In this document: piece after piece, positions 1 to 7,879 of the stretch
Position numbering within the stretch: the stretch's first letter is position 1
Layout: the number at the start of each line of letters is the position of its first letter
Program-made: the position numbers and the translations under genes
Source: a virus
Lineage: Duplodnaviria > Heunggongvirae > Uroviricota > Caudoviricetes
Strand: one strand, 5' to 3'
Virus record (IMG/VR): IMGVR_UViG_2671180456_000014
Length of the DNA stretch: 7,879 bases
The notes under the pieces: generated by a model
Databases searched by the model: none
What the model saw: the letters and a program-made list of their open reading frames with translations, nothing else
What the model was told of the DNA's origin: nothing

Positions 1-13
1 AAATAAAAACAAT

Positions 14-35
14 AGCGCCCACTATGGGCGCTTTT
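14..35 (+). terminator. terminator-like hairpin, copy 1
   Basis: AGCGCCC-actat-GGGCGCT 7-bp stem at 14-32 followed by TTT; identical stem-loop recurs at 285-303. Sits directly upstream of the RBS of ORF 49-279, so it probably ends an upstream gene outside the window. Confidence 0.45.
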
Positions 36-48
36 AAGGAGCTTAATC

Positions 49-279
49 ATGTTTATTCTTATCGCTGGCGTTAACGTGCGCAATGAATATTTTGTTAATC
101 GCATCGCTGGGATCGCTGGTTACGCTGGGCGCGCAGTCGAGTTTATCGATGAAACGACGCGCAAAATTGACTTATTGAGCGACCAGGAGCGAAAAAAAGC
201 AGACGTGAATGACGCTGATATATTTTTAATGCTAAAAGCGTTTGTAGAAATGGGATTTAAAATCAGTTTGCACAAATAA
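49..279 (+). CDS. hypothetical small protein, 76 aa
   Basis: ATG at 49 preceded by AAGGAG (36-41) with 7-nt spacer; TAA stop at 277-279; followed by strong hairpin terminator. No family recognised. Confidence 0.5.
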   Translation: MFILIAGVNVRNEYFVNRIAGIAGYAGRAVEFIDETTRKIDLLSDQERKKADVNDADIFLMLKAFVEMGFKISLHK

Positions 280-284
280 AATCA

Positions 285-308
285 AGCGCCCACTATGGGC
301 GCTTTTTT
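285..308 (+). terminator. Rho-independent terminator
   Basis: AGCGCCC-actat-GGGCGCT 7-bp stem (285-303) followed by TTTTTT (303-308), 6 nt after the stop of ORF 49-279. Confidence 0.65.
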
Positions 309-332
309 CGTTTCCAATACTCCCACCATAAC

Positions 333-354
333 GCGCCAATGATGGCGCTTTTTT
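333..354 (+). terminator. second tandem hairpin terminator
   Basis: GCGCCA-atga-TGGCGC 6-bp stem (333-348) followed by TTTTTT (349-354). Confidence 0.5.
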
Positions 355-525
355 ATTGTCTTTGACTCACTCCAACAACATAAAAATAAGCGCCAAAATA
401 ACGCCATAGACGCGCTTTTATATCCTTACCAGTACATACCCATTACTTAGCGCATTAACGCGCTTAAATCGCGTTATATTGCGTTATGGTGTATGGTCAA
501 TCATTGGCTTTTATTCTTGCTATGT

Positions 526-570
526 GATCCGCGTTTAATTGTCGGCGCGGATCGGCATTTTGTTTTGTTC
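526..570 (+). terminator. hairpin followed by T-rich tract (terminator-like)
   Basis: GATCCGCG (526-533) and CGCGGATC (546-553) form an 8-bp inverted repeat with 12-nt loop, followed by ggcaTTTTGTTTTGTT. No gene assigned. Confidence 0.3.
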
Positions 571-596
571 CGTATCCGCTCGCGTATTATGTGCGC

Positions 597-641
597 GTGA
601 TTTTTCACATAATCACACCACTTAATCACATATGTGATTAC
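597..641. promoter_or_regulatory. operator-like palindrome cluster
   Basis: Perfect 18-bp palindrome TAATCACATATGTGATTA at 623-640; direct repeat of the TAATCACA half-site at 610-617; inverted GTGATT at 597-602. Target gene unknown. Confidence 0.4.
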
Positions 642-768
642 GCTACGAAAGAAATCTGGATGTCTCAGGCGACGAAAGTCATCATAATTTTCCCCGCTCA
701 CCTGTCCGACAACCGCTGGTTGGATTCCACCAGCTTCCCGATGTTTTTTCTATATAAAGGCGAATGCA

Positions 769-881
769 GCCGTTTCCCGAAAAAATCCTGGCCGTTTCCC
801 GTCGGCTCATGAATGCGTTCCTCGCCGTTTCTGAAAATTTCCCTGCGGCAGCTGGTGGCTATAGAGAAAGGGCCGTTTCTG
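769..881. repeat. iteron-like direct repeats (GCCGTTTCY), 4 copies
   Basis: GCCGTTTCCC at 769-778 and 791-800, GCCGTTTCTG at 824-833 and 872-881 (last copy lies inside the gene A terminator hairpin). Same orientation and same core as the array at 4373-4501. Confidence 0.5.
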
Positions 882-886
882 GCCCT
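861..886 (-). terminator. Rho-independent terminator of gene A
   Basis: On minus strand: GGGCC-agaaac-GGCCC hairpin (870-885) followed by UUUCUCUAU; begins 8 nt after the gene A stop. Confidence 0.5.
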
Positions 887-894
887 CTTCTCAG

Positions 895-1377
895 TTACAC
901 GCCATCAAGGATGTGGATGCGGTTGCTTGCGTATACATTCAGCATAAAGTTAGCGCAAAACAGTTTCCATGTATCAACGCCAGCGGTATACGTAATGTTT
1001 TTGCATTTAATCGCATTGTTGGCGATCCGCATCCCCTGCGATACTGCTTCATCGTCGGAAAATTTGAACGACGATTGAGTTTTAATCCAGACAGAAATCT
1101 GCGTAGCGAACTCAATCAGCTTGGACTGGCAGAATCGCCCGGAGCGCACCGGAAAGACGAACGTTCCGAATCCAGAATTTACCACATACGCTTTCTCAAA
1201 TACCCGCGAGTAACGACGATTGCCAATGATGTCGCGTGCAATAATGCATTTTTCTTGTGCTGACAGTTCTACCGTCTCATTGTCGCGCCATGCACCAAGT
1301 ACTCGTTTTTCAATGTCAGAGAACGTTACAGCGATATTGCCATGTGCGGGTGCGTTTACAGTAGCGATAAAATTCAT
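895..1377 (-). CDS. hypothetical protein, 160 aa (cassette gene A)
   Basis: ORF track 895-1377; ATG at 1377-1375 preceded by AAGGA with 7-nt spacer; own promoter motif and own terminator. No family recognised. Confidence 0.6.
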   Translation of the reverse strand: MNFIATVNAPAHGNIAVTFSDIEKRVLGAWRDNETVELSAQEKCIIARDIIGNRRYSRVFEKAYVVNSGFGTFVFPVRSGRFCQSKLIEFATQISVWIKTQSSFKFSDDEAVSQGMRIANNAIKCKNITYTAGVDTWKLFCANFMLNVYASNRIHILDGV

Positions 1378-1433
1378 GATTAATTCCTTATCGTAAATAA
1401 CAAATTGTTTTCTTGTTGGTGTTAATTATCGTT
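1378..1433 (-). promoter_or_regulatory. conserved cassette promoter and 5' leader (copy A)
   Basis: Sense strand: cGATAATtaacaccaacaagAAAACAATTTGTTatttacgatAAGGAattaatcATG. -10 GATAAT at 1425-1430; C/A-rich leader with palindromic core AACAAATTGTT (1399-1409); SD. Confidence 0.5.
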
Positions 1434-1552
1434 GTACGAATAAGGCGTCAAAGTGGAAAGTTGCGGTAGCCGGACGGGAACAGGTGGGTTTGTCGGTTGC
1501 CTGGAGGTAAGAGGTTGGTGTTTTTAGCCTGCGGGAAACAGGATGGTCATTT

Positions 1553-1576
1553 AAGGCCACCAGCATTGGTGGCCTT
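1553..1576 (-). terminator. stem-loop 5 nt after gene B stop (putative terminator or 3' stabiliser)
   Basis: AAGGCCACCA-gcat-TGGTGGCCTT 10-bp stem; no clean U-tract after it on the minus strand (uuaaaugacc). Contains the Chi octamer on the minus strand (CCACCAGC at 1557-1564). Confidence 0.4.
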
Positions 1577-1581
1577 ACTCT

Positions 1582-1863
1582 TTAGTGTAGCAGACCGATG
1601 TCGATGGTATCCCCTGAATCATCCACACGGATCATCAGCATGGCGAAGGCGTTTAGTGGATAGCTTGCGTGCCATTCAGGGAAGCGGTCATCTCGCATGA
1701 AGTCGGCAATGTCGTAAACGCAGCCCTCAAAGTGGAAGAATCGCGTGCTTACCTGCTCGTCATATTCCACATGATCCATTTCTTGCTGTTCTGTTTCCGG
1801 CAAGTCCAGCCATGATTCAAGGAATACATTTTGTGCTTTAGGGGTAATGGTGAAATCAGTCAT
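1582..1863 (-). CDS. small strongly acidic hypothetical protein, 93 aa (cassette gene B)
   Basis: Start chosen at ATG 1863-1861 (MTDFTITPK...) because GAGGA sits 7 nt upstream; the longer track ORF (to 1995) would run through the promoter motif. About 20 Asp/Glu versus 5 Lys/Arg by my count. Confidence 0.6.
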   Translation of the reverse strand: MTDFTITPKAQNVFLESWLDLPETEQQEMDHVEYDEQVSTRFFHFEGCVYDIADFMRDDRFPEWHASYPLNAFAMLMIRVDDSGDTIDIGLLH

Positions 1864-1917
1864 GAGCATATCCTCACTGCGTAAACATGTTGTTTTCTTG
1901 TTGGTGTAATTATCGCA
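1864..1917 (-). promoter_or_regulatory. conserved cassette promoter and 5' leader (copy B)
   Basis: Sense: TGcGATAATtacaccaacaagaaaacaACATGTTtacgcagtGAGGAtatgctcATG. Extended -10 (TG + GATAAT, 1909-1914 with TG at 1915-1916); palindromic AACATGTT core. Confidence 0.55.
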
Positions 1918-2010
1918 GTGTAGATAAGGCATAAAAGAAGTTAATACAGGCTGAATACACAAGAAAGGTTCTGGAAGTTGATAGCCAGGTTTCAAACTAA
2001 CCTTCGGTTA

Positions 2011-2047
2011 TTAAAAGTCATTTAAGACCACCAATGCTGGTGGCCTT
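2011..2047 (-). terminator. hairpin terminator after ORF C'
   Basis: AAGACCACCA-atgc-TGGTGGCCTT stem (2024-2047, one G-U pair in RNA), followed on the minus strand by AAAUGACUUUUAA. Same stem as 1553-1576 but with the 4-nt loop inverted. Contains Chi GCTGGTGG on the plus strand (2036-2043). Confidence 0.5.
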
Positions 2048-2052
2048 AATAA

Positions 2053-2196
2053 TTATCGCCCGATTACGCTAAGGATCTTTTCCTCAACTGATTTGTTGTT
2101 GCGACTAAACTGCCTTGCGTATCTGATGACAGAAGAGGCGTTTCGCTTTCTGACCATCTCGGCTCTCTCCTTCAGGCGTTTCTTGAAATCGCCCAT
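2053..2196 (-). CDS. small basic ORF, 47 aa (C'), translationally coupled to gene C
   Basis: MGDFKKRLKERAEMVRKRNASSVIRYARQFSRNNKSVEEKILSVIGR. ATG at 2196-2194 lies 2 nt after the TAA of gene C (TAAatATG); stop at 2053-2055, 5 nt before the conserved hairpin. Below the ORF-track length cutoff; called by hand. Confidence 0.3.
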   Translation of the reverse strand: MGDFKKRLKERAEMVRKRNASSVIRYARQFSRNNKSVEEKILSVIGR

Positions 2197-2198
2197 AT

Positions 2199-2573
2199 TT
2201 ACCACCAGGCGCAGAAGGTCAGTCTGTTATTGTGAAAGTCGTGGTTCTTAATCAGATCTTCCACAAGCTCTTTCAACTCCCCCACATCATGCCAGTAACC
2301 TTCATCGTACTCCTGACTGCCGAAGAAAAAACCTTCCCGGGTAGGCAAGTACTCTTCGCAATTACTTTCGTTTATGTGCATCAAATGAGCCTTCAGAAAA
2401 CAAATGTCATTCATCGTTAATTCTAAAAGCTCACAATTTTCGACTTCACCTACGTTGCGCTCCATCCACCCAACGAGCGCATTGAACTTACGGAAGTAAG
2501 CAACCTGCTTTCTGGATGCCTCGTTATTCAGATCGTTTTTAGGCTGTGTCTCGATATAGATATCAAGTCCCAT
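2199..2573 (-). CDS. acidic hypothetical protein, 124 aa (cassette gene C)
   Basis: Start chosen at ATG 2573-2571 (MGLDIYIE...) with AAGGAAA 5-8 nt upstream; alternative GTG start at 2615 gives the 138-aa track ORF. Confidence 0.55.
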   Translation of the reverse strand: MGLDIYIETQPKNDLNNEASRKQVAYFRKFNALVGWMERNVGEVENCELLELTMNDICFLKAHLMHINESNCEEYLPTREGFFFGSQEYDEGYWHDVGELKELVEDLIKNHDFHNNRLTFCAWW

Positions 2574-2650
2574 GATGGTTTCCTTATTAAGTTGCTTCAG
2601 TGAAATCATTTTCACAAATCAGATAAGGCAGAAAACAAATTGTTATCGGG
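2574..2650 (-). promoter_or_regulatory. upstream region of gene C with one copy of the palindromic core
   Basis: Sense: ccGATAACAATTTGTTTTCtgccttatctg... Core at 2631-2644. Arrangement differs from the other cassettes and the -10 is not clear. Confidence 0.3.
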
Positions 2651-2682
2651 CATAATAAAATGGCGCGGTTTACGCGCCATTT
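2648..2682 (-). terminator. Rho-independent terminator of gene D
   Basis: AAATGGCGCG-gttta-CGCGCCATTT 10-bp stem (2658-2682), followed on the minus strand by UAUUAUG; 8 nt after the gene D stop. Confidence 0.6.
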
Positions 2683-2690
2683 AAAGAGGA

Positions 2691-3086
2691 TTAAGCGAAT
2701 ACGCTTTCAGGGATTAAGGTGTCAGCAGGAATGCCGGAGGTAATGCGCAGACCATACTGGCCAATCCAGGCGGTGTTGGTATTCAGGTTGGAGGCGAATA
2801 CGGTGTTAACCATATTCATCATTGGTTCAAACACCTCTTCATCAACCTGGCGGAAGTAGTTCTCGATTTTCAGCAGCAGCGGGTCAGTTGCATCGAAAAT
2901 AGACTGGTATTGAGTCTCGTACTCGCCGCCGGAGGCATCACCTTTACGCACGATCGTACTGGCCTGGACTTCGGCGCCAGTTTCGGTGTTGTACGTAACA
3001 ACGGTGATTTTTGCCACATTCTTACCTTCGGCGGTTTCAGAGGCATAGTAAACATCAACTGTCAGTTTTTCGCGTTTAACGGTCAT
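2691..3086 (-). CDS. hypothetical protein, 131 aa (gene D)
   Basis: Start ATG 3086-3084 (MTVKREKLTVDVYY...) with GGAGAG SD; the track ORF extends 22 codons upstream across the promoter. Has its own sigma70-type promoter rather than the cassette motif. Confidence 0.6.
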   Translation of the reverse strand: MTVKREKLTVDVYYASETAEGKNVAKITVVTYNTETGAEVQASTIVRKGDASGGEYETQYQSIFDATDPLLLKIENYFRQVDEEVFEPMMNMVNTVFASNLNTNTAWIGQYGLRITSGIPADTLIPESVFA

Positions 3087-3110
3087 TTCACTCTCCGTAG
3101 TGTTTTGGTT

Positions 3111-3147
3111 ATTTTTATATTCTATGATCGTAAGTATGTACTTACAA
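3111..3147 (-). promoter_or_regulatory. sigma70-type promoter of gene D with overlapping inverted repeat
   Basis: Minus strand: -35 TTGTAA (3147-3142), 17-bp spacer, -10 TAGAAT (3124-3119). Inverted repeat GTAAGTA-tg-TACTTAC (3130-3145) overlaps -35 and spacer. Confidence 0.55.
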
Positions 3148-3150
3148 TAC

Positions 3151-3180
3151 AAAAAAAAGCCCCGTAAGGATGGCGGGGCT
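3151..3180 (-). terminator. Rho-independent terminator of gene E
   Basis: Minus strand: AGCCCCG-ccatcctta-CGGGGCT followed by UUUUUUUU (the A8 run at 3151-3158 on the plus strand). Confidence 0.7.
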
Positions 3181-3214
3181 GTCGTACGGTCGACTAATTA
3201 CCACTTGCACATTA

Positions 3215-3526
3215 TCAGGCTATTGCCATCACTGATGCTCTCTGAATTTCTTGCTGGGCCACGCGGTTAACTTCCATCAAAGCCAGTTCGAGCTGATGTT
3301 CCGGCCACATTCTTTGAAATGCCATCCAGCCTTTTCCACGCTGGCGACGAACATTCATTACATAACGAGTAAAGGTGTTTTTATCGAAAGACACCGCTGT
3401 TTCACGGAACAGACGAATAGAGGTTCCATTGGCAACGATGTCCAGCAAAGTTAATTGAGCAACCAGCGCAGGCTTCTCTTTTCTCTTCTGGTCTTTGTCC
3501 AGACCAAGAACCAATGATTTTTTCAT
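3215..3526 (-). CDS. small basic hypothetical protein, 103 aa (cassette gene E)
   Basis: Start ATG 3526-3524 (MKKSLVLGLDKDQKRKEK...) with GGAG 5 nt upstream; TGA stop at 3215-3217. Lys/Arg-rich N-terminus and RRQRGKG stretch. Confidence 0.6.
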   Translation of the reverse strand: MKKSLVLGLDKDQKRKEKPALVAQLTLLDIVANGTSIRLFRETAVSFDKNTFTRYVMNVRRQRGKGWMAFQRMWPEHQLELALMEVNRVAQQEIQRASVMAIA

Positions 3527-3573
3527 TACAACTCCGTAAACAACTTGTTTTCTCAATGGCGTAAATAATACCA
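3527..3573 (-). promoter_or_regulatory. conserved cassette promoter and 5' leader (copy E)
   Basis: Sense: TGgTATTATttacgccattgagAAAACAAGTTGTTTacGGAGttgtaaATG. Extended -10 (TG + TATTAT, 3565-3570); palindromic core 3538-3554. Confidence 0.5.
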
Positions 3574-3639
3574 GTAAGAAAACGGCTACAAAGCATATTG
3601 ATCAGGCGCATGAGCGATATGCAGGTTCTTCCCTGCGGC

Positions 3640-3670
3640 TATAGAGAAATTAAGCCAGCATTGCTGGCTT
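3640..3670 (-). terminator. hairpin terminator of gene F
   Basis: AAGCCAGC-att-GCTGGCTT stem (3652-3670) followed on the minus strand by AAUUUCUCUAUAG; same ctatagaga flank as the gene A terminator. Confidence 0.5.
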
Positions 3671-3679
3671 TGGTTGGGG

Positions 3680-4009
3680 TTACTCGAATACTTCAAGAAA
3701 CTCCTGAACGTCCCAATGCTGGACGAGGTGAAGATAGACCTTAGAAATAACGTCATTCTCGCTATCGCATGTGAAGTAGTACTTCTGGCTGCGGTTGTAT
3801 GTGTCCACACAAAATTCGCTCATATCCATAAAGTCAGCATCTTCACCCATGTCGCAAATCATCAAAGCAGGTGCGTCATCACGAGTCATCAGCTCAAGCA
3901 CCCACCGCGAATTGATCAGAGTGGAAGACCAACCTTCTAACTCATAAAACTGATCAAACTCTTTTTGAGTTAATTTCTTAATTTGGTTGATGTCGATATT
4001 TGCAAACAT
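3680..4009 (-). CDS. small strongly acidic hypothetical protein, 109 aa (cassette gene F)
   Basis: Start ATG 4009-4007 (MFANIDINQ...) with AAGGA 7 nt upstream; the longer track start (4030) falls inside the leader motif. About 22 Asp/Glu versus 8 Lys/Arg by my count. Confidence 0.6.
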   Translation of the reverse strand: MFANIDINQIKKLTQKEFDQFYELEGWSSTLINSRWVLELMTRDDAPALMICDMGEDADFMDMSEFCVDTYNRSQKYYFTCDSENDVISKVYLHLVQHWDVQEFLEVFE

Positions 4010-4056
4010 AAAGCAATCCTTAAACAACATGTTTTCTTGATGGTGTTATTATCGCA
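4010..4056 (-). promoter_or_regulatory. conserved cassette promoter and 5' leader (copy F)
   Basis: Sense: TGcGATAATaacaccatcaagaaaACATGTtgtttAAGGAttgctttATG. Extended -10 GATAAT at 4048-4053 with TG at 4054-4055. Confidence 0.55.
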
Positions 4057-4372
4057 ATAACGCACAGGCGAAAAAGAGTTTTATTCCGGTGAATGTGGTT
4101 TTGGCAGTGAGTTTTCAGGTTCAGTACCGAGTACACTTTTTACATTATTCTGATTTAGTGGCCGAAGGTGGCTGGTGGGCAGAATAATCATCTCCCCGAA
4201 AACCTACTGAAATCGATTGTGACCCGTTGGCTGTCTGGCACAATTACGCTGTAGCTGGGCATTCAGAGGGAATCCAGCGGTAAGTAAGTTCGCCTGCACG
4301 TGAGCGCCTCTCTTCTTCCCGCACATTACAGGTGGGCAGCCGCAACTCTCCCTCACGCTATACCGGTACGCC

Positions 4373-4501
4373 GCCGTTCCTGAACCGGCATCGAGCCTTT
4401 TCCCGAAATCCACACAGGCAACTCGACCGTTTCCCTGAAAACCTCCAGCCGTTCCCCGAAGGCAACCCAGCCGTTTCTGTAGCGGGATGCAGCCTTTTCC
4501 C
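4373..4501. repeat. iteron-like array: 6 direct repeats at about 22-bp period
   Basis: Plus-strand GCCKTTYCC cores begin at 4373, 4395, 4426(7), 4448, 4470, 4492 (spacings 22, 31, 22, 22, 22). Minus-strand reading is GGRAAMGGC. Confidence 0.6.
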
Positions 4502-4559
4502 TGTATGGACCGAAGGCTGACCGTAGGGGTGTTACGGGGGATAAAATCAGGAGTTGAAT

Positions 4560-4590
4560 AAATACGAAAAAGGAGGCGACACCCCTCCTT
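4560..4590 (-). terminator. Rho-independent terminator, no ORF upstream
   Basis: Minus strand: AAGGAGG-ggugucg-CCUCCUU followed by UUUCGUAUUUAUU. Lies between the orphan promoter motif and the iteron array. Confidence 0.5.
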
Positions 4591-4623
4591 CCCTCCCCAC
4601 TTATACATACCTGTCTTGTTCGC

Positions 4624-4657
4624 TATACATGTTGTGTTTTCTTCGTGTTTTATCTGT
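4624..4657 (-). promoter_or_regulatory. orphan (ORF-less) copy of the cassette promoter and leader motif
   Basis: Sense: agATAAAAcacgaagaaaacacaACATGTatagcg aligns with cGATAATtaacaccaacaagaaaacaaTTTGTT; -10 is degenerate (GATAAA). No credible ORF before the terminator at 4560-4590. Confidence 0.35.
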
Positions 4658-4699
4658 TTCAACCTCTCTATAGGCGTTAATGCTCACTCCTTCCAGAAC

Positions 4700-5460
4700 G
4701 TTCTATACGGCGACTATTTCTGTTGGTGAATTGGGTGTGTTGTTTTCTCTGTCGGTGTATGTGGTTTCGTTAGTTTTGCGGTGGTTCTTCTATGGGGTGT
4801 TCTCGTCGTTTTGGTGATTGTTCTTCTCCGTGTATGGAGTAATGGCAGGTGGGCGATTGCTTTCGTTATTGTGTTTGAGTTGTTTGTCTGGAGTGTGTGA
4901 AAGGCTTTTGTAGTTATTCGTGTGTTGGGTAATGGCGTTTCCCGTGATTGTTATGTTTCGTGTCTTTTGGGATTGAGAGAAGCCTTGCGGTTACAGGCTT
5001 CGTTGGGGTTTCAGTGATTCTGGTGTTTCTTCGCTGTTTGGGGAATGGCGTATCGTGGGTATTGCGCGTATGAATGTTTTCGGATTGCCTGTGAAAGTTA
5101 GGTTGGTTGTCCGGTAGCCTGGGAAGAAGAGGTGGGTCTTTTCGGTAGCCTGCCATAAAGAGGTTGGTTGTTTTGGGTAATGGCATATGTGTTATTTAGT
5201 TGTTTTGTTATGCCTGAAAATAAGTTGTTTATATGGTTGTGTAACGCAACGGGAACGATTTTGAGCGTGTGTTTTTGTTGGTAGTGTGTTGGGTCGTCTG
5301 TGGTGAAAATTGGACGCTGTGGCGCTGTCTGCTGCGTAGAGTTACGGGTATAAGCAGTGATGTGTGAAAACGTCAATTTTTTAGACCAAATCGGGTGAAA
5401 GCGTTGATGTTTCGTTGATCTGTTATTCAGTTGTTTTCTTGATTGTATAAACAACTATAA
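4700..5460. repeat. strongly G/T-skewed non-coding region of degenerate intergenic-module repeats
   Basis: Plus strand is about 80% G+T in sampled stretches. Recurrent GGTAATGGC units near 4842, 4931, 5044, 5180; 5113-5185 aligns with the region upstream of promoter A (1464-1540); degenerate promoter-motif copies at 5274-5290 and 5431-5445. No credible ORF on either strand. Confidence 0.55.
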
Positions 5461-5518
5461 CTTATTGATATTTAAGGATGTGATTGCGGGTATGGAAGGG
5501 GAGTAGTGGCGATCAACG

Positions 5519-5538
5519 GATTCTTATAGAAAAGAATC
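5519..5538. other. inverted repeat downstream of gene H
   Basis: GATTCTT-atagaa-AAGAATC 7-bp stem; no U-tract on the minus strand, so not a canonical terminator. Confidence 0.3.
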
Positions 5539-5564
5539 AAATTGTGACCGCCATTATCAATGTT

Positions 5565-6299
5565 TTACTTAGTTTTGTTTAGCAGAGAGAGAATTTCATC
5601 ACTAATTTCACTCGCCTGTTTGATAGCCAATGCAGTTACCTCTTCTATGGTTGGTGACTGTTGATGCTCATATTTGGTTTCGGTTATGACAATGTGTTCT
5701 TCACCAGAATTTGCGCATAGTGCCGCATTGACGATAAGGTTTGAGTAAGAATTTAGCAGAGCACTGTTGATGAACGCTTTCACGGTATTACTGTCTGCAC
5801 CAAATACATCTTTTCTGACCGCTTCAGCCTCACAGCGAACCCCTGCAGCAACATCGTGAAGAACATGTATGGCCTTGGAGCTTGTTTGTTCACAGTACTC
5901 AATCATTATTGTCGAATTGTTCTGTTCAACAAACGATCTGATGCCTGACGATTTACCCATAGCATCGAAGGCAGCGTGACCCGCACTAGTAGAGATATCT
6001 TCATAGAGTTCTTCATCGCTATCTTTTTCTTCAGGTGTCGAGGTGTCTTCATCGTCGTAATAGATATTGCCTTTAATCAGTGTCTTGGACACTTGATATA
6101 AACAATAAGAAACGAGATTTAAGCATTGGATTTTAGCTGTATTGTCCTTTGTCGCCTCGCTCTTCAGTTCTTTCGCTTCTTCAGTAAGGCTGTTGATAAG
6201 ACTTTGTATTTTTTCCAACGCGTTAGGTGCACACTCCGCGTTGTCCATAAAGAATTTATAACCAGTTCCAGGGATTTCTAAACTTTTCAACTTTTTCAT
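5565..6299 (-). CDS. hypothetical protein, 244 aa (gene H), AT-richer than its surroundings
   Basis: ORF track 5565-6299; ATG 6299-6297 with AGGA about 11 nt upstream; 45 nt after gene G with no promoter motif of its own, so probably co-transcribed. Acidic patch YYDDEDTSTPEEKDSDEELYED. No Walker, HTH or transmembrane signature seen by eye. Confidence 0.6.
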   Translation of the reverse strand: MKKLKSLEIPGTGYKFFMDNAECAPNALEKIQSLINSLTEEAKELKSEATKDNTAKIQCLNLVSYCLYQVSKTLIKGNIYYDDEDTSTPEEKDSDEELYEDISTSAGHAAFDAMGKSSGIRSFVEQNNSTIMIEYCEQTSSKAIHVLHDVAAGVRCEAEAVRKDVFGADSNTVKAFINSALLNSYSNLIVNAALCANSGEEHIVITETKYEHQQSPTIEEVTALAIKQASEISDEILSLLNKTK

Positions 6300-6344
6300 T
6301 TCTTTGATAATCCTAAAAACAAACTACCAATGCTTTAATATCTG

Positions 6345-6644
6345 TTACCAGTTCCAGCACTCAAGCCCTTCAACGACCGGTGCACCACAATCAAAATGTA
6401 CAGAGTCAAAGCCTACATCAAGTACTTTCTGAATGTTAGCAATCGCGCCTTCGGATATACCATATCGACGCAAGTCGTCTTTCCAGACATCATCCTGTAA
6501 CCCGGCGTGGACAATACAACCGCCGTCAATTTGCGAAACCCAATCCAGCTCATTGCTTGCGATCATGAATCGACGAGCATCTTCCTCTGATGTATGAGAT
6601 GAACTGATCAATGCCACCTGGTAGGCTTGGGTAATGTTCAACAT
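6345..6644 (-). CDS. small acidic hypothetical protein, 99 aa (cassette gene G)
   Basis: Start ATG 6644-6642 (MLNITQAYQ...) with GGAG 8 nt upstream; the track uses an upstream GTG at 6653. TAA stop at 6345-6347. Confidence 0.6.
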   Translation of the reverse strand: MLNITQAYQVALISSSHTSEEDARRFMIASNELDWVSQIDGGCIVHAGLQDDVWKDDLRRYGISEGAIANIQKVLDVGFDSVHFDCGAPVVEGLECWNW

Positions 6645-6722
6645 TTCAACCACTCCGAAACAATTTGTTTTCTTATGTGGCTTATTATCTCAATTAACAA
6701 AAGGCAGAAAACAAATTGTTTT
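6645..6722 (-). promoter_or_regulatory. conserved cassette promoter with two palindromic cores (copy G)
   Basis: Sense: AAAACAATTTGTTTTctgccttttgttaatTGaGATAATaagccacataagAAAACAAATTGTTTcGGAGtggttgaaATG. Extended -10 GATAAT at 6684-6689; palindromic cores at 6658-6671 and 6709-6722 flank it. Confidence 0.55.
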
Positions 6723-6754
6723 AGGGTATGCGTAAATCAGAAGGGATTGTGTCT

Positions 6755-6786
6755 ATATGAAAATGCCCAGCGTGTTGCCGGGCATT
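6755..6786 (-). terminator. probable metG terminator
   Basis: Minus strand: AAUGCCC-ggcaacacgcu-GGGCAUU followed by UUCAUAU, about 20 nt after the metG stop. Confidence 0.45.
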
Positions 6787-6805
6787 GCGAACAGAGGTTG
6801 TTTAA

Positions 6806-7879
6806 TTACTTAACCTGGTGGCCTGGTTTAGCACCAGCATCCGGGCTTAACAGGAAGATATCTTTCCCGCCGGGGCCAGCAGCCATCACCATGCCTTCGG
6901 AGATACCGAAGCGCATTTTACGCGGTGCCAGGTTAGCCACCATAATGGTGTGACGACCAATCAGTGCCTGTGGATCTGGATAAGCGGAACGGATGCCTGA
7001 GAAGACATTACGCTTTTCACCGCCGAGATCCAGCGTCAGGCGTAGCAGTTTGTCAGAACCTTCTACAAACTCTGCGTTTTCAATCAGCGCCACGCGCAGG
7101 TCAACTTTGGCGAAGTCGTNNNNNNNNNNNNNNNNNNNNNNNNNNNNNNNNNNNNNNNNNNNNNNNNNNNNNNNNNNNNNNNNNNNNNNNNNNNNNNNNN
7201 NNNNNNNNNNNNNNNNNNNGTCAGGCGTAGCAGTTTGTCAGAACCTTCTACAAACTCTGCGTTTTCAATCAGCGCCACGCGCAGGTCAACTTTGGCGAAG
7301 TCGTCAAAGGTGATAGTTTCCTGAATCGGGTCGTCAGCCAGTGGGCCAGTTACCGGTGCGGCTGTGGCTTTCACTTCTTCTTTGGATGCTTCCACCAGTG
7401 CTTCAACCTGCTTCATATCGATGCGGTTATACAGTGCCTTGAACGGATTCACTTTATGGCCCAGCAACGGTTGCTGGATGCCATCCCAGGTTAGTTCTGT
7501 ATTGAGGAATGCCTCTGCACGTTCAGTCAGTTTTGGCAGTACCGGTTTCAGGTACGTCATCAGCACGCGGAACAGATTAATGCCCATAGAGCAAATCGCC
7601 TGCAGATCGGCATCGCGTCCTTCCTGCTTCGCCACCACCCACGGAGCCTGTTCATCGACATAGCGGTTAGCCAGGTCAGCCAATGCCATGATTTCACGGA
7701 TAGCTTTACCAAATTCGCGGCTTTCCCATGCTTCGCCAATCACTTCAGCGGCATCAGTAAAGGTTTTGTACAGTTGCGGGTCAGCCAGTTCGCCTGCCAG
7801 CACGCCGTCAAAACGCTTGTTGATAAAGCCTGCATTACGAGAGGCCAGGTTAACCACTTTGTTCACGATATCGGCATTC
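6806..7879 (-). CDS. metG: methionyl-tRNA synthetase, 3' portion (runs off window; interrupted by assembly gap)
   Basis: Minus-strand translation gives ...[105 protein letters not shown], which I recognise as the enterobacterial MetG C-terminus (tRNA-binding domain). TAA stop at 6806-6808. The apparent frame change is fully explained by the 100-N gap plus 85-bp duplication (185 bp, not a multiple of 3). Confidence 0.9.
7035..7304. repeat. 85-bp exact duplication flanking the gap (7035-7119 = 7220-7304), assembly artefact
   Basis: Identical sequence gtcaggcgtagcagtttgtcagaacc...ggcgaagtcgt on both sides of the N run; collapsing one copy and the gap restores a continuous metG reading frame. 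Confidence 0.9.
7120..7219. other. scaffold gap (100 N)
   Basis: Run of exactly 100 n characters. Confidence 0.97.

Follow-up and report, generated by a model that had tools for sequence, protein, structure and literature searches.

Two helically phased repeat arrays in non-coding backbone DNA of SSU5-like phage-plasmids as probable protein-binding sites

Iterons of Rep-type replicons, whose usual layout is known from P1, F and RK2, are among the closest described counterparts of the repeat arrays analyzed here. Like the iterons of P1 (incC/incA), F (incB/incC) and RK2 (oriV), these arrays consist of short asymmetric direct repeats about 22 bp apart, with 3-6 units per array and two same-sense arrays 1.5-4 kb apart, and they change in copy number by whole units. 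Unlike them, the SSU5-type arrays are found without a recognized initiator gene adjoining them, a clear AT-rich unwinding element or a DnaA box. A motif repeated at two phage sites kilobases apart is also known from P4 (ori/crr) and SPP1 (oriL/oriR), where, as in the present case, one of the two sites is non-coding and apart from the gene of the initiator. The initiators known there are P4 alpha and SPP1 G38P, and no homologue of them was identified in the phage-plasmid. Centromeres far from the par operon occur in another phage-plasmid, N15, at its sopC-like sites, but these are palindromic. Repeat arrays for ParA-type systems, with the arrangement in two clusters as a further common point, are also present in R1 (parC) and pB171 (parC1/parC2), where, in contrast to the arrays described here, they adjoin the par operon and comprise more units, which are contiguous.

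A further comparison was provided by scanning viral contigs for two motif copies 21-23 bp apart, and the matches fell into SSU5-like elements, glycine-rich coding repeats and a lambdoid prophage family. In these prophages (L022 7120-7300; L011, L026, L029, L043, L118 and others), for which the closest deposited phage is Klebsiella phage ST405-OXA48phi1.2, iterons of the form GGATTCGGC-N6-GCCGTTTCC lie inside an O-like initiator gene neighboured by CII-like and repressor genes. The lambda-type origin of these Klebsiella prophages shares the identical 9-mer GCCGTTTCC, repeated at 22 or 44 bp, with the SSU5-type arrays; however, the prophage units are dyads within coding sequence, whereas those of the SSU5 type are non-coding and lack the matching arm. 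By analogy, the prophages would show that arrays of this 9-mer can act as origin iterons. The match itself is best read as analogy and not homology, being limited to the 9-mer that was searched for. The SSU5-type arrays are neither dyad iterons within an O-like gene nor accompanied by an encoded O-like initiator, and a captured lambdoid O-type origin was rejected since dyad arm, O homologue and flanking similarity are all missing.

In this study, we analyzed a stretch of 7,879 bp (hereafter the window) from the IMG/VR virus record IMGVR_UViG_2671180456_000014. It is 98.5% identical to Escherichia phage Cyrano (pLF82) with 100% of the query covered. E. coli plasmids of about 108 kb match it along its entire length at 98% identity, and it shares synteny with Salmonella phage SSU5 and Klebsiella relatives. 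Near-identity, synteny and the combination of phage structural genes with repA and parA assign it to the SSU5-like elements; the window is conserved backbone of such a phage-plasmid and not the island for which a preceding sequence-only reading had taken it. The 108-kb element encodes terminase, capsid, tail, DnaE, a DnaB-like helicase, primase, ligase, repA (plasmid position 1-1056) and parA, and almost all genes lie on the same strand. In the window there are small genes without an assigned function, most of which have a promoter and a terminator to themselves as well as a palindromic operator AAACAAnTTGTTT. This 13-bp palindrome is present eight times in the window (1398, 1883, 2633, 3538, 4022, 5218, 6658 and 6709) versus about one copy expected, and across the element (L002/L003) it is located about 20-40 nt 5' of start codons, e.g. 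those for the DnaB-like helicase, parA, terS, nrdB and an S24 peptidase. It is probably a global repressor operator or an element of 5'-UTRs that many genes share. Among clinical Enterobacteriaceae, SSU5-like phage-plasmids are frequent, with about 4% of the complete E. coli genomes carrying one. Resistance genes such as CTX-M-15 and dfrA51 are also found on them. Their lytic replication, segregation and early-gene control have hardly been studied to date. The only iterons mentioned in a paper on IncpKPHS1 plasmids are those that follow repA (PMC6735626), and our literature search found no published description of the array sites reported here.

Exact copies of GCCGTTTCY are located at 769, 791, 824 and 872, as the sequence-only reading had listed, and a fifth one at 4470, all on the plus strand; 0.20 copies are expected by chance, and none of 200 shuffled sequences gave five. 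Relaxing the motif to SCCKTTYCY added copies at 4373, 4395, 4448 and 4492, which together with ACCGTTTCC at 4426 give a six-copy second array. Cluster 1 (767-835, plus strand) contains three phased copies (769-777, 791-799 and 824-832) with the consensus cAGCCGTTTCCCgaaa and start-to-start distances of 22 and 33 bp, and cluster 2 (4373-4500, plus strand) contains copies starting at 4373, 4395, 4426, 4448, 4470 and 4492 with distances of 22, 31-32, 22, 22 and 22 bp. These spacings are whole helical turns. The spacing of about 22 bp (two turns) that is typical of Rep-type iterons, which are direct repeats of 17-22 bp, is thereby present, and SSU5 and Klebsiella relatives show equal phasing. At 48 bp from its neighbour, the copy at 872 does not share the helical phase, and it is probably optional or just incidental. 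The core of the short repeat GCCGTTTCC is CCGTTTCCC.

In the 108-kb plasmid, the relaxed motif is clustered only at the two arrays, and its isolated matches comprise four outside the stretch equivalent to the window and one within it, at window position 3329 inside a gene. An unbiased scan of the whole element for local k-mer arrays recovered cluster 1 and the RepA iterons and gave no further iteron-like array, only single low-count k-mer matches in coding or terminator sequence. The RepA iterons (ATCCACTATAGAGAG, spaced by 21 and about 41 bp) are found on both sides of repA, at a distance of about 35 kb from the arrays. Since they differ in motif and place, we conclude that the GCCGTTTCC arrays serve another protein and are not RepA iterons, which sit beside repA. 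A coding repeat was likewise rejected, because RefSeq has no CDS annotated over either array, indels comprise 22-23 nt and there is no conserved ORF. The sequence GGCTATAG, common to the parA promoter palindrome, was dismissed because it is not above chance frequency and not kept beyond the E. coli lineage.

Both arrays lie 3' of a minus-strand hairpin, in keeping with the arrangement proposed earlier. Next to cluster 1 this is the intrinsic terminator of gene A (864-892, minus strand; -19.6 kcal/mol, U-rich tail), in which the copy at 872-880 occupies part of the stem plus the loop. The sequence-only reading had the last copy form the stem itself, and the geometry that it gave proved correct. 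The terminator stem is kept by compensatory changes (GGGCC/GGCCC vs GGGGC/GCCCC). In L070-type relatives, the loop has changed to GTCTC, and the relatives L130 and L132 have an unrelated hairpin without an iteron, i.e. the 872 copy is not conserved as an iteron. Gene A (895-1377, minus strand; 160 aa, phrog_1641) has no assigned function and always adjoins cluster 1. Its promoter (1398-1451, minus strand) consists of TTGACG (1451-1446), a 17-nt spacer and TAATTA (1428-1423) and carries the palindromic operator TAACAAATTGTTT at 1398-1410. In the minimal relatives L074 and L091, gene A and gene F (3215-3526, minus strand; 103 aa) are the only genes between the arrays, which are there 1.5 kb apart. 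Our analyses did not identify gene A or gene F as DNA-binding, and no Rep family, recombinase or transposase domains were found in the neighbouring genes.

Next to cluster 2, a hairpin with T-run (4566-4593, minus strand) is located 66 bp from the array in matching orientation, which bears out the orphan terminator of the sequence-only reading. It folds well in the E. coli and Klebsiella lineages and weakly in SSU5 (z = 0.3). Between array and hairpin, a conserved block GACCGtAGGG..TTACGGGGGATAAAATCAGGAGTTGAATAAATACG (4505-4565; no strand assigned) is made up of invariant alignment columns, and a stretch of about 31 bp with 77% A+T is found at about 4541-4571. A 17-bp AT stretch is present at 743-760, but none of the most AT-rich windows adjoins either array, and no conserved DnaA box was seen. 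Each array is embedded in non-coding DNA that is conserved and of complex make-up, at window positions of about 280-890 and about 4040-5560, respectively. The part left of cluster 1 (window 280-760; counterparts in L008 3660-4060, L130 8700-9160 and L132 6690-7110) contains several hairpin terminators, with AAGCGCCCACTATGGGCGCTT present twice among them, and short repeats of the TTAGCG/TAACGC type that appear as AGCCATTTAGCG units in distant relatives; an 18-bp palindrome TAATCACATATGTGATTA at about 612-632 and a hairpin at 525-554 are also located there.

The sequence-only reading had suggested that the surroundings of the two arrays are copies of one module, with gene A as cargo in the first and with the second one empty. 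Aligning 650-1600 against 4250-5500 supported the relationship in part. The iteron units of both modules are 73-78% identical over 32-37 nt and agree in strand, in their 22-bp phasing and in a core of 10-15 nt. In addition, a second repeat family is shared: module 1 has two to three 30-bp repeats of the form CGGTAGCCnGG-N8-AGGTGGGT (1461-1553, plus strand), and module 2 has 30-bp repeats of the form CGGTAGCCTGG-N8-AGAGGTGGGT (5100-5174, plus strand), for which TRF gave an equal 31-bp unit in SSU5. Between module 1 and 5112-5174, 63 nt are 75% identical (E 6e-8; period 30-31 bp). The CGGTAGCC..AGGTGGGT repeats are located about 600 bp right of the iteron array in both modules, occur in the 108-kb plasmid at these two loci only and are kept in SSU5 and Klebsiella. 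They were rejected as ops-like elements of RfaH (ops element GGCGGTAGnnTG) because they are on the wrong strand relative to the genes. The third shared element is a promoter-proximal box GTTGTTTTCTTGATTGTATAAACA (5430-5453, minus strand), which is common to the cassette promoters. The alignment of the modules gave no homology beyond the iterons, the 30-bp repeats and this box, which means that module 2 is not the gene A module with its cargo removed.

The place of gene A in module 1 is occupied in module 2 by a non-coding segment (4594-5340) that is GT-rich on the plus and CA-rich on the minus strand and may correspond to a minus-strand transcript of about 780 nt. On the plus strand, its GC skew is +0.4 to +0.5, its AT skew -0.4 to -0.6 and its G+T content about 75%, and it contains repeated TTCTYCGTGTRTKGRGTAATGGC units. 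This supposedly empty segment is conserved: its anchor-to-anchor length is 813-860 bp across lineages that are just 63-67% identical, and it has a promoter of its own. The latter, P2, is of the sigma-70 type (5348-5376, minus strand; TTGACG 5376-5371, 17-nt spacer, TTATAC 5353-5348) and has identical hexamers and spacing in SSU5 and Klebsiella. Given this conserved promoter and the hairpin at 4566-4593 downstream of it, a CA-rich transcript of about 780 nt starting at P2 and ending at the hairpin is plausible. The skewed segment has no conserved ORF, neither it nor the rest of the window gave an Rfam match, and a structured RNA was rejected for the segment since the covariation term was about 0 on both strands.

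Essentially no SSU5-like plasmid of E. coli lacks the arrays, and they extend to Salmonella, Klebsiella and relatives further away; both were found in SSU5, Klebsiella phages, PhiR41_1 and about 45 IMG/VR contigs. Alignments of 27 and 26 non-redundant sequences show little or no change in the cores of copies 1 and 2 of cluster 1 and in most of those of cluster 2, whereas the spacers drift; differences in copy number amount to whole units of 22-23 bp. The distant relatives L130 and L132 retain CCGTTTCCC in both arrays, with gene A being 51% identical in one of them and detectable in the other by profile search only (E 1e-17). Since the site is invariant while gene A diverges, its binder is expected to be encoded elsewhere or to be a host protein. 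A search of complete E. coli genomes gave 239 records for the cluster 1 region, 244 for the cluster 2 region and 240 for the terminase gene, and all of these matches are on plasmids, none being chromosomal. The cluster 2 region is present in 836 PLSDB plasmids from Klebsiella, Escherichia, Enterobacter, Salmonella, Citrobacter and Cronobacter. A fragment match in large Klebsiella IncFIB/IncHI1B plasmids was set aside as a 455-bp remnant without functional clue.

The two clusters are thus phased, conserved and non-coding, and they are the only clusters of this motif in the element. With a probability of roughly 0.85, we consider both of them functional phased binding-site arrays of the element backbone, the binding of a protein being deduced from the sequence pattern. 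As to what they do, a bipartite cis-acting replication element other than the RepA origin is the reading that we tentatively prefer, at clearly less than even odds. One highly conserved, sequence-specific DNA-binding protein would load on both arrays, and the loaded protein could pair them, as at P4 ori/crr, SPP1 oriL/oriR and P1 incC/incA. The arrays would then represent a second, lytic-phase origin plus a distant enhancer or control array, each paired with the CGGTAGCC..AGGTGGGT repeats about 600 bp away inside the conserved non-coding region. We favour this replication role because unit size, number and spacing are Rep-like, because two same-sense arrays enclose a short segment, because they sit in large conserved non-coding regions with promoters, and because phage precedents exist in P4 ori/crr and SPP1 oriL/oriR, which also have an equal motif at two sites kilobases apart. 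Furthermore, the element encodes DnaE, a DnaB-like helicase, primase and ligase, so a lytic origin besides the RepA origin is expected. The succession of cluster 2, conserved block, 77% A+T stretch and inverted repeat resembles an origin by analogy.

Several observations argue against the replication role. No initiator gene was recognized between or beside the arrays, in contrast to Rep-type arrays that adjoin such a gene, and repA has its own unrelated iterons. A homologue of the O-like protein of L022 was not found anywhere in the plasmid (tblastn, best E 1.7), and neither array seems to have a marked AT-rich unwinding element. GC skew was uninformative for locating an origin as it tracks the near-uniform gene orientation, and a replication role does not account for the consistent position of the arrays just 3' of terminators. 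A more specific version, possible but slightly more doubtful, would combine the arrays, the CGGTAGCC..AGGTGGGT repeats and the 0.8-kb skewed segment into a lytic origin or another essential bipartite maintenance site, served by a binder of a fold new to replication, which might be the product of gene A or gene F.

The main rival to replication is partition: the arrays might be remote centromeres for ParA and a 117-aa partner protein, or plasmid-pairing sites, similar to N15. ParA (PF13614/MipZ/CbiA; phrog_164) is encoded and followed by a translationally coupled 117-aa protein with a basic disordered N-terminal tail and, judged by eye, a ribbon-helix-helix-like pattern, so that an ATPase and a small candidate partner are both available. 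Among phages of Escherichia, Salmonella and Klebsiella, the 117-aa protein is conserved at 89-98% identity, matching the invariance of the sites. The par operon has no repeat array beside it, the element contains no unassigned arrays other than the GCCGTTTCC clusters, and the copy number of the phage-plasmid is low (5.5 per cell; PMC9928086). On the other hand, the par operon is about 40 kb away from the arrays, and the palindromic operator AAACAAnTTGTTT at the parA promoter offers an alternative target for the 117-aa protein. Type Ib centromeres normally adjoin their par operon, and ribbon-helix-helix centromeres usually comprise many contiguous units, whereas there are just 3 and 6 sites here, with 7-11-nt spacers between them. 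We regard partition as rather unlikely. A role in transcription, in which either a bound protein backs up the two terminators as a roadblock or insulator or the array regulates the next cassette promoter from upstream, appears less likely still. It would explain why a minus-strand terminator hairpin is followed by an array within 30-70 bp in equal orientation in all lineages, with one copy overlapping the terminator in the E. coli lineage, and it would suit a region of dense, independently promoted and terminated cassettes under a common operator, where the next cassette promoter is located about 250-300 bp downstream of cluster 2. However, nothing is annotated or conserved downstream of cluster 1 on the minus strand, a roadblock needs fewer than three to six phased sites, the terminator overlap is not conserved among relatives, and the CGGTAGCC..AGGTGGGT repeats as well as the 0.8-kb skewed segment are left unexplained.

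The proposal of the sequence-only reading that the arrays are direct repeats marking recombination or mobilization ends of a cargo segment is very improbable on the present data. It could refer to the inter-array distance, which is 3.6 kb in the window and ranges from 1.47 to 4.2 kb among relatives, and to Klebsiella-type relatives in which similarity to the window sets in again at 747-769, where cluster 1 has its left edge. Yet among several hundred plasmids, no variant has the inter-array segment excised with a single or hybrid array left, and both arrays were found in every relative examined. The length changes between the arrays are gains or losses of whole promoter-ORF-terminator cassettes, and the endpoints of these indels coincide with cassette promoter and terminator repeats (window 1577/2017, 1863/2184, 1936/2622 and 4030/4037). 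Cassettes are also replaced outside the arrays, to the right of the second one (window 5566/6345), and therefore the arrays are not recombination ends. In addition, the arrays are just about 75% alike over 32-37 nt and no recombinase adjoins them, the sole integrase being about 50 kb off (plasmid 18.2-19.3 kb). Chance clustering, or a decayed remnant of a lambdoid O-type origin or a coding repeat, could draw on the presence of the 9-mer in O-type origins and glycine-rich coding repeats elsewhere, and on the total of relaxed motifs in the plasmid, which is 15 versus about 13 expected by chance (own calculation). The conservation data effectively refute it. Ten same-strand copies lie within two stretches of about 130 bp and are helically phased, conservation is core-specific and extends across genera, there is neither a dyad partner arm nor flanking similarity to O genes, and no conserved ORF covers either array, with indels of 22-23-nt units.

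As far as can be judged from these comparisons, the locus appears to represent an iteron-type array away from any recognized initiator or partition gene. A conserved, element-specific array provides a handle for mapping a second origin or centromere and the protein that reads it, and the arrays could give a target for incompatibility or curing as well as a family-specific diagnostic marker.

Some further features of the element were observed. Near-identical terminator hairpins at 1551-1577 and 2023-2049 (wider repeats 1546-1584 and 2017-2055) flank small-gene cassettes, and it is at such flanking hairpins and promoter blocks that cassette gains and losses among relatives have their endpoints; the small-gene cassettes look like a recombination-driven variable gene array. 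Five Chi sequences (GCTGGTGG) are present in the 7.9 kb, at 851-858, 2036-2043 and 4171-4178 on the plus strand and at 727 and 1557 on the minus strand. Of these, the 851 copy, located between iteron copy 3 and the terminator of gene A, has been retained in the lineages of both E. coli and Klebsiella. The gene for the 117-aa protein (L002 30960-31313, minus strand; CYRAN_29 of Cyrano) is annotated as RelE/ParE toxin in Cyrano, but its product looks like a ParG-type partner rather than such a toxin.

Left of the window, the element carries a homologue of FljA, the phase-1 flagellin repressor (PF03614, E 1.5e-84; L003 18561-19085, plus strand), which is an RNA-binding regulator carried by the phage-plasmid; the plus-strand operon of this gene ends at window position 279, and a weak Hfq-like match was also obtained. 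At the right end of the window, a host-derived pair of housekeeping genes, full-length metG and divergent apbC, is present (window 6806-7879 on the minus strand and beyond; L001 14790-18081), with chromosomal E. coli metG giving matches of 90-95% identity in more than 5,000 records. Within metG, positions 7120-7219 are a run of 100 N whose flanks (7035-7119 and 7220-7304) form an 85-bp duplication, the sequence after the gap restarting at the equivalent of about 7035, which looks like a scaffolding artefact and not like biology.

Follow-up and report, generated by a model that had tools for sequence, protein, structure and literature searches.

Several genes of the DNA analysed here are headed by copies of a short dyad that, we hold with high confidence, marks a family-wide gene-control cassette serving core and accessory genes alike and uniting them in one regulon. 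The window, a stretch of 7,879 nt, has 98.5% identity to the SSU5-like phage-plasmid pLF82 / phage Cyrano, itself a carrier of metG and apbC. All of it belongs to a 108-kb phage-plasmid of the SSU5-like kind with its own metG-apbC. The preliminary description was right to suspect a phage- or plasmid-derived element, but the metG gene that it took for a core housekeeping neighbour of an island is not chromosomal and belongs to the phage-plasmid. Among matching plasmids 708 of 737 are predicted to be non-mobilizable, and a conjugation module is absent. The features of the window are as follows.

895..1377, minus: gene A, 160 aa, pI 9.2, phrog_1641, no assigned function
1397..1451, minus: promoter-leader of A; TTGACG 1451-1446, GATAAT 1430-1425, leader ACACCAACA
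1413-1397, minus: motif of A, AGAAAACAATTTGTTAT, then SD TAAGGA and ATG at 1377
1551..1577, no single strand: bidirectional terminator hairpin after B, TTAAGGCCACCAGCATTGGTGGCCTTA
1582..1863, minus: gene B, 93 aa, pI 4.1, phrog_1845, no assigned function
1882..1917, minus: promoter-leader of B; TGCGATAAT 1917-1909, motif AGAAAACAACATGTTTA 1898-1882
2022..2049, minus: C-operon terminator, from the hairpin family of the one after B
2053-2205, minus: small basic ORF (CYRAN_109), 50 aa, in the C operon
2199-2573, minus: gene C, 124 aa; the C operon spans 2053..2573
2608..2646, no single strand: C promoter; TGTGAAAAT 2616-2608 minus, reversed motif AGAAAACAAATTGTTAT 2630-2646 plus
2691-3086, minus: gene D, 131 aa, motif-less
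3147-3119, minus: D promoter, of a different type, TTGTAA-17-TAGAAT
3215..3526, minus: gene E, 103 aa, pI 10.5, phrog_5125, no assigned function
3537..3573, minus: promoter-leader of E; TGGTATTAT 3573-3565, motif AGAAAACAAGTTGTTTA 3553-3537, SD ACGGAG
3652..3670, minus: terminator after F, from the hairpin scan
3680..4009, minus: gene F, 109 aa, pI 4.2
4021..4056, minus: promoter-leader of F; TGCGATAAT 4056-4048, motif AGAAAACATGTTGTTTA 4037-4021, SD TAAGGA
4567..5449, minus: non-coding stretch, A+C-rich on this strand
5565-6299, minus: gene H, 244 aa, motif-less
6345-6644, minus: gene G, 99 aa, DUF5983
6657..6722, no single strand: G promoter; reversed motif 6706-6722 plus, TGAGATAAT 6692-6684 minus
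6673-6657, minus: forward motif of G, AGAAAACAAATTGTTTC, in the same promoter region as the reversed copy
6806..7879, minus: 3' part of metG, split by an assembly gap (N-run 7120-7219, with duplicated sequence on both flanks)

The 17-nt dyad AGAAAACA-NNN-TGTTT(A) occurs seven times in the window against 0.06 copies expected (counted as AGAAAACAANNTGTT with at most one mismatch; none of 200 shuffled sequences reached seven). Five copies are in forward orientation on the minus strand, which is the gene strand, between the -10 element and the SD of A, B, E, F and G, where the repeated 50-bp element had been described; that element is absent from D and H. The forward dyad lies 10-11 nt past the -10 hexamer and the SD follows after another 1-9 nt. 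The two reversed copies, on the plus strand, cover the -35 regions of the C and G promoters, with centres at about -37. Gene C, earlier noted as having the element in altered form, has the reversed copy only and no leader copy. At the G promoter the forward and reversed motifs are complementary at 16 of 16 positions, with 49 bp between their centres. At A, B, E and F the -35 region (TTTTnTGCCTTAT) resembles a decayed reversed copy. An extended -10 element had been proposed throughout; it is present at B and F (TGCGATAAT), G (TGAGATAAT) and E (TGGTATTAT), but A (AACGATAAT) lacks the TG. The palindrome AAACAA-N-TTGTTT given earlier has real inverted arms, but the better formula is one of 5-bp arms around a free 3-nt spacer, AAACA-NNN-TGTTT, with a conserved asymmetric 5' AG; so written, the copy of gene F is no longer an exception. 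Among elements 20-35% divergent in the cassette region the arms are kept and the spacer varies freely. As RNA the dyad would form a hairpin of just -0.4 to -0.7 kcal/mol, and the motif leaders have no excess of structure over shuffled sequences. Stem-breaking variants are conserved (TGGTT at TerS, TATTT at the helicase), and the substitutions in the arms are mirror-symmetric (AAATA, TATTT), with no wobble bias.

The motif is not private to the island, as had been supposed. Cyrano has 17 sites, namely 13 in sense orientation, three reversed at -35 regions and one intragenic; the sense sites lie 12-67 nt upstream of the start codons of 12 genes. In Cyrano and SSU5 the motif also heads the genes for terminase, parA, helicase, nrdB, cobT and others, and in SSU5 the sites are kept at orthologous genes. 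Reversed copies are found as well at about -37 of Cyrano gene 93 and of SSU5 gp99 and gp104; these are conserved. Across divergent elements the reversed copies differ in the 3-nt spacer but retain one and the same internal asymmetry. No convincing promoter that would transcribe the reversed copies was found. Copies of the left half alone stand upstream of CobS, SSU5 gp99 and the non-coding stretch. The terminase operon has a tandem pair of copies with a hairpin after it, and at genes of the backbone, parA and nrdB for example, the SD lies up to about 23 nt past the dyad. Among the IMG/VR matches listed, the multi-copy motif is confined to SSU5-like contigs, and 24 of the 25 multi-copy contigs encode an FljA-like protein; motif sites also occur in elements whose FljA-like protein is just 53-59% identical. 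Since the copies are so tightly linked to gene starts, the generic intergenic repeat that had been named beforehand as the refuting outcome is not what was found.

Promoter, leader, gene and hairpin form autonomous units, as first proposed, and the units carry exchangeable cargo. The ORFs are mutually unrelated, as had been noted (best non-self blastp E = 0.03). Hairpins were found by scan after B (a near-identical inverted copy of that at 2023-2049), the C operon and F and at the end of the non-coding stretch, and those after D and E were read by eye from the sequence; thus the hairpin assigned earlier to most genes stands for these, is weak for A, and is missing between G and H. Across 80 related loci the motif heads about 20 unrelated protein families, most often that of gene A (73 loci), with the family of gene E at 69 loci. 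Near-identical promoters, or the same promoter cluster, precede unrelated cargo families in different elements; gene F has no SSU5 homologue, and there the same promoter drives unrelated genes. The conserved junctions around variable cargo are therefore real, and the cassette is a junction at which accessory genes change places. Because the 5' junction is common to all units and their terminators are similar, cassette-to-cassette recombination would swap the cargo genes and make the region a hyperplastic accessory array. Searches of the cargo against Pfam, PHROGs, NCBIfam and PADLOC returned no function, and the small acidic proteins encoded by six of the nine ORFs are only suggestive of anti-defence.

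Expression in the LF82 lysogen was taken from normalised counts (PMC9928086, S1 table; median 9.8). Motif genes, including those of the island, for which early expression had been suggested, are at background RNA there: TerS 7, helicase 21, NrdB 13 and G 7.5, and in the island F 13, E 12, B 6.7 and A 25. The motif-less H and CYRAN_109 reach 57-58, about 6-fold above background, and parA, whose SD is 23 nt from the dyad, reaches 50. The FljA-like protein CYRAN_114 is expressed, and so is CYRAN_117, a conserved protein encoded in the same operon, at 12-fold above background. From the background RNA of the motif genes we read the cassette as a regulon silenced in lysogeny, in which the dyad is probably a negative-control site that holds the units off in the plasmid-prophage state.

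A cassette consists of a sigma-70 promoter, whose -10 is of the extended type in the island, the leader dyad, the SD and usually, behind the gene, a terminator of one hairpin family; its transcript would start about 3-5 nt before the dyad. CYRAN_114 / SSU5_121, whose gene lies some 1-1.5 kb outside the window on its left side, is the likeliest reader of the motif, with a chance approaching even. Both proteins match PF03614 (repressor of phase-1 flagellin, E about 1e-80), the protein was present in 12 of 12 full-length SSU5-like phage records recovered by tblastn, and its model predicts two Hfq-like Sm domains. If it is the reader, action on RNA is somewhat favoured over action on DNA: it would bind the dyad in the mRNA leader, block the adjoining ribosome site and destabilise the message, like FljA on the fliC leader. 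In Salmonella phase variation FljA reportedly acts at the fliC operator with decay of the mRNA. FljA's known target, too, is a 5'-leader dyad with UAAGGA immediately after it (ATCAA-N7-TTGAT, then AAGGA), the geometry is the same, and fliC leader and motif have CAAGTTGT and CAAGUUGU in common. However, identity between the proteins is only about 40%, FljA has one target against at least 13 site-bearing units per genome here, and the reversed, non-transcribed copies lack a counterpart there. The fliC leader matches the motif matrix poorly, and on ten 8-kb fliC loci the matrix did not pick it out, so the sequence link to the known target is weak. Moreover, that motif and protein occur together is trivial inside one phage family and, since the lysogen data are RNA levels, a purely translational block would need added mRNA decay. 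The complete proposal, joining cassette, negative control and an FljA-like reader on the mRNA leader, is accordingly put forward as tentative.

The reversed copies are not in the mRNA and are explained more simply by a DNA-level site. The dyad may be an operator at which a plasmid-prophage repressor binds an asymmetric double-stranded site, at +4 to +20 and at some promoters also, inverted, at about -45 to -29, and blocks RNA polymerase; doubtful when taken by itself, this is nearly as likely as FljA acting on RNA. It agrees with the complementary copies flanking the core promoter of G, with the conservation of asymmetric reversed copies despite varying spacers, with mirror-symmetric rather than wobble-biased substitutions and with the background RNA. 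Its repressor could be CYRAN_117 or some other protein that is small and conserved; the FljA-like protein, binding DNA instead of RNA, is a further candidate. CYRAN_117 is conserved and expressed as stated above, but Pfam gives no match for it and its model is of low confidence (pLDDT 58). Among the conserved proteins expressed in the lysogen, none with a recognisable DNA-binding domain was found: the HTH 'repressor' CYRAN_45 is missing from SSU5, and the lysogen does not express the conserved wHTH-like CYRAN_37 and CYRAN_123. The close abutment of the site on the SD in island genes is also left unexplained by an operator.

It is unlikely that nothing acts in trans, with a good promoter and an unstructured A/C-rich, A/U-rich leader favouring translation and similarity being kept by cassette copying, recombination and gene conversion, as at a PeSL junction. 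Unstructured leaders, left-half copies and the same promoter clusters ahead of unrelated cargo would fit, but not the keeping of arms around a free spacer, the conservation of reversed copies outside any leader, or strong extended -10 promoters that yield mere background RNA in the lysogen. Positive control by a lytic phage factor, acting either on the leader as it is transcribed (nut-like antitermination past the terminators of the cassettes) or on DNA as an activator, would leave the units off in lysogeny and suits the terminator at the end of each unit, the linear A/C-rich box before a small dyad (loosely boxA-boxB-like) and the tandem copies of the terminase operon. We judge it improbable, as an N- or Q-like protein was not recognised, extended -10 promoters normally need no activator, and a centre near -37, over the -35 region, is an unusual place for one. 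Least probable is a host reader such as IHF or Hfq: an A-rich half precedes a U-rich half and AACAAnnTGTTTA agrees with the IHF consensus WATCAANNNNTTR at 7/9 positions, but the two most informative positions mismatch, the multi-copy motif keeps to SSU5-like contigs among the matches listed, and conservation as strict as this would not be required of a host site.

Dispersed immunity-repressor sites are known as the C1 operators of P1 and the stoperators of mycobacteriophage L5 (Lobocka 2004; Brown 1997). These too are asymmetric 13-17 bp sites, more than 10 per genome, near gene starts, mostly in one orientation to transcription and with some inverted pairs around a promoter, and P1 is likewise a plasmid prophage; however, the motif has no known similarity to either consensus, and no C1- or gp71-like repressor was identified in the element. 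KorA/KorB of RK2 and ArdK, KorA and StbA of R388 govern global regulons of large plasmids. There one short operator recurs in the promoters of many unrelated operons, including partition and accessory genes, as the motif does here, but those plasmids are conjugative and have known HTH, RHH or ParB-type repressors, whereas this element has neither a conjugation module nor a recognised DNA binder.

Although no described family with such a promoter architecture had been named, the PeSL (promoter-early stem-loop) cassettes of T4-like phages are an analogue (Arbiol 2010, PMC2839356; Comeau 2014, PMC4122927). They are short conserved composite terminator/promoter repeats that separate small, functionally uncharacterised ORFs in hyperplastic regions, and exchange points between otherwise unrelated genes, like the near-identical promoters before unrelated cargo seen here. 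Phage family (here a siphovirus phage-plasmid) and sequence differ; moreover, here the conserved part reaches into the transcribed leader as a dyad beside the SD, heads the core genes terminase, parA, helicase and nrdB as well, and precedes genes silent in the lysogen, whereas PeSL genes are known early genes. The units also resemble morons of temperate phages, autonomous promoter-gene-terminator units between other genes. Morons are defined by expression from a repressed prophage, and while motif genes stay at lysogen background, only the motif-less H and CYRAN_109 act as morons (PMC9928086). The non-coding stretch 4567..5449, headed by a promoter-leader with the left motif half only (5449-5432) and closed by a terminator at 4593-4567, is a candidate non-coding RNA.

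By megablast, the whole window matched plasmids of about 108 kb from E. coli, E. albertii and Shigella, and its positions 15-6800 showed 98.5% identity with pLF82 (NC_011917). pLF82 and Escherichia phage Cyrano (OV696614) are one molecule, the SSU5-like phage-plasmid carried by strain LF82 (PMC9928086). The window belongs to a siphovirus phage-plasmid of the SSU5-like group; among the 737 plasmid records that match the window, 708 were predicted to be non-mobilizable, and no conjugation genes are annotated in Cyrano. In annotated records, the array of window genes A-H lies between the UvsW-helicase operon on one side and the metG-apbC pair on the other. The 3' part of metG lies in the window, and metG with the adjacent apbC (mrp) occupies positions 6806-7879 and beyond (Cyrano 89738-93029), metG being full-length on the phage-plasmid. 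These two genes are neighbours on the E. coli chromosome, and the chromosomal metG shares only 90-95% identity with the window copy. Since the pair is found within annotated phage-plasmid records, it is carried by the element itself, and neither gene has a counterpart in SSU5. The preliminary description had seen a core housekeeping gene beside the island; this gene turned out to be borne by the phage-plasmid and to be absent from SSU5, and a chromosomal island adjoining metG was ruled out because the window is phage-plasmid DNA. The metG beside the array is instead captured host DNA. A run of 100 N inside it (7120-7219) shows the same sequence of about 85 nt on both sides (gtcaggcgtagcagtttgtc...gaagtcgt) and is a scaffolding artefact.

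The array comprises the following features:

895-1377, minus strand, gene A
1582-1863, minus strand, gene B
2199-2573, minus strand, gene C, plus the small ORF 2053-2205, minus strand (CYRAN_109, 50 aa, pI 11.3)
2691-3086, minus strand, gene D
3215-3526, minus strand, gene E
3680-4009, minus strand, gene F
4567-5449, minus strand, non-coding stretch of about 0.85 kb
5565-6299, minus strand, gene H (CYRAN_102, 244 aa, coiled-coil)
6345-6644, minus strand, gene G

At one mismatch or fewer, AGAAAACAANNTGTT occurs seven times in the window, against 0.06 copies expected. Five copies are in sense, each located 10-11 nt downstream of a -10 hexamer that belongs to the elements TGCGATAAT (B and F), TGAGATAAT (G), TGGTATTAT (E) and AACGATAAT (A), and in the island genes the Shine-Dalgarno sequence begins 1-9 nt past the dyad. 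The two reversed copies (2630-2646 and 6706-6722) are centred at about -37 of the C and G promoters. The other promoters carry TTTTnTGCCTTAT at -35, which is GGCAGAAAA in reverse complement, so these -35 regions look like decayed reversed copies. The best form of the motif is AGAAAACA-NNN-TGTTT(A), in which inverted arms of 5 bp enclose 3 nt that vary freely and the conserved 5' flank is asymmetric. Because of the poor -35, a generic sigma-70 scan misses the cassette promoters, and the -10 elements were taken by hand and by script. Gene D has a different promoter, and none was recognisable for gene H. No acceptable -10 that would give the reversed copies a promoter of their own (for tiny RNAs) was found by inspection, and Rfam returned nothing above chance. 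The preliminary description of the cassettes was accurate, and the pattern is real and far from random.

The motif extends well outside the array. Cyrano has 17 sites and SSU5, which shares 81% identity with it over 65% of the genome (PMC9928086), has 18, placed at orthologous genes. Thirteen of the 17 Cyrano sites are in sense, 12-67 nt ahead of the start codons of the terminase small subunit gene (two tandem copies), parA, the replicative helicase gene, gp58, nrdB, tciA, gp87 and the island genes G, F, E, B and A; a weaker copy is found upstream of cobT. Three sites are reversed, at the -35 regions of C, G and gene 93, and one is intragenic, at codons 4-8 of gene 117 (103475-103489, minus strand, one mismatch, AGAAAACAACTTATT). 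Gene 117 is the small gene that precedes the gene of the FljA-like protein in the UvsW operon, and its motif copy, kept in the orthologues, may serve autoregulation or may do no more than encode KKTTYC. In IMG/VR, nearly all contigs bearing more than one exact copy were SSU5-like, and 24 of the 25 multi-copy contigs among the matches listed were contigs also found via the FljA-like protein. Unrelated contigs had single matches only, in a number close to chance by a rough estimate for 17 fixed bases. The 50-bp element is not private to the island: it also heads terminase, parA, helicase and nrdB in Cyrano and is kept in SSU5. It is the promoter-leader cassette common to the phage-plasmid family and not a mark of one island.

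The genes behind the motif were compared over 86 related loci (80 from IMG/VR and six fetched as encoding contigs) and two complete genomes, in which a Shine-Dalgarno sequence and an ORF of 40 aa or longer came after 411 motif copies. Single linkage grouped these ORFs into 26 families, about 20 of which look real. When the promoters were clustered on the 30 nt upstream of the motif, one cluster was located ahead of F, MIKMPVTVEVWG or MYKHLNISITLC in different elements, a second had E or F downstream, and a third had DUF5983 or a DUF1380-like gene. The 23 nt before the F motif are identical at all 23 positions to those before SSU5 gp111, and gene F has no SSU5 homologue. Near-identical promoters therefore head unrelated families in different elements, as the proposal of conserved junctions with variable cargo implied, and the cassette doubles as a recombination junction. 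At the other end of the cassettes, hairpins were detected by a scan after B, the C operon and F and were read by eye after D and E. They are GC-rich terminators followed by T runs, and the two at 1551-1577 (B) and 2023-2049 (C operon) repeat each other almost exactly in inverted orientation (96% complementary over 27 nt). A single hairpin family (AAGGCCAC..GTGGCCTT) lies next to motif copies in the window and is also present beside reversed copies in Cyrano and SSU5; since this family recurs, the 3' junctions of the cassettes are a repeat family as well.

The window ORFs are mutually unrelated, and searches of Pfam, PHROGs, NCBIfam and PADLOC gave no function for any of the nine: the sole Pfam match was DUF5983 for G, all were 'unknown' in PHROGs, and NCBIfam and PADLOC returned nothing. 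Six of the nine are small and acidic (pI 4.1-4.7). Small acidic proteins are common among phage early and anti-restriction proteins, and the acidity of these six proves nothing as to such a role.

The only expression data found were the RNA-seq tables of the LF82 lysogen (PMC9928086).

Expression of motif-bearing genes and motif-less neighbours in the LF82 lysogen (normalised counts, overnight LB; Cyrano median 9.8)
TerS, motif-bearing, 7.1
Helicase, motif-bearing, 21
gp58, motif-bearing, 5.7
NrdB, motif-bearing, 13
G, motif-bearing, 7.5
F, motif-bearing, 13
E, motif-bearing, 12
B, motif-bearing, 6.7
A, motif-bearing, 25
ParA, motif-bearing, 50
H, motif-less neighbour, 57
CYRAN_109, motif-less neighbour, 58

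Extended -10 promoters are expected to fire, yet these genes are silent, which argues indirectly for negative control or a missing activator, and the cassette most likely mediates silencing in the plasmid-prophage state. CYRAN_109 and H, both without the motif, were 5-6-fold above the lysogen background while the genes upstream of them were silent, so that they need promoters of their own; they behave as morons. Morons are expressed from a repressed prophage, whereas the motif genes range from 5.7 to 25 against a background of 9.8, with ParA at 50.

A trans-acting reader of the motif was sought among the proteins of these elements. CYRAN_114 and its SSU5 counterpart SSU5_121 match PF03614, 'repressor of phase-1 flagellin' (E about 1e-80), and are the one conserved protein with a match to a regulator family. 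The CYRAN_114 gene is located in the UvsW operon, about 1-1.5 kb left of the window, and was expressed in the lysogen at log2 7-8 in four of five conditions. Each of the 12 full-length SSU5-like phage records that tblastn recovered encodes this FljA-like protein, as do 98 IMG/VR contigs. Homologues of at least 53% identity came from many enterobacterial genera, for the most part on contigs about 105-115 kb long; canonical chromosomal FljA shares about 40% identity with CYRAN_114. The predicted fold consists of tandem Sm/Hfq-like domains with no HTH, and it is this model that suggests RNA binding. FljA reportedly prevents translation of fliC mRNA (PMC2652032). In ten genomes the fliC leader reads ...CAATAACATCAAGTTGTAATTGATAAGGAAAAGATC-ATG, with a dyad ATCAA-N7-TTGAT directly ahead of AAGGA and a loop that differs between species. 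The phage motif and the fliC leader show the same geometry, a dyad and then (T)AAGGA, and both have CAAGTTGT and A/C-rich sequence upstream, a possible resemblance in sequence; however, a matrix built from 26 phage sites gave the fliC leader the top rank at none of 11 fliC loci. LF82 and S. Typhi CT18, which carry such elements, are motile, which suggests that host fliC is not the target of the FljA-like protein. The motif was unchanged even in elements whose FljA-like protein is only 53-59% identical, so there was no co-variation between motif and protein to exploit. We tentatively regard the FljA-like protein as the reader of the motif on the mRNA leader, at somewhat less than an even chance.

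In the DNA-operator alternative, the dyad would be bound as a double-stranded site by a repressor. The dyad forms a marginal hairpin at best (-0.4 to -0.7 kcal/mol), and the leaders lack structure. The related loci gave 252 distinct 17-mers, in which the arms vary mirror-symmetrically (AAATA, TATTT) and some conserved variants break the stem (TGGTT before terminase); variation in the dyad was too small for a test of covariation. The strongest point against the RNA model comes from the reversed copies. Cyrano, SSU5 and more distant elements all keep them, with spacers that vary, and they lie outside the transcript, upstream of its start; no credible promoter was found to transcribe them. When the sites are read on DNA, the core promoter stands between a forward site (+4 to +20) and a reversed one (about -45 to -29), a classical repressor arrangement. 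However, the repressor itself was not found. The HTH protein CYRAN_45, which has been named putative master repressor (PMC9928086), was rejected as the common reader because SSU5 has the motif and no homologue of this protein. CYRAN_123 and CYRAN_37, conserved and wHTH-like by eye, were rejected as silent in the lysogen. In view of the weak hairpin, the mirror-symmetric variants and the conserved untranscribed reversed copies, we keep the DNA operator as a close rival, itself doubtful, and in principle the FljA-like protein might fill the reader's role under both models. The product of gene 117 (CYRAN_117, 92 aa), encoded in the same operon as the FljA-like protein and 12-fold above the lysogen background, looks in its sequence pattern like a ribbon-helix-helix protein; it had no Pfam match and its AF2 monomer model was poor (pLDDT 58).

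Recognition of the leader by the FljA-like protein, our preferred reading, can be extended to a scheme in which most transcription units of SSU5-like phage-plasmids would be silenced post-transcriptionally in the plasmid state by an Hfq-fold master regulator of the FljA family, through one 17-nt leader operator at at least 13 units per genome, with the flagellar FljA-fliC pair as a single-target offshoot or source. In this full form we consider it unlikely. No paper linking FljA, phage-plasmids or the motif was found in the literature.

The 1.5 kb between F and H contain no credible gene; PGAP annotates none there, and CYRAN_103 and CYRAN_104, two ORFs of the Cyrano record in this interval, are probably spurious. 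The non-coding stretch located here is headed by a promoter-leader copy (5449-5432) in which the motif is reduced to its left half, and it runs to a terminator (4593-4567); the minus strand of positions 4600-5430 is 40% A and 30% C. SSU5 and the related loci (45 distinct contexts) keep the half-motif copy, and the stretch shows 67% identity with SSU5 over 1.3 kb. It was silent in the LF82 lysogen. Seven leader-like stretches were counted inside it against 1.9 expected (P about 0.012), a modest enrichment. The stretch may be a candidate lytic-phase non-coding RNA, and we speculate that its A/C-rich transcript could act as a decoy releasing the block upon induction.

Known analogues exist for each aspect of this organization, namely PeSL, P1 C1 operators, L5 stoperators, plasmid global regulons and FljA-fliC. 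The PeSL cassettes of T4-like phages have conserved junctions with exchanged cargo (PMC4122927): a conserved intergenic stem-loop terminator and a promoter between small ORFs, comparable to the 5-7 copies and the hairpin family found here, and gene replacements at repeat junctions, as here. However, PeSL carries the early-promoter consensus of T4-like myoviruses, whereas ours is an unrelated sequence in a siphovirus phage-plasmid. As with P1 C1 operators and L5 stoperators, which are asymmetric, mostly oriented with transcription and present at more than ten per genome, Cyrano has 17 sites with 13 in sense, and the forward and reversed sites around the promoters recall the single and paired asymmetric operators of P1 C1. 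Sites of that type are bound by the phage's immunity repressor, and no counterpart of it was identified here. A FljA-type operator has a PF03614 protein on the same replicon, as in Cyrano and SSU5, and a dyad in the 5' leader beside the Shine-Dalgarno sequence, as in the island genes. Integron cassettes have an adjacent integrase and attC, whereas no integrase was found in or beside this array, the 3' hairpins are terminators, and the only Cyrano integrase, missing from SSU5, lies at a distance of about 50 kb. The anti-defence islands of conjugative-plasmid leading regions are next to oriT/relaxase and use Frpo promoters, unlike the array of Cyrano with its lack of annotated conjugation genes. 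No description of this combination of cassette features, or of a possible Hfq-fold reader, was found in the literature.

SSU5-like phage-plasmids are common in Escherichia, Klebsiella, Salmonella and Enterobacter, and phage-plasmids carry resistance genes (PMC9600943). We found no paper describing the mechanism of lysogeny control in the SSU5-like group, and the lysogeny switch is directly open to experiment through one conserved cis-element that precedes genes for terminase, replication, partition and accessory functions. The motif is also a simple sequence tag to find and delimit variable accessory genes, whose swapping carries the PeSL concept over from virulent T4-like phages to temperate phage-plasmids. 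If the FljA-like protein is the reader, a family so far tied to flagellar phase variation alone would gain a phage-encoded global regulator with an Hfq fold.

Other repeats were observed in the window. At 1-350, three terminator-like hairpins surround a small plus-strand gene (49-279, CYRAN_112), two of them being identical 22-nt copies of AGCGCCCACTATGGGCGCTTTT at 14-35 and 285-306. On the plus strand, arrays of (C/G)AGCCGTTTCCC at 769-881 (four copies) and 4395-4501 (five copies, 22-bp period) flank genes A-F; they are absent elsewhere in the 108-kb Cyrano genome and look like iterons or a centromere. In the non-coding sequence left of gene A (about 605-645) there are four copies of TAATCACA, which include the perfect 16-bp palindrome AATCACATATGTGATT and are possibly another candidate protein-binding site.

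Follow-up and report, generated by a model that had tools for sequence, protein, structure and literature searches.

The window, by which is meant the whole stretch of 7,879 nucleotides that was analysed, is, to judge by its sequence, a piece of an SSU5-like phage-plasmid. By megablast, window bases 14-7100 match E. coli plasmids of ~108 kb at 98.3% identity and Escherichia phage Cyrano (OV696614, the plasmid-prophage pLF82 of strain LF82) at 98.5% identity, with weaker matches to Klebsiella phage-plasmids and Salmonella phage SSU5. The orientation of the window is the reverse of that of the Cyrano record. Read from right to left, it contains the 3' end of a plasmid-borne metG, gene G (6345..6644, minus strand, 99 aa), gene H (5565-6299), an ORF-free stretch of 1.5 kb, and genes F (3680..4009, 109 aa), E (3215..3526, 103 aa), D (2691-3086), C (2199..2573, 124 aa), B (1582..1863, 93 aa) and A (895..1377, 160 aa). 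Gene A opens the series of small monocistronic genes, and genes A to F are all encoded on the minus strand. The products of A, B, C, E and F belong to no family, and the DUF5983 C-terminal domain of gene G is the sole Pfam match among the window proteins. None of these proteins matched a DNA-binding family, which agrees with an earlier reading made from the sequence only, in which no regulator gene could be identified in the window. A terminator-like hairpin follows every small gene of the window with the exception of H, which directly follows G. The monocistronic genes of the island have a promoter, a leader and a terminator each. Also encoded on the same element are T4-like proteins of replication and recombination (gp32-, UvsW- and UvsY-like).

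This analysis was concerned with the palindrome AAACAA-N-TTGTTT (AAACAAnTTGTTT), which is present in eight copies in the window when about one is expected. The window was searched on the plus strand with AAACAANTTGTTT, allowing no more than two mismatches, and 200 shuffles served as the null. The shuffles gave 0.97 +/- 0.99 sites and none of the 200 reached eight. The palindromic core described in the sequence-only reading is thus real, and the coordinates given there for its copies were right to within 1-4 bases. The leader copies, designated class I, are those of gene A (1398..1410, which reads TAACAAATTGTTT on the plus strand and has one mismatch), gene B (1883..1895, one mismatch at an inner position), gene E (3538..3550, perfect), gene F (4022..4034, one mismatch at an inner position) and gene G (6658..6670, perfect). 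The orthologous copy of the gene A palindrome is free of mismatches in SSU5 and in Klebsiella. When the upstream regions of A, B, E, F and G are aligned, a common promoter-leader module is seen in which the palindrome lies, with respect to the minus strand, between a -10-like hexamer and the Shine-Dalgarno sequence, as had been proposed, and the end of each copy is 12-21 nt from the start codon. The -10 hexamers predicted from the sequence and the alignment are GATAAT at 1425..1430 (minus strand) for gene A, 1909-1914 for gene B, TATTAT at 3565-3570 for gene E, 4048-4053 for gene F and 6684-6689 for gene G.

Two copies, designated class II, lie upstream of a promoter at about -38. The copy before gene C (2633..2645, one mismatch) abuts the -35 region, with a predicted -10 hexamer, GAAAAT, at 2608-2613, and is found immediately past the gene D terminator. 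The second copy of gene G (6709..6721) is perfect and lies 51 bp, centre to centre, from the leader copy. Both positions agree with those given earlier. The claim that every leader contains the core held for A, B, E, F and G, but not for D and H, which are without a copy, nor for C, which has the upstream copy only; gene G has both. Gene H does not have a leader of the palindrome-bearing kind, and gene D has another palindrome, TAAGTACATACTTA, in its promoter spacer at 3131-3144. The remaining copy (5218..5230, one mismatch) was not in the earlier list; it lies in an ORF-free, GT-rich stretch, and the same location is kept in the SSU5 and Klebsiella relatives.

The anatomy of the site was derived from an alignment of 26 leader copies from Cyrano and SSU5. 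The mirrored positions of the two half-sites contain 1.3/1.5, 1.7/1.7, 1.7/1.2, 1.7/1.7, 1.5/1.7 and 1.5/1.1 bits of information, and the centre base contains 0.0 bits. High information is limited to AGA-AAACAA-n-TTGTTT-A and to one T located 14 nt upstream of the palindrome, which closes the -10-like hexamer and contains 1.7 bits. The distance from the palindrome to the -10 hexamer is fixed and the distance to the start codon is variable. The earlier proposal of an operator with two-fold symmetry downstream of the -10 is supported by the equal half-sites, the free centre and the fixed -10 distance. If this hexamer is the -10, the class I palindrome would span about +8..+20; we infer this placement from predicted start points, and the consensus promoter scan did not return these promoters.

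The class II copies are located 18-19 nt upstream of the -10 hexamer, with the centre near -38 and the right half reaching into the -35 region. In Cyrano they are found before gene C, gene G and an Eae-like gene. Six promoters of the Klebsiella plasmid pfekpn2511-2 have the full palindrome at -38 only, and their leaders keep the left half at most. These six sites are 53-60 nt before the start codon, and GATAAT is found 18-19 nt downstream of the palindrome. The 51-bp spacing of the double sites recurs in four genomes (Cyrano, SSU5, Klebsiella pJN2-26 and Klebsiella pfekpn2511-2). At G, C and the Eae-like gene, the class II copies could instead belong to the leaders of divergent antisense promoters; the Klebsiella promoters which have class II copies only do not allow this reading.

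Not all conservation in the leaders belongs to the palindrome. The sequence AGAAAACAA, which comprises the left half and its flank, is found at the leader position of several promoters that are without TTGTTT. Since it is conserved by itself, part of the class I signal does not come from the palindrome. In addition, an A-rich left flank, AAGAAAACAA, is conserved in the leader copies, and the overlap of this A-rich leader box with the palindrome causes the leader copies to look asymmetric. The island promoters have in common a module of ~65 bp that includes a TGCCTTWT-like block near -30. They are weak by the sigma-70 consensus, from which they deviate, with a gap of 15 bp between the TTGACG-like and GATAAT hexamers. 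Other promoters of the element contain a different palindrome family in the spacer between -35 and -10, which indicates several promoter classes in the element.

The palindrome is distributed throughout the Cyrano genome. With no more than one mismatch allowed, 18 sites were identified (4, 3 and 11 in three segments of 28-40 kb, with ~0.3 expected per segment), compared with about one expected for the genome overall. Nearly all of them (16 of 18) are intergenic in a genome that is 13.9% intergenic (P about 2e-12), and 13 of the 18 are at the leader position of predicted leaders in a single orientation. The distance from copy to start codon ranges from 12 to 41 nt. The genes behind these copies are terS, parA, the replicative helicase gene, cobT, nrdB, a TerB-like gene, several genes of unknown function and the island genes; terS is preceded by two copies that are 25 bp apart. 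SSU5 has 20 copies at orthologous promoters, the divergent Klebsiella plasmid pfekpn2511-2 has 21, palindromes are present in the syntenic island of two Klebsiella phage-plasmids, and a 40-kb stretch of Y. pestis pMT1 has three, namely the terS pair and one other. In a Moellerella relative, whose gene order is the same, no copy stands in promoter context. The site is found at ~17-21 promoters spread round the whole 108-kb phage-plasmid. The suggestion of a single regulator for the whole island is supported in its operator idea, but was too narrow, as the island is a fraction of this range.

E. coli, Salmonella SSU5, two Klebsiella lineages and Y. pestis pMT1 share the 12 specified bases at their orthologous promoters, and the flanks and spacers around the palindrome diverge between those hosts. 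The palindrome promoters of terS, parA, the helicase gene, cobT and nrdB also have unrelated flanks. Viral contigs were scanned for AGAAAACAANTTGTTT. Among the matches listed, the contigs with multiple hits are about 50-112 kb, the clearest being 90-112 kb, a size range that fits SSU5-like elements; the other contigs among the matches listed have single, apparently chance, hits. The palindrome motif was not found in the literature searched.

Expression of the genes behind the palindromes was taken from RNA-seq of the LF82 lysogen, in which the Cyrano background is 9.8 normalised reads (PMC9928086, S1 Table). Most motif-bearing first genes are at background, from 5.7 to 12.9 reads: gene C and gene 58 (5.7 each), gene B (6.7), the tciA-like gene (7.0), terS and gene 87 (7.1 each), gene G (7.5), cobT (7.8), gene E (12.2), gene F (12.8) and nrdB (12.9) (PMC9928086). 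The helicase gene (21 reads), gene A (25.5) and parA (49.8, about 5-fold over background) are higher, and the two genes after parA are at 89 and 55 reads (PMC9928086). This pattern fits repression in the prophage state. However, the promoters are weak by sigma-70 rules, so silence in the lysogen may reflect a missing activator and not a repressor.

From these results, AAACAA-N-TTGTTT is probably an operator that is common to a phage-wide regulon and is the target of a symmetric repressor, which would hold phage genes off in the plasmid state. Beyond the symmetry and spacing of the leader copies, the operator idea is supported by the -38 copies, some of which are the sole copy of their promoter, and by background expression in the lysogen. 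The bound factor would be a symmetric protein that probably acts as a dimer or as two dimers, and it is probably a product of the element's own genes. Binding near +14, just past the -10 hexamer, would block open-complex formation or promoter escape, and binding near -38, at the upstream edge of the -35, would keep RNA polymerase from binding. At the double sites, 51 bp is about five helical turns, so that two bound proteins could flank the polymerase site. The genes for replication, nucleotide metabolism and packaging and the small accessory genes, A, B, C, E, F and G included, would then be silent as long as the element is a plasmid-prophage. One point against this reading is parA, which carries the site and is nevertheless expressed at about 5-fold above background.

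Several other explanations have to be considered. The palindrome could be an RNA-level element of the leader, that is, a 5' UTR bound by the element's own FljA-family protein or by host Hfq with translation blocked or the mRNA destabilised as a result. For this explanation speak the single orientation of the 13 of 18 Cyrano copies in predicted leaders, the A-rich flank AAGAAAACAA, which is also present in leaders without the right half, and a FljA-family gene ~2 kb away, which is expressed in the lysogen, has two Hfq-like domains in its model, and is present together with the motif and absent from the motif-less Moellerella plasmid; the Salmonella fliC leader also has the 8-mer CAAGTTGT. However, a single-strand RNA binder provides no rationale for reverse-complement symmetry with a free centre, and the full -38 palindromes, including the sole copies, are outside the mRNA, since the predicted mRNA of the -38-only promoters would not include the palindrome. 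In the five window leaders no stable or common fold was found (minimum free energies of -0.9 to -5.5 kcal/mol, z of -1.2 to +1.0), and a hairpin was rejected as the common element because these leaders fold weakly and each differently; with its one-base loop, the palindrome itself is unable to form one. The only Rfam match was below threshold and unrelated to the palindrome. The alternative offered earlier, that AAC-AAG-AAA in the leader is an A-R-N run of the kind bound by the distal face of Hfq, did not hold up: this reading is found in leaders A and B only, and A-R-N runs are not enriched (the longest is 2-3 triplets in 11 of 13 Cyrano leaders, with P of 0.09-0.98 for at least the observed length against composition-matched shuffles). 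Without a fold, a hairpin or runs above chance length, the Hfq reading is unsupported as stated. In addition, the site matrix gives the Salmonella fliC leader a score of -6.2, which places it 90th within its 8-kb locus, compared with 18-32 for real sites; it gave no match in the E. coli fliC leader, and the FljA-like protein falls to 34% identity in Klebsiella while the palindrome is constant. For the mirror symmetry and free centre, the spacing that is fixed to the promoter and variable to the start codon, and the full copies outside the mRNA, the palindrome reads as a DNA site rather than an RNA element, and an RNA element as its primary role is improbable. A distinct RNA-level layer is possible, given the separate conservation of AGAAAACAA and the FljA-family protein nearby.

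An explanation that is also unlikely is positive control, in which the palindrome would be the site of a phage activator acting after induction or an intrinsic part of a phage-specific promoter and initial-transcribed module. The deviation of the promoters from the sigma-70 consensus, their 15-bp hexamer spacing and their absence from the promoter scan speak for it, as do the ~65-bp module common to the island promoters and the different palindrome family at other promoters. A centre at -38 is a plausible position for an activator as well, and the element encodes two small, putatively winged-helix-like proteins, CYRAN_37 and CYRAN_123, that are silent in the lysogen. Against it, a centre near +14 is unusual for activators and usual for repressors at bacterial promoters. 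Also, this one palindrome is found at terS and at replication, par and accessory genes, and it is unlikely that all of these make up a single temporal class; parA bears the palindrome yet is on in the lysogen. A site for a conserved enterobacterial DNA-binding protein, either IHF-like or a host transcription factor, would account for 12 specified bases that are constant in lineages whose own proteins are at 30-60% identity, and for the absence of the motif from the relative in Moellerella (Morganellaceae). The core also resembles the IHF consensus WATCAANNNNTTR, but it mismatches two conserved positions, the T of ATCAA and the final R, and it is symmetric, whereas the IHF consensus and IHF sites are asymmetric. 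To our knowledge, no host regulator has the consensus of this palindrome, and a host factor is held to be quite improbable. No LexA box (CTGT-N8-ACAG) was found at the palindrome; the LexA boxes are upstream of the integrase and S24 peptidase genes. Lastly, the palindrome could be a functionless passenger in a recently duplicated promoter cassette, as leaders A, B and F are 60-75% identical over 55-76 nt. This is very improbable and already contradicted, since the palindrome is also found in the promoters with unrelated flanks (terS, parA, helicase, cobT and nrdB) and stays at orthologous positions from genus to genus as the flanks diverge.

If the palindrome is an operator, the candidates for its cognate protein are CYRAN_29, CYRAN_114, CYRAN_117, CYRAN_37 and CYRAN_123. 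The leading candidate is CYRAN_29, a protein of ~119 aa encoded directly after parA, the promoter of which carries the palindrome. Its expression in the lysogen is 89, about 9x background. Its relatives, down to about 49% overall identity, all keep the segments SRTMS.EDE and FTRSDVIRAAI unchanged, which parallels the invariance of the palindrome. As a reading of this sequence pattern, CYRAN_29 may be ribbon-helix-helix-like, with the two segments as the DNA-reading strand and the second helix. The order of elements in the model (pLDDT 64) is coil or strand, helix 48-60 and helix 70-84, which, like the FTRSDVIRAAI motif, is compatible with a ribbon-helix-helix protein of the ParG/omega type. 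This monomer model is of low confidence, and no match to CYRAN_29 was found in Pfam, in PDB sequence or profile searches or in the fold search; a ParB domain was not found either. The Moellerella relative has a CYRAN_29 homologue with a near-identical putative strand, yet no genome-wide palindrome, which argues against a simple link between CYRAN_29 and the site.

CYRAN_114 is a full-length FljA-family protein (Pfam Flag1_repress, E = 1e-80) encoded about 2 kb from the window. Its model (pLDDT 80) has two Hfq-like domains, and the Foldseek matches are almost all Hfq chains; no link between FljA and an Hfq-like fold was found in the literature searched. The gene is found in ~835 plasmid records, pMT1 among them, and occurs in the motif-bearing Cyrano, SSU5, Klebsiella and pMT1 elements and not in the motif-less Moellerella plasmid. 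It is expressed in the lysogen (LF82 RNA-seq, PMC9928086). FljA has been reported to act on fliC mRNA. The fliC leader was rejected as a copy of the site, since only the 8-mer CAAGTTGT is in common and the matrix score is poor. Because of this poor match, and because the protein diverges (34% identity in the Klebsiella lineage) with the site unchanged, CYRAN_114 is kept as a candidate for an RNA layer on AAGAAAACAA and not for the palindrome. When the proteins were filtered against one motif-less genome, that of the Moellerella relative, CYRAN_37, CYRAN_62 and CYRAN_114 remained as nucleic-acid-binding candidates. CYRAN_37 and CYRAN_123 are small and, from their sequences, appear winged-helix-like; CYRAN_37 has Pfam matches below threshold only, and both are silent in the lysogen, as are the element's two ParB-domain proteins. 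CYRAN_45, an HTH 'putative repressor', is an unlikely binder, as its own intergenic region contains GGTAAGTGCTTACC and no copy of the motif, and its gene is absent from SSU5, which keeps 20 sites. The 5' end of CYRAN_117 contains a sequence that resembles the motif, but neither SSU5 nor Klebsiella keeps it, and it is thus a chance occurrence.

A more specific proposal joins these candidates: CYRAN_29, as a ParG/omega-like partition protein, would silence ~20 promoters through the palindrome, a FljA-family RNA layer would act on AAGAAAACAA, and FljA itself would be a domesticated phage regulator. In this full form the proposal is speculative and rather unlikely to be correct. If true, SSU5-type elements, including those of the pHCM2 type and Y. 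pestis pMT1, use a partition protein as a global silencer, like KorB of RK2.

The operator reading can be compared with several known systems. In P1, C1 binds many operators scattered over a plasmid-prophage of ~100 kb at separate promoters, and keeps lytic and accessory functions off in the lysogen. The likeness is one regulator with promoter operators dispersed around a plasmid-prophage; however, the P1 operators are asymmetric 17-mers with the consensus ATTGCTCTAATAAATTT, and the site here, a 13-bp palindrome, is unrelated to them in sequence. The annotation shows no C1 homologue. RK2 KorB has 12 OB operators (TTTAGCSGCTAAA), which are also 13-bp palindromes of the form 6-N-6 at many promoters, some near -35. 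KorB, of the ParB family, is both a partition protein and a global repressor; here the par promoter has the site and the protein encoded after parA is the candidate binder. In contrast to KorB, the site has another sequence, the candidate has ~119 aa and no ParB domain, and both ParB-domain proteins of the element are off in the lysogen. In the linear phage-plasmid N15, scattered sopC-like palindromes are bound by SopB, some of them at phage promoters, which links maintenance and expression. N15 is thus also a phage-plasmid with palindromic sites dispersed through its genome, but with four sites and a SopAB system of type Ia, compared with ~20 sites at fixed promoter positions here. Sites of the LacI O1 type resemble the class I copies in that a symmetric site over about +1..+20 is bound by a symmetric repressor, with auxiliary operators in helical phase that allow bracketing or looping; the sequence and the protein family are unrelated, and the start points in our case are predicted ones. 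For FljA and fliC, the likeness consists of a FljA homologue near the island, targets between promoter and Shine-Dalgarno sequence, and CAAGTTGT in the fliC leader. The differences are that FljA is reported to act on RNA, that the fliC leader is a poor matrix match, and that the palindrome also occurs outside transcripts. T4 RegA likewise acts at an A/U-rich leader element of many early genes of one phage, but RegA sites overlap the start codon and are non-palindromic, and no match to the RegA family was found among the small proteins tested. In its logic, the dispersed palindromic site of SSU5-type elements resembles the dispersed operators known from plasmid-prophages and broad-host-range plasmids (P1 C1, RK2 KorB and N15 SopB), but it has the sequence of none of them.

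SSU5-type phage-plasmids are very common in clinical Enterobacteriaceae and carry resistance genes, and they include relatives of Salmonella Typhi pHCM2 and Yersinia pestis pMT1. No description of how lytic genes are silenced in these elements was found in the literature searched. A 13-bp site at ~20 promoters provides a bait for the master regulator, a definition of the regulon and a handle for engineering or inducing these elements. For the window, it means that the small genes of the island belong to a phage-wide circuit and not to a separate island. Both marker genes searched were found together in about 800 plasmid records.

The TAAGTAnnTACTTA palindrome constitutes a second family of sites, present in eight copies in Escherichia phage Cyrano. 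One copy lies in the window at 3131-3144, within the -35/-10 spacer of gene D, a member of the small-gene block, and the other seven are found at 3528, 9023, 22453 and 38253 of segment L002 of the Cyrano record, at 5264 and 32600 of L003 and at 25112 of L004. Copies outside gene D are located upstream of tail, tail-fibre, cobS, thyX and parB/uvsW genes, and TAGGTA...TACCTA variants occur at more promoters in the Moellerella relative. The position of the palindrome recalls P1 late promoters. The regulator served by this palindrome is probably not the one proposed for AAACAA-N-TTGTTT.

A leader box, AGAAAACAA, is situated ~13 nt downstream of the -10, including in promoters that do not contain the right half of the AAACAA-N-TTGTTT palindrome. 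It was identified at 5431-5454 of the window, Cyrano L003 5321, position 35650 of Salmonella phage SSU5 (L009) and in Klebsiella pfekpn2511-2. Because promoters without the right half keep the box, it represents an element of the leader or of the initial transcribed region that is conserved in its own right. The leader upstream of terS (Cyrano L002 57-134) carries two copies of the AAACAA-N-TTGTTT palindrome at a spacing of 25 bp. Between this pair and the start codon, a GC-rich hairpin ending in a T-rich tail is conserved; this terminator-like structure suggests antitermination control of the late operon.

The gene for a FljA-family protein is located ~2 kb past the left end of the window (Cyrano L004 20780-21301) and is a core gene among SSU5-type plasmids, including Y. 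pestis pMT1. The Cyrano protein matches the Pfam family Flag1_repress (E = 1e-80). Its AlphaFold model (pLDDT 80) predicts two Hfq/Sm-like domains in tandem, and the Foldseek matches of this model were nearly all Hfq chains. The literature searched contained no link between FljA and an Hfq-like fold.

LexA boxes (CTGT-N8-ACAG) were identified upstream of the integrase gene (Cyrano L003 1046-1061) and of a gene encoding only an S24 peptidase (L004 9277-9292), and a distinct palindrome, GGTAAGTGCTTACC, is present in the CYRAN_45/46 immunity region (L003 2605-2618). This arrangement fits the ciprofloxacin induction reported for Cyrano. In the same segment, CYRAN_43 (L003 268-822) encodes 184 amino acids of no known family. 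It is by far the top-expressed prophage gene (~7000 normalised reads, 720 times background) and is not present in SSU5, the Klebsiella plasmid or the Moellerella plasmid.

Arrays of CCGTTYCY repeats, mostly at an iteron-like spacing of 22 bp, are located on either side of small-gene block A-F (window 770-880 and 4374-4480). No other such array was found in the 108-kb element, and none adjoins repA. Within the block, genes B and C have terminators (1551-1577 and 2023-2049) that form almost the same 27-nt hairpin, AAGGCCACCAGCATTGGTGGCCTT, but in opposite orientations; thus, the small-gene cassettes have terminators in common and not just promoters.

Window positions 4600-5460 contain no ORFs and are strongly GT-rich (A 17%, C 13.5%, G 29.5%, T 40%), with repeats such as GGTAATGGC; part of this stretch is conserved in SSU5. 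Its minus strand would yield a CA-rich RNA of ~850 nt, for which a degenerate promoter of the leader type near 5440-5460 would provide the start and a terminator-like hairpin at 4593-4567 the end. Lastly, metG contains a run of 100 N (7120-7219) with an exact 85-nt duplication on its two sides (7035-7119 and 7220-7304), an arrangement that appears to come from scaffolding or assembly rather than from biology.

Follow-up and report, generated by a model that had tools for sequence, protein, structure and literature searches.

Twin gene-end hairpins with Chi octamers in an SSU5-like phage-plasmid: probable RNA stem-loops at cassette joints, with loops that invert among relatives

The accessory genes of phages known as morons are built as promoter-gene-terminator units, in which a GC-rich stem-loop lies a few nucleotides past the stop codon and each small gene has a promoter module of its own; related phages differ in these cassettes, and the breakpoints fall at boundary elements. 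Palindromes with a comparable position are found in integrons, where promoter-independent or short cassettes have attC sites at their 3' end as boundary marks, and in E. coli, where the REP/BIME elements are repeated extragenic palindromes at gene ends, able to stabilise the upstream mRNA. A further point of comparison is the content of Chi. This octamer occurs once per 4.6 kb in E. coli (PMC12315714); phage P1, with 50 Chi in 94.8 kb, and the LLS-type lambdoid phages are Chi-rich and rely on the RecBCD of their host (Zheng et al. 2025, PMC12315714). Finally, inversion of a loop by template switching has been described for RNA hairpins (PMC8794818).

The locus analysed here has something in common with each of these systems. 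The window, that is, the whole stretch of 7,879 nucleotides, matched E. coli plasmids of ~105-115 kb at 98% identity over its full length (7.9 kb), and Escherichia phage Cyrano (pLF82) at 98.5% identity; similarity to Klebsiella phage-plasmids and to Salmonella phage SSU5 was partial. The best-matching plasmid, NZ_CP061531.1, carries repA together with capsid, portal, terminase, tail, DNA-metabolism and tRNA genes. Since the match is to plasmids having both phage genes and repA, what a previous sequence-only reading had taken for an island of possible foreign origin in a core genome is the small-gene array of a ~108-kb SSU5-like phage-plasmid of the pLF82/Cyrano type; the complete reference element used for the Chi counts given below has 108,197 bp. 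The metG gene at 6806-7879 belongs to the phage-plasmid itself. With the exception of a single plus-strand ORF at 49-279, all real genes in the window are encoded by the minus strand. Pfam searches with the ORFs of the window gave DUF5983 on one ORF and nothing else, the products of the array genes fell in PHROG families of unknown function, and an Rfam search of the window at E up to 1 gave no relevant match. In a study of strain LF82, Cyrano genes of this array were counted among the morons expressed in lysogeny (PMC9928086). The element also encodes a RecA-like protein and exonucleases of its own. The hairpins and their surroundings are as follows.

869-886, minus strand: canonical terminator of gene A, GGGCC-loop-GGCCC with a T-rich tail; sense RNA -23.7 kcal/mol, z=-4.1
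1378-1460, minus strand: promoter/5' leader module of gene A, with operator-like AACAAATTGTTTTC at 1399-1412
1546-1584: left copy of the junction module (GTCATTT, hairpin and 8 nt), a direct repeat 79% identical to 2017-2055
1553-1576, minus strand: hairpin 1, AAGGCCACCA gcat TGGTGGCCTT; perfect stem of 10 bp, or 11 bp for 1552-1577
1582-1863, minus strand: gene B, 93 aa, PHROG 1845, function unknown; the cassette between the twin hairpins
1864-1960, minus strand: promoter/5' leader module of gene B, with operator-like AACATGTTGTTTTC at 1884-1897; repeat families D1/D3/D5
2017-2055: right copy of the junction module, direct repeat; repeat family D11
2024-2047, minus strand: hairpin 2, AAGACCACCA atgc TGGTGGCCTT; extends to 12 bp at 2022-2049
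2053-2196, minus strand: 47-codon ORF (CYRAN_109), ending 5 nt before hairpin 2

Both hairpins start 5 nt past a stop codon when read on the minus strand, hairpin 1 past the TAA of gene B (1582-1584) and hairpin 2 past the TAA of the 47-codon ORF (2053-2055), an ORF that is annotated in the Cyrano and PhiR41_1 records and absent from RefSeq. These positions agreed with the sequence-only reading, as did its statement that the loops of the twins are reverse complements of each other, which is exact: gcat on the plus strand of hairpin 1 is AUGC in the sense RNA, and atgc in hairpin 2 is GCAU. Their 10-bp stems had been called identical and differ by one mismatch; stem position 4 of hairpin 2 is an A.C mismatch on the plus strand and a G.U wobble in the minus-strand sense RNA. 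The sequence proposed to follow both hairpins needed trimming, since AAATGAC does follow both, while TAAATGAC takes in the last base of the stem. The predicted fold of the sense RNA had an energy of -19.2 kcal/mol (z=-2.7) for hairpin 1 and of -18.5 kcal/mol (z=-3.7) for hairpin 2. About 60 GC-rich hairpins of similar general type, several of them with GGCCAC stems, are distributed across the element, and the twins are two of them.

Our analysis indicates that the twins are likely copies of a portable gene-end RNA stem-loop that closes small cassettes and lies at cassette joints, and whose upkeep is not owed to Chi. The proposed stem-loop would close small, individually promoted accessory-gene cassettes (morons) of the SSU5-like phage-plasmid, and on minus-strand transcripts it may work in a terminator-like manner or as protection of the 3' end. 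A cassette of this kind would run from a promoter with the operator-like AACAAnTTGTTTTC through a short ORF and a 5-nt gap to the stem-loop and then AAATGAC; the operator-like motif was found between the -10 box and the RBS of 12 genes across the element. The substitution pattern of the stem was analysed in an alignment of 15 distinct variants from E. coli-type, Kluyvera-type and other elements, with the Klebsiella orthologue kept apart. On the sense strand 95.3% of the stem cells were paired, a level reached by 13 of 500 shuffles, and the covariation support was modest, with one compensated pair. Pairs 1-24 (4 variants) and 4-21 (6 variants) changed to G.U only, whereas pair 8-17 was present as C-G, U.G and U-A, the step to U-A being compensated in L048, L058 and L063. 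On the opposite strand the G.U variants would read as A.C mismatches. The Klebsiella orthologue showed a similar sense-strand wobble in its lower stem; a counter-example was plasmid pEC16-2, whose stem mismatch falls on the arm where it yields A.C in the sense RNA. Judged from these substitutions, the presence of G.U on one strand points to a constraint that would act at the level of RNA and not of DNA.

Transcript data and terminator predictions add to this picture. In the RNA table for LF82/Cyrano (PMC9928086), which may not be strand-specific, levels were 5.7 for gene C, 57.9 for the 47-codon ORF and 6.7 for gene B (CYRAN_110), so that the level falls ~9-fold across hairpin 2. This hairpin gave a terminator-like call on the minus strand, with the tail ATGACTTTTA (also given as AUGACUUUUA). 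Hairpin 1 failed the same scan of the minus strand, where its tail, AAAUGACCAUCC, has no U-tract, and passed on the non-coding plus strand only; the missing sense-strand U-tract means that it is no canonical intrinsic terminator. The orthologue of hairpin 1 in Buttiauxella has the tail UCUUUUAC. Together, the fold energy, the wobble and compensation on one strand and the drop in RNA at hairpin 2 indicate that the stem-loop is an RNA element kept on the sense strand. The absence of a U-tract from hairpin 1 and the reuse of one hairpin sequence at several cassette ends distinguish the array from moron units with canonical intrinsic terminators. With these differences, the hairpins resemble moron-type terminators or 3' stem-loops in their behaviour, and the finding is real but mostly ordinary. 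What looked like an island studded with Chi becomes a set of reusable RNA stem-loops that end small cassettes and mark swap points in phage-plasmids widespread among clinical E. coli and Klebsiella. Two observations are left unexplained by an RNA role: the location within the array of every one of the five non-coding Chi of the element, and the presence of GCCACCAGCA in unrelated gene-end hairpins of Kluyvera, Buttiauxella and Klebsiella.

On either side of the gene B unit stands a copy of the stem-loop with its flank, both in the same orientation; these direct repeats are spaced 471 nt apart and enclose gene B with its promoter module, and this arrangement makes the repeats a joint for cassette gain or loss. 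In agreement, many relatives without the 471-bp gene B unit had exactly one hairpin, with the left flank of hairpin 1 and the right flank of hairpin 2. In addition, about 47 E. coli RefSeq plasmids had the left flank of hairpin 1 and a hairpin with the atgc loop, without the right flank of gene B, a state that would be consistent with the single-hairpin form. Other cassettes adjoin the twin-type hairpin in L008 and L019. In Yersinia, Kluyvera and Buttiauxella gene B comes directly after gene D, and gene C, the 47-codon ORF and hairpin 2 are absent; the orthologue of hairpin 1, with its loop orientation unchanged, is present in the elements of these three genera and in Klebsiella. From these comparisons, the direct repeats that the hairpins form with their flanks appear to be the boundaries of cassette gain and loss. 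The gene B cassette may have been gained or lost by recombination or slippage between the repeats, which would be the simplest mechanism. REP/BIME elements were rejected as the nature of the hairpins, as either hairpin with its flanks had no chromosomal place in 5,426 E. coli genomes and all matches were on plasmids. To our knowledge, the hairpin sequence is unrelated to the REP consensus.

The octamer GCTGGTGG was present exactly five times in the window, as the sequence-only reading had listed: at 727 (minus), 851 (plus), 1557 (minus), 2036 (plus) and 4171 (plus). Two of these sites are in the twins, on the minus strand of hairpin 1 (1557-1564) and on the plus strand of hairpin 2 (2036-2043), hence on opposite strands as had been stated. 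The other three are described here.

727-734, minus strand: Chi within the near-palindrome GCTGGTTGGATTCCACCAGC (715-734), conserved in E. coli-type relatives
851-858, plus strand: Chi within 10 inserted nt (850-859) that are missing from the paralogous junction at 3629-3650
4171-4178, plus strand: Chi in the loop of an inverted repeat, 4144-4152/4180-4188

The site at 851, ~10 nt downstream of the gene A terminator, was present in Klebsiella relatives and had been lost three times independently in E. coli-type relatives; that at 4171 persisted with widely differing left flanks, and two of the three Klebsiella relatives had lost it. In the twins the upper stem is CCACCA/TGGTGG and the GC of the loop adjoins it; therefore an inversion of the loop necessarily shifts Chi to the other strand, and Chi in both twins does not amount to two observations.

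Dinucleotide shuffles of the window predicted 0.14 Chi, and none of 200 reached five. The comparison with the element itself gave a different answer. The complete element has 28 Chi in 108,197 bp, or one per 3.9 kb, and at this frequency or that of E. coli 1.7-2.0 sites are expected in the window. A scan statistic over the whole element gave P=0.19 for five Chi in 3,442 bp and P=0.66 when the twins were counted once; the proposed excess over the genome-wide frequency is thus weak, and with the duplicated module counted once there is no significant local excess over the rest of the element. Low-order Markov models predicted 0.4-1.1 Chi in the array against the five observed, a result that is not decisive because the models also under-predict the rest of the element ~3-fold. 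The same array in the Klebsiella relative pJN2-26 had seven Chi in 2.7 kb (scan P=0.0008). Orientation was mixed, with two sites on the minus and three on the plus strand in the window and about four on each in the Klebsiella array, and in view of this lack of bias an oriented terminal Chi cluster of the LLS type was rejected. The array, about one fifth of the non-coding DNA of the E. coli element, contains all five of that element's non-coding Chi, and few octamers recurred more often than Chi in the non-coding DNA of the E. coli array or of its Klebsiella counterpart.

The enrichment that did stand out extends over the entire element. Chi was the top-ranked octamer in the two whole elements that were counted, and in their coding DNA it occurred 23 and 20 times, compared with 4.4±2.2 and 5.2±2.1 times in synonymous-codon shuffles, a 4-5-fold difference; none of 300 shuffles reached the observed count. 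Going by these counts, the whole element is apparently under selection for a high Chi load, as are P1 and the LLS-type phages. It had been suggested that clustered Chi could help an incoming linear molecule to survive. A benefit related to RecBCD is indeed plausible, given that Chi is enriched throughout the element; what did not hold is that the benefit is specific to the island. We found no link between Chi and SSU5-like elements among the papers searched. As in P1 and the LLS-type phages, Chi is here the most frequent octamer, has a density at least that of the host, and seems to come and go with the shuffling of modules. In contrast to those phages, the density is lower (1 per 3.9 kb versus 1 per 1.9 kb), there is neither a strong orientation bias nor a demonstrable clustering toward a known DNA end, the RecA-like protein and the exonucleases are the element's own, and non-coding Chi lie in gene-end hairpins and cassette spacers. 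We read the element-wide load as one of high turnover that resembles that of P1 and the LLS-type phages and is no special property of the twins; considering its behaviour in the sequences compared, the Chi sites of the hairpins are probably usable but individually dispensable members of this load. Being the top octamer at a count far above the expectation from codon usage, Chi places the SSU5-like phage-plasmids beside P1 and the LLS-type phages as likely dependent on host RecBCD, a dependence that bears on the establishment and recombination of carriers of resistance genes. Both loop inversion and Chi-rich phages are known phenomena; the results to retain are the repeated loop flips of hairpins at cassette ends and the enrichment of Chi across the element.

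Whether Chi is what keeps the hairpins was addressed with flank-anchored scans, which recovered 37 and 28 hairpin copies. Chi was missing from 13 of the 37 and from nine of the 28, and in these copies the stem was kept or compensated; CCATCA/TGATGG is a natural stem that is null for Chi. A universal retention of Chi, which a survey with a stem-fixed pattern had given, was rejected as circular, the pattern itself having demanded TGGTGG. Because about one third of the copies lose Chi while the stem stays paired, the hairpin is not kept for Chi, and its upkeep is probably for the RNA structure. This result bears directly on the proposal that the hairpins exist primarily as Chi carriers, with loop inversion selected because it toggles the polarity of Chi, either against RecBCD arriving from both sides or for RecBCD-RecA recombination at the junctions. 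By the Chi polarity rule, the minus-strand site of hairpin 1 and the plus-strand site of hairpin 2 are placed such that RecBCD entering from either outside would meet an active Chi before gene B; moreover, the top rank of Chi in the element at ~5-fold over synonymous shuffles, the confinement of its five non-coding copies to the array, its recurrence among the non-coding octamers of the E. coli and Klebsiella arrays, the significant cluster in Klebsiella and the sharing of TGCTGGTGGC by four distinct gene-end hairpins of different genera would all fit such a proposal. We nevertheless regard it as improbable: apart from the copies that lost Chi by changes keeping or restoring pairing and the three independent losses at 851, only two of the ~60 GC-rich hairpins of the element, the twins, contain Chi, and its orientation in the array is mixed, whereas in LLS the active orientation is shared by 20 of 23 Chi sites (PMC12315714). 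Furthermore, in L019 the two hairpins that flank a cassette have loops in equal orientation, so that opposite loops are no rule, and two E. coli plasmids with a flipped hairpin 1 likewise had both flanking hairpins in one orientation. A broader version also seems improbable to us, in which the Chi load is selected and the gene-poor array places Chi in gene-end palindromes and spacers, where loop flips keep both polarities at the junctions and would bias RecBCD-RecA rescue or exchange of cassettes between co-resident or incoming relatives.

Two further explanations concern the hairpins as DNA sites and as the end of a single RNA. If they were targets of a dedicated site- or structure-specific recombinase that moves the cassettes, resembling attC or cruciform sites, it would be understandable that the homology between variants breaks exactly at the hairpin and GTCATTT, that cassettes come or go as precise units and that different cassettes adjoin one hairpin; the element does encode a tyrosine recombinase. 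Its gene is, however, ~50 kb from the array, and repeats of ~35 bp are enough for a deletion mediated by RecA or slippage. Integron attC sites as such were rejected, with no integrase in or near the array and a 24-nt near-perfect palindrome that has none of the attC architecture, neither the imperfect R/L boxes nor the extrahelical bases; the cassettes also differ from those of integrons in having their own promoters, and the G.U pairs found on one strand only imply a constraint on RNA and not on folded single-stranded DNA. For these reasons a dedicated recombinase appears very unlikely, the least probable of the explanations considered. The remaining proposal is that hairpin 2 serves mainly to terminate a small stable RNA from 2053-2196, either a 3'-derived sRNA or the mRNA of a small protein, hairpin 1 being a decayed duplicate of little function. 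It could account for an RNA level of CYRAN_109 that is 10-fold above either neighbour in the LF82 table (PMC9928086), for the partial sense-strand U-tract that hairpin 2 has and hairpin 1 has not, and for substitutions in the 47-codon ORF that are not clearly those of a coding sequence, the amino acid being altered at 11 of 16 variable sites. On the other hand, Rfam offered no family match for such an RNA, there is no obvious promoter upstream of 2196, the ORF was intact in 32 of 32 loci, and the orthologue of hairpin 1 is conserved over five genera with wobble-only variation. We thus give it little credence as compared with a portable gene-end stem-loop shared by both hairpins.

The difference between the loops of the twins had been tentatively attributed to recombination within the palindrome, and it was found to be a true inversion that recurs in relatives. 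Both orientations recurred among related hairpins on identical flanks: hairpin 1 had gcat in 109-111 E. coli plasmids and was flipped to atgc in pMTY12368_pLF82 and pN1131_1, the loop of hairpin 2 was atgc in 110 plasmids, and at single-hairpin sites the loops gcag and ctgc were found on identical flanks. An assembly artefact was rejected as the source of these flips, given that the 24-nt hairpin and its unique flanks fit within single reads and that the states recur in many independent assemblies. The recurrent flips would fit inversion by template switching: a single intrastrand template switch during replication may invert the 4-nt loop of a perfect palindrome, or, in the case of the twins, the loop may have been converted from the sister copy. 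The quasi-palindrome mutations attributed to template switching (Monttinen and Loytynoja 2022, PMC8794818) are alike in that the reverse complement takes the place of the entire loop while the stem is unaltered, and in their preference for short (~4-nt) loops in perfect stems.

Flips were also observed beyond the twins, one of them at a related gene-end hairpin without Chi.

3652-3670, minus strand: AAGCCAGC att GCTGGCTT; loop flipped (aat) in the 98%-identical reference plasmid

In total, three other nearby hairpins with loops of 3-4 nt had flipped among close relatives (cta/tag; atga/tcat and ttgt/acaa; att/aat), whereas nearby hairpins with loops of 5-6 nt showed no flips among the relatives compared, and the 6-nt loop of the gene A terminator showed none in 19 relatives. 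Loops of short perfect hairpins therefore flip often enough to be polymorphic among elements that are 98% identical, and for this reason phylogenies and comparisons of terminators should avoid scoring a difference between loops as several point mutations. With respect to the template-switch cases described before (PMC8794818), the flips reported here differ in being a standing polymorphism of 98%-identical phage-plasmids that affects four different gene-end hairpins, and in that one of the loops holds part of Chi, which gives its flip a potential functional side effect.

The Chi octamer, the sequence acted on through RecBCD, outnumbered every other octamer in each of the two whole phage-plasmids, with 28 copies in the reference plasmid NZ_CP061531.1 (L002-L004) and 27 in the second whole element, MZ779062.1 (L044-L046), and in the coding DNA of both it occurred 4-5-fold above the expectation obtained by shuffling synonymous codons. 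Chi has earlier been noted as a leading or enriched octamer for P1 and for LLS-type phages; we found no prior mention in the searchable literature of its enrichment in SSU5-like elements.

The junction TTCCCTGCGGC/TATAGAGAAA, found past two different terminators at 839-870 and 3629-3650, differs between these two places by a 10-nt insertion, AGCTGGTGGC, which gives rise to Chi 851(+), and a similar indel containing Chi was seen when the gene B-gene A spacers of Klebsiella and E. coli were compared. Chi 727(-) constitutes one half of the near-palindrome GCTGGTTGGATTCCACCAGC (715-734), and Chi 4171(+) is located inside the 27-nt loop of an inverted repeat, ATTATTCTG/CAGAATAAT (4144-4188), the arms of which co-vary among relatives.

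The sequence GCCACCAGCA, and hence Chi, was also present in other gene-end hairpins of Kluyvera, Buttiauxella and Klebsiella elements, at these positions in the related records:

L041/L042, ~1395-1425: gene-end hairpin with GCCACCAGCA
L040, ~1315-1345: gene-end hairpin with GCCACCAGCA
L033, 6551-6575 and 3530-3560: gene-end hairpins with GCCACCAGCA

Some of these carry a proper T-tract. They are either kin of the same portable terminator or acquisitions that took place independently. In hairpin 2 of pEC16-2 (L070) the loop is the same and the sole mismatch lies on the opposite arm (AAGGCC...GGTCTT); this arrangement derives either from an independent point mutation of a perfect ancestor, as seen in L026, or from two nested inversions.

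Ending 5 nt before hairpin 2 is CYRAN_109 (2053-2196), an ORF of 47 codons whose RNA is ~10-fold more abundant than that of the genes on both sides in published LF82 data (PMC9928086). Its reading frame was unbroken in all 32 of the 32 related loci, and 11 of its 16 variable sites altered the amino acid. CYRAN_109 may encode a small protein; alternatively, it could represent a stable 3'-end RNA shielded by hairpin 2.

Apart from the Chi sites, the window contains several families of repeated words:

1399-1412, 1884-1897, 2631-2644, 3539-3552, 6659-6672 and 6707-6720: operator-like near-palindrome AACAAnTTGTTTTC
768-835 and 4368-4501: two clusters of the iteron-like words GCCGTTTCCC, GCCGTTTCTG and AGCCTTTTCCC
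1490-1553 and 5108-5174: repeats GGTAGCCTG-N8-AGAGGTGGGT-TTTT, period ~30 nt

In most small genes AACAAnTTGTTTTC lies after the -10 region and before the ribosome-binding site, with a second, inverted copy further upstream at some promoters. It occurs 12 times over the whole 108-kb element, and these copies suggest that a single regulator acts on a dispersed promoter set. Candidate roles of the iteron-like clusters are those of origin, partition site and packaging site; the cluster at 768-835 is flanked by Chi 727(-) and Chi 851(+). On the sense strand, one set of the repeats with the ~30-nt period is found directly downstream of hairpin 1.

Between 4600 and 5500, ~900 nt of non-coding DNA are extremely asymmetric between the strands, with GC skew reaching +0.48 and AT skew falling to -0.54, such that the sense strand would be rich in C+A. 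Positions 4697-4867 share 80% identity with phage SSU5. In or beside this stretch the Cyrano record has two ORFs (~4204-4608 and ~5098-5454) and RefSeq calls none.

The metG segment was the sole part of the window matched by 5,247 E. coli genomes, at 90-95% identity. The gene metG (6806-7879) continues in the reference plasmid (L001, 18790-22081), where it is full and host-like, and apbC/mrp is divergent to it, the same arrangement as in the E. coli chromosome. Within the metG of the window, a run of 100 N (7120-7219) has an identical 85-nt copy on each side (7035-7119 and 7220-7304), which resembles an artefact of scaffolding or gap closing rather than biology.

Follow-up and report, generated by a model that had tools for sequence, protein, structure and literature searches.

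A 7,879-nucleotide stretch of a Caudoviricetes genome (IMG/VR record IMGVR_UViG_2671180456_000014), which we refer to as the window, encodes several small acidic proteins and raises the question of whether these serve the element as DNA mimics or other anti-defence proteins. A preliminary description had made this proposal for genes B, C, F, and G, and we analyzed their composition, promoters, families, and genomic neighborhoods (Table 1).

Table 1. Genes and regulatory features of the window
Feature	Position	Strand	Description
Gene A	895..1377	-	160 aa, basic, pI 9.2, PHROG 1641
Promoter/operator module of A	1399..1453	-	-35-like TTGACG, GATAAT, then AAGAAAACAATTTGTTA
Terminator after B	1551..1577	.	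Palindromic hairpin
Gene B	1582..1863	-	93 aa, D+E 20, K+R 5, pI 4.13, PHROG 1845
Promoter/operator module of B	1875..1950	-	TGCGATAAT, then AAGAAAACAACATGTTT
Terminator after C and small ORF	2022..2049	.	Hairpin, repeat partner of 1551-1577
Possible 50-aa ORF	2053..2205	-	Basic, overlaps C stop codon; terminator follows
Gene C	2199..2573	-	124 aa, D+E 23, K+R 11, pI 4.69
Palindrome copy upstream of C	2608..2653	-	Inverted setting (TAACAATTTGTTTTCTGCCTTAT)
Gene D	2691..3086	-	131 aa, moderately acidic (18 D/E, 10 K/R), PHROG 2473
Gene E	3215..3526	-	103 aa, basic, pI 10.5, PHROG 5125
Promoter/operator module of E	3539..3593	-	
Terminator after F	3652..3670	-	Hairpin, sequence related to the other two
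Gene F	3680..4009	-	109 aa, D+E 22, K+R 8, pI 4.21
Promoter/operator module of F	4014..4089	-	
Gene H	5565..6299	-	244 aa, acidic (39 D/E, 23 K/R), directly downstream of G
Gene G	6345..6644	-	99 aa, D+E 16, K+R 6, pI 4.32
Promoter/operator module of G	6650..6725	-	Second, inverted palindrome copy at 6706-6721

Four unrelated acidic proteins in a phage-plasmid accessory region

The element is an SSU5/pHCM2-type phage-plasmid with 98.5% identity to Escherichia phage Cyrano, and the window is best explained as a small-gene accessory region of such an element. Genes A, B, D, E, F, and G were found again at 29 to 72% amino-acid identity in a divergent SSU5-like element, demonstrating that they are real genes; the set is kept there as a fast-diverging group in a different order (E, F, D, x, B, x, G, A), and A is conserved together with B across SSU5-type elements. 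The start codons of B and F are each preceded by a Shine-Dalgarno sequence and agree with the RefSeq calls. Since an alternative ATG for F at 4030 lies inside a palindrome, the 109-aa start is favored. It is uncertain whether the 50-aa ORF is a real gene: it is annotated in Cyrano (CYRAN_109) and not in RefSeq, and it is missing from Klebsiella relatives in which C directly adjoins B. H is annotated with coiled-coil segments in Cyrano.

Exact counts bore out the strong acidity of B and F and the net acidity of C and G that had been estimated by hand. B, C, and F lie within positions 1582 to 4009, where the preliminary description had placed the acidic proteins, and G lies outside this span. 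The composition expected of DNA mimics, a high D/E content and a low pI that are kept in homologues, was found, with pI values of 4.1 to 4.7 and acidity persisting at 25 to 36% identity. Acidity alone is weak evidence, however, because among the 123 proteins annotated in Cyrano, which is nearly identical to the element, 60% are net acidic. With the 5th percentile of net charge per residue at -0.10 for these 123 proteins, the values for B (-0.16), F (-0.13), G (-0.10), and C (-0.097) place them among the approximately 11 most acidic, and all four are encoded inside 11 consecutive genes (hypergeometric P = 0.0085 in a post hoc test).

The small acidic proteins B, C, F, and G are not related to one another; between B, C, and F, hhalign did not detect any paralogy. 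When all ten ORFs were scanned against Pfam, NCBIfam, PHROGs, and PADLOC, the only matches were DUF5983 for G and unnamed PHROGs, with PADLOC defence-system models giving insignificant matches only (E of at least 0.011), and an Rfam scan of the window returned no RNA family. Thus, the earlier statement that none of the four belongs to a nameable family holds for B, C, and F and fails for G. The relatives that had been suggested did not emerge either: by sequence, B, C, F, and G matched neither the Ocr family nor solved Ocr structures (Pfam, PHROG functions, and PDB sequences), neither ArdA (PF07275) nor ArdB/KlcA (PF03230, Antirestrict) nor the ArdA and KlcA structures (Pfam and PDB sequences), and no characterized Acr among solved structures or in Pfam. 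Single-sequence and profile searches of PDB sequences yielded nothing credible and no solved anti-defence protein.

Single-gene cassettes share an operator-like palindrome with genes across the replicon

Upstream of A, B, E, F, and G we found a conserved module of an extended -10 and then AAGAAAACAANTTGTTT, 11 to 21 nt before the start codon, in agreement with the individual promoters noted previously. The extended -10 reads TGnGATAAT, with TATTAT in E and no TG in A; D has its own sigma-70-like promoter without the palindrome described below. These modules were found via repeats and not via a generic sigma-70 scan, which missed them (5 matches versus 12.9 expected), and in divergent relatives they belong to the small number of non-coding stretches that can still be recognized at the DNA level (77 to 89% identity). 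Most cassettes are single-gene units with their own promoter, and a hairpin terminator follows several of them. The near-identical repeats at 1551-1577 and 2022-2049 thus bracket the B cassette.

Most of the extended -10 promoters are followed by a 13-bp palindrome (6+1+6), AAACAANTTGTTT, which occurs 18 times in 108 kb versus 0.4 expected, at or just after the promoters of many operons across the replicon. Given its position before many genes, we infer that one global regulator probably controls the cassette genes. Because the palindromic site lies in the 5' untranslated region, it may also have a role at the RNA level. Terminase, parA, helicase, cobT, and RNR genes have the palindrome in front of them as well, which makes co-regulation uninformative about defence in particular; with terminase, helicase, and RNR genes among those preceded, we rejected the palindrome as the mark of an anti-defence regulon.

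An operator shared with housekeeping phage genes, together with the acidity of most of the element's proteins, is consistent with B, C, F, and G being ordinary phage-plasmid accessory proteins without a role against host immunity, such as regulators, replication or partition helpers, lysogenic-conversion factors, or acidic partners neutralizing basic A, E, and the 50-aa ORF. This explanation deserves serious consideration and is on balance rather doubtful. The conservation of A, B, D, E, F, and G as a set in SSU5-type elements suits a core lifestyle function, the PHROG families are all without assigned function, and acidic and basic genes alternate (F-E, C-small ORF, and B-A). However, both a terminator and a new promoter lie between B and A, as also between F and E. 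Synteny of the acidic-basic pairs is not kept in the divergent relative, which led us to reject fixed neighbor pairs. Furthermore, the fast divergence of A, D, E, F, and G (29 to 40% identity) is more typical of conflict genes, and the distribution of the C family, described below, likewise counts against ordinary accessory functions.

The family, fold, and neighborhoods of C

Homologues of C share the motifs MGLDIYF, YFRKFN, LPTxEGFFFGSxEYDxxY, and a C-terminal WW. The N-terminal MGLD is invariant across 48 homologues, which supports the C start codon and suggests a functional N terminus. Residues D4, K29, N31, G81, F83, and F84 and an aromatic loop are invariant, and the invariant or near-invariant positions together comprise D4, F27, R28, K29, N31, P77, T78, G81, F82-F84, G85, Y89, and Y93. 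These conserved positions are aromatic, basic, or glycine, not surface acidic, and only nine positions of the family are at least 60% acidic. The family has a median net charge per residue of -0.083, and 83% of its members keep a net negative charge. The model of C is confident and shows an alpha/beta fold with few and weak matches, to the N-terminal domain of DapD (the best), YfbM, and DMP12; the fold search returned no match to Ocr, ArdA, or KlcA/ArdB.

The C family spreads over unrelated phages, integrative and conjugative elements (ICEs), and Gram-positive plasmids, and some of its members lie beside anti-restriction genes. In conjugative elements, C homologues were found one small gene before ArdA (PF07275; L005-L008) or 12 nt upstream of an Antirestrict (PF03230) gene that is followed by MPTase-PolyVal (L009-L011). 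Other homologues lie in plasmid arrays of small unidirectional genes, including one near RadC and one after ParB, or in NrdD/dUTPase/ligase/helicase clusters of large phages. A named anti-restriction gene was present in 2 of the 10 examined neighborhoods of distant C homologues. The occurrence of the family beside known anti-restriction genes makes an anti-defence role for C plausible, and the family would appear to travel with ArdA and KlcA-type genes in conjugative elements and, in large phages, with genes of early DNA metabolism.

The conserved residues of C raise the alternative that it binds a ligand or is a small enzyme, such as a sponge for nucleotide immune signals or a DNA-metabolism accessory factor, with a pocket built from D4, K29, N31, and the aromatic GFFFG/Y/Y loop. 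We consider this unlikely. The invariant residue set and extreme N terminus, the few acidic positions, an enzyme domain as the best fold match, and the DNA-metabolism neighborhoods in large phages argue for it, whereas C matches no enzyme or sponge family by sequence, carries no nameable catalytic motif, and belongs to a predominantly negative family. In addition, a position next to ArdA and KlcA-type genes would be compatible with every kind of anti-defence mechanism, including mimicry.

The narrow families of B and F and the DUF5983 protein G

B is a core gene of SSU5-type phage-plasmids and belongs to a narrow family; in public records it is misnamed "ABC transporter." A remote homologue, gp03 of Pectobacterium phage MA11 (32% identity, hhalign probability 93.8%), keeps the acidity of B (19 D/E versus 5 K/R). 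The F family is very small, with 9 representatives among 1.84 billion proteins, and an exhaustive HMMER search found only three distant relatives. Homologues of F at 25 to 36% identity keep a net charge of -0.126 to -0.133 per residue. A multicystatin hit to F (E 1e-4, with no matched stretch) was dismissed as compositional.

It is distinctly unlikely that B, F, or both are genuine DNA mimics like Ocr, ArdA, or Ugi, in which a carboxylate array would imitate the phosphate backbone and block the DNA-binding site of a host enzyme (candidates being type I R-M, BREX PglX, RecBCD, HU, or UDG): their D/E contents (21.5% and 20%), pI, and size lie in the range of small mimics such as Ugi and AcrIIA4, their acidity is preserved in homologues, and each has its own promoter on a mobile element, but their D/E fractions are below those of Ocr and ArdA, neither has a sequence relation to any solved mimic, the AF2 model of B is unusable (pLDDT 53.5), and B is highly conserved from end to end, with many hydrophobic and aromatic residues among the conserved ones, when mimics usually conserve the charge pattern instead.

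By its profile match, G is a DUF5983 protein: residues 12-99 align to positions 3-90 of the 90-position C-terminal domain profile (PF19419) at 42.8 bits (gathering cut-off, 27), and this coverage supports the G start codon. In E. coli genomes, DUF5983 proteins are encoded downstream of the gene for the CbtA toxin (PMC10790755), and one preprint gives the family a glyoxalase-like fold with possible small-molecule binding. K-12 yeeW, which is truncated and positioned downstream of cbtA, gave no alignment with G.

A tentative model of host interference

We tentatively favor, with confidence somewhat short of even, a model where B, C, F, and G are co-regulated host-interference proteins encoded in cassettes, with C the best-supported anti-defence candidate. 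In this model, they would act as anti-defence or establishment factors that bind host proteins rather than catalyze reactions. Composition, gene reality, promoter architecture, family distributions, and the neighborhoods and fold of C were established directly; the timing of expression, the protein targets, and any anti-defence activity we infer. DNA mimicry by any of the four is unproven. The mobile-element setting, individual promoters, acidity kept in distant homologues, C neighborhoods, and the presence of DMP12 among the C fold matches support the anti-defence reading of the preliminary description, while the lack of any match to Ocr, ArdA, or KlcA, the non-acidic invariant residues of C, the DUF5983 assignment of G, and the genome-wide operator weigh against it. 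In plasmid leading regions, anti-defence genes cluster with uncharacterized small genes (PMC11541004). SSU5-group elements yielded few known anti-defence genes in a DefenseFinder screen (bioRxiv 10.1101/2025.09.12.675607), so others may await discovery there.

A further-reaching version, which we regard as improbable, is that C founds a widespread undescribed anti-defence family of DMP12-like mimics or immune-signal sponges, with B and F as lineage-specific inhibitors in shuffling cassettes under one palindromic operator. The family so defined (MGLDIYF...YFRKFN...GFFFGS...WW) occurs in phages, ICEs, and plasmids of Gram-negative and Gram-positive bacteria. If this reading is true, SSU5-type phage-plasmids own a counterpart of the anti-defence island of plasmid leading regions, and the C family is a broadly distributed inhibitor already adjoining ArdA and KlcA in conjugative elements.

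Phage-plasmids of the SSU5/pHCM2 type, some with resistance genes, are frequent in E. coli, Shigella, Salmonella Typhi, and Klebsiella. Inhibitors of host immunity encoded in these cassettes would help explain the establishment of such elements in new hosts, and the cassette architecture with its genome-wide operator offers a handle for finding similar genes downstream of the motif. Should none of the proteins confer an anti-defence phenotype, what is left is a set of ordinary acidic phage proteins without a known function.

Comparison with known systems

Like ArdA, KlcA/ArdB, and Ocr, the proteins B, C, F, and G are small, acidic, and encoded on a mobile element, and genes for ArdA and PF03230 proteins adjoin C homologues, but none of the four matches these inhibitors by sequence, nor does the model of C by fold. 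The Neisseria DNA mimic DMP12, which binds HU (PDB 3w1o; PMC3643605), is a weak fold match to C at 14% identity (Foldseek E 0.45, TM approximately 0.42) with no sequence-profile relation; unlike DMP12, C is encoded on mobile elements and conserves aromatic and basic residues. E. coli YfbM (DUF1877; PDB 1ryl) is chromosomal and 167 aa long, in contrast to C, and the two are not significantly related (hhalign probability 0.2%; Pfam DUF1877 matched 0 of 48 C family members); a literature search on YfbM/DUF1877 and WP accessions returned nothing useful. Compared with other DUF5983 proteins, G consists of the C-terminal domain alone, without a cbtA/cbeA neighbor.

In organization, the window resembles the PeSL (promoter-early stem-loop) cassettes of the hyperplastic regions of T4-type phages (PMC2839356, PMC4122927), where small genes of unknown function likewise lie between conserved terminator and promoter motifs and gene order varies between relatives. 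Here, a terminator stem-loop and an early promoter surround small ORFs in the same way, an architectural analogy rather than sequence membership, and L017-L019 have the genes in a different order but retain the motifs, at which recombination may have taken place. PeSL cassettes belong to another phage group and have another motif sequence, and in contrast to them the promoters here feature an operator-like palindrome used genome-wide. Dispersed palindromic operators serve global repressors in other elements, as do the KorB OB sites of IncP plasmids and the C1 operators of P1. The likeness to these systems lies in a palindrome that recurs at approximately 18 sites, at or just after the promoters of many operons.

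Host element and composition of the acidic proteins

The first 7 kb of the window was 98.5% identical to Escherichia phage Cyrano, and the window was 97 to 98% identical to ~160 E. coli plasmids (roughly 105 to 120 kb). Because related DNA was also present in Salmonella phage SSU5 and Klebsiella phage-plasmids, we assigned the element to the SSU5/pHCM2-type phage-plasmids. In the closest plasmid, the region is flanked by a ParB/helicase block on one side and a plasmid-borne metG-apbC pair on the other. The minus strand carries every gene of interest; in the direction of transcription, the order is G, H, a 1.5-kb stretch free of genes, F, E, D, C, a possible ORF of 50 aa, B, and A. Homologues of A, B, D, E, F, and G with conserved lengths and 29 to 72% amino acid identity recur in a divergent 108-kb SSU5-like element, indicating that these genes are real. 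For C, an MGLD N terminus invariant in 48 homologues fixes the start; for G, a Pfam match spanning residues 12 to 99 supports it; and for F, support comes from the position of the alternative ATG at 4030, which lies within the conserved operator.

The preliminary description had counted D/E against K/R by hand, finding B and F strongly acidic and C and G net acidic, and these counts were correct (see table); the span of 1582 to 4009 that it gave for the four proteins covers B, C, and F and leaves G outside. Acidity as such is common in the element, since 60% of the 123 annotated Cyrano proteins are net acidic (5th percentile of net charge per residue, -0.10). B, F, G, and C are 4 of the ~11 most acidic of these proteins and all lie within 11 consecutive genes, a clustering with a post hoc hypergeometric P of 0.0085. 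The acidic-protein observation is accurate and modestly non-random.

A second small acidic pair, CYRAN_59 and CYRAN_58, lies elsewhere in the element (Cyrano 58633 to 59380; L003:8633-9380 in our extracted stretch). CYRAN_59 (91 aa; 20 D/E versus 5 K/R) tops the acidity ranking of proteins as annotated in Cyrano, and B at its 93-aa start nearly equals it (-0.161). A palindrome copy ends ~25 nt upstream of the start codon of CYRAN_58 (138 aa; 26/13).

Coordinates of the acidic genes and associated regulatory features
Feature	Position	Strand	Length (aa)	D+E/K+R	pI	Setting
B	1582-1863	minus	93	20/5	4.13	
C	2199-2573	minus	124	23/11	4.69	
F	3680-4009	minus	109	22/8	4.21	
G	6345-6644	minus	99	16/6	4.32	
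Palindrome-bearing module	1399-1453					5' of A
Palindrome-bearing module	1875-1950					5' of B
Palindrome-bearing module	3539-3593					5' of E
Palindrome-bearing module	4014-4089					5' of F
Palindrome-bearing module	6650-6725					5' of G
Palindrome site	2608-2653					5' of C, inverted
Hairpin terminator	1551-1577					after B
Hairpin terminator	2022-2049					after C and small ORF
Hairpin terminator	3652-3670					after F

The possible 50-aa basic ORF (2053 to 2205, minus strand; GTG start) overlaps the C stop codon by 7 nt, and a terminator follows it directly. The ORF is named CYRAN_109 in the Cyrano annotation, is unannotated in RefSeq, and is missing from Klebsiella relatives, where the C-to-B gap is 5 nt. 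At the other end of the region, metG sequence is present at 6806 to 7866 (minus strand), and full metG lies beside apbC in the closest plasmid (L001:14790-18081), where both are annotated. metG and apbC/mrp presumably also adjoin on the E. coli chromosome, and the phage-plasmid pair looks like a captured host segment. Part of the query was matched in every one of 5,426 E. coli genomes, mostly at 90 to 95% identity, presumably through chromosomal metG. The run of 100 Ns inside metG (7120 to 7219), with a duplicated sequence (an 18-residue peptide) encoded on both sides, is a scaffold-gap artefact that lengthens the window by ~200 bases relative to the corresponding stretch of the plasmid.

Families of B, F, and G

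Proteins B, C, and F matched nothing in Pfam or NCBIfam and showed no relationship to one another, whereas G is a DUF5983 protein (Pfam; 42.8 bits versus a cutoff of 27), so that the earlier statement that none belongs to a nameable family holds for the first three only. All four were assigned to PHROGs of unknown function, and none matched defense-system models or, in single-sequence and profile searches, PDB sequences. Across these databases, membership in a known anti-restriction, anti-CRISPR, or mimic family found no support.

SSU5-type elements in Escherichia, Klebsiella, Salmonella, Cronobacter, and Yersinia share B as a core gene, and its full-length members are mostly 77 to 99% identical. 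The only distant homologue, gp03 of Pectobacterium phage MA11 (93.8% probability in hhalign), matches B in acidity (94 aa; 19 D/E versus 5 K/R). The AlphaFold2 model of B failed (pLDDT, 53.5). The name “ABC transporter,” widespread for the 93-aa B in NCBI and UniRef, is a propagated misannotation, as the protein contains no ABC-transporter domain. F is nearly an orphan: an HMMER search run exhaustively over 1.84 billion representatives returned a family of nine proteins, three of them distant (25 to 36% identity). All are ~110 aa with a net charge of -0.126 to -0.133 per residue, and the one that we looked up, P0125, sits in the same region of the divergent SSU5-like element. For G, one survey found DUF5983 in E. 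coli always downstream of the CbtA toxin (PMC10790755), and one preprint assigns the family to a glyoxalase-like fold that may hold a site for a small molecule.

Fold, conservation, and neighborhoods of protein C

The C family comprises 79 clusters, with identity down to 29%, and strongly conserves the motifs MGLDIYF, YFRKFN, LPTxEGFFFGSxEYDxxY, and a C-terminal WW. The AlphaFold2 model was confident (pLDDT, 93.2; pTM, 0.84) and comprised four strands and four helices. Its fold matches, which were weak, were the DapD N-terminal domain (3r5a and 2rij; scores of 7.4 and 7.2), E. coli YfbM (1ryl; 6.3), and the Neisseria DNA mimic DMP12 (3w1o; 5.8); against a viral structure library, it matched uncharacterized proteins of jumbo and other phages (E values down to 4.5e-11). 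YfbM and C both have an MG-x-x-x-YF N terminus, but their profile comparison was not significant. Residues D4, K29, N31, G81, F83, and F84 are invariant and F27, R28, P77, T78, Y89, and Y93 nearly so, and only nine family positions are at least 60% acidic. This conservation pattern points to a binding pocket at least as much as to a charged surface.

The neighborhoods are more telling evidence on C than the fold matches. In E. coli, a single small gene separates a homologue (37% identity) from a downstream ArdA gene, beyond which come LPD29 and DUF1281 genes. A metagenomic homologue (48% identity) belongs to a TraG/TraI element, where a gap of 12 nt separates its end from a downstream PF03230 Antirestrict gene, and an MPTase-PolyVal gene comes next. 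Other homologues sit in long runs of small genes of unknown function that all point the same way, on plasmid-like contigs and on plasmids of Gram-positive bacteria; one of them follows ParB and another is near RadC. Such small-gene arrays with C homologues beside ArdA and KlcA fit the anti-defense islands described for plasmids (PMC11541004). Three further homologues lie in 60- to 165-kb phage contigs amid genes for NrdD or RNR, dUTPase, ligase, a Dda-like helicase, and sigma factors. One of these contigs (~140 kb, large-phage-like) carries two C-family genes in tandem, 26% and 41% identical to C (L015:5202-6390 and L016:3124-4312). The pair is separated by one small gene and directly precedes the Dda-like helicase gene.

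Promoter-gene cassettes and a dispersed palindrome

Repeat analysis identified a 55- to 76-nt module 5' of A, B, E, F, and G, which aligned as GCCTT...TGcGATAAT-ACACCA-c-AAGAAAACAA-N-TTGTTT-(11 to 21 nt with a Shine-Dalgarno sequence)-ATG. We read the module as a predicted extended -10 promoter with a 13-bp palindrome downstream of it, placed about where the transcript is expected to start. An inverted palindrome is also present upstream of the promoter in C and G, and the promoter of D is a plain sigma-70-like one that lacks the palindrome. The near-identical, palindromic hairpins after B and after C and the small ORF flank the B cassette on both sides. Because modules precede A, B, E, F, and G, D has its own promoter, and hairpins follow B, C with the small ORF, and F, the proposal of individual promoters proved correct: most genes are single-gene promoter-gene cassettes, several ending in a hairpin terminator.

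The palindrome AAACAANTTGTTT usually takes the form AAGAAAACAANTTGTTT, lying just after an extended -10 element and 11 to 40 nt 5' of a start codon. When no more than one mismatch was allowed, the 108-kb phage contained 18 copies versus 0.4 in shuffles. It also precedes the small terminase gene, parA, a helicase gene, cobT, the RNR beta gene, a TciA-like gene, and others, and it is not special to the acidic genes. A global regulator probably acts at this site, either as an operator or as a 5'-UTR site; alternatively, it looks like a 5'-UTR element belonging to the phage-plasmid as a whole.

A full-length gene for a FljA-like protein lies ~1.3 kb past the left end of the window in the closest plasmid (L001:6218-6742, plus strand; Pfam Flag1_repress, E value of 1.5e-84). 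Salmonella FljA is a phase-1 flagellin repressor that may act on the fliC mRNA leader. The FljA-like gene could serve in lysogenic conversion, or its product could be a candidate for binding the 5'-UTR/operator motif that the genes share. Other candidate regulators encoded by the element are the HTH repressor CYRAN_45, CYRAN_114, and the ParB homologues.

Other noncoding features

The 750 nt at 4700 to 5450 (minus strand) are 72% A+C on the transcribed strand (A, 0.40; C, 0.32; G, 0.12; T, 0.16) and contain no credible ORF. The stretch is bounded by a promoter-like module near 5431 to 5454 and a terminator at 4593 to 4567. Window positions 4426 to 5560 are 67% identical to a stretch of the divergent SSU5-like element (L020:1330-2502), most of which is without a called gene. 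No Rfam match was found for the A/C-rich stretch, which is a candidate noncoding RNA of ~850 nt. Two arrays of four CCGTTYCY octamers (770 to 880 and 4374 to 4478, plus strand), several exactly 22 nt apart, flank the A-F gene block and together hold 8 of the 14 copies in the 108-kb phage. They look like iteron or centromere-type protein-binding arrays.

A possible role in host interference

The preliminary description had proposed B, C, F, and G as DNA mimics or anti-defense proteins. Their description as small, separately promoted mobile-element proteins with conserved acidity is supported; membership in a known anti-defense or mimic family is not. The proposal is a reasonable lead, which is strengthened for C, left open for B and F, and weakened for G because G belongs to a named family whose sole literature hint is a ligand-binding fold. 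For C, guilt by association and a weak resemblance of the predicted model to the structure of a DNA mimic may point in this direction, and DNA mimicry is a hypothesis for all four proteins alike.

We tentatively propose, with slightly less than even confidence, that B, C, F, and G are host-interference proteins (anti-defense or establishment). Their expression would come from the cassettes under the control of the global operator of the element, and they would work by binding proteins of the host; C is the strongest candidate. The main rival, a set of ordinary accessory proteins with no link to immunity, is somewhat less likely. Fixed acidic-basic pairs in which A, E, or the small ORF is the basic partner are improbable: the divergent relative does not keep the synteny of these pairs, and B is separated from A, as F is from E, by a terminator and a new promoter.

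Comparison with known systems

The dispersed 6+1+6 palindrome of the element resembles the operators of KorB or P1 C1, which are dispersed palindromic sites. In relatives of the element, the promoter and terminator motifs retain 77 to 89% DNA identity, the proteins there have diverged to 29 to 40%, and gene order differs. Identical 22-nt hairpins (14 to 35 and 285 to 306) flank a plus-strand gene at 49 to 279. The closest architectural analogue of the cassettes is the PeSL system of T4-type phages, in which conserved promoter-plus-stem-loop motifs flank small unknown genes in hyperplastic regions and mediate their shuffling (PMC2839356 and PMC4122927). Because paired hairpins flank both B and the gene at 49 to 279 and gene order differs in the divergent SSU5-like element (L017 to L019), cassettes may be shuffled at conserved terminator and promoter motifs, as with the PeSLs of T4-type phages.

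Follow-up and report, generated by a model that had tools for sequence, protein, structure and literature searches.

Introduction

Iteron-like arrays are a known kind of DNA element. The gamma origin of R6K carries seven 22-bp iterons bound by the pi protein. The arrays analysed here share with Rep iterons (R6K, P1 oriR and incA, F ori2 and incC) tandem repetition in a single orientation with a period of about 22 bp, four to seven copies varying in whole units, the presence of a second, distant array comparable to incA and incC or to the alpha and beta sites of R6K, and a likely binder, still a candidate, with a winged-helix domain. They also resemble the phage origins lambda ori (O), P4 ori and crr (alpha) and SPP1 oriL and oriR (G38P), in which an organiser protein of the phage, often one with a winged helix, binds short direct repeats. 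As in these systems, two sites lie a few kilobases apart, on a temperate phage that has helicase, primase and polymerase genes of its own. Partition systems offering a comparison are TubR–tubC of pBtoxis and phage c-st, ParR–parC of R1 and pSK41, and the dispersed sites of N15. The likeness to CsrB/RsmZ-type small RNAs is confined to repeated GGA-containing motifs on one strand.

The locus lies in a window of 7,879 nucleotides from IMG/VR virus record IMGVR_UViG_2671180456_000014; the window is the whole stretch of DNA that was analysed, and its numbering is used throughout. An initial annotation had described a six-copy array in it and had likened the architecture to Rep iterons of theta-replicon origins, to partition centromeres and to phage-origin repeats. 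As a comparison of architectures this is apt. What is new is that the arrays are orphans relative to the Rep and Par systems of the plasmid that carries them, that they form a conserved pair inside a larger conserved non-coding module, and that they track a very narrow, uncharacterised family of winged-helix proteins. Searches of the accessible literature brought up no description of the arrays and nothing relevant on an origin, centromere or non-coding RNA at this locus.

Two arrays of phased cores

Array A occupies positions 4373–4500 and is defined by core positions, shuffle statistics and conservation across relatives. Its six cores share one orientation, all on the plus strand, and are found at 4373–4381 (GCCGTTCCT), 4395–4403 (GCCTTTTCC), 4426–4434 (ACCGTTTCC), 4448–4456 (GCCGTTCCC), 4470–4478 (GCCGTTTCT) and 4492–4500 (GCCTTTTCC again), starting exactly where the initial annotation had placed them. 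Successive cores are 22, 31, 22, 22 and 22 bp apart; the 22-bp phasing given in that annotation holds for four of the gaps and fails at the one of 31 bp. Its motif required a similar amendment: six cores do recur, but the literal GCCKTTYCC fits only three of them. All six fit (G/A)CC-K-TT-Y-C, the consensus of the array is cCA-GCC-K-TT-Y-CC-c, and the robust core is CC-K-TT-Y-C.

The heptamer CCKTTYC has 12 copies in the window, 11 of them on the plus strand; dinucleotide shuffles give 4.1 ± 2.1, and none of 200 attains 12. Its densest cluster, with six copies in 130 bp, compares with a maximum of three in any of 2000 shuffles, and the five exact 22-bp spacings in the window compare with at most one per shuffle (2000 shuffles). 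Array A thus displays the generic features of an iteron array, namely three or more repeats in the same orientation, in excess of chance and spaced at a constant period close to a whole number of helical turns.

The same motif forms array B on the plus strand at 769–880, with cores at 769–777, 791–799 and 824–832. A fourth match, at 872–880, falls within a minus-strand terminator hairpin and may be incidental. Array B contains two copies of CCGTTTCCC, invariant in eight genomes, and is located between convergent transcription units. A sequence profile of array A also picks it up in nearly all IMG/VR loci, just downstream of the gene for a 160-aa protein. This array, at 769–832, had been overlooked in the initial annotation.

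In the annotated relative NZ_CP085184.1 (111.7 kb), where base 1 of the window corresponds to record position 71121, GCCKTTYCY has 14 matches, 9 of them in arrays A and B. A de novo search for phased arrays, run over 50 kb each of a minimal derivative and the reference, recovered only the RepA iterons of the plasmid, array B, the GTAATGG family and a handful of clusters of exact hexamers; of these clusters, AGCGCT and TACTTA (four copies each) are not arrays, and the others lie in or near tail genes. A loose two-core pattern scanned against genome contigs gave only chance matches in unrelated taxa.

Conservation across enterobacterial phage-plasmids

Of 5426 complete E. coli genomes, 223 contain a match to the 501 bases around array A, in every case on a plasmid of about 105–115 kb and never on the chromosome. 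Among phages, the same segment matches Cyrano (pLF82) at 99% and SSU5 of Salmonella at 72%. The restriction to plasmids and the similarity to Cyrano and SSU5 indicate that the window is a piece of an SSU5-supergroup (SSU5/pLF82-type) phage-plasmid. Matches to the gene-free region come from 836 plasmid records (Klebsiella, Escherichia, Enterobacter, Salmonella, Citrobacter, Cronobacter and others), and matches to the array region alone from 717.

Alignments of distinct types show conservation of 0.92–1.0 at the core positions CC, TT and C, against 0.5–0.7 in the spacers. At the K position, one and the same copy has G in some clades and T in others. The array A profile retrieves 59 distinct array A variants from IMG/VR contigs, with spacings of 22 bp (185 instances) and 31 bp (34 instances). 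Copies are gained and lost in units of 22 or 44 bp: one E. coli plasmid lacks exactly 44 bp, or two units, and a Citrobacter plasmid lacks exactly 22 bp. In Klebsiella plasmids the 31-bp gap is reduced to 22. As is general for iteron arrays, the cores are conserved and the spacers diverge; here the cores are kept at protein identities of 33–54%. Conserved cores, drifting spacers and a maintained 22-bp period are together the signature of sequence-specific protein recognition, with a short asymmetric core presented, to judge from the sequence, on one face of the helix.

Both arrays are very probably protein-binding sites that act at the level of DNA. The initial annotation had favoured such sites, and had taken a lack of conservation in relatives as an outcome that would speak against its proposal. 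The cores proved to be conserved and the 22-bp period recurs among the 59 variants; the drifting spacers, the indels of 22 and 44 bp and the existence of array B lend the DNA-site reading further support.

Two open reading frames overlap array A, at 4204–4662 (minus strand) and 4332–4520 (plus strand), and one of them is annotated as CYRAN_104 in the Cyrano record. RefSeq (PGAP) annotation has no gene between about 3987 and 5564, and in relatives both frames are disrupted by indels of 9, 10, 22 and 44 bp. Because of these frame-breaking indels and the blank RefSeq annotation, we regard the region as non-coding and reject array A as part of a coding gene; the earlier description of the region as gene-free holds. 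It is highly improbable that array A has no function, as a repeat generated by slippage or in decay, or as a segment of CYRAN_104. Copy number does differ between close relatives, and the 152-aa frame across the array is annotated in one record. Apart from the broken frames, such an origin is at odds with the preservation of cores amid diverged spacers in at least seven enterobacterial genera, even where the flanking protein is only 33% identical, and with the syntenic conservation of the paralogous array B.

A candidate binding protein

The gene that ends at base 1 of the window encodes a 216-aa protein of the WP_072674418.1 type, phrog_1513, which belongs to no Pfam family. The earlier statement that no rep or par gene lies in the window is literally correct, but the gene of this candidate binder reaches its very edge. 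It is found in synteny in every relative examined, Yersinia pestis pMT1 included. The AlphaFold2 model (mean pLDDT 83.8, pTM 0.77) predicts an N-terminal helical bundle and a C-terminal winged helix, the latter composed of helix 126–137, a strand, helices 145–158 and 168–179, and a wing at 183–201. The predicted recognition helix, TQANQLINLCER, is the most conserved segment of the protein (0.94), followed by the wing (0.86), and T168, Q169 and the subsequent (K)LCERLGL are nearly constant even at 31–33% overall identity. The best fold matches include MarR/ArsR/PadR repressors, the likeness to TubR goes no further than the generic winged-helix fold, and a BFVD fold search with the model returned only weak, generic HTH matches. 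The family is narrow, with 23 clusters among 1.84e9 representative proteins, and always syntenic.

Two distant loci, L218 (54% identical protein) and L219 (33%), have the same gene order: two ParB_N genes, a divergent DEAD/ResIII helicase operon with a terminal winged-helix gene, an intergenic region, convergent small genes and then a gene-free gap. In both loci, CCGTTYCC clusters occur on the same strand in the intergenic region and in the gap 4–5 kb on. L219 has 11 copies of this core against 1.8 expected, with a core spacing of about 17–19 bp; six of them immediately follow the winged-helix operon, and another four occupy the gap, 4.6 kb beyond. In the most distant locus, L220 (31% identity, AT-rich), the same place is taken by GGGAAAACGTTCCC palindromes and GGCGTTTTGAA repeats. 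Since L218 and L219 keep both the protein and the motif, the two are co-inherited at a depth at which the flanking DNA can no longer be aligned. The spacing in L219 and the palindromes of L220 mark the strict 22-bp period as a trait of the SSU5, pSLy3 and pKpn groups and not of the whole family.

Synteny and co-conservation, which are the sole basis of the assignment, give phrog_1513 about an even chance of being the protein that binds the arrays. Winged-helix dimers usually favour palindromes, which counts against it, and the role could fall to the ParB_N pair, to the 76-aa protein or to a host factor. As the binder, phrog_1513 would be expected at both arrays and possibly at the GCCATTAC sites too. 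Its gene (CYRAN_113) follows, and shares an operon with, a DEAD/ResIII helicase gene annotated as UvsW in the Cyrano record. In LF82 lysogens CYRAN_113 is at the read floor, and upstream genes of the same cluster are expressed.

Relation to the replication and partition systems of the plasmid

The RepA iterons of the plasmid, of the ATCCACTATAGAGAG or A(T/A)CCACTATAGAGAG type, recur every 21 bp upstream of repA. Further copies, spaced by about 40 bp, lie downstream of the gene, completing a classical oriR/incA-like layout. The repA gene occupies positions 1–1056 of the annotated record, and the arrays lie at about 71.9 and 75.4 kb of its 111.7 kb. Some 36 kb separate the iterons from the arrays, the two have no core in common, that of the arrays being GCCKTTYCC, and a search of the whole 111.7-kb relative found no GCCKTTYCY cluster near repA. 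In related IncpKPHS1 plasmids, too, the iterons are placed next to repA (PMC6735626).

With a different sequence at a different locus, array A is rejected as a set of theta-origin Rep iterons, and the initial analogy with such iterons does not extend to those of this plasmid. Unlike Rep iterons, arrays A and B have no adjacent Rep_3/RepA-type gene, the conserved core of array A takes up only about 9–10 bp of each 22-bp unit, and phrog_1513 combines one winged helix with a helical bundle in place of the WH1–WH2 Rep fold. The arrays might in principle be supernumerary RepA iterons, incA-like handcuffing sites that set the copy number, and their 22-bp phasing and number of copies do resemble the arrays of P1 incA, F incC and R6K. 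The 21-bp period of the genuine iterons, the lack of a common core and the confinement of iterons to the vicinity of repA render this scarcely credible.

A ParA/MipZ-like ATPase and its 117-aa partner are encoded about 40 kb from the arrays, and no repeat array lies beside their operon. The partner is absent from Yersinia (0 among 797 plasmid records), and Y. pestis pMT1 has lost array A and retains array B intact. On these grounds we reject the arrays as the centromere of the ParA-like system, and in this respect the partition-centromere analogy of the initial annotation is contradicted. No TubZ or ParM-type motor is annotated on the relative plasmid, and none is encoded near the arrays, in contrast to the TubR–tubC, ParR–parC and N15 systems. 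Linked or co-occurring genes for a motor and a centromere-binding protein, which characterise partition centromeres, were thus not found.

The arrays might nevertheless serve as centromeres or as another maintenance site of the plasmid state, where a winged-helix protein of the TubR, AspA or ParR kind would coat the repeats and a motor would segregate the DNA, the sites being dispersed as in N15. Two independent deletion derivatives without virion genes still carry the arrays, and one of them also lacks the annotated helicase, primase and dnaE genes. Together with the pattern seen in pMT1, this fits a role in the plasmid state at least as well as a lytic one. On the other side, array B persists in pMT1 in the absence of the sole ParA-like system, the resemblance of phrog_1513 to TubR is generic, and the winged-helix gene is silent in lysogens, where a partition protein should be expressed. 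We consider a centromere or maintenance site rather unlikely.

RNA structure and transcription at the array

Rfam covariance models, those of the Csr/Rsm families included, gave no match near array A at E ≤ 1. Array A folds no better than shuffled sequences (MFE z-scores of −0.63 and +0.25 for the two strands), and the alifold consensus of eight sequences is weak (−19 kcal/mol for some 250 nt; covariation term −1.06). No promoter-like site is present near array A. On the minus strand the array is downstream of a strong intrinsic terminator at 4567–4593 (GGAGGGGTGTCGCCTCC followed by a T-run, from a terminator scan of the sequence, the stem being kept in A3), which halts transcription about 60 bp short of the array; array B is likewise shielded by a terminator at about 866–886. 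Misson et al. 2023 (PMC9928086) tabulate the LF82 transcriptome; their normalised counts are 14.3 for CYRAN_104, which lies over the array, and 5.0 for CYRAN_103, over the adjoining skewed region. With a floor of 5.0 and a local background of about 9.5, back-calculated from the fold-over-background figures of that paper, CYRAN_104 is at about 1.5 times background and CYRAN_103 at the floor in lysogens.

A second reading put forward in the initial annotation was a minus-strand transcript that titrates CsrA/RsmA through repeated GGA motifs; another RNA-binding protein, for example an FljA-like one, could be the target in its place. The minus-strand copies do read GGGAAACGGC or CAGGAAC, and the operon next to the array has, 2 kb away, a gene for a member of the FljA family (Pfam Flag1_repress, E 1.9e-68). 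FljA is described as acting on fliC mRNA. The absence of a family match, the shuffle-level folding, the weak covariation and the near-background lysogen transcription lead us to reject array A as an RNA element, and the CsrA proposal finds no support in them. Unlike CsrB/RsmZ-type RNAs, array A lacks hairpin-loop presentation of its motifs, and neither a promoter and terminator of its own nor an abundant transcript was found, expression being that of lysogens. Modular indels of 22 and 44 bp and a single-strand orientation at two loci fit DNA sites instead. Titration by an RNA is therefore a very improbable explanation of the array.

The non-coding module and the bracketed operon

The most conserved non-coding block lies beside array A at 4519–4605 and consists of GTTACGGGGGAT.AAAA..A.G..TTGAAT...TACG and a hairpin. 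It still matches Klebsiella plasmids whose array is too diverged for blastn. About 0.9 kb of gene-free, strand-skewed DNA follows (4600–5500), which is G+T-rich on the plus strand, with a GC skew of about +0.45 and an AT skew down to −0.64, and lower in G+C. It contains a second, related repeat family, GCCATT(A/C)C, at 4839–4846, 4929–4936, 5042–5049 and 5177–5184 on the minus strand, inverted relative to array A, as well as a duplicated GGTAGCCTG..AGAGGT(G/T)GGT. The skewed DNA belongs to the same conserved non-coding module as array A, and its equivalent is present beside the array in the distant relative L219.

At 4020–4075 on the minus strand, a block invariant in eight genomes includes an extended −10 candidate (TGCGATAAT at 4056–4048) and is likely, by its sequence, the promoter of an operon of six small genes of unknown function (895–4030, minus strand; phrog_1641, 1845, 7971, 2473, 5125 and 7645). 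Array A sits 310–440 bp upstream of this block, and arrays B and A bracket the operon. The operon is weakly expressed in LF82 lysogens, and no fold match was obtained for the AlphaFold2 model of its 160-aa product. An extra gene stands between array A and the operon promoter in the genomes of SSU5, Typhi and Enterobacter; the gene content between the arrays is variable and the arrays themselves are constant.

The bracketing of the operon could reflect transcriptional control, with a repressor, silencer or insulator that would polymerise on arrays A and B, maybe looping the intervening 3.6 kb, and would shut off the operon or time its expression. The position of array A upstream of the invariant block, the low expression of the operon in lysogens and the repressors among the fold matches of phrog_1513 are in keeping with such control. 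Neither array overlaps a promoter, however, and array B lies between convergent terminators. The extra gene in front of the operon and the variability of the genes between constant arrays also argue against it, and lysogeny, the state that would call for repression, is one in which the candidate protein is not expressed. We find transcriptional control improbable.

Discussion

The best explanation of the arrays, which we put forward tentatively and at slightly less than an even chance, is that they are phased binding sites for phrog_1513 on which a cis-acting complex for phage-mode replication or processing is assembled. Array A would offer head-to-tail sites with a core of about 9–10 bp, G-CC-K-TT-Y-CC, every two helical turns or so. 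Cooperative binding of phrog_1513 would form a nucleoprotein filament along one face of each array, and the two filaments might be bridged. The complex would mark a cis-acting site for lytic DNA replication or processing, independent of the RepA origin, with array B as an auxiliary site.

Several observations point to a structural role in cis and away from an operator. Array B, between convergent terminators, has nothing to regulate; terminators keep incoming transcription out of both arrays, and no promoter is expected at either; and in some genomes the extra gene splits array A from the operon promoter. An association with the phage mode is suggested by the silence of the winged-helix gene in lysogens, in which the upstream genes of its cluster are expressed, and by its sharing an operon with a UvsW-annotated helicase. 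The location of array A, abutting 0.9 kb of skewed gene-free DNA with a related inverted repeat family, points the same way, and the two-site layout recalls P4 ori and crr, SPP1 oriL and oriR, and R6K.

The comparison with phage origins is drawn from sequence layout and has its limits. Unlike the origins of lambda, P4 and SPP1, arrays A and B are not inside or beside helicase and primase genes; these genes of the phage lie some 40 kb off, which counts against a lytic origin. Origin activity is only proposed here, and the array locus has no evident unwinding element. No good DnaA box was seen by eye, there being two partial matches (7 of 9 positions) that are not conserved, and no classical AT-rich unwinding element (DUE) is evident, the flanking 0.9 kb being lower in G+C and extremely strand-skewed. 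Lastly, phrog_1513 has no sequence or family homology to O, alpha or G38P and is restricted to SSU5-like elements. A function as lytic origin or organiser is accordingly possible but doubtful. We are equally hesitant about the more specific proposal that the arrays and the conserved 1.6-kb gene-free module, with its skewed DNA, second repeat family and shielding terminators, might constitute a hitherto undescribed, RepA-independent, phage-mode origin or organiser of the SSU5 supergroup, run at two cooperating sites by phrog_1513 as a new and very narrow family of winged-helix, initiator-like proteins.

Phage-plasmids of the SSU5, pHCM2, pKpn and pSLy3 types are common in clinical E. coli, Klebsiella, Salmonella and Enterobacter, and some carry ESBL genes. 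Beyond the RepA replicon, their cis-acting sites are essentially uncharted. The arrays provide a compact sequence signature for typing the SSU5-type group. Together with the candidate binder, the array pair turns 1.6 kb of unannotated DNA into a testable hypothesis, that of a switch from plasmid to phage replication or of another form of maintenance. If the phage-mode origin proposal is true, these clinically widespread phage-plasmids would carry two mechanistically different and genetically separable replicons.

Gene neighbourhood and structural variants

The winged-helix gene that ends at window base 1 lies at one end of a gene order conserved over long evolutionary distances, which runs through the terminase, an ABC-like ATPase and two ParB_N genes, and then, divergently oriented, from a DEAD/ResIII helicase (named UvsW in the record of the pLF82 phage Cyrano) to the winged-helix gene. 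This order is found in the distant relatives L219 (4040-8654), L220 (5930-8645) and L218 (4175-7672), in all of which the ParB_N pair and the ATPase adjoin the terminase. The gene for a full-length member of the FljA family (Pfam Flag1_repress, E 1.9e-68) lies at NZ_CP085184.1 69358-69879, ~1.2 kb before the window starts on its upstream side, and is kept throughout the supergroup, including the Y. pestis plasmid pMT1; the FljA-family gene CYRAN_114 is expressed in LF82 lysogens, and its expression increases in macrophages. The right end of the window (6806-7879, continuing beyond it; L001 8607-11898) carries metG, which encodes methionyl-tRNA synthetase and contains a run of masked bases (N) at ~7120-7220, and a divergent apbC/mrp gene. 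This region looks like a captured host segment, because its arrangement matches that of the E. coli chromosome.

Two deletion derivatives that are independent of each other, 52 kb and 62 kb in size (L139, CP057440.1, 39774-41729; L138, CP043243.1), are devoid of virion genes and retain repA together with the ParA-like pair and the regions of both arrays. The 52-kb derivative has lost the first repeat copy of array A (the six-core array at 4373-4500) to an IS100 insertion. The SSU5, S. Typhi and Enterobacter versions contain an extra plus-strand gene of 243 bp, SSU5_110, which separates the promoter block of the operon from array A (5104-5346 in SSU5, L011; also in L008 and L009).

Motifs in non-coding DNA

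The probable promoter block of the minus-strand operon (4020-4075) includes 40 bp identical in all eight genomes, with a candidate extended -10 element, TGCGATAAT, on the minus strand. Its (A)GTTGTTT(T/A) element, seen again at ~5205-5250 and 5420-5470, could be operator-like. At its far end (5330-5560), the gene-free module displays five occurrences of CGTTGA/TCAACG inside ~200 bp, a conserved block TTGACG...GGGTATAAG and the inverted repeat GATTCTT/AAGAATC (7 bp), all of them possible regulator sites. The convergent intergenic region at 280-770, upstream of array B (769-832), contains two plus-strand terminators in tandem, repeated motifs ACGCGCC/GGCGCGTT, clustered GATC sites and an invariant GTACATACCCATTAC.

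Five Chi sites (GCTGGTGG) were found in the window, against 0.14 expected from shuffles: 727-734(-), 851-858(+), 1557-1564(-), 2036-2043(+) and 4171-4178(+). Two of them, convergently oriented, lie on either side of array B, and a further one is 200 bp from array A. Conservation of these sites does not extend to the Salmonella, SSU5 and pMT1 versions, and the enrichment is therefore probably lineage-specific.

Strand asymmetry and a second repeat family

Beside array A, ~0.9 kb without genes (4600-5500) is extremely strand-skewed: the plus strand has a GC skew of ~+0.45 and an AT skew reaching -0.64, and its complement is A+C-rich and G-poor. Conservation of this stretch across genera amounts to 67-72%. 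Its counterpart in L218 is C+T-rich instead; thus, the asymmetry is conserved, and its type is not. Four minus-strand GCCATT(A/C)C repeats (plus strand GTAATGGC), at 4839-4846, 4929-4936, 5042-5049 and 5177-5184, are spaced 90-135 bp apart and are unchanged in eight genomes. They are identical to the array-A core at eight of ten positions, but in inverted orientation, and may constitute a weaker or paralogous class of site.

What the first reader, a model, noticed from the sequence alone, without database searches (positions are those of the whole stretch)
4700..5460. About 800 bp of extreme G/T strand skew made of decayed cassette junctions
The plus strand is about 80% G+T in sampled stretches, has no credible ORF on either strand, and contains degenerate copies of the cassette promoter (5274-5290, 5431-5445) and of the region upstream of promoter A (5113-5185 aligns with 1464-1540). 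It therefore looks like a tandem pile-up of empty promoter modules. Because the genes are on the minus strand, any read-through RNA here is C/A-rich and G-poor, the composition of Rho utilisation (rut) sites, so the region could act as a Rho-dependent insulator between the G-H module and downstream cassettes. It could equally be a landing pad for cassette exchange by homologous recombination between junction repeats.
Basis: partly seen in the sequence, partly recalled or inferred. Interest (0 to 1): 0.65.

Follow-up and report, generated by a model that had tools for sequence, protein, structure and literature searches.

The report
Conserved gene-free C/A-rich tract in phage-plasmids
A roughly 1-kb gene-free stretch of an E. 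coli phage-plasmid (SSU5/pLF82 type) is built almost only of G and T on one strand; it is conserved across about 800 related plasmids, is not decayed junk, and most likely acts as a long Rho-type transcription stop that also carries repeated boxes with no known binding partner.

Summary
The window comes from an SSU5-like phage-plasmid of E. coli, 98% identical to pLF82 / phage Cyrano. The G/T skew is real. G+T is 71% over 4700-5460 and 72-79% over 4700-5300. The tract lies 7 SD from the mean of the 112-kb replicon and is its only such outlier.

There is no positionally conserved ORF on either strand, no codon periodicity, and no Pfam, PHROG or Rfam match.

The tract is not decayed. It is syntenic and equally skewed in Salmonella, Enterobacter and Klebsiella relatives. 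It is as conserved as the flanking protein genes or more so (61-67% against 60-66% nucleotide identity), with blocks 70-80% invariant. Only about a quarter of it resembles cassette junctions.

On the transcribed (minus) strand the RNA would be C-rich, G-poor and structure-free for about 800 nt. It starts with a conserved hairpin that has no U-tract. Published LF82 RNA-seq shows expression falling from up to about 590 FPKM in the upstream gene to about 0 inside the tract.

Best reading, at confidence 0.4: a Rho-dependent stop/insulator that carries conserved repeated boxes of unknown ligand.

Rival readings are a lytic-cycle cis DNA site, a lytic ncRNA, and a functionless pile-up of junction remnants. 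I found no description of the tract in the searched literature.

The parts
5507..5553 (-). Boundary hairpin HP1, directly after the stop codon of the upstream gene (5565). The outer stem pairs UGGCGGUCA with UGAUCGCCA and the inner stem pairs GAUUCUU with AAGAAUC. No U-tract follows. This is where conservation among relatives begins, whatever the upstream gene is.
   Evidence: alifold E -11.2, z -5.5; 14 pairs, almost invariant, no compensatory changes
5460..5506 (-). C-rich, nearly G-free run just 3' of HP1 (17 C and 2 G in 47 nt). Candidate Rho loading site.
5426..5455 (-). Pseudo cassette junction. It copies the cassette 5'UTR motif (ATCAAGAAAACAAC), but the -10 hexamer is not intact.
   Evidence: HMM score 9.3, above all shuffles
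5346..5376 (-). Invariant promoter-like element P2. It has an A-tract, then TTGACG, a 17-18 nt spacer and TTATAC(C). It fails the strict sigma-70 scan because T is missing at the last -10 position. Silent in lysogens. Two TCAACG boxes lie just upstream at 5402-5418.
   Evidence: (invariant columns)
5199..5230 (-). Copy of the genome-wide palindrome AAACAAnTTGTTT, followed by GAAAACAA.
5081..5168 (-). Tandem 31-nt repeats of the form ACCnACCTCTT-N5-CAGGCTACCG. There are two good copies (5112-5137 and 5143-5168) and one degenerate copy. Copy number is 1-3 in close relatives. A second pair lies at 1464-1519.
   Evidence: (D4)
4820..5184 (-). Four copies of a ~27-nt module, GCCATTAC(Y)C(M)AWACACGGAGAAGAAC, starting at 5184, 5049, 4936 and 4846. 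They are spaced 90-135 nt apart, with 4-5 copies in relatives. The 4846 copy is invariant in 16 sequences. The spacers between modules are C/A-rich and poorly conserved.
   Evidence: D2, D6, D7; found nowhere else in the replicon
4697..4727 (-). Conserved block TTTCACC..AGTCGCCGTATAGAGCGTT.
4567..4598 (-). Homopurine G-run GGGGAGGGAAGGAGGGG overlapping a hairpin followed by a T-run. This is terminator-like in the E. coli lineage and marks the end of the skewed tract.
   Evidence: z -6.2; 3 pairs with compensatory changes
4370..4505 (-). Array of about 6 iteron-like direct repeats, C(A/G)GGGAAA(A/C)GGCTG, spaced 20-32 bp apart. Conserved in all relatives. A second, smaller array lies at 730-850.
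   Evidence: (D3, D8)
4040..5565 (.). The whole gene-free locus, as left unannotated by NCBI PGAP in E. coli, Enterobacter, Salmonella and Klebsiella relatives (1.4-1.5 kb in each).

Best explanation
The tract is a conserved non-coding control region of enterobacterial SSU5-type phage-plasmids. All neighbouring genes are read from the window's minus strand. On that strand the tract encodes about 800 nt of untranslated RNA made almost only of A and C, so it cannot fold.

Proposed mechanism. RNA polymerase leaving the upstream, lysogeny-expressed accessory gene (5565-6299) transcribes hairpin HP1 and then a C-rich, G-poor, ribosome-free RNA. Rho loads on this RNA and releases the polymerase. Exonucleases trim the RNA back to HP1, which protects the upstream mRNA. 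The tract would thereby insulate the downstream iteron array and the array of small self-promoted genes from read-through.

What is shown: the composition, the lack of ORF and of RNA structure, the conservation, and the in vivo drop in RNA level. What is inferred: that Rho is the agent.

The embedded conserved boxes (27-nt GCCATTAC modules, 31-nt tandem repeats, and the silent promoter-like P2) are under selection and are not explained by a plain rut site. I infer that they bind a phage or host factor that tunes or lifts the stop in the lytic cycle. That step is a guess.
For: The sense strand is 29-37% C and 7-15% G, with MFE/nt of -0.03 to -0.05 against a mean of -0.205 (sd 0.066). Consensus folding energy is about 0 across 9 relatives between the two end hairpins. 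The tract holds the longest C>G run in the 112.6-kb replicon: 698 windows against 188 for the next longest. There is no conserved ORF and no codon periodicity, so no ribosomes would shield the RNA. HP1 is a conserved hairpin without a U-tract, followed by a run of 17 C and 2 G. From my own knowledge of Dar and Sorek 2018 (not checked here), this is the 3'-end signature of Rho-dependent transcripts. In LF82 RNA-seq, CYRAN_102 reads 5.6-9.2 and CYRAN_103 reads 2.3-4.3 log2(FPKM+5) in all 10 samples, where 2.32 equals 0 FPKM. The strict scan finds no canonical sigma-70 promoter inside the tract on either strand. The skew is retained in every lineage even though sequence identity is only 61-67%.
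Against: A rut site needs only about 80 nt, whereas here about 800 nt and several sequence-specific boxes are conserved. U is depleted as well as G, which Rho does not require. A terminator-like hairpin at the far end (4567-4593) suggests that some transcripts cross the whole tract. The RNA-seq drop could equally come from termination at HP1 or from rapid decay. The data are from lysogens only, and I did not verify that the library was strand-specific. No Rho-inhibition data exist. Acinetobacter relatives of the same phage-plasmid supergroup have no such tract.
Confidence: 0.4

Rival explanations
1. A cis-acting DNA site used in the lytic cycle, either an origin of lytic replication or a terminase/packaging recognition region. 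In this reading the iteron array (4370-4505), the 31-mers, the 27-nt modules and the dyad HP1 are protein-binding sites, and the strand asymmetry is a by-product or helps keep single strands hairpin-free.
For: Four different repeat families are concentrated in one 1.5-kb gene-free locus and occur nowhere else in the replicon. The locus is a conserved island between variable accessory genes. Counts of plasmids carrying the tract match counts carrying the terminase gene almost 1:1 in Escherichia, Enterobacter, Salmonella, Citrobacter, Cronobacter and Shigella. Yersinia pMT1 keeps the plasmid replicon but has no skewed tract; from my own knowledge pMT1 is a defective phage. The plasmid oriR has different iterons and lies next to the rep gene. 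The element encodes its own replisome and recombination genes. From memory, the iteron core CGTTTCC equals the core of the lambda cosB R sites.
Against: There is no AT-rich unwinding element (GC 0.41-0.60 across 4000-5600) and no DnaA box. Module spacing is irregular at 90-142 nt and not in helical phase. No initiator gene lies adjacent. The small terminase has no Nu1-type domain, and the terminase genes are 13 kb away. The virion ends are unknown. IS1 and IS3 insertions in the tract exist in natural plasmids.
Confidence: 0.2
2. A discrete lytic-cycle non-coding RNA of about 770 nt, running from promoter-like P2 (start near 5340) to the hairpin/T-run at 4567-4593. It would act in trans as an unstructured decoy for a single-strand RNA-binding factor, or in cis as an antitermination leader for the downstream cassettes.
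For: An invariant TTGACG-17/18-TATAC element with an upstream A-tract sits at the 5' side, and a terminator-like hairpin with compensatory changes sits at the 3' side. Silence in lysogens would fit a repressed lytic promoter. The same-orientation repeated modules would suit a multivalent RNA.
Against: P2 lacks the conserved last T of the -10 hexamer and fails the strict scan. No transcript has been observed. Known sponge motifs are not enriched: (ARN)n for Hfq and GGA for CsrA. There is no similarity to the fliC leader, the target of FljA-type proteins, even though the element encodes an FljA homologue. An untranslated C-rich RNA would itself be cut short by Rho.
Confidence: 0.15
3. One reading: a pile-up of dead cassette junctions with no sequence-specific function, persisting as a spacer and as a homology patch for recombination between cassette arrays.
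For: 5040-5185 is paralogous to the region upstream of the gene at 895-1377, and 5426-5455 and 5199-5230 copy junction motifs. The 31-mer copy number varies from 1 to 3. L007 is a mosaic with crossovers in conserved boxes. IS insertions are tolerated.
Against: The tract is more conserved than neighbouring protein-coding genes, whose third positions are saturated. Blocks are invariant in 16 sequences from at least four genera. Length is stable in 222 E. coli plasmids. Most of 4600-5040 shows no junction similarity.
Confidence: 0.15

Closest known systems
Rho-dependent terminators (rut site plus downstream release zone, e.g. lambda tR1, the rho leader), and Rho silencing of prophage genes
   Same: C-rich, G-poor, unstructured, untranslated RNA. 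A hairpin without a U-tract at the retained 3' end. A sharp fall of RNA level in vivo. Placement between an expressed gene and downstream genes.
   Different: About ten times longer than needed. Sequence-conserved across genera. U is depleted too. It contains ordered repeated boxes. Rho dependence has not been tested.
PeSL mobile regulatory cassettes of T4-type phages (early promoter plus stem-loop flanking small ORFs; Arbiol et al. 2010, cited from my own knowledge)
   Same: The surrounding array consists of small genes, each with its own conserved promoter/5'UTR and stem-loop. Junction motifs recur inside the tract. Recombination has occurred at conserved boxes.
   Different: Only 2-3 junction-like modules are detectable in the tract. 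Most of the tract is a separate repeat family and carries no ORFs.
Injection stop signal region of phage T5 (about 1 kb of non-coding repeats beside an array of small pre-early genes)
   Same: A large conserved non-coding repeat region next to many small early-type genes in a large siphovirus.
   Different: The T5 region shows no G/T strand skew. No terminal repeat or two-step injection is known for SSU5-type phages. I did not compare the sequences.
Iteron-type replication origins (P1/F oriR, lambda ori, P4 ori/crr)
   Same: Direct-repeat arrays at two places 3.6 kb apart (4370-4505 and 730-850).
   Different: No AT-rich element, no DnaA box and no adjacent initiator gene. The plasmid's own oriR, with different iterons, is elsewhere.

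Membership tests
Rho-dependent terminator | At least 70-80 nt of RNA with C well above G | tested here: met
   C 29-37%, G 7-15% over about 800 nt. A run of 698 windows with C/G >= 1.5, the longest in the replicon.
Rho-dependent terminator | RNA free of stable secondary structure | tested here: met
   MFE/nt -0.03 to -0.15 against a mean of -0.205. Consensus alifold energy about 0.
Rho-dependent terminator | Untranslated, so no ribosome shielding | tested here: met
   No conserved ORF and no codon periodicity.
Rho-dependent terminator | Transcript level falls across the site in vivo | tested here: met
   LF82 RNA-seq supplement: CYRAN_102 at 5.6-9.2 against CYRAN_103 at 2.3-4.3 log2(FPKM+5). 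Lysogens only.
Rho-dependent terminator | Read-through when Rho is inhibited (bicyclomycin, rho/nusG mutants) | not testable with these tools
   No such dataset was found for a strain carrying this element.
Intrinsic terminator | GC-rich hairpin followed by a U-run | tested here: inconclusive
   HP1 (5507-5553) has no U-run. The distal hairpin at 4567-4593 meets the rule in the E. coli lineage but has a weak stem and a poor U-run in relatives.
Iteron-type replication origin | Regularly spaced iterons, an AT-rich unwinding element, host-factor boxes, and a cognate initiator nearby | tested here: not met
   Iteron-like repeats are present. GC is 0.41-0.60, there is no DnaA box, and no initiator is adjacent. 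Yersinia pMT1 keeps its plasmid replicon yet has no skewed tract.
Cassette junction / PeSL-like module | Extended -10 promoter, conserved 5'UTR ACACCAACAAGAAAACAAnTTGTTTACGGAG, and a start codon | tested here: not met
   The junction HMM hits only 5426-5455 and the palindrome at about 5195-5250. The -10 hexamers are not intact and no ORF follows.
Described structured RNA families (Rfam 15) | Match to a covariance model | tested here: not met
   No hit in the tract at E <= 1.
Protein-sponge RNAs (CsrB/CrcZ type) | Enrichment of GGA or (ARN)n motifs | tested here: not met
   Observed counts do not exceed shuffle means.
Small hydrophobic peptide / type I toxin arrays (plus strand) | Conserved short ORFs with a ribosome-binding site | tested here: not met
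   ORFs starting at the ATG of GGTAATGGC are 7-50 aa, differ between relatives, and have an SD-to-ATG spacing of only 2 nt. No codon periodicity.

The most novel reading that the evidence does not exclude
In the lytic cycle the silent promoter P2 fires and produces an abundant ~0.8-kb RNA made almost only of A and C. This RNA would act as a decoy for Rho or another host single-strand RNA-binding factor. That would be an RNA-based anti-termination or host-takeover device, with the conserved 27-nt and 31-nt boxes serving as loading or trapping sites.
Probability: 0.07. Interest if true: 0.85.

Novelty: new variant of a known kind. Interest (0 to 1): 0.45.

Why it matters
SSU5/pHCM2-type phage-plasmids are common in E. 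coli, Klebsiella, Salmonella and Enterobacter and carry accessory and resistance genes. This tract is their most extreme compositional feature. It is present in essentially every member that still has a terminase gene, and I found no description of it in the literature searched.

If it is a Rho-dependent insulator, it shows how these elements separate lysogeny-expressed accessory genes from a block of small, independently promoted genes. It would also be a natural, very long rut-type sequence that could be reused as a genetic insulator.

If instead it is the lytic origin, a packaging site or a decoy RNA, it marks a cis element needed to engineer or disable these elements.

In either case, annotators should stop calling the spurious ORFs CYRAN_103, CYRAN_104 and SSU5_108 in it.

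Tried and rejected
1. Protein coding on either strand. Frames are not conserved, there is no codon periodicity, and there are no Pfam or PHROG hits. The plus-strand mini-ORFs at the ATG of GGTAATGGC are not conserved.

2. A known RNA family. There is no Rfam hit.

3. Plasmid replication origin. oriR, with ACCGCTGACAGCATAC iterons and GATC/DnaA elements, lies at the rep gene. Yersinia pMT1 keeps that replicon but has no skewed tract.

4. Hfq or CsrA sponge. The motifs are not enriched.

5. Target or decoy of the element's FljA homologue (Pfam Flag1_repress, E 1.5e-84). I verified the fliC leader sequence, but its similarity to the tract equals that of shuffles, P 0.25-0.39.

6. Analogy with the T5 injection stop signal. 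That region has no skew.

7. Lambda-like cos site. The small terminase has no Nu1-type domain, and the large terminase resembles the P74-26/T4 type. The CGTTTCC resemblance rests on memory only.

8. Composition conserved at depth. An Acinetobacter member of the supergroup has no comparable tract, with max |z| of 3.5. My first choice of accession, p3ABAYE, was not a phage-plasmid.

9. Mutational explanation of the skew. The substitution spectrum was uninformative: A<->C changes are 27-31% at saturation, close to the composition-based expectation. The rest of the replicon has G>C on the same strand.

10. R-loop or G-cluster origin on the plus strand. G is only 31% and T is the major base. This was judged by eye and not pursued.

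11. Inferring virion or contig ends from truncated IMG/VR loci. Locus lengths reflect data storage rather than contig ends.

12. Literature searches for the termini, the origin or transcriptomes of SSU5-type phages found nothing relevant.

Full report
**Origin of the window.** The queried stretch (4600-5560) matches 243 complete E. coli genomes, always on plasmids, at up to 98.6% identity. It also matches 836 plasmids of Klebsiella, Escherichia, Enterobacter, Salmonella, Citrobacter, Cronobacter and others. Among phages it matches Cyrano (= pLF82), PhiR41_1, Salmonella phage SSU5 and several Klebsiella phages. The window is therefore part of an SSU5-type phage-plasmid. The metG/apbC genes at its right end really are carried by the element. 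In a closely related complete replicon (pEc2-51408, 112.6 kb), almost all genes run in one direction, and that direction is the window's minus strand.

**The observation.** 4700-5460 is 71% G+T. The 100-bp windows between 4701 and 5300 are 71-79% G+T. GC skew reaches +0.54 and AT skew -0.64. Across the whole replicon, 500-bp windows average 0.50 G+T with sd 0.033. This tract reaches 0.26 on the gene-sense strand, about 7 sd from the mean, and nothing else comes close.
- NCBI PGAP leaves 1.4-1.5 kb unannotated here in E. coli, Enterobacter, Salmonella and Klebsiella relatives.
- Other annotators placed mutually inconsistent ORFs on opposite strands.
- Open frames are frequent because stop codons are rare at this composition, but their positions and frames differ between relatives.
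- Mismatches are spread evenly over the three codon phases, 0.30-0.35. Flanking genes show the usual pattern of 0.67-0.82 identity at positions 1 and 2 and 0.37-0.47 at position 3.
- There are no Pfam, PHROG or Rfam matches.

**Similarity to cassette junctions.** The neighbouring small genes share a well-conserved junction: GCC(T/G)TTT, then TGnGATAAT or TGGTATTAT, then ACACCAACAAGAAAACAAnTTGTTTACGGAG, then ATG.
- A profile built from 24 such junctions finds only two places in the tract: 5426-5455, and the palindrome near 5195-5250.
- blastn adds 5091-5174 matching 1447-1524 at E 1.6e-7. This shared element is a tandem 31-nt repeat upstream of the gene at 895-1377.
- The copy claimed at 5274-5290 was not recovered.
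- The stretch 4600-5040 has no junction similarity. It holds its own family of four ~27-nt modules, GCCATTAC..ACACGGAGAAGAAC, 90-135 nt apart.

**The tract is conserved, not decayed.** The tract is syntenic, and 63-77% G+T, in SSU5, pHCM2, Enterobacter, Kluyvera and Klebsiella elements.
- The window is 61-67% identical to these relatives over the tract. Thirty-column blocks are 70-80% invariant, and many positions are invariant in 16 sequences.
- The orthologous protein genes on either side are only 60-66% identical, with third positions near saturation.
- Conservation begins exactly at a hairpin (HP1, 5507-5553) whatever gene lies upstream. It runs through the skewed tract, a G-run with a hairpin (4567-4598) and an array of about six iteron-like repeats (4370-4505).
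- The modules, the 31-mers and the iterons occur nowhere else in the replicon.
- Per genus, the number of plasmids with the tract matches the number with the terminase gene almost one to one. The pairs are Escherichia 224/206, Enterobacter 90/91, Salmonella 49/49, Citrobacter 25/25, Cronobacter 9/10 and Shigella 7/7.
- Yersinia pMT1 keeps the plasmid replicon but has no skewed tract. From my own knowledge, pMT1 is a defective phage.
- An Acinetobacter member of the supergroup has nothing comparable.

**RNA-level properties.** The sense (minus-strand) RNA would be 29-37% C and 7-15% G. Its folding energy per nucleotide is -0.03 to -0.15, against a window mean of -0.205 (sd 0.066).
- Across nine relatives the consensus folding energy is about zero between two structured ends. 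Those ends are HP1 (z -5.5) and the distal hairpin (z -6.2).
- The run of 78-nt windows with C/G >= 1.5 is 698 long, against 188 for the next longest in the replicon.
- HP1 has no U-tract and is followed by a stretch with 17 C and 2 G.
- The strict scan finds no sigma-70 promoter inside the tract. There is, however, an invariant promoter-like element (TTGACG, 17-18 nt, TATAC) at 5346-5376.

**Experimental data.** The supplement of the LF82 prophage paper (PMC9928086) lists log2(FPKM+5) per Cyrano gene in ten lysogen samples.
- CYRAN_102, the gene ending at 5565, reads 5.6-9.2.
- CYRAN_103, an ORF call covering 5098-5454 inside the tract, reads 2.32-4.27, where 2.32 means zero.
- Transcription therefore stops, or the RNA vanishes, within about 110 nt of the stop codon.
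- The internal promoter-like element is silent in lysogens.

**Interpretation.** The simplest reading that uses all the measured facts is a Rho-dependent stop. The tract offers untranslated, unstructured, C-rich RNA preceded by a protective hairpin, and RNA is lost in vivo.

This reading does not explain several things:
- why about 800 nt and several sequence-specific boxes are kept;
- why U is avoided as well as G;
- why a terminator-like hairpin closes the tract.

For these reasons I hold it at 0.4.

I keep three rivals:
- A lytic-cycle cis DNA site, either an origin or a packaging site, at 0.2. It is favoured by the density of repeat families and by the association with intact phage genes. 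It is weakened by the lack of an AT-rich element, DnaA boxes, a nearby initiator and regular spacing.
- A discrete lytic ncRNA from the silent promoter to the distal hairpin, at 0.15. No transcript is known, and sponge motifs are not enriched.
- A functionless pile-up or recombination patch, at 0.15. It is favoured by the few junction remnants, the 31-mer copy-number variation (1-3 copies), a mosaic plasmid with crossovers in the conserved boxes and tolerated IS insertions. It is contradicted by the conservation.

**Leads that failed.** The element encodes a clear FljA homologue. According to PMC2652032, FljA-type proteins block fliC mRNA translation. I verified the fliC leader sequence, but its similarity to the tract is no better than to shuffles. 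The T5 injection stop region has no skew. The terminase is not lambda-like. Literature searches found no description of this tract, of SSU5-type virion ends or of a lytic origin.

**Verdict.** The 'rut/insulator' part is the best available explanation but is untested. As far as I could search, the feature is an undescribed, lineage-wide non-coding element. I rate it a new variant of a known kind, with moderate interest.

Noticed in passing
window 7035-7304: The run of 100 N (7120-7219) is flanked by an exact 85-bp duplication: 7035-7119 equals 7220-7304. Two overlapping contig ends inside metG were joined with a gap, which is an assembly artefact.
   Followed up: yes
window 6806-7879; L002 10380-13671: The phage-plasmid carries full copies of the housekeeping genes metG (methionyl-tRNA synthetase) and apbC/mrp. 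In LF82, apbC is expressed about 9-fold above the prophage background.
   Followed up: partly
window 4370-4505 and 730-850: Two arrays of iteron-like direct repeats (plus strand GCCGTTTCCC(T)GAAA) lie 3.6 kb apart and bracket the array of small genes. They are conserved in Enterobacter, Salmonella and Klebsiella relatives. From memory, the core CGTTTCC equals the core of the lambda cosB R sites. The ligand is unknown.
   Followed up: partly
L004-L006 (pEc2-51408): 14386, 15115, 27610, 27661, 30954, 31857, 32621, 41762, 72602, 76630, 105314; in the window e.g. 1395-1410, 4021-4036, 6660-6675: The palindrome AAAACAAnTTGTTTT occurs at 11 places, mostly 25-55 nt upstream of a start codon. These include the small terminase, the DnaB-like helicase and the ParA-like gene. 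It could be a phage-wide operator or a 5'UTR hairpin.
   Followed up: partly
window 727-734(-), 851-858(+), 1557-1564(-), 2036-2043(+), 4171-4178(+): The window holds five Chi octamers (GCTGGTGG). Two sit inside the stem of gene-end hairpins (GGCCACCAGCATTGGTGGCC). Two form an inverted pair flanking the 730-850 iteron array. The whole replicon has 21 Chi sites against about 3 expected, with no orientation bias.
   Followed up: partly
L004 35504-36028 (-), outside the window: A conserved gene of the element is a strong FljA homologue (Pfam Flag1_repress, E 1.5e-84), a post-transcriptional repressor of phase-1 flagellin. The phage-plasmid may therefore silence host flagellin. It is also present in SSU5 and pMT1.
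   Followed up: partly
window 895-4060 and 6345-6700: The small genes each have a conserved extended -10 promoter (TGnGATAAT or TGGTATTAT), a conserved 5'UTR and a hairpin after the stop codon. This resembles the PeSL mobile regulatory cassettes of T4-type phages. The gene content of the array differs between relatives.
   Followed up: partly
A2 columns 505-600; window 5081-5168; L019, L035: The 31-nt tandem repeat varies from 1 copy (L035) to 2 (window) to 3 (L019) among elements that are 94-98% identical.
   Followed up: yes
L007 (E. coli pE16EC1016-4), aligned to window 5576-4486: The tract of this plasmid is a mosaic: SSU5-like, then window-like, then SSU5-like. The switches fall at the 31-mer boxes (about 5130-5170) and at the best conserved 27-nt module (about 4800-4857).
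   Followed up: yes
window 4582-4598 (-): A conserved 17-nt homopurine run, GGGGAGGGAAGGAGGGG, ends the G-poor tract. It contains a KOPS-like GGGNAGGG and could form a triplex or a G-quadruplex.
   Followed up: no
L012 (K. pneumoniae pSCKLB555-2, 172 kb) 3600-4455: About half of the tract (window 5112-5560) survives, still G/T-skewed, inside large non-phage Klebsiella plasmids next to DUF262 and type I restriction genes. These are probably remnants of cointegrates.
   Followed up: no

Follow-up and report, generated by a model that had tools for sequence, protein, structure and literature searches.

Do the two adjacent genes at positions 5565 to 6644 of a 7,879-nt stretch of viral DNA (IMG/VR record IMGVR_UViG_2671180456_000014; the whole stretch is hereafter the window) constitute one functional module, or do they belong to separate units that happen to be neighbours? 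Gene G (CYRAN_101 of phage Cyrano) occupies 6345-6644 on the minus strand and encodes 99 aa from its ATG (a GTG upstream, at 6653, would extend the product to 102 aa); gene H (CYRAN_102) lies on the same strand at 5565-6299, encodes 244 aa and is separated from G by 45 nt (6300-6344), a spacer that is invariant among alleles. The ORF list confirms this layout, which was part of the original prediction, according to which G and H might form a two-component defence or abortive-infection module, expressed as one transcript, in an island beside metG. We find that G and H, although neighbours, are distinct units rather than one co-transcribed defence pair; what was taken for a chromosomal 'defence pair' is two units of a known element, each with its own regulation. 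Of the earlier interpretation, the separate origin of H is supported, and the single transcript and the defence pair are not.

The element that carries the window

The window is a piece of an Escherichia SSU5-type phage-plasmid of the pLF82/Cyrano type with a captured metG-apbC. SSU5-like phage-plasmids of ~108 kb match the window with 98% identity over 99% of its length, and in 5,426 complete E. coli genomes, all matches outside metG are located on plasmids of about 105-125 kb. One such SSU5-type phage-plasmid is pLF82, which has been re-annotated as Escherichia phage Cyrano (OV696614), with terminase, capsid, tail, lysis, RepA and ParAB genes in the annotation. The assignment to a chromosomal island was thus wrong: metG itself rides on the phage-plasmid, and the matches outside metG are to plasmids only. 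SSU5-type phage-plasmids, which carry resistance genes, are frequent in clinical Enterobacteriaceae, and their accessory cassettes are almost entirely uncharacterised.

Gene G and the DUF5983 family

Both G and H are real genes that evolve under purifying selection, with pN/pS values of 0-0.14 among six G alleles and 0.03-0.27 among nine H alleles, the latter with 4/1/16 variable sites at the first, second and third codon positions. The product of G matches the Pfam family DUF5983 (PF19419) with E = 7.6e-11 and 42.6 bits, against a cut-off of 27, and the match spans G residues 15-102 and profile positions 3-90 of 90; in the PHROGs search, G falls in phrog_5003, a family of unknown function. 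Homologues of G were detected by tblastn in 2,301 PLSDB plasmids, 1,663 of these conjugative, as well as in SSU5 (43% identity), in Klebsiella and Enterobacter phage-plasmids and in Hafnia phage Enc34, and a scan of genome contigs for G returned a single locus. The residue pattern Y, H, D, W..W..FD..W.W is invariant across G and its homologues from SSU5, pOXA-48 and Klebsiella IncFIB plasmids. G is a conserved gene and an ordinary member of the DUF5983 family.

The genomic setting of G differs from that of the described members. These are CP4-44-prophage-type proteins, encoded 3' of the toxin gene cbtA in CP4-44-type islands, and presumably include YeeW of E. coli K-12, whereas G is not adjacent to cbtA or cbeA but belongs to an array of phage-plasmid cassettes, behind a promoter flanked by palindromes. 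The match to DUF5983 gives G a family name, not a role: experimental data on DUF5983 were not found in the literature, a literature search on YeeW returned noise only, and we know of no demonstrated anti-defence activity of a DUF5983 protein. A Salmonella member has been assigned, in one preprint, an alpha+beta two-layer fold of the glyoxalase/bleomycin-resistance group (bioRxiv 10.1101/2024.01.30.577995). The AlphaFold2 model of G, built from a shallow alignment, reached a pLDDT of 54, and comparison of this poor model with BFVD using Foldseek gave a best E of 1.8, which is meaningless; sequence and profile searches of the PDB with G and H yielded nothing below E = 0.25, and the PADLOC models did not match G.

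One plasmid context of a G homologue, that in pOXA-48, was inspected in detail. Here, the homologue lies immediately 3' of ssb and next to the mobA-relaxase region, that is, in the leading region, and the same block contains an upstream antirestriction gene of the ArdB/KlcA type along with DUF1380 and DUF4942 genes; genes of the latter two families accompany G in SSU5-type elements too. This arrangement resembles the islands of anti-defence and establishment genes in the leading regions of conjugative plasmids (Samuel et al. 2024, PMC11541004), in that the pOXA-48 homologue follows ssb together with antirestriction, DUF1380 and DUF4942 genes. The element analysed here is unlike those plasmids in being a phage-plasmid that PLSDB typing classifies as non-mobilizable and in having ordinary double-stranded promoters with a palindrome rather than single-strand promoters. 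By analogy, G might act early or during establishment, as genes in the leading regions of plasmids do.

Gene H and its relatives

In contrast to G, homologues of which occur in more than 2,000 plasmids, H is confined in PLSDB to 40 non-mobilizable Escherichia and Shigella plasmids. A word-indexed search of 5.8 billion proteins retrieved only the cluster to which H itself belongs (245 members), and an exhaustive search of 1.84 billion representatives with HMMER contributed fragments and one distant homologue, P0018. The profile constructed from H and P0018 detected no further relatives, and scans of viral and metagenome contigs yielded near-identical copies only. By these searches, H is a near-orphan, represented by two clusters among ~15 billion proteins. 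Three proteins considered as potential relatives of H, namely SSU5_107, the 186-aa product of an alternative cassette described below and a 178-aa protein of pOXA-48, showed no BLASTP similarity to it.

The original prediction described H as an unrecognised protein with an acidic patch in the middle and without a transmembrane motif, and all three points were substantiated. H belongs to no Pfam, NCBIfam or PADLOC family (the best PADLOC score is insignificant, E = 0.011, 13 bits) and in PHROGs falls only in phrog_20845, a family of unknown function. It has a pI of 4.7 and a net charge of -16, of which residues 81-100, an acidic linker, account for -10. There is no transmembrane segment in H (the maximum hydropathy over 19 residues is 0.99), and the lack of a hydrophobic segment rules out a membrane or secreted protein; H is predicted to be mostly helical and cytoplasmic. 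AlphaFold2 run on the single sequence gave a pLDDT of 41. That H is a spurious ORF is ruled out by the purifying selection together with the full-length homologue.

With a GC content of 40.7%, H lies below the window as a whole (45.3%), the neighbouring cassettes (41.8-49.0%) and metG (52-53.5%). At third codon positions, the GC content is 39.2% against 51.1% for the other island genes pooled, a deficit of 12 points (z = -3.3). Thus, H is AT-richer than metG and the neighbouring cassettes, as had been claimed, although only modestly so.

An optional cassette in a recombination slot

H is an optional cassette in a recombination slot between the stop codon of G and a conserved downstream sequence. 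The cassette, a unit that is present or absent among relatives, consists of the 45-nt spacer and the H ORF (5567..6344, minus strand), is 778 nt long and has precise boundaries. Among the 217 plasmids that contain the G region in the complete E. coli genomes, H is present in 29 and absent from 188. Alignment of two H-less plasmids (L002 and L004) with the window shows about 16-21 nt in place of 5567-6344, so that the stop codon of G is joined to the downstream sequence. In a third plasmid (L003), the slot is occupied by an unrelated cassette of 955 nt that codes for a 61-aa protein and a 186-aa membrane protein, and this alternative two-gene cassette was found in 105 plasmids. In every arrangement aligned, the edges of the slot are the same, the stop codon of G on the right and the conserved TTGATAATGGCGGTCACAATTTG on the left, and the sequence beyond the left edge (5470..5564, minus strand) is common to plasmids that carry H, the alternative cassette or an empty slot. 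The same G protein, WP_001405018.1, occurs both with H (L001) and without it (L002).

The separate origin originally proposed for H is supported by these observations, given that H forms a discrete 778-nt cassette that is missing in 188 of the 217 plasmids and is replaced elsewhere by an unrelated one. A precise cassette-exchange slot 3' of the DUF5983 gene is thereby defined.

Transcription of G and H in lysogens

In a published reanalysis of LF82 RNA-seq data from five conditions (PMC9928086), CYRAN_102, that is, H, is among 13 morons of Cyrano, with expression 6-fold above the local background. According to S1 Table of that paper, H is expressed at 45-590 fpkm and G at 2-39 fpkm, and the downstream ORF CYRAN_103 is at the floor; the strand-specificity of these gene counts is unstated, although the paper shows strand-resolved profiles. 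In these lysogen counts, the ratio of H to G ranges from 2.4 to 40 and varies with condition. Across the ten samples, the expression of G and H is not appreciably correlated (r = 0.28), while G closely follows five cassettes that carry the same promoter element (r = 0.81-0.96) and terS (r = 0.90), as well as, less closely, a sixth such cassette, CYRAN_111 (r = 0.68). H, in turn, correlates with the lysogen-expressed genes CYRAN_97, CYRAN_109 (also a listed moron) and CYRAN_111 (r = 0.79-0.86).

Thus, H is transcriptionally uncoupled from G, and the prediction of one transcript is not borne out: in five conditions, as judged from published gene counts, H exceeds G by 2.4- to 40-fold and the two profiles are uncorrelated. 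G is near-silent in the lysogen and rises together with the other element-bearing genes and the terminase gene. This links DUF5983, a family found in more than 2,000 plasmids, including leading regions such as that of pOXA-48, to a regulon that is near-silent in the lysogen.

The original prediction that H lacks a promoter of its own agrees with the absence of a copy of the promoter element upstream of H and with an empty consensus scan between G and H, which detected neither a terminator nor a promoter matching at least 9 of the 12 consensus positions. The best candidates are weak: TTGAGT (6364-6359) and GATATT (6342-6337), separated by 16 nt (6337..6364, minus strand), match the consensus at 8 of the 12 positions and are one of three equally weak possibilities. 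The putative -35 box of this candidate is within G and the -10 box is within the cassette; the -10 box is missing in the relatives without H. Conceivably, the promoter of H straddles the junction between G and the cassette.

At the other end of the gene, transcription must stop within 5470..5564 because CYRAN_103 is at the RNA-seq floor while H reaches 45-590 fpkm. A compound hairpin that lacks a U-tract is located here, with C-rich, G-poor sequence behind it; no intrinsic terminator for H was found downstream. Beyond the hairpin, C exceeds G two- to four-fold over several hundred nt 3' of H, and an excess of C over G is typical of Rho-dependent terminators. The H transcript would then end in the C-rich, G-poor sequence, possibly in a Rho-dependent manner.

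Promoter element and palindrome upstream of G

The promoter element of G (6650..6725, minus strand) was delineated from the repeat families D1/D3/D5/D6, the inverted repeat I8 and the alignment of upstream regions. It is a repeat of about 50-75 nt that consists of GCCTTA, ~10 nt, GATAAT, ~12 nt and AGAAAACAAnTTGTTT; a Shine-Dalgarno sequence and the start codon come next. In the copy upstream of G, the -10 box is GATAAT at 6689-6684 and the palindrome AGAAAACAAnTTGTTT is found on either side of it (6706-6721 and 6658-6673). Within the window, the element precedes G and five other cassettes. Thus, the 'island promoter' that had been assigned to G is real as a repeated element, but its palindrome occurs genome-wide and is not specific to the island.

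In the Cyrano genome, the palindrome AAACAAnTTGTTT has 9 exact sites and 27 sites with at most 2 mismatches, compared to 7.45 in shuffled sequences, and is typically located 30-40 nt ahead of the first gene of an operon. The genes that it precedes include terS, parA, a helicase gene, nrdB and a TciA-like gene. Most of the genes behind the palindrome are near background in the published lysogen transcriptomes, parA being an exception. These observations suggest that AAACAAnTTGTTT might serve as the operator for a repressor that acts across the whole element, much like the C1 operators in P1; candidates for the protein that binds it are CYRAN_45 and CYRAN_114. The C1 repressor of P1 controls a regulon with many operators dispersed over lytic and accessory operons, and its operator is asymmetric. 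On our analysis, the likeness would consist in one short site placed before many operons of a plasmid prophage, most of them silent in the lysogen; the differences are that the site here is a perfect palindrome and that parA is expressed despite carrying it. Because of the latter, the simple reading of the palindrome as a lysogeny repressor operator is incomplete.

The relationship between G and H

The distant homologue of H identified in the HMMER search bears directly on whether the adjacency of the two genes is meaningful. P0018 is a 241-aa protein (E = 1.2e-4) that aligns collinearly with H across 210 residues (21% identity); the acidic patch is not conserved in it, and PADLOC returned no match for it. 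It is encoded on a 39-kb contig related to SSU5-like plasmids of Klebsiella oxytoca (83% identity) that themselves lack P0018. The P0018 gene is located 43 nt 3' of a DUF5983 gene whose product shares 41% identity with G and 68% with SSU5_105. In SSU5, the DUF5983 gene is followed by SSU5_106; on the contig, the P0018 gene is inserted between the DUF5983 gene and an SSU5_106 homologue. Hence both known lineages of H sit in the same slot after a DUF5983 gene, and homologues of G and H do co-occur in another genome, the observation whose absence had been named in advance as grounds for rejecting the original prediction. The shared slot may mean that H depends functionally on G or, with equal plausibility, that related backbones have inherited a hot spot for insertions.

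We consider it probable, albeit well short of certain, that G is a near-silent early or establishment gene behind the common promoter and that H is an independent moron encoding a protein involved in conflicts of the element and its host. Phage morons are extra genes, autonomously transcribed, that are set between conserved phage genes. H conforms to this usual definition: it lies between sequences that are adjacent in relatives, deviates in base composition (GC3 of 39.2% vs 51.1%) and, in the reanalysed published counts, has transcription of its own in the lysogen amid silent neighbours. It is unlike typical morons in that neither a clear promoter nor an intrinsic terminator belonging to it is visible and in that its near-unique family is found only after a DUF5983 gene. 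The product of H would be a soluble, acidic, mostly helical cytoplasmic accessory protein made in lysogens, and its genomic context suggests that it might act in conflicts among the element, the host, and competing phages or plasmids. As for its specific role, we infer that exclusion or defence on behalf of the lysogen is the likeliest, with counter-defence next. The annotation of H and its status as a moron are already known (PMC9928086); new here are the exact boundaries of the cassette and the occupancy of the slot, the exclusive tie of the tiny H family to DUF5983, the uncoupled regulation of G and H, and the genome-wide distribution of the palindrome. Evidence that H serves in exclusion or defence, or acts together with DUF5983, would be a useful finding but would not change the field.

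Under the alternative closest to the original prediction, the two proteins function together as a module (for defence or abortive infection, or of a toxin-antitoxin-like kind), in which H is constitutive and modulates or needs G, and G is made on induction or entry. The location of both H lineages directly 3' of a DUF5983 gene, with spacers of 45 and 43 nt, is suggestive in this respect, given that the identity between the two DUF5983 proteins is only 41% and that between the two H proteins 21%; furthermore, several other morons of Cyrano are toxin-antitoxin pairs (PMC9928086), and DUF5983 genes elsewhere adjoin the toxin-antitoxin genes cbtA/cbeA. However, the association is one-sided: H always occurs with G, in two lineages, but G is often without H, namely in the 188 H-less phage-plasmids of E. 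coli and in over 2,000 plasmids besides, and the identical G accession exists in both states. Moreover, the slot also accepts an unrelated cassette, so that the adjacency may reflect only an insertion hot spot in the backbone, the transcription of the two genes is uncoupled, and neither protein matches a known defence family in PADLOC. A two-component defence or abortive-infection module is therefore not supported, and we regard the joint reading as unlikely.

To a similarly low degree, we entertain the possibility that H counters defence systems or modulates the host, for instance as an acidic inhibitor or a mimic of nucleic acid, and shields the phage-plasmid as opposed to the host. The acidity of H, its predicted helical structure and the lack of an enzymatic motif are compatible with such a function, as is the fact that 6 of the 9 window proteins analysed, G and H among them, are small and acidic. 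The leading regions of plasmids, where relatives of G are located, show an enrichment of anti-defence genes (PMC11541004), and the 61-aa protein of the alternative cassette shows a faint, sub-threshold match to the T7 Gp5.9 RecBCD inhibitor (E = 0.006). Against this, the established lysogen expresses H, whose level does not increase along with early or lytic genes, the acidic patch is not retained in P0018, and H has no similarity to solved structures or named families.

A more specific proposal is that H represents a new, very rare family that works only with DUF5983, for example, as a lysogen-expressed sensor or guard that inducible G arms or neutralises. We consider this improbable; if true, G-H would be a new phage-plasmid conflict module and would provide the first functional handle on DUF5983.

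Finally, co-transcription of both genes from the promoter of G, with the excess of H caused by RNA processing, greater stability of the H segment or antisense reads, would accommodate the lack of a recognisable strong promoter of H, the invariant 45-nt spacer, the lack of a terminator between the genes and the unstated strandedness of the published counts, but appears very unlikely in view of the condition-dependent 2.4- to 40-fold excess of H, the low correlation between the two genes when G tracks the element-bearing genes, and the near-background level of most other genes with the same promoter element in the same samples.

Other features of the window

Scanning the window for Rfam families and tRNAs gave no hits, and a GC-rich block at 4150-4600, considered as a potential unusually stable RNA, was ruled out as such (z = +1.1 and +1.3). 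An exact 85-nt duplication flanks the stretch of 100 N at 7120-7219, and the relatives show no interruption at that point; the stretch of N is thus a scaffolding artefact.

Gain and loss of cassettes

Comparison with related loci shows that the cassette array changes by gain and loss of entire cassettes at repeated elements. The g1582 cassette (window 1578-2016) is missing in two relatives, L001, which has H, and L003, which lacks it; the edges of this cassette fall inside a terminator hairpin repeated at 1546-1584 and 2017-2055 (D11). At a 17-nt promoter-element repeat (window ~4021-4037), L001 carries an additional ~360 nt with a 71-aa gene, and in some relatives an HD-domain gene sits between metG and G, the DUF5983 gene.

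In L003, the slot downstream of the G stop codon is filled by an alternative cassette that includes a gene for a 61-aa protein (L003 6779-6964). This protein shows a faint similarity to the Pfam family of the T7 Gp5.9 RecBCD inhibitor (E 0.006, over 17 residues only), with a score of 16.9 bits that is sub-threshold relative to the cut-off of 24.5, which amounts to no more than a hint. JAEWTL010000044.1, a contig of 29.6 kb from a MAG with the label Bacillota, encodes a G protein 95% identical to that of the window. This contig is very probably a fragment of an Escherichia phage-plasmid that was binned wrongly.

Palindrome of the promoter element

The palindrome AAACAAnTTGTTT lies inside the repeated promoter element, both in that of G (6658-6721) and at 4022-4034, 3538-3550, 2633-2645, 1883-1895 and 1398-1410, and its sites are spread throughout the phage-plasmid, as represented by the Cyrano genome. 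Allowing up to 2 mismatches, 27 sites were found in Cyrano vs. 7.45 expected from shuffles, and the palindrome precedes terS, parA, the helicase gene, nrdB and a TciA-like gene, among others. This genome-wide distribution points to a global regulon of the phage-plasmid.

Non-coding stretch and GC-rich block downstream of H

On the minus strand, H is followed by an ORF-poor stretch of ~900 nt (4600-5564), without a convincing ORF, that is strongly A+C-rich and G-poor on the gene-sense strand; read on the plus strand, GC skew rises to +0.48 and AT skew falls to −0.55. The same A+C-rich, G-poor pattern is found in L005, a diverged locus. Phage SSU5 aligns to the entire 1.5-kb gap around this stretch, with 67% identity and 1.3 kb covered; identity peaks at 92% in 4798-4857, and mismatches across the gap show no 3-nt periodicity (113/97/92). 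In lysogens, the ORF annotated inside 4600-5564, CYRAN_103, does not rise above the RNA-seq floor (PMC9928086), and an Rfam scan of the stretch gave no match. The stretch constitutes a conserved non-coding element, which may serve as an extended zone of Rho-dependent termination or as a site acting at the DNA level.

A terminator-like hairpin (4593-4567) precedes a GC-rich block (4200-4560; 53-57% GC) with three CUUCGG stretches and a motif of the GGGAAA(A/C)GGC type that recurs several times at a spacing of roughly 20-65 nt; two further copies are located on the opposite side of the cassette array (769-806). By RNA folding, the block is not unusually stable (z = +1.1 and +1.3), and the motifs may be protein-binding repeats.

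metG-apbC and a promoter-like site at the start of H

Among the genes of the phage-plasmid are metG, which is full-length, and a divergent apbC (6806-7866 and beyond). Every E. coli chromosome also has these two genes, and most of the chromosomal matches show 90-95% identity to the window. Transcription of the LF82 plasmid metG is weak (~16 fpkm), and that of apbC is stronger (~92 fpkm) (PMC9928086). A 100-N run inside metG (7120-7219), with an exact 85-nt duplication on both sides (7035-7304), was rejected as biology and attributed to a scaffold-join artefact because relatives are contiguous across this region.

A promoter-like site, TTTTCA-16-GATAAT, occurs on the plus strand at the H start codon (6284-6311), directed antisense into G.
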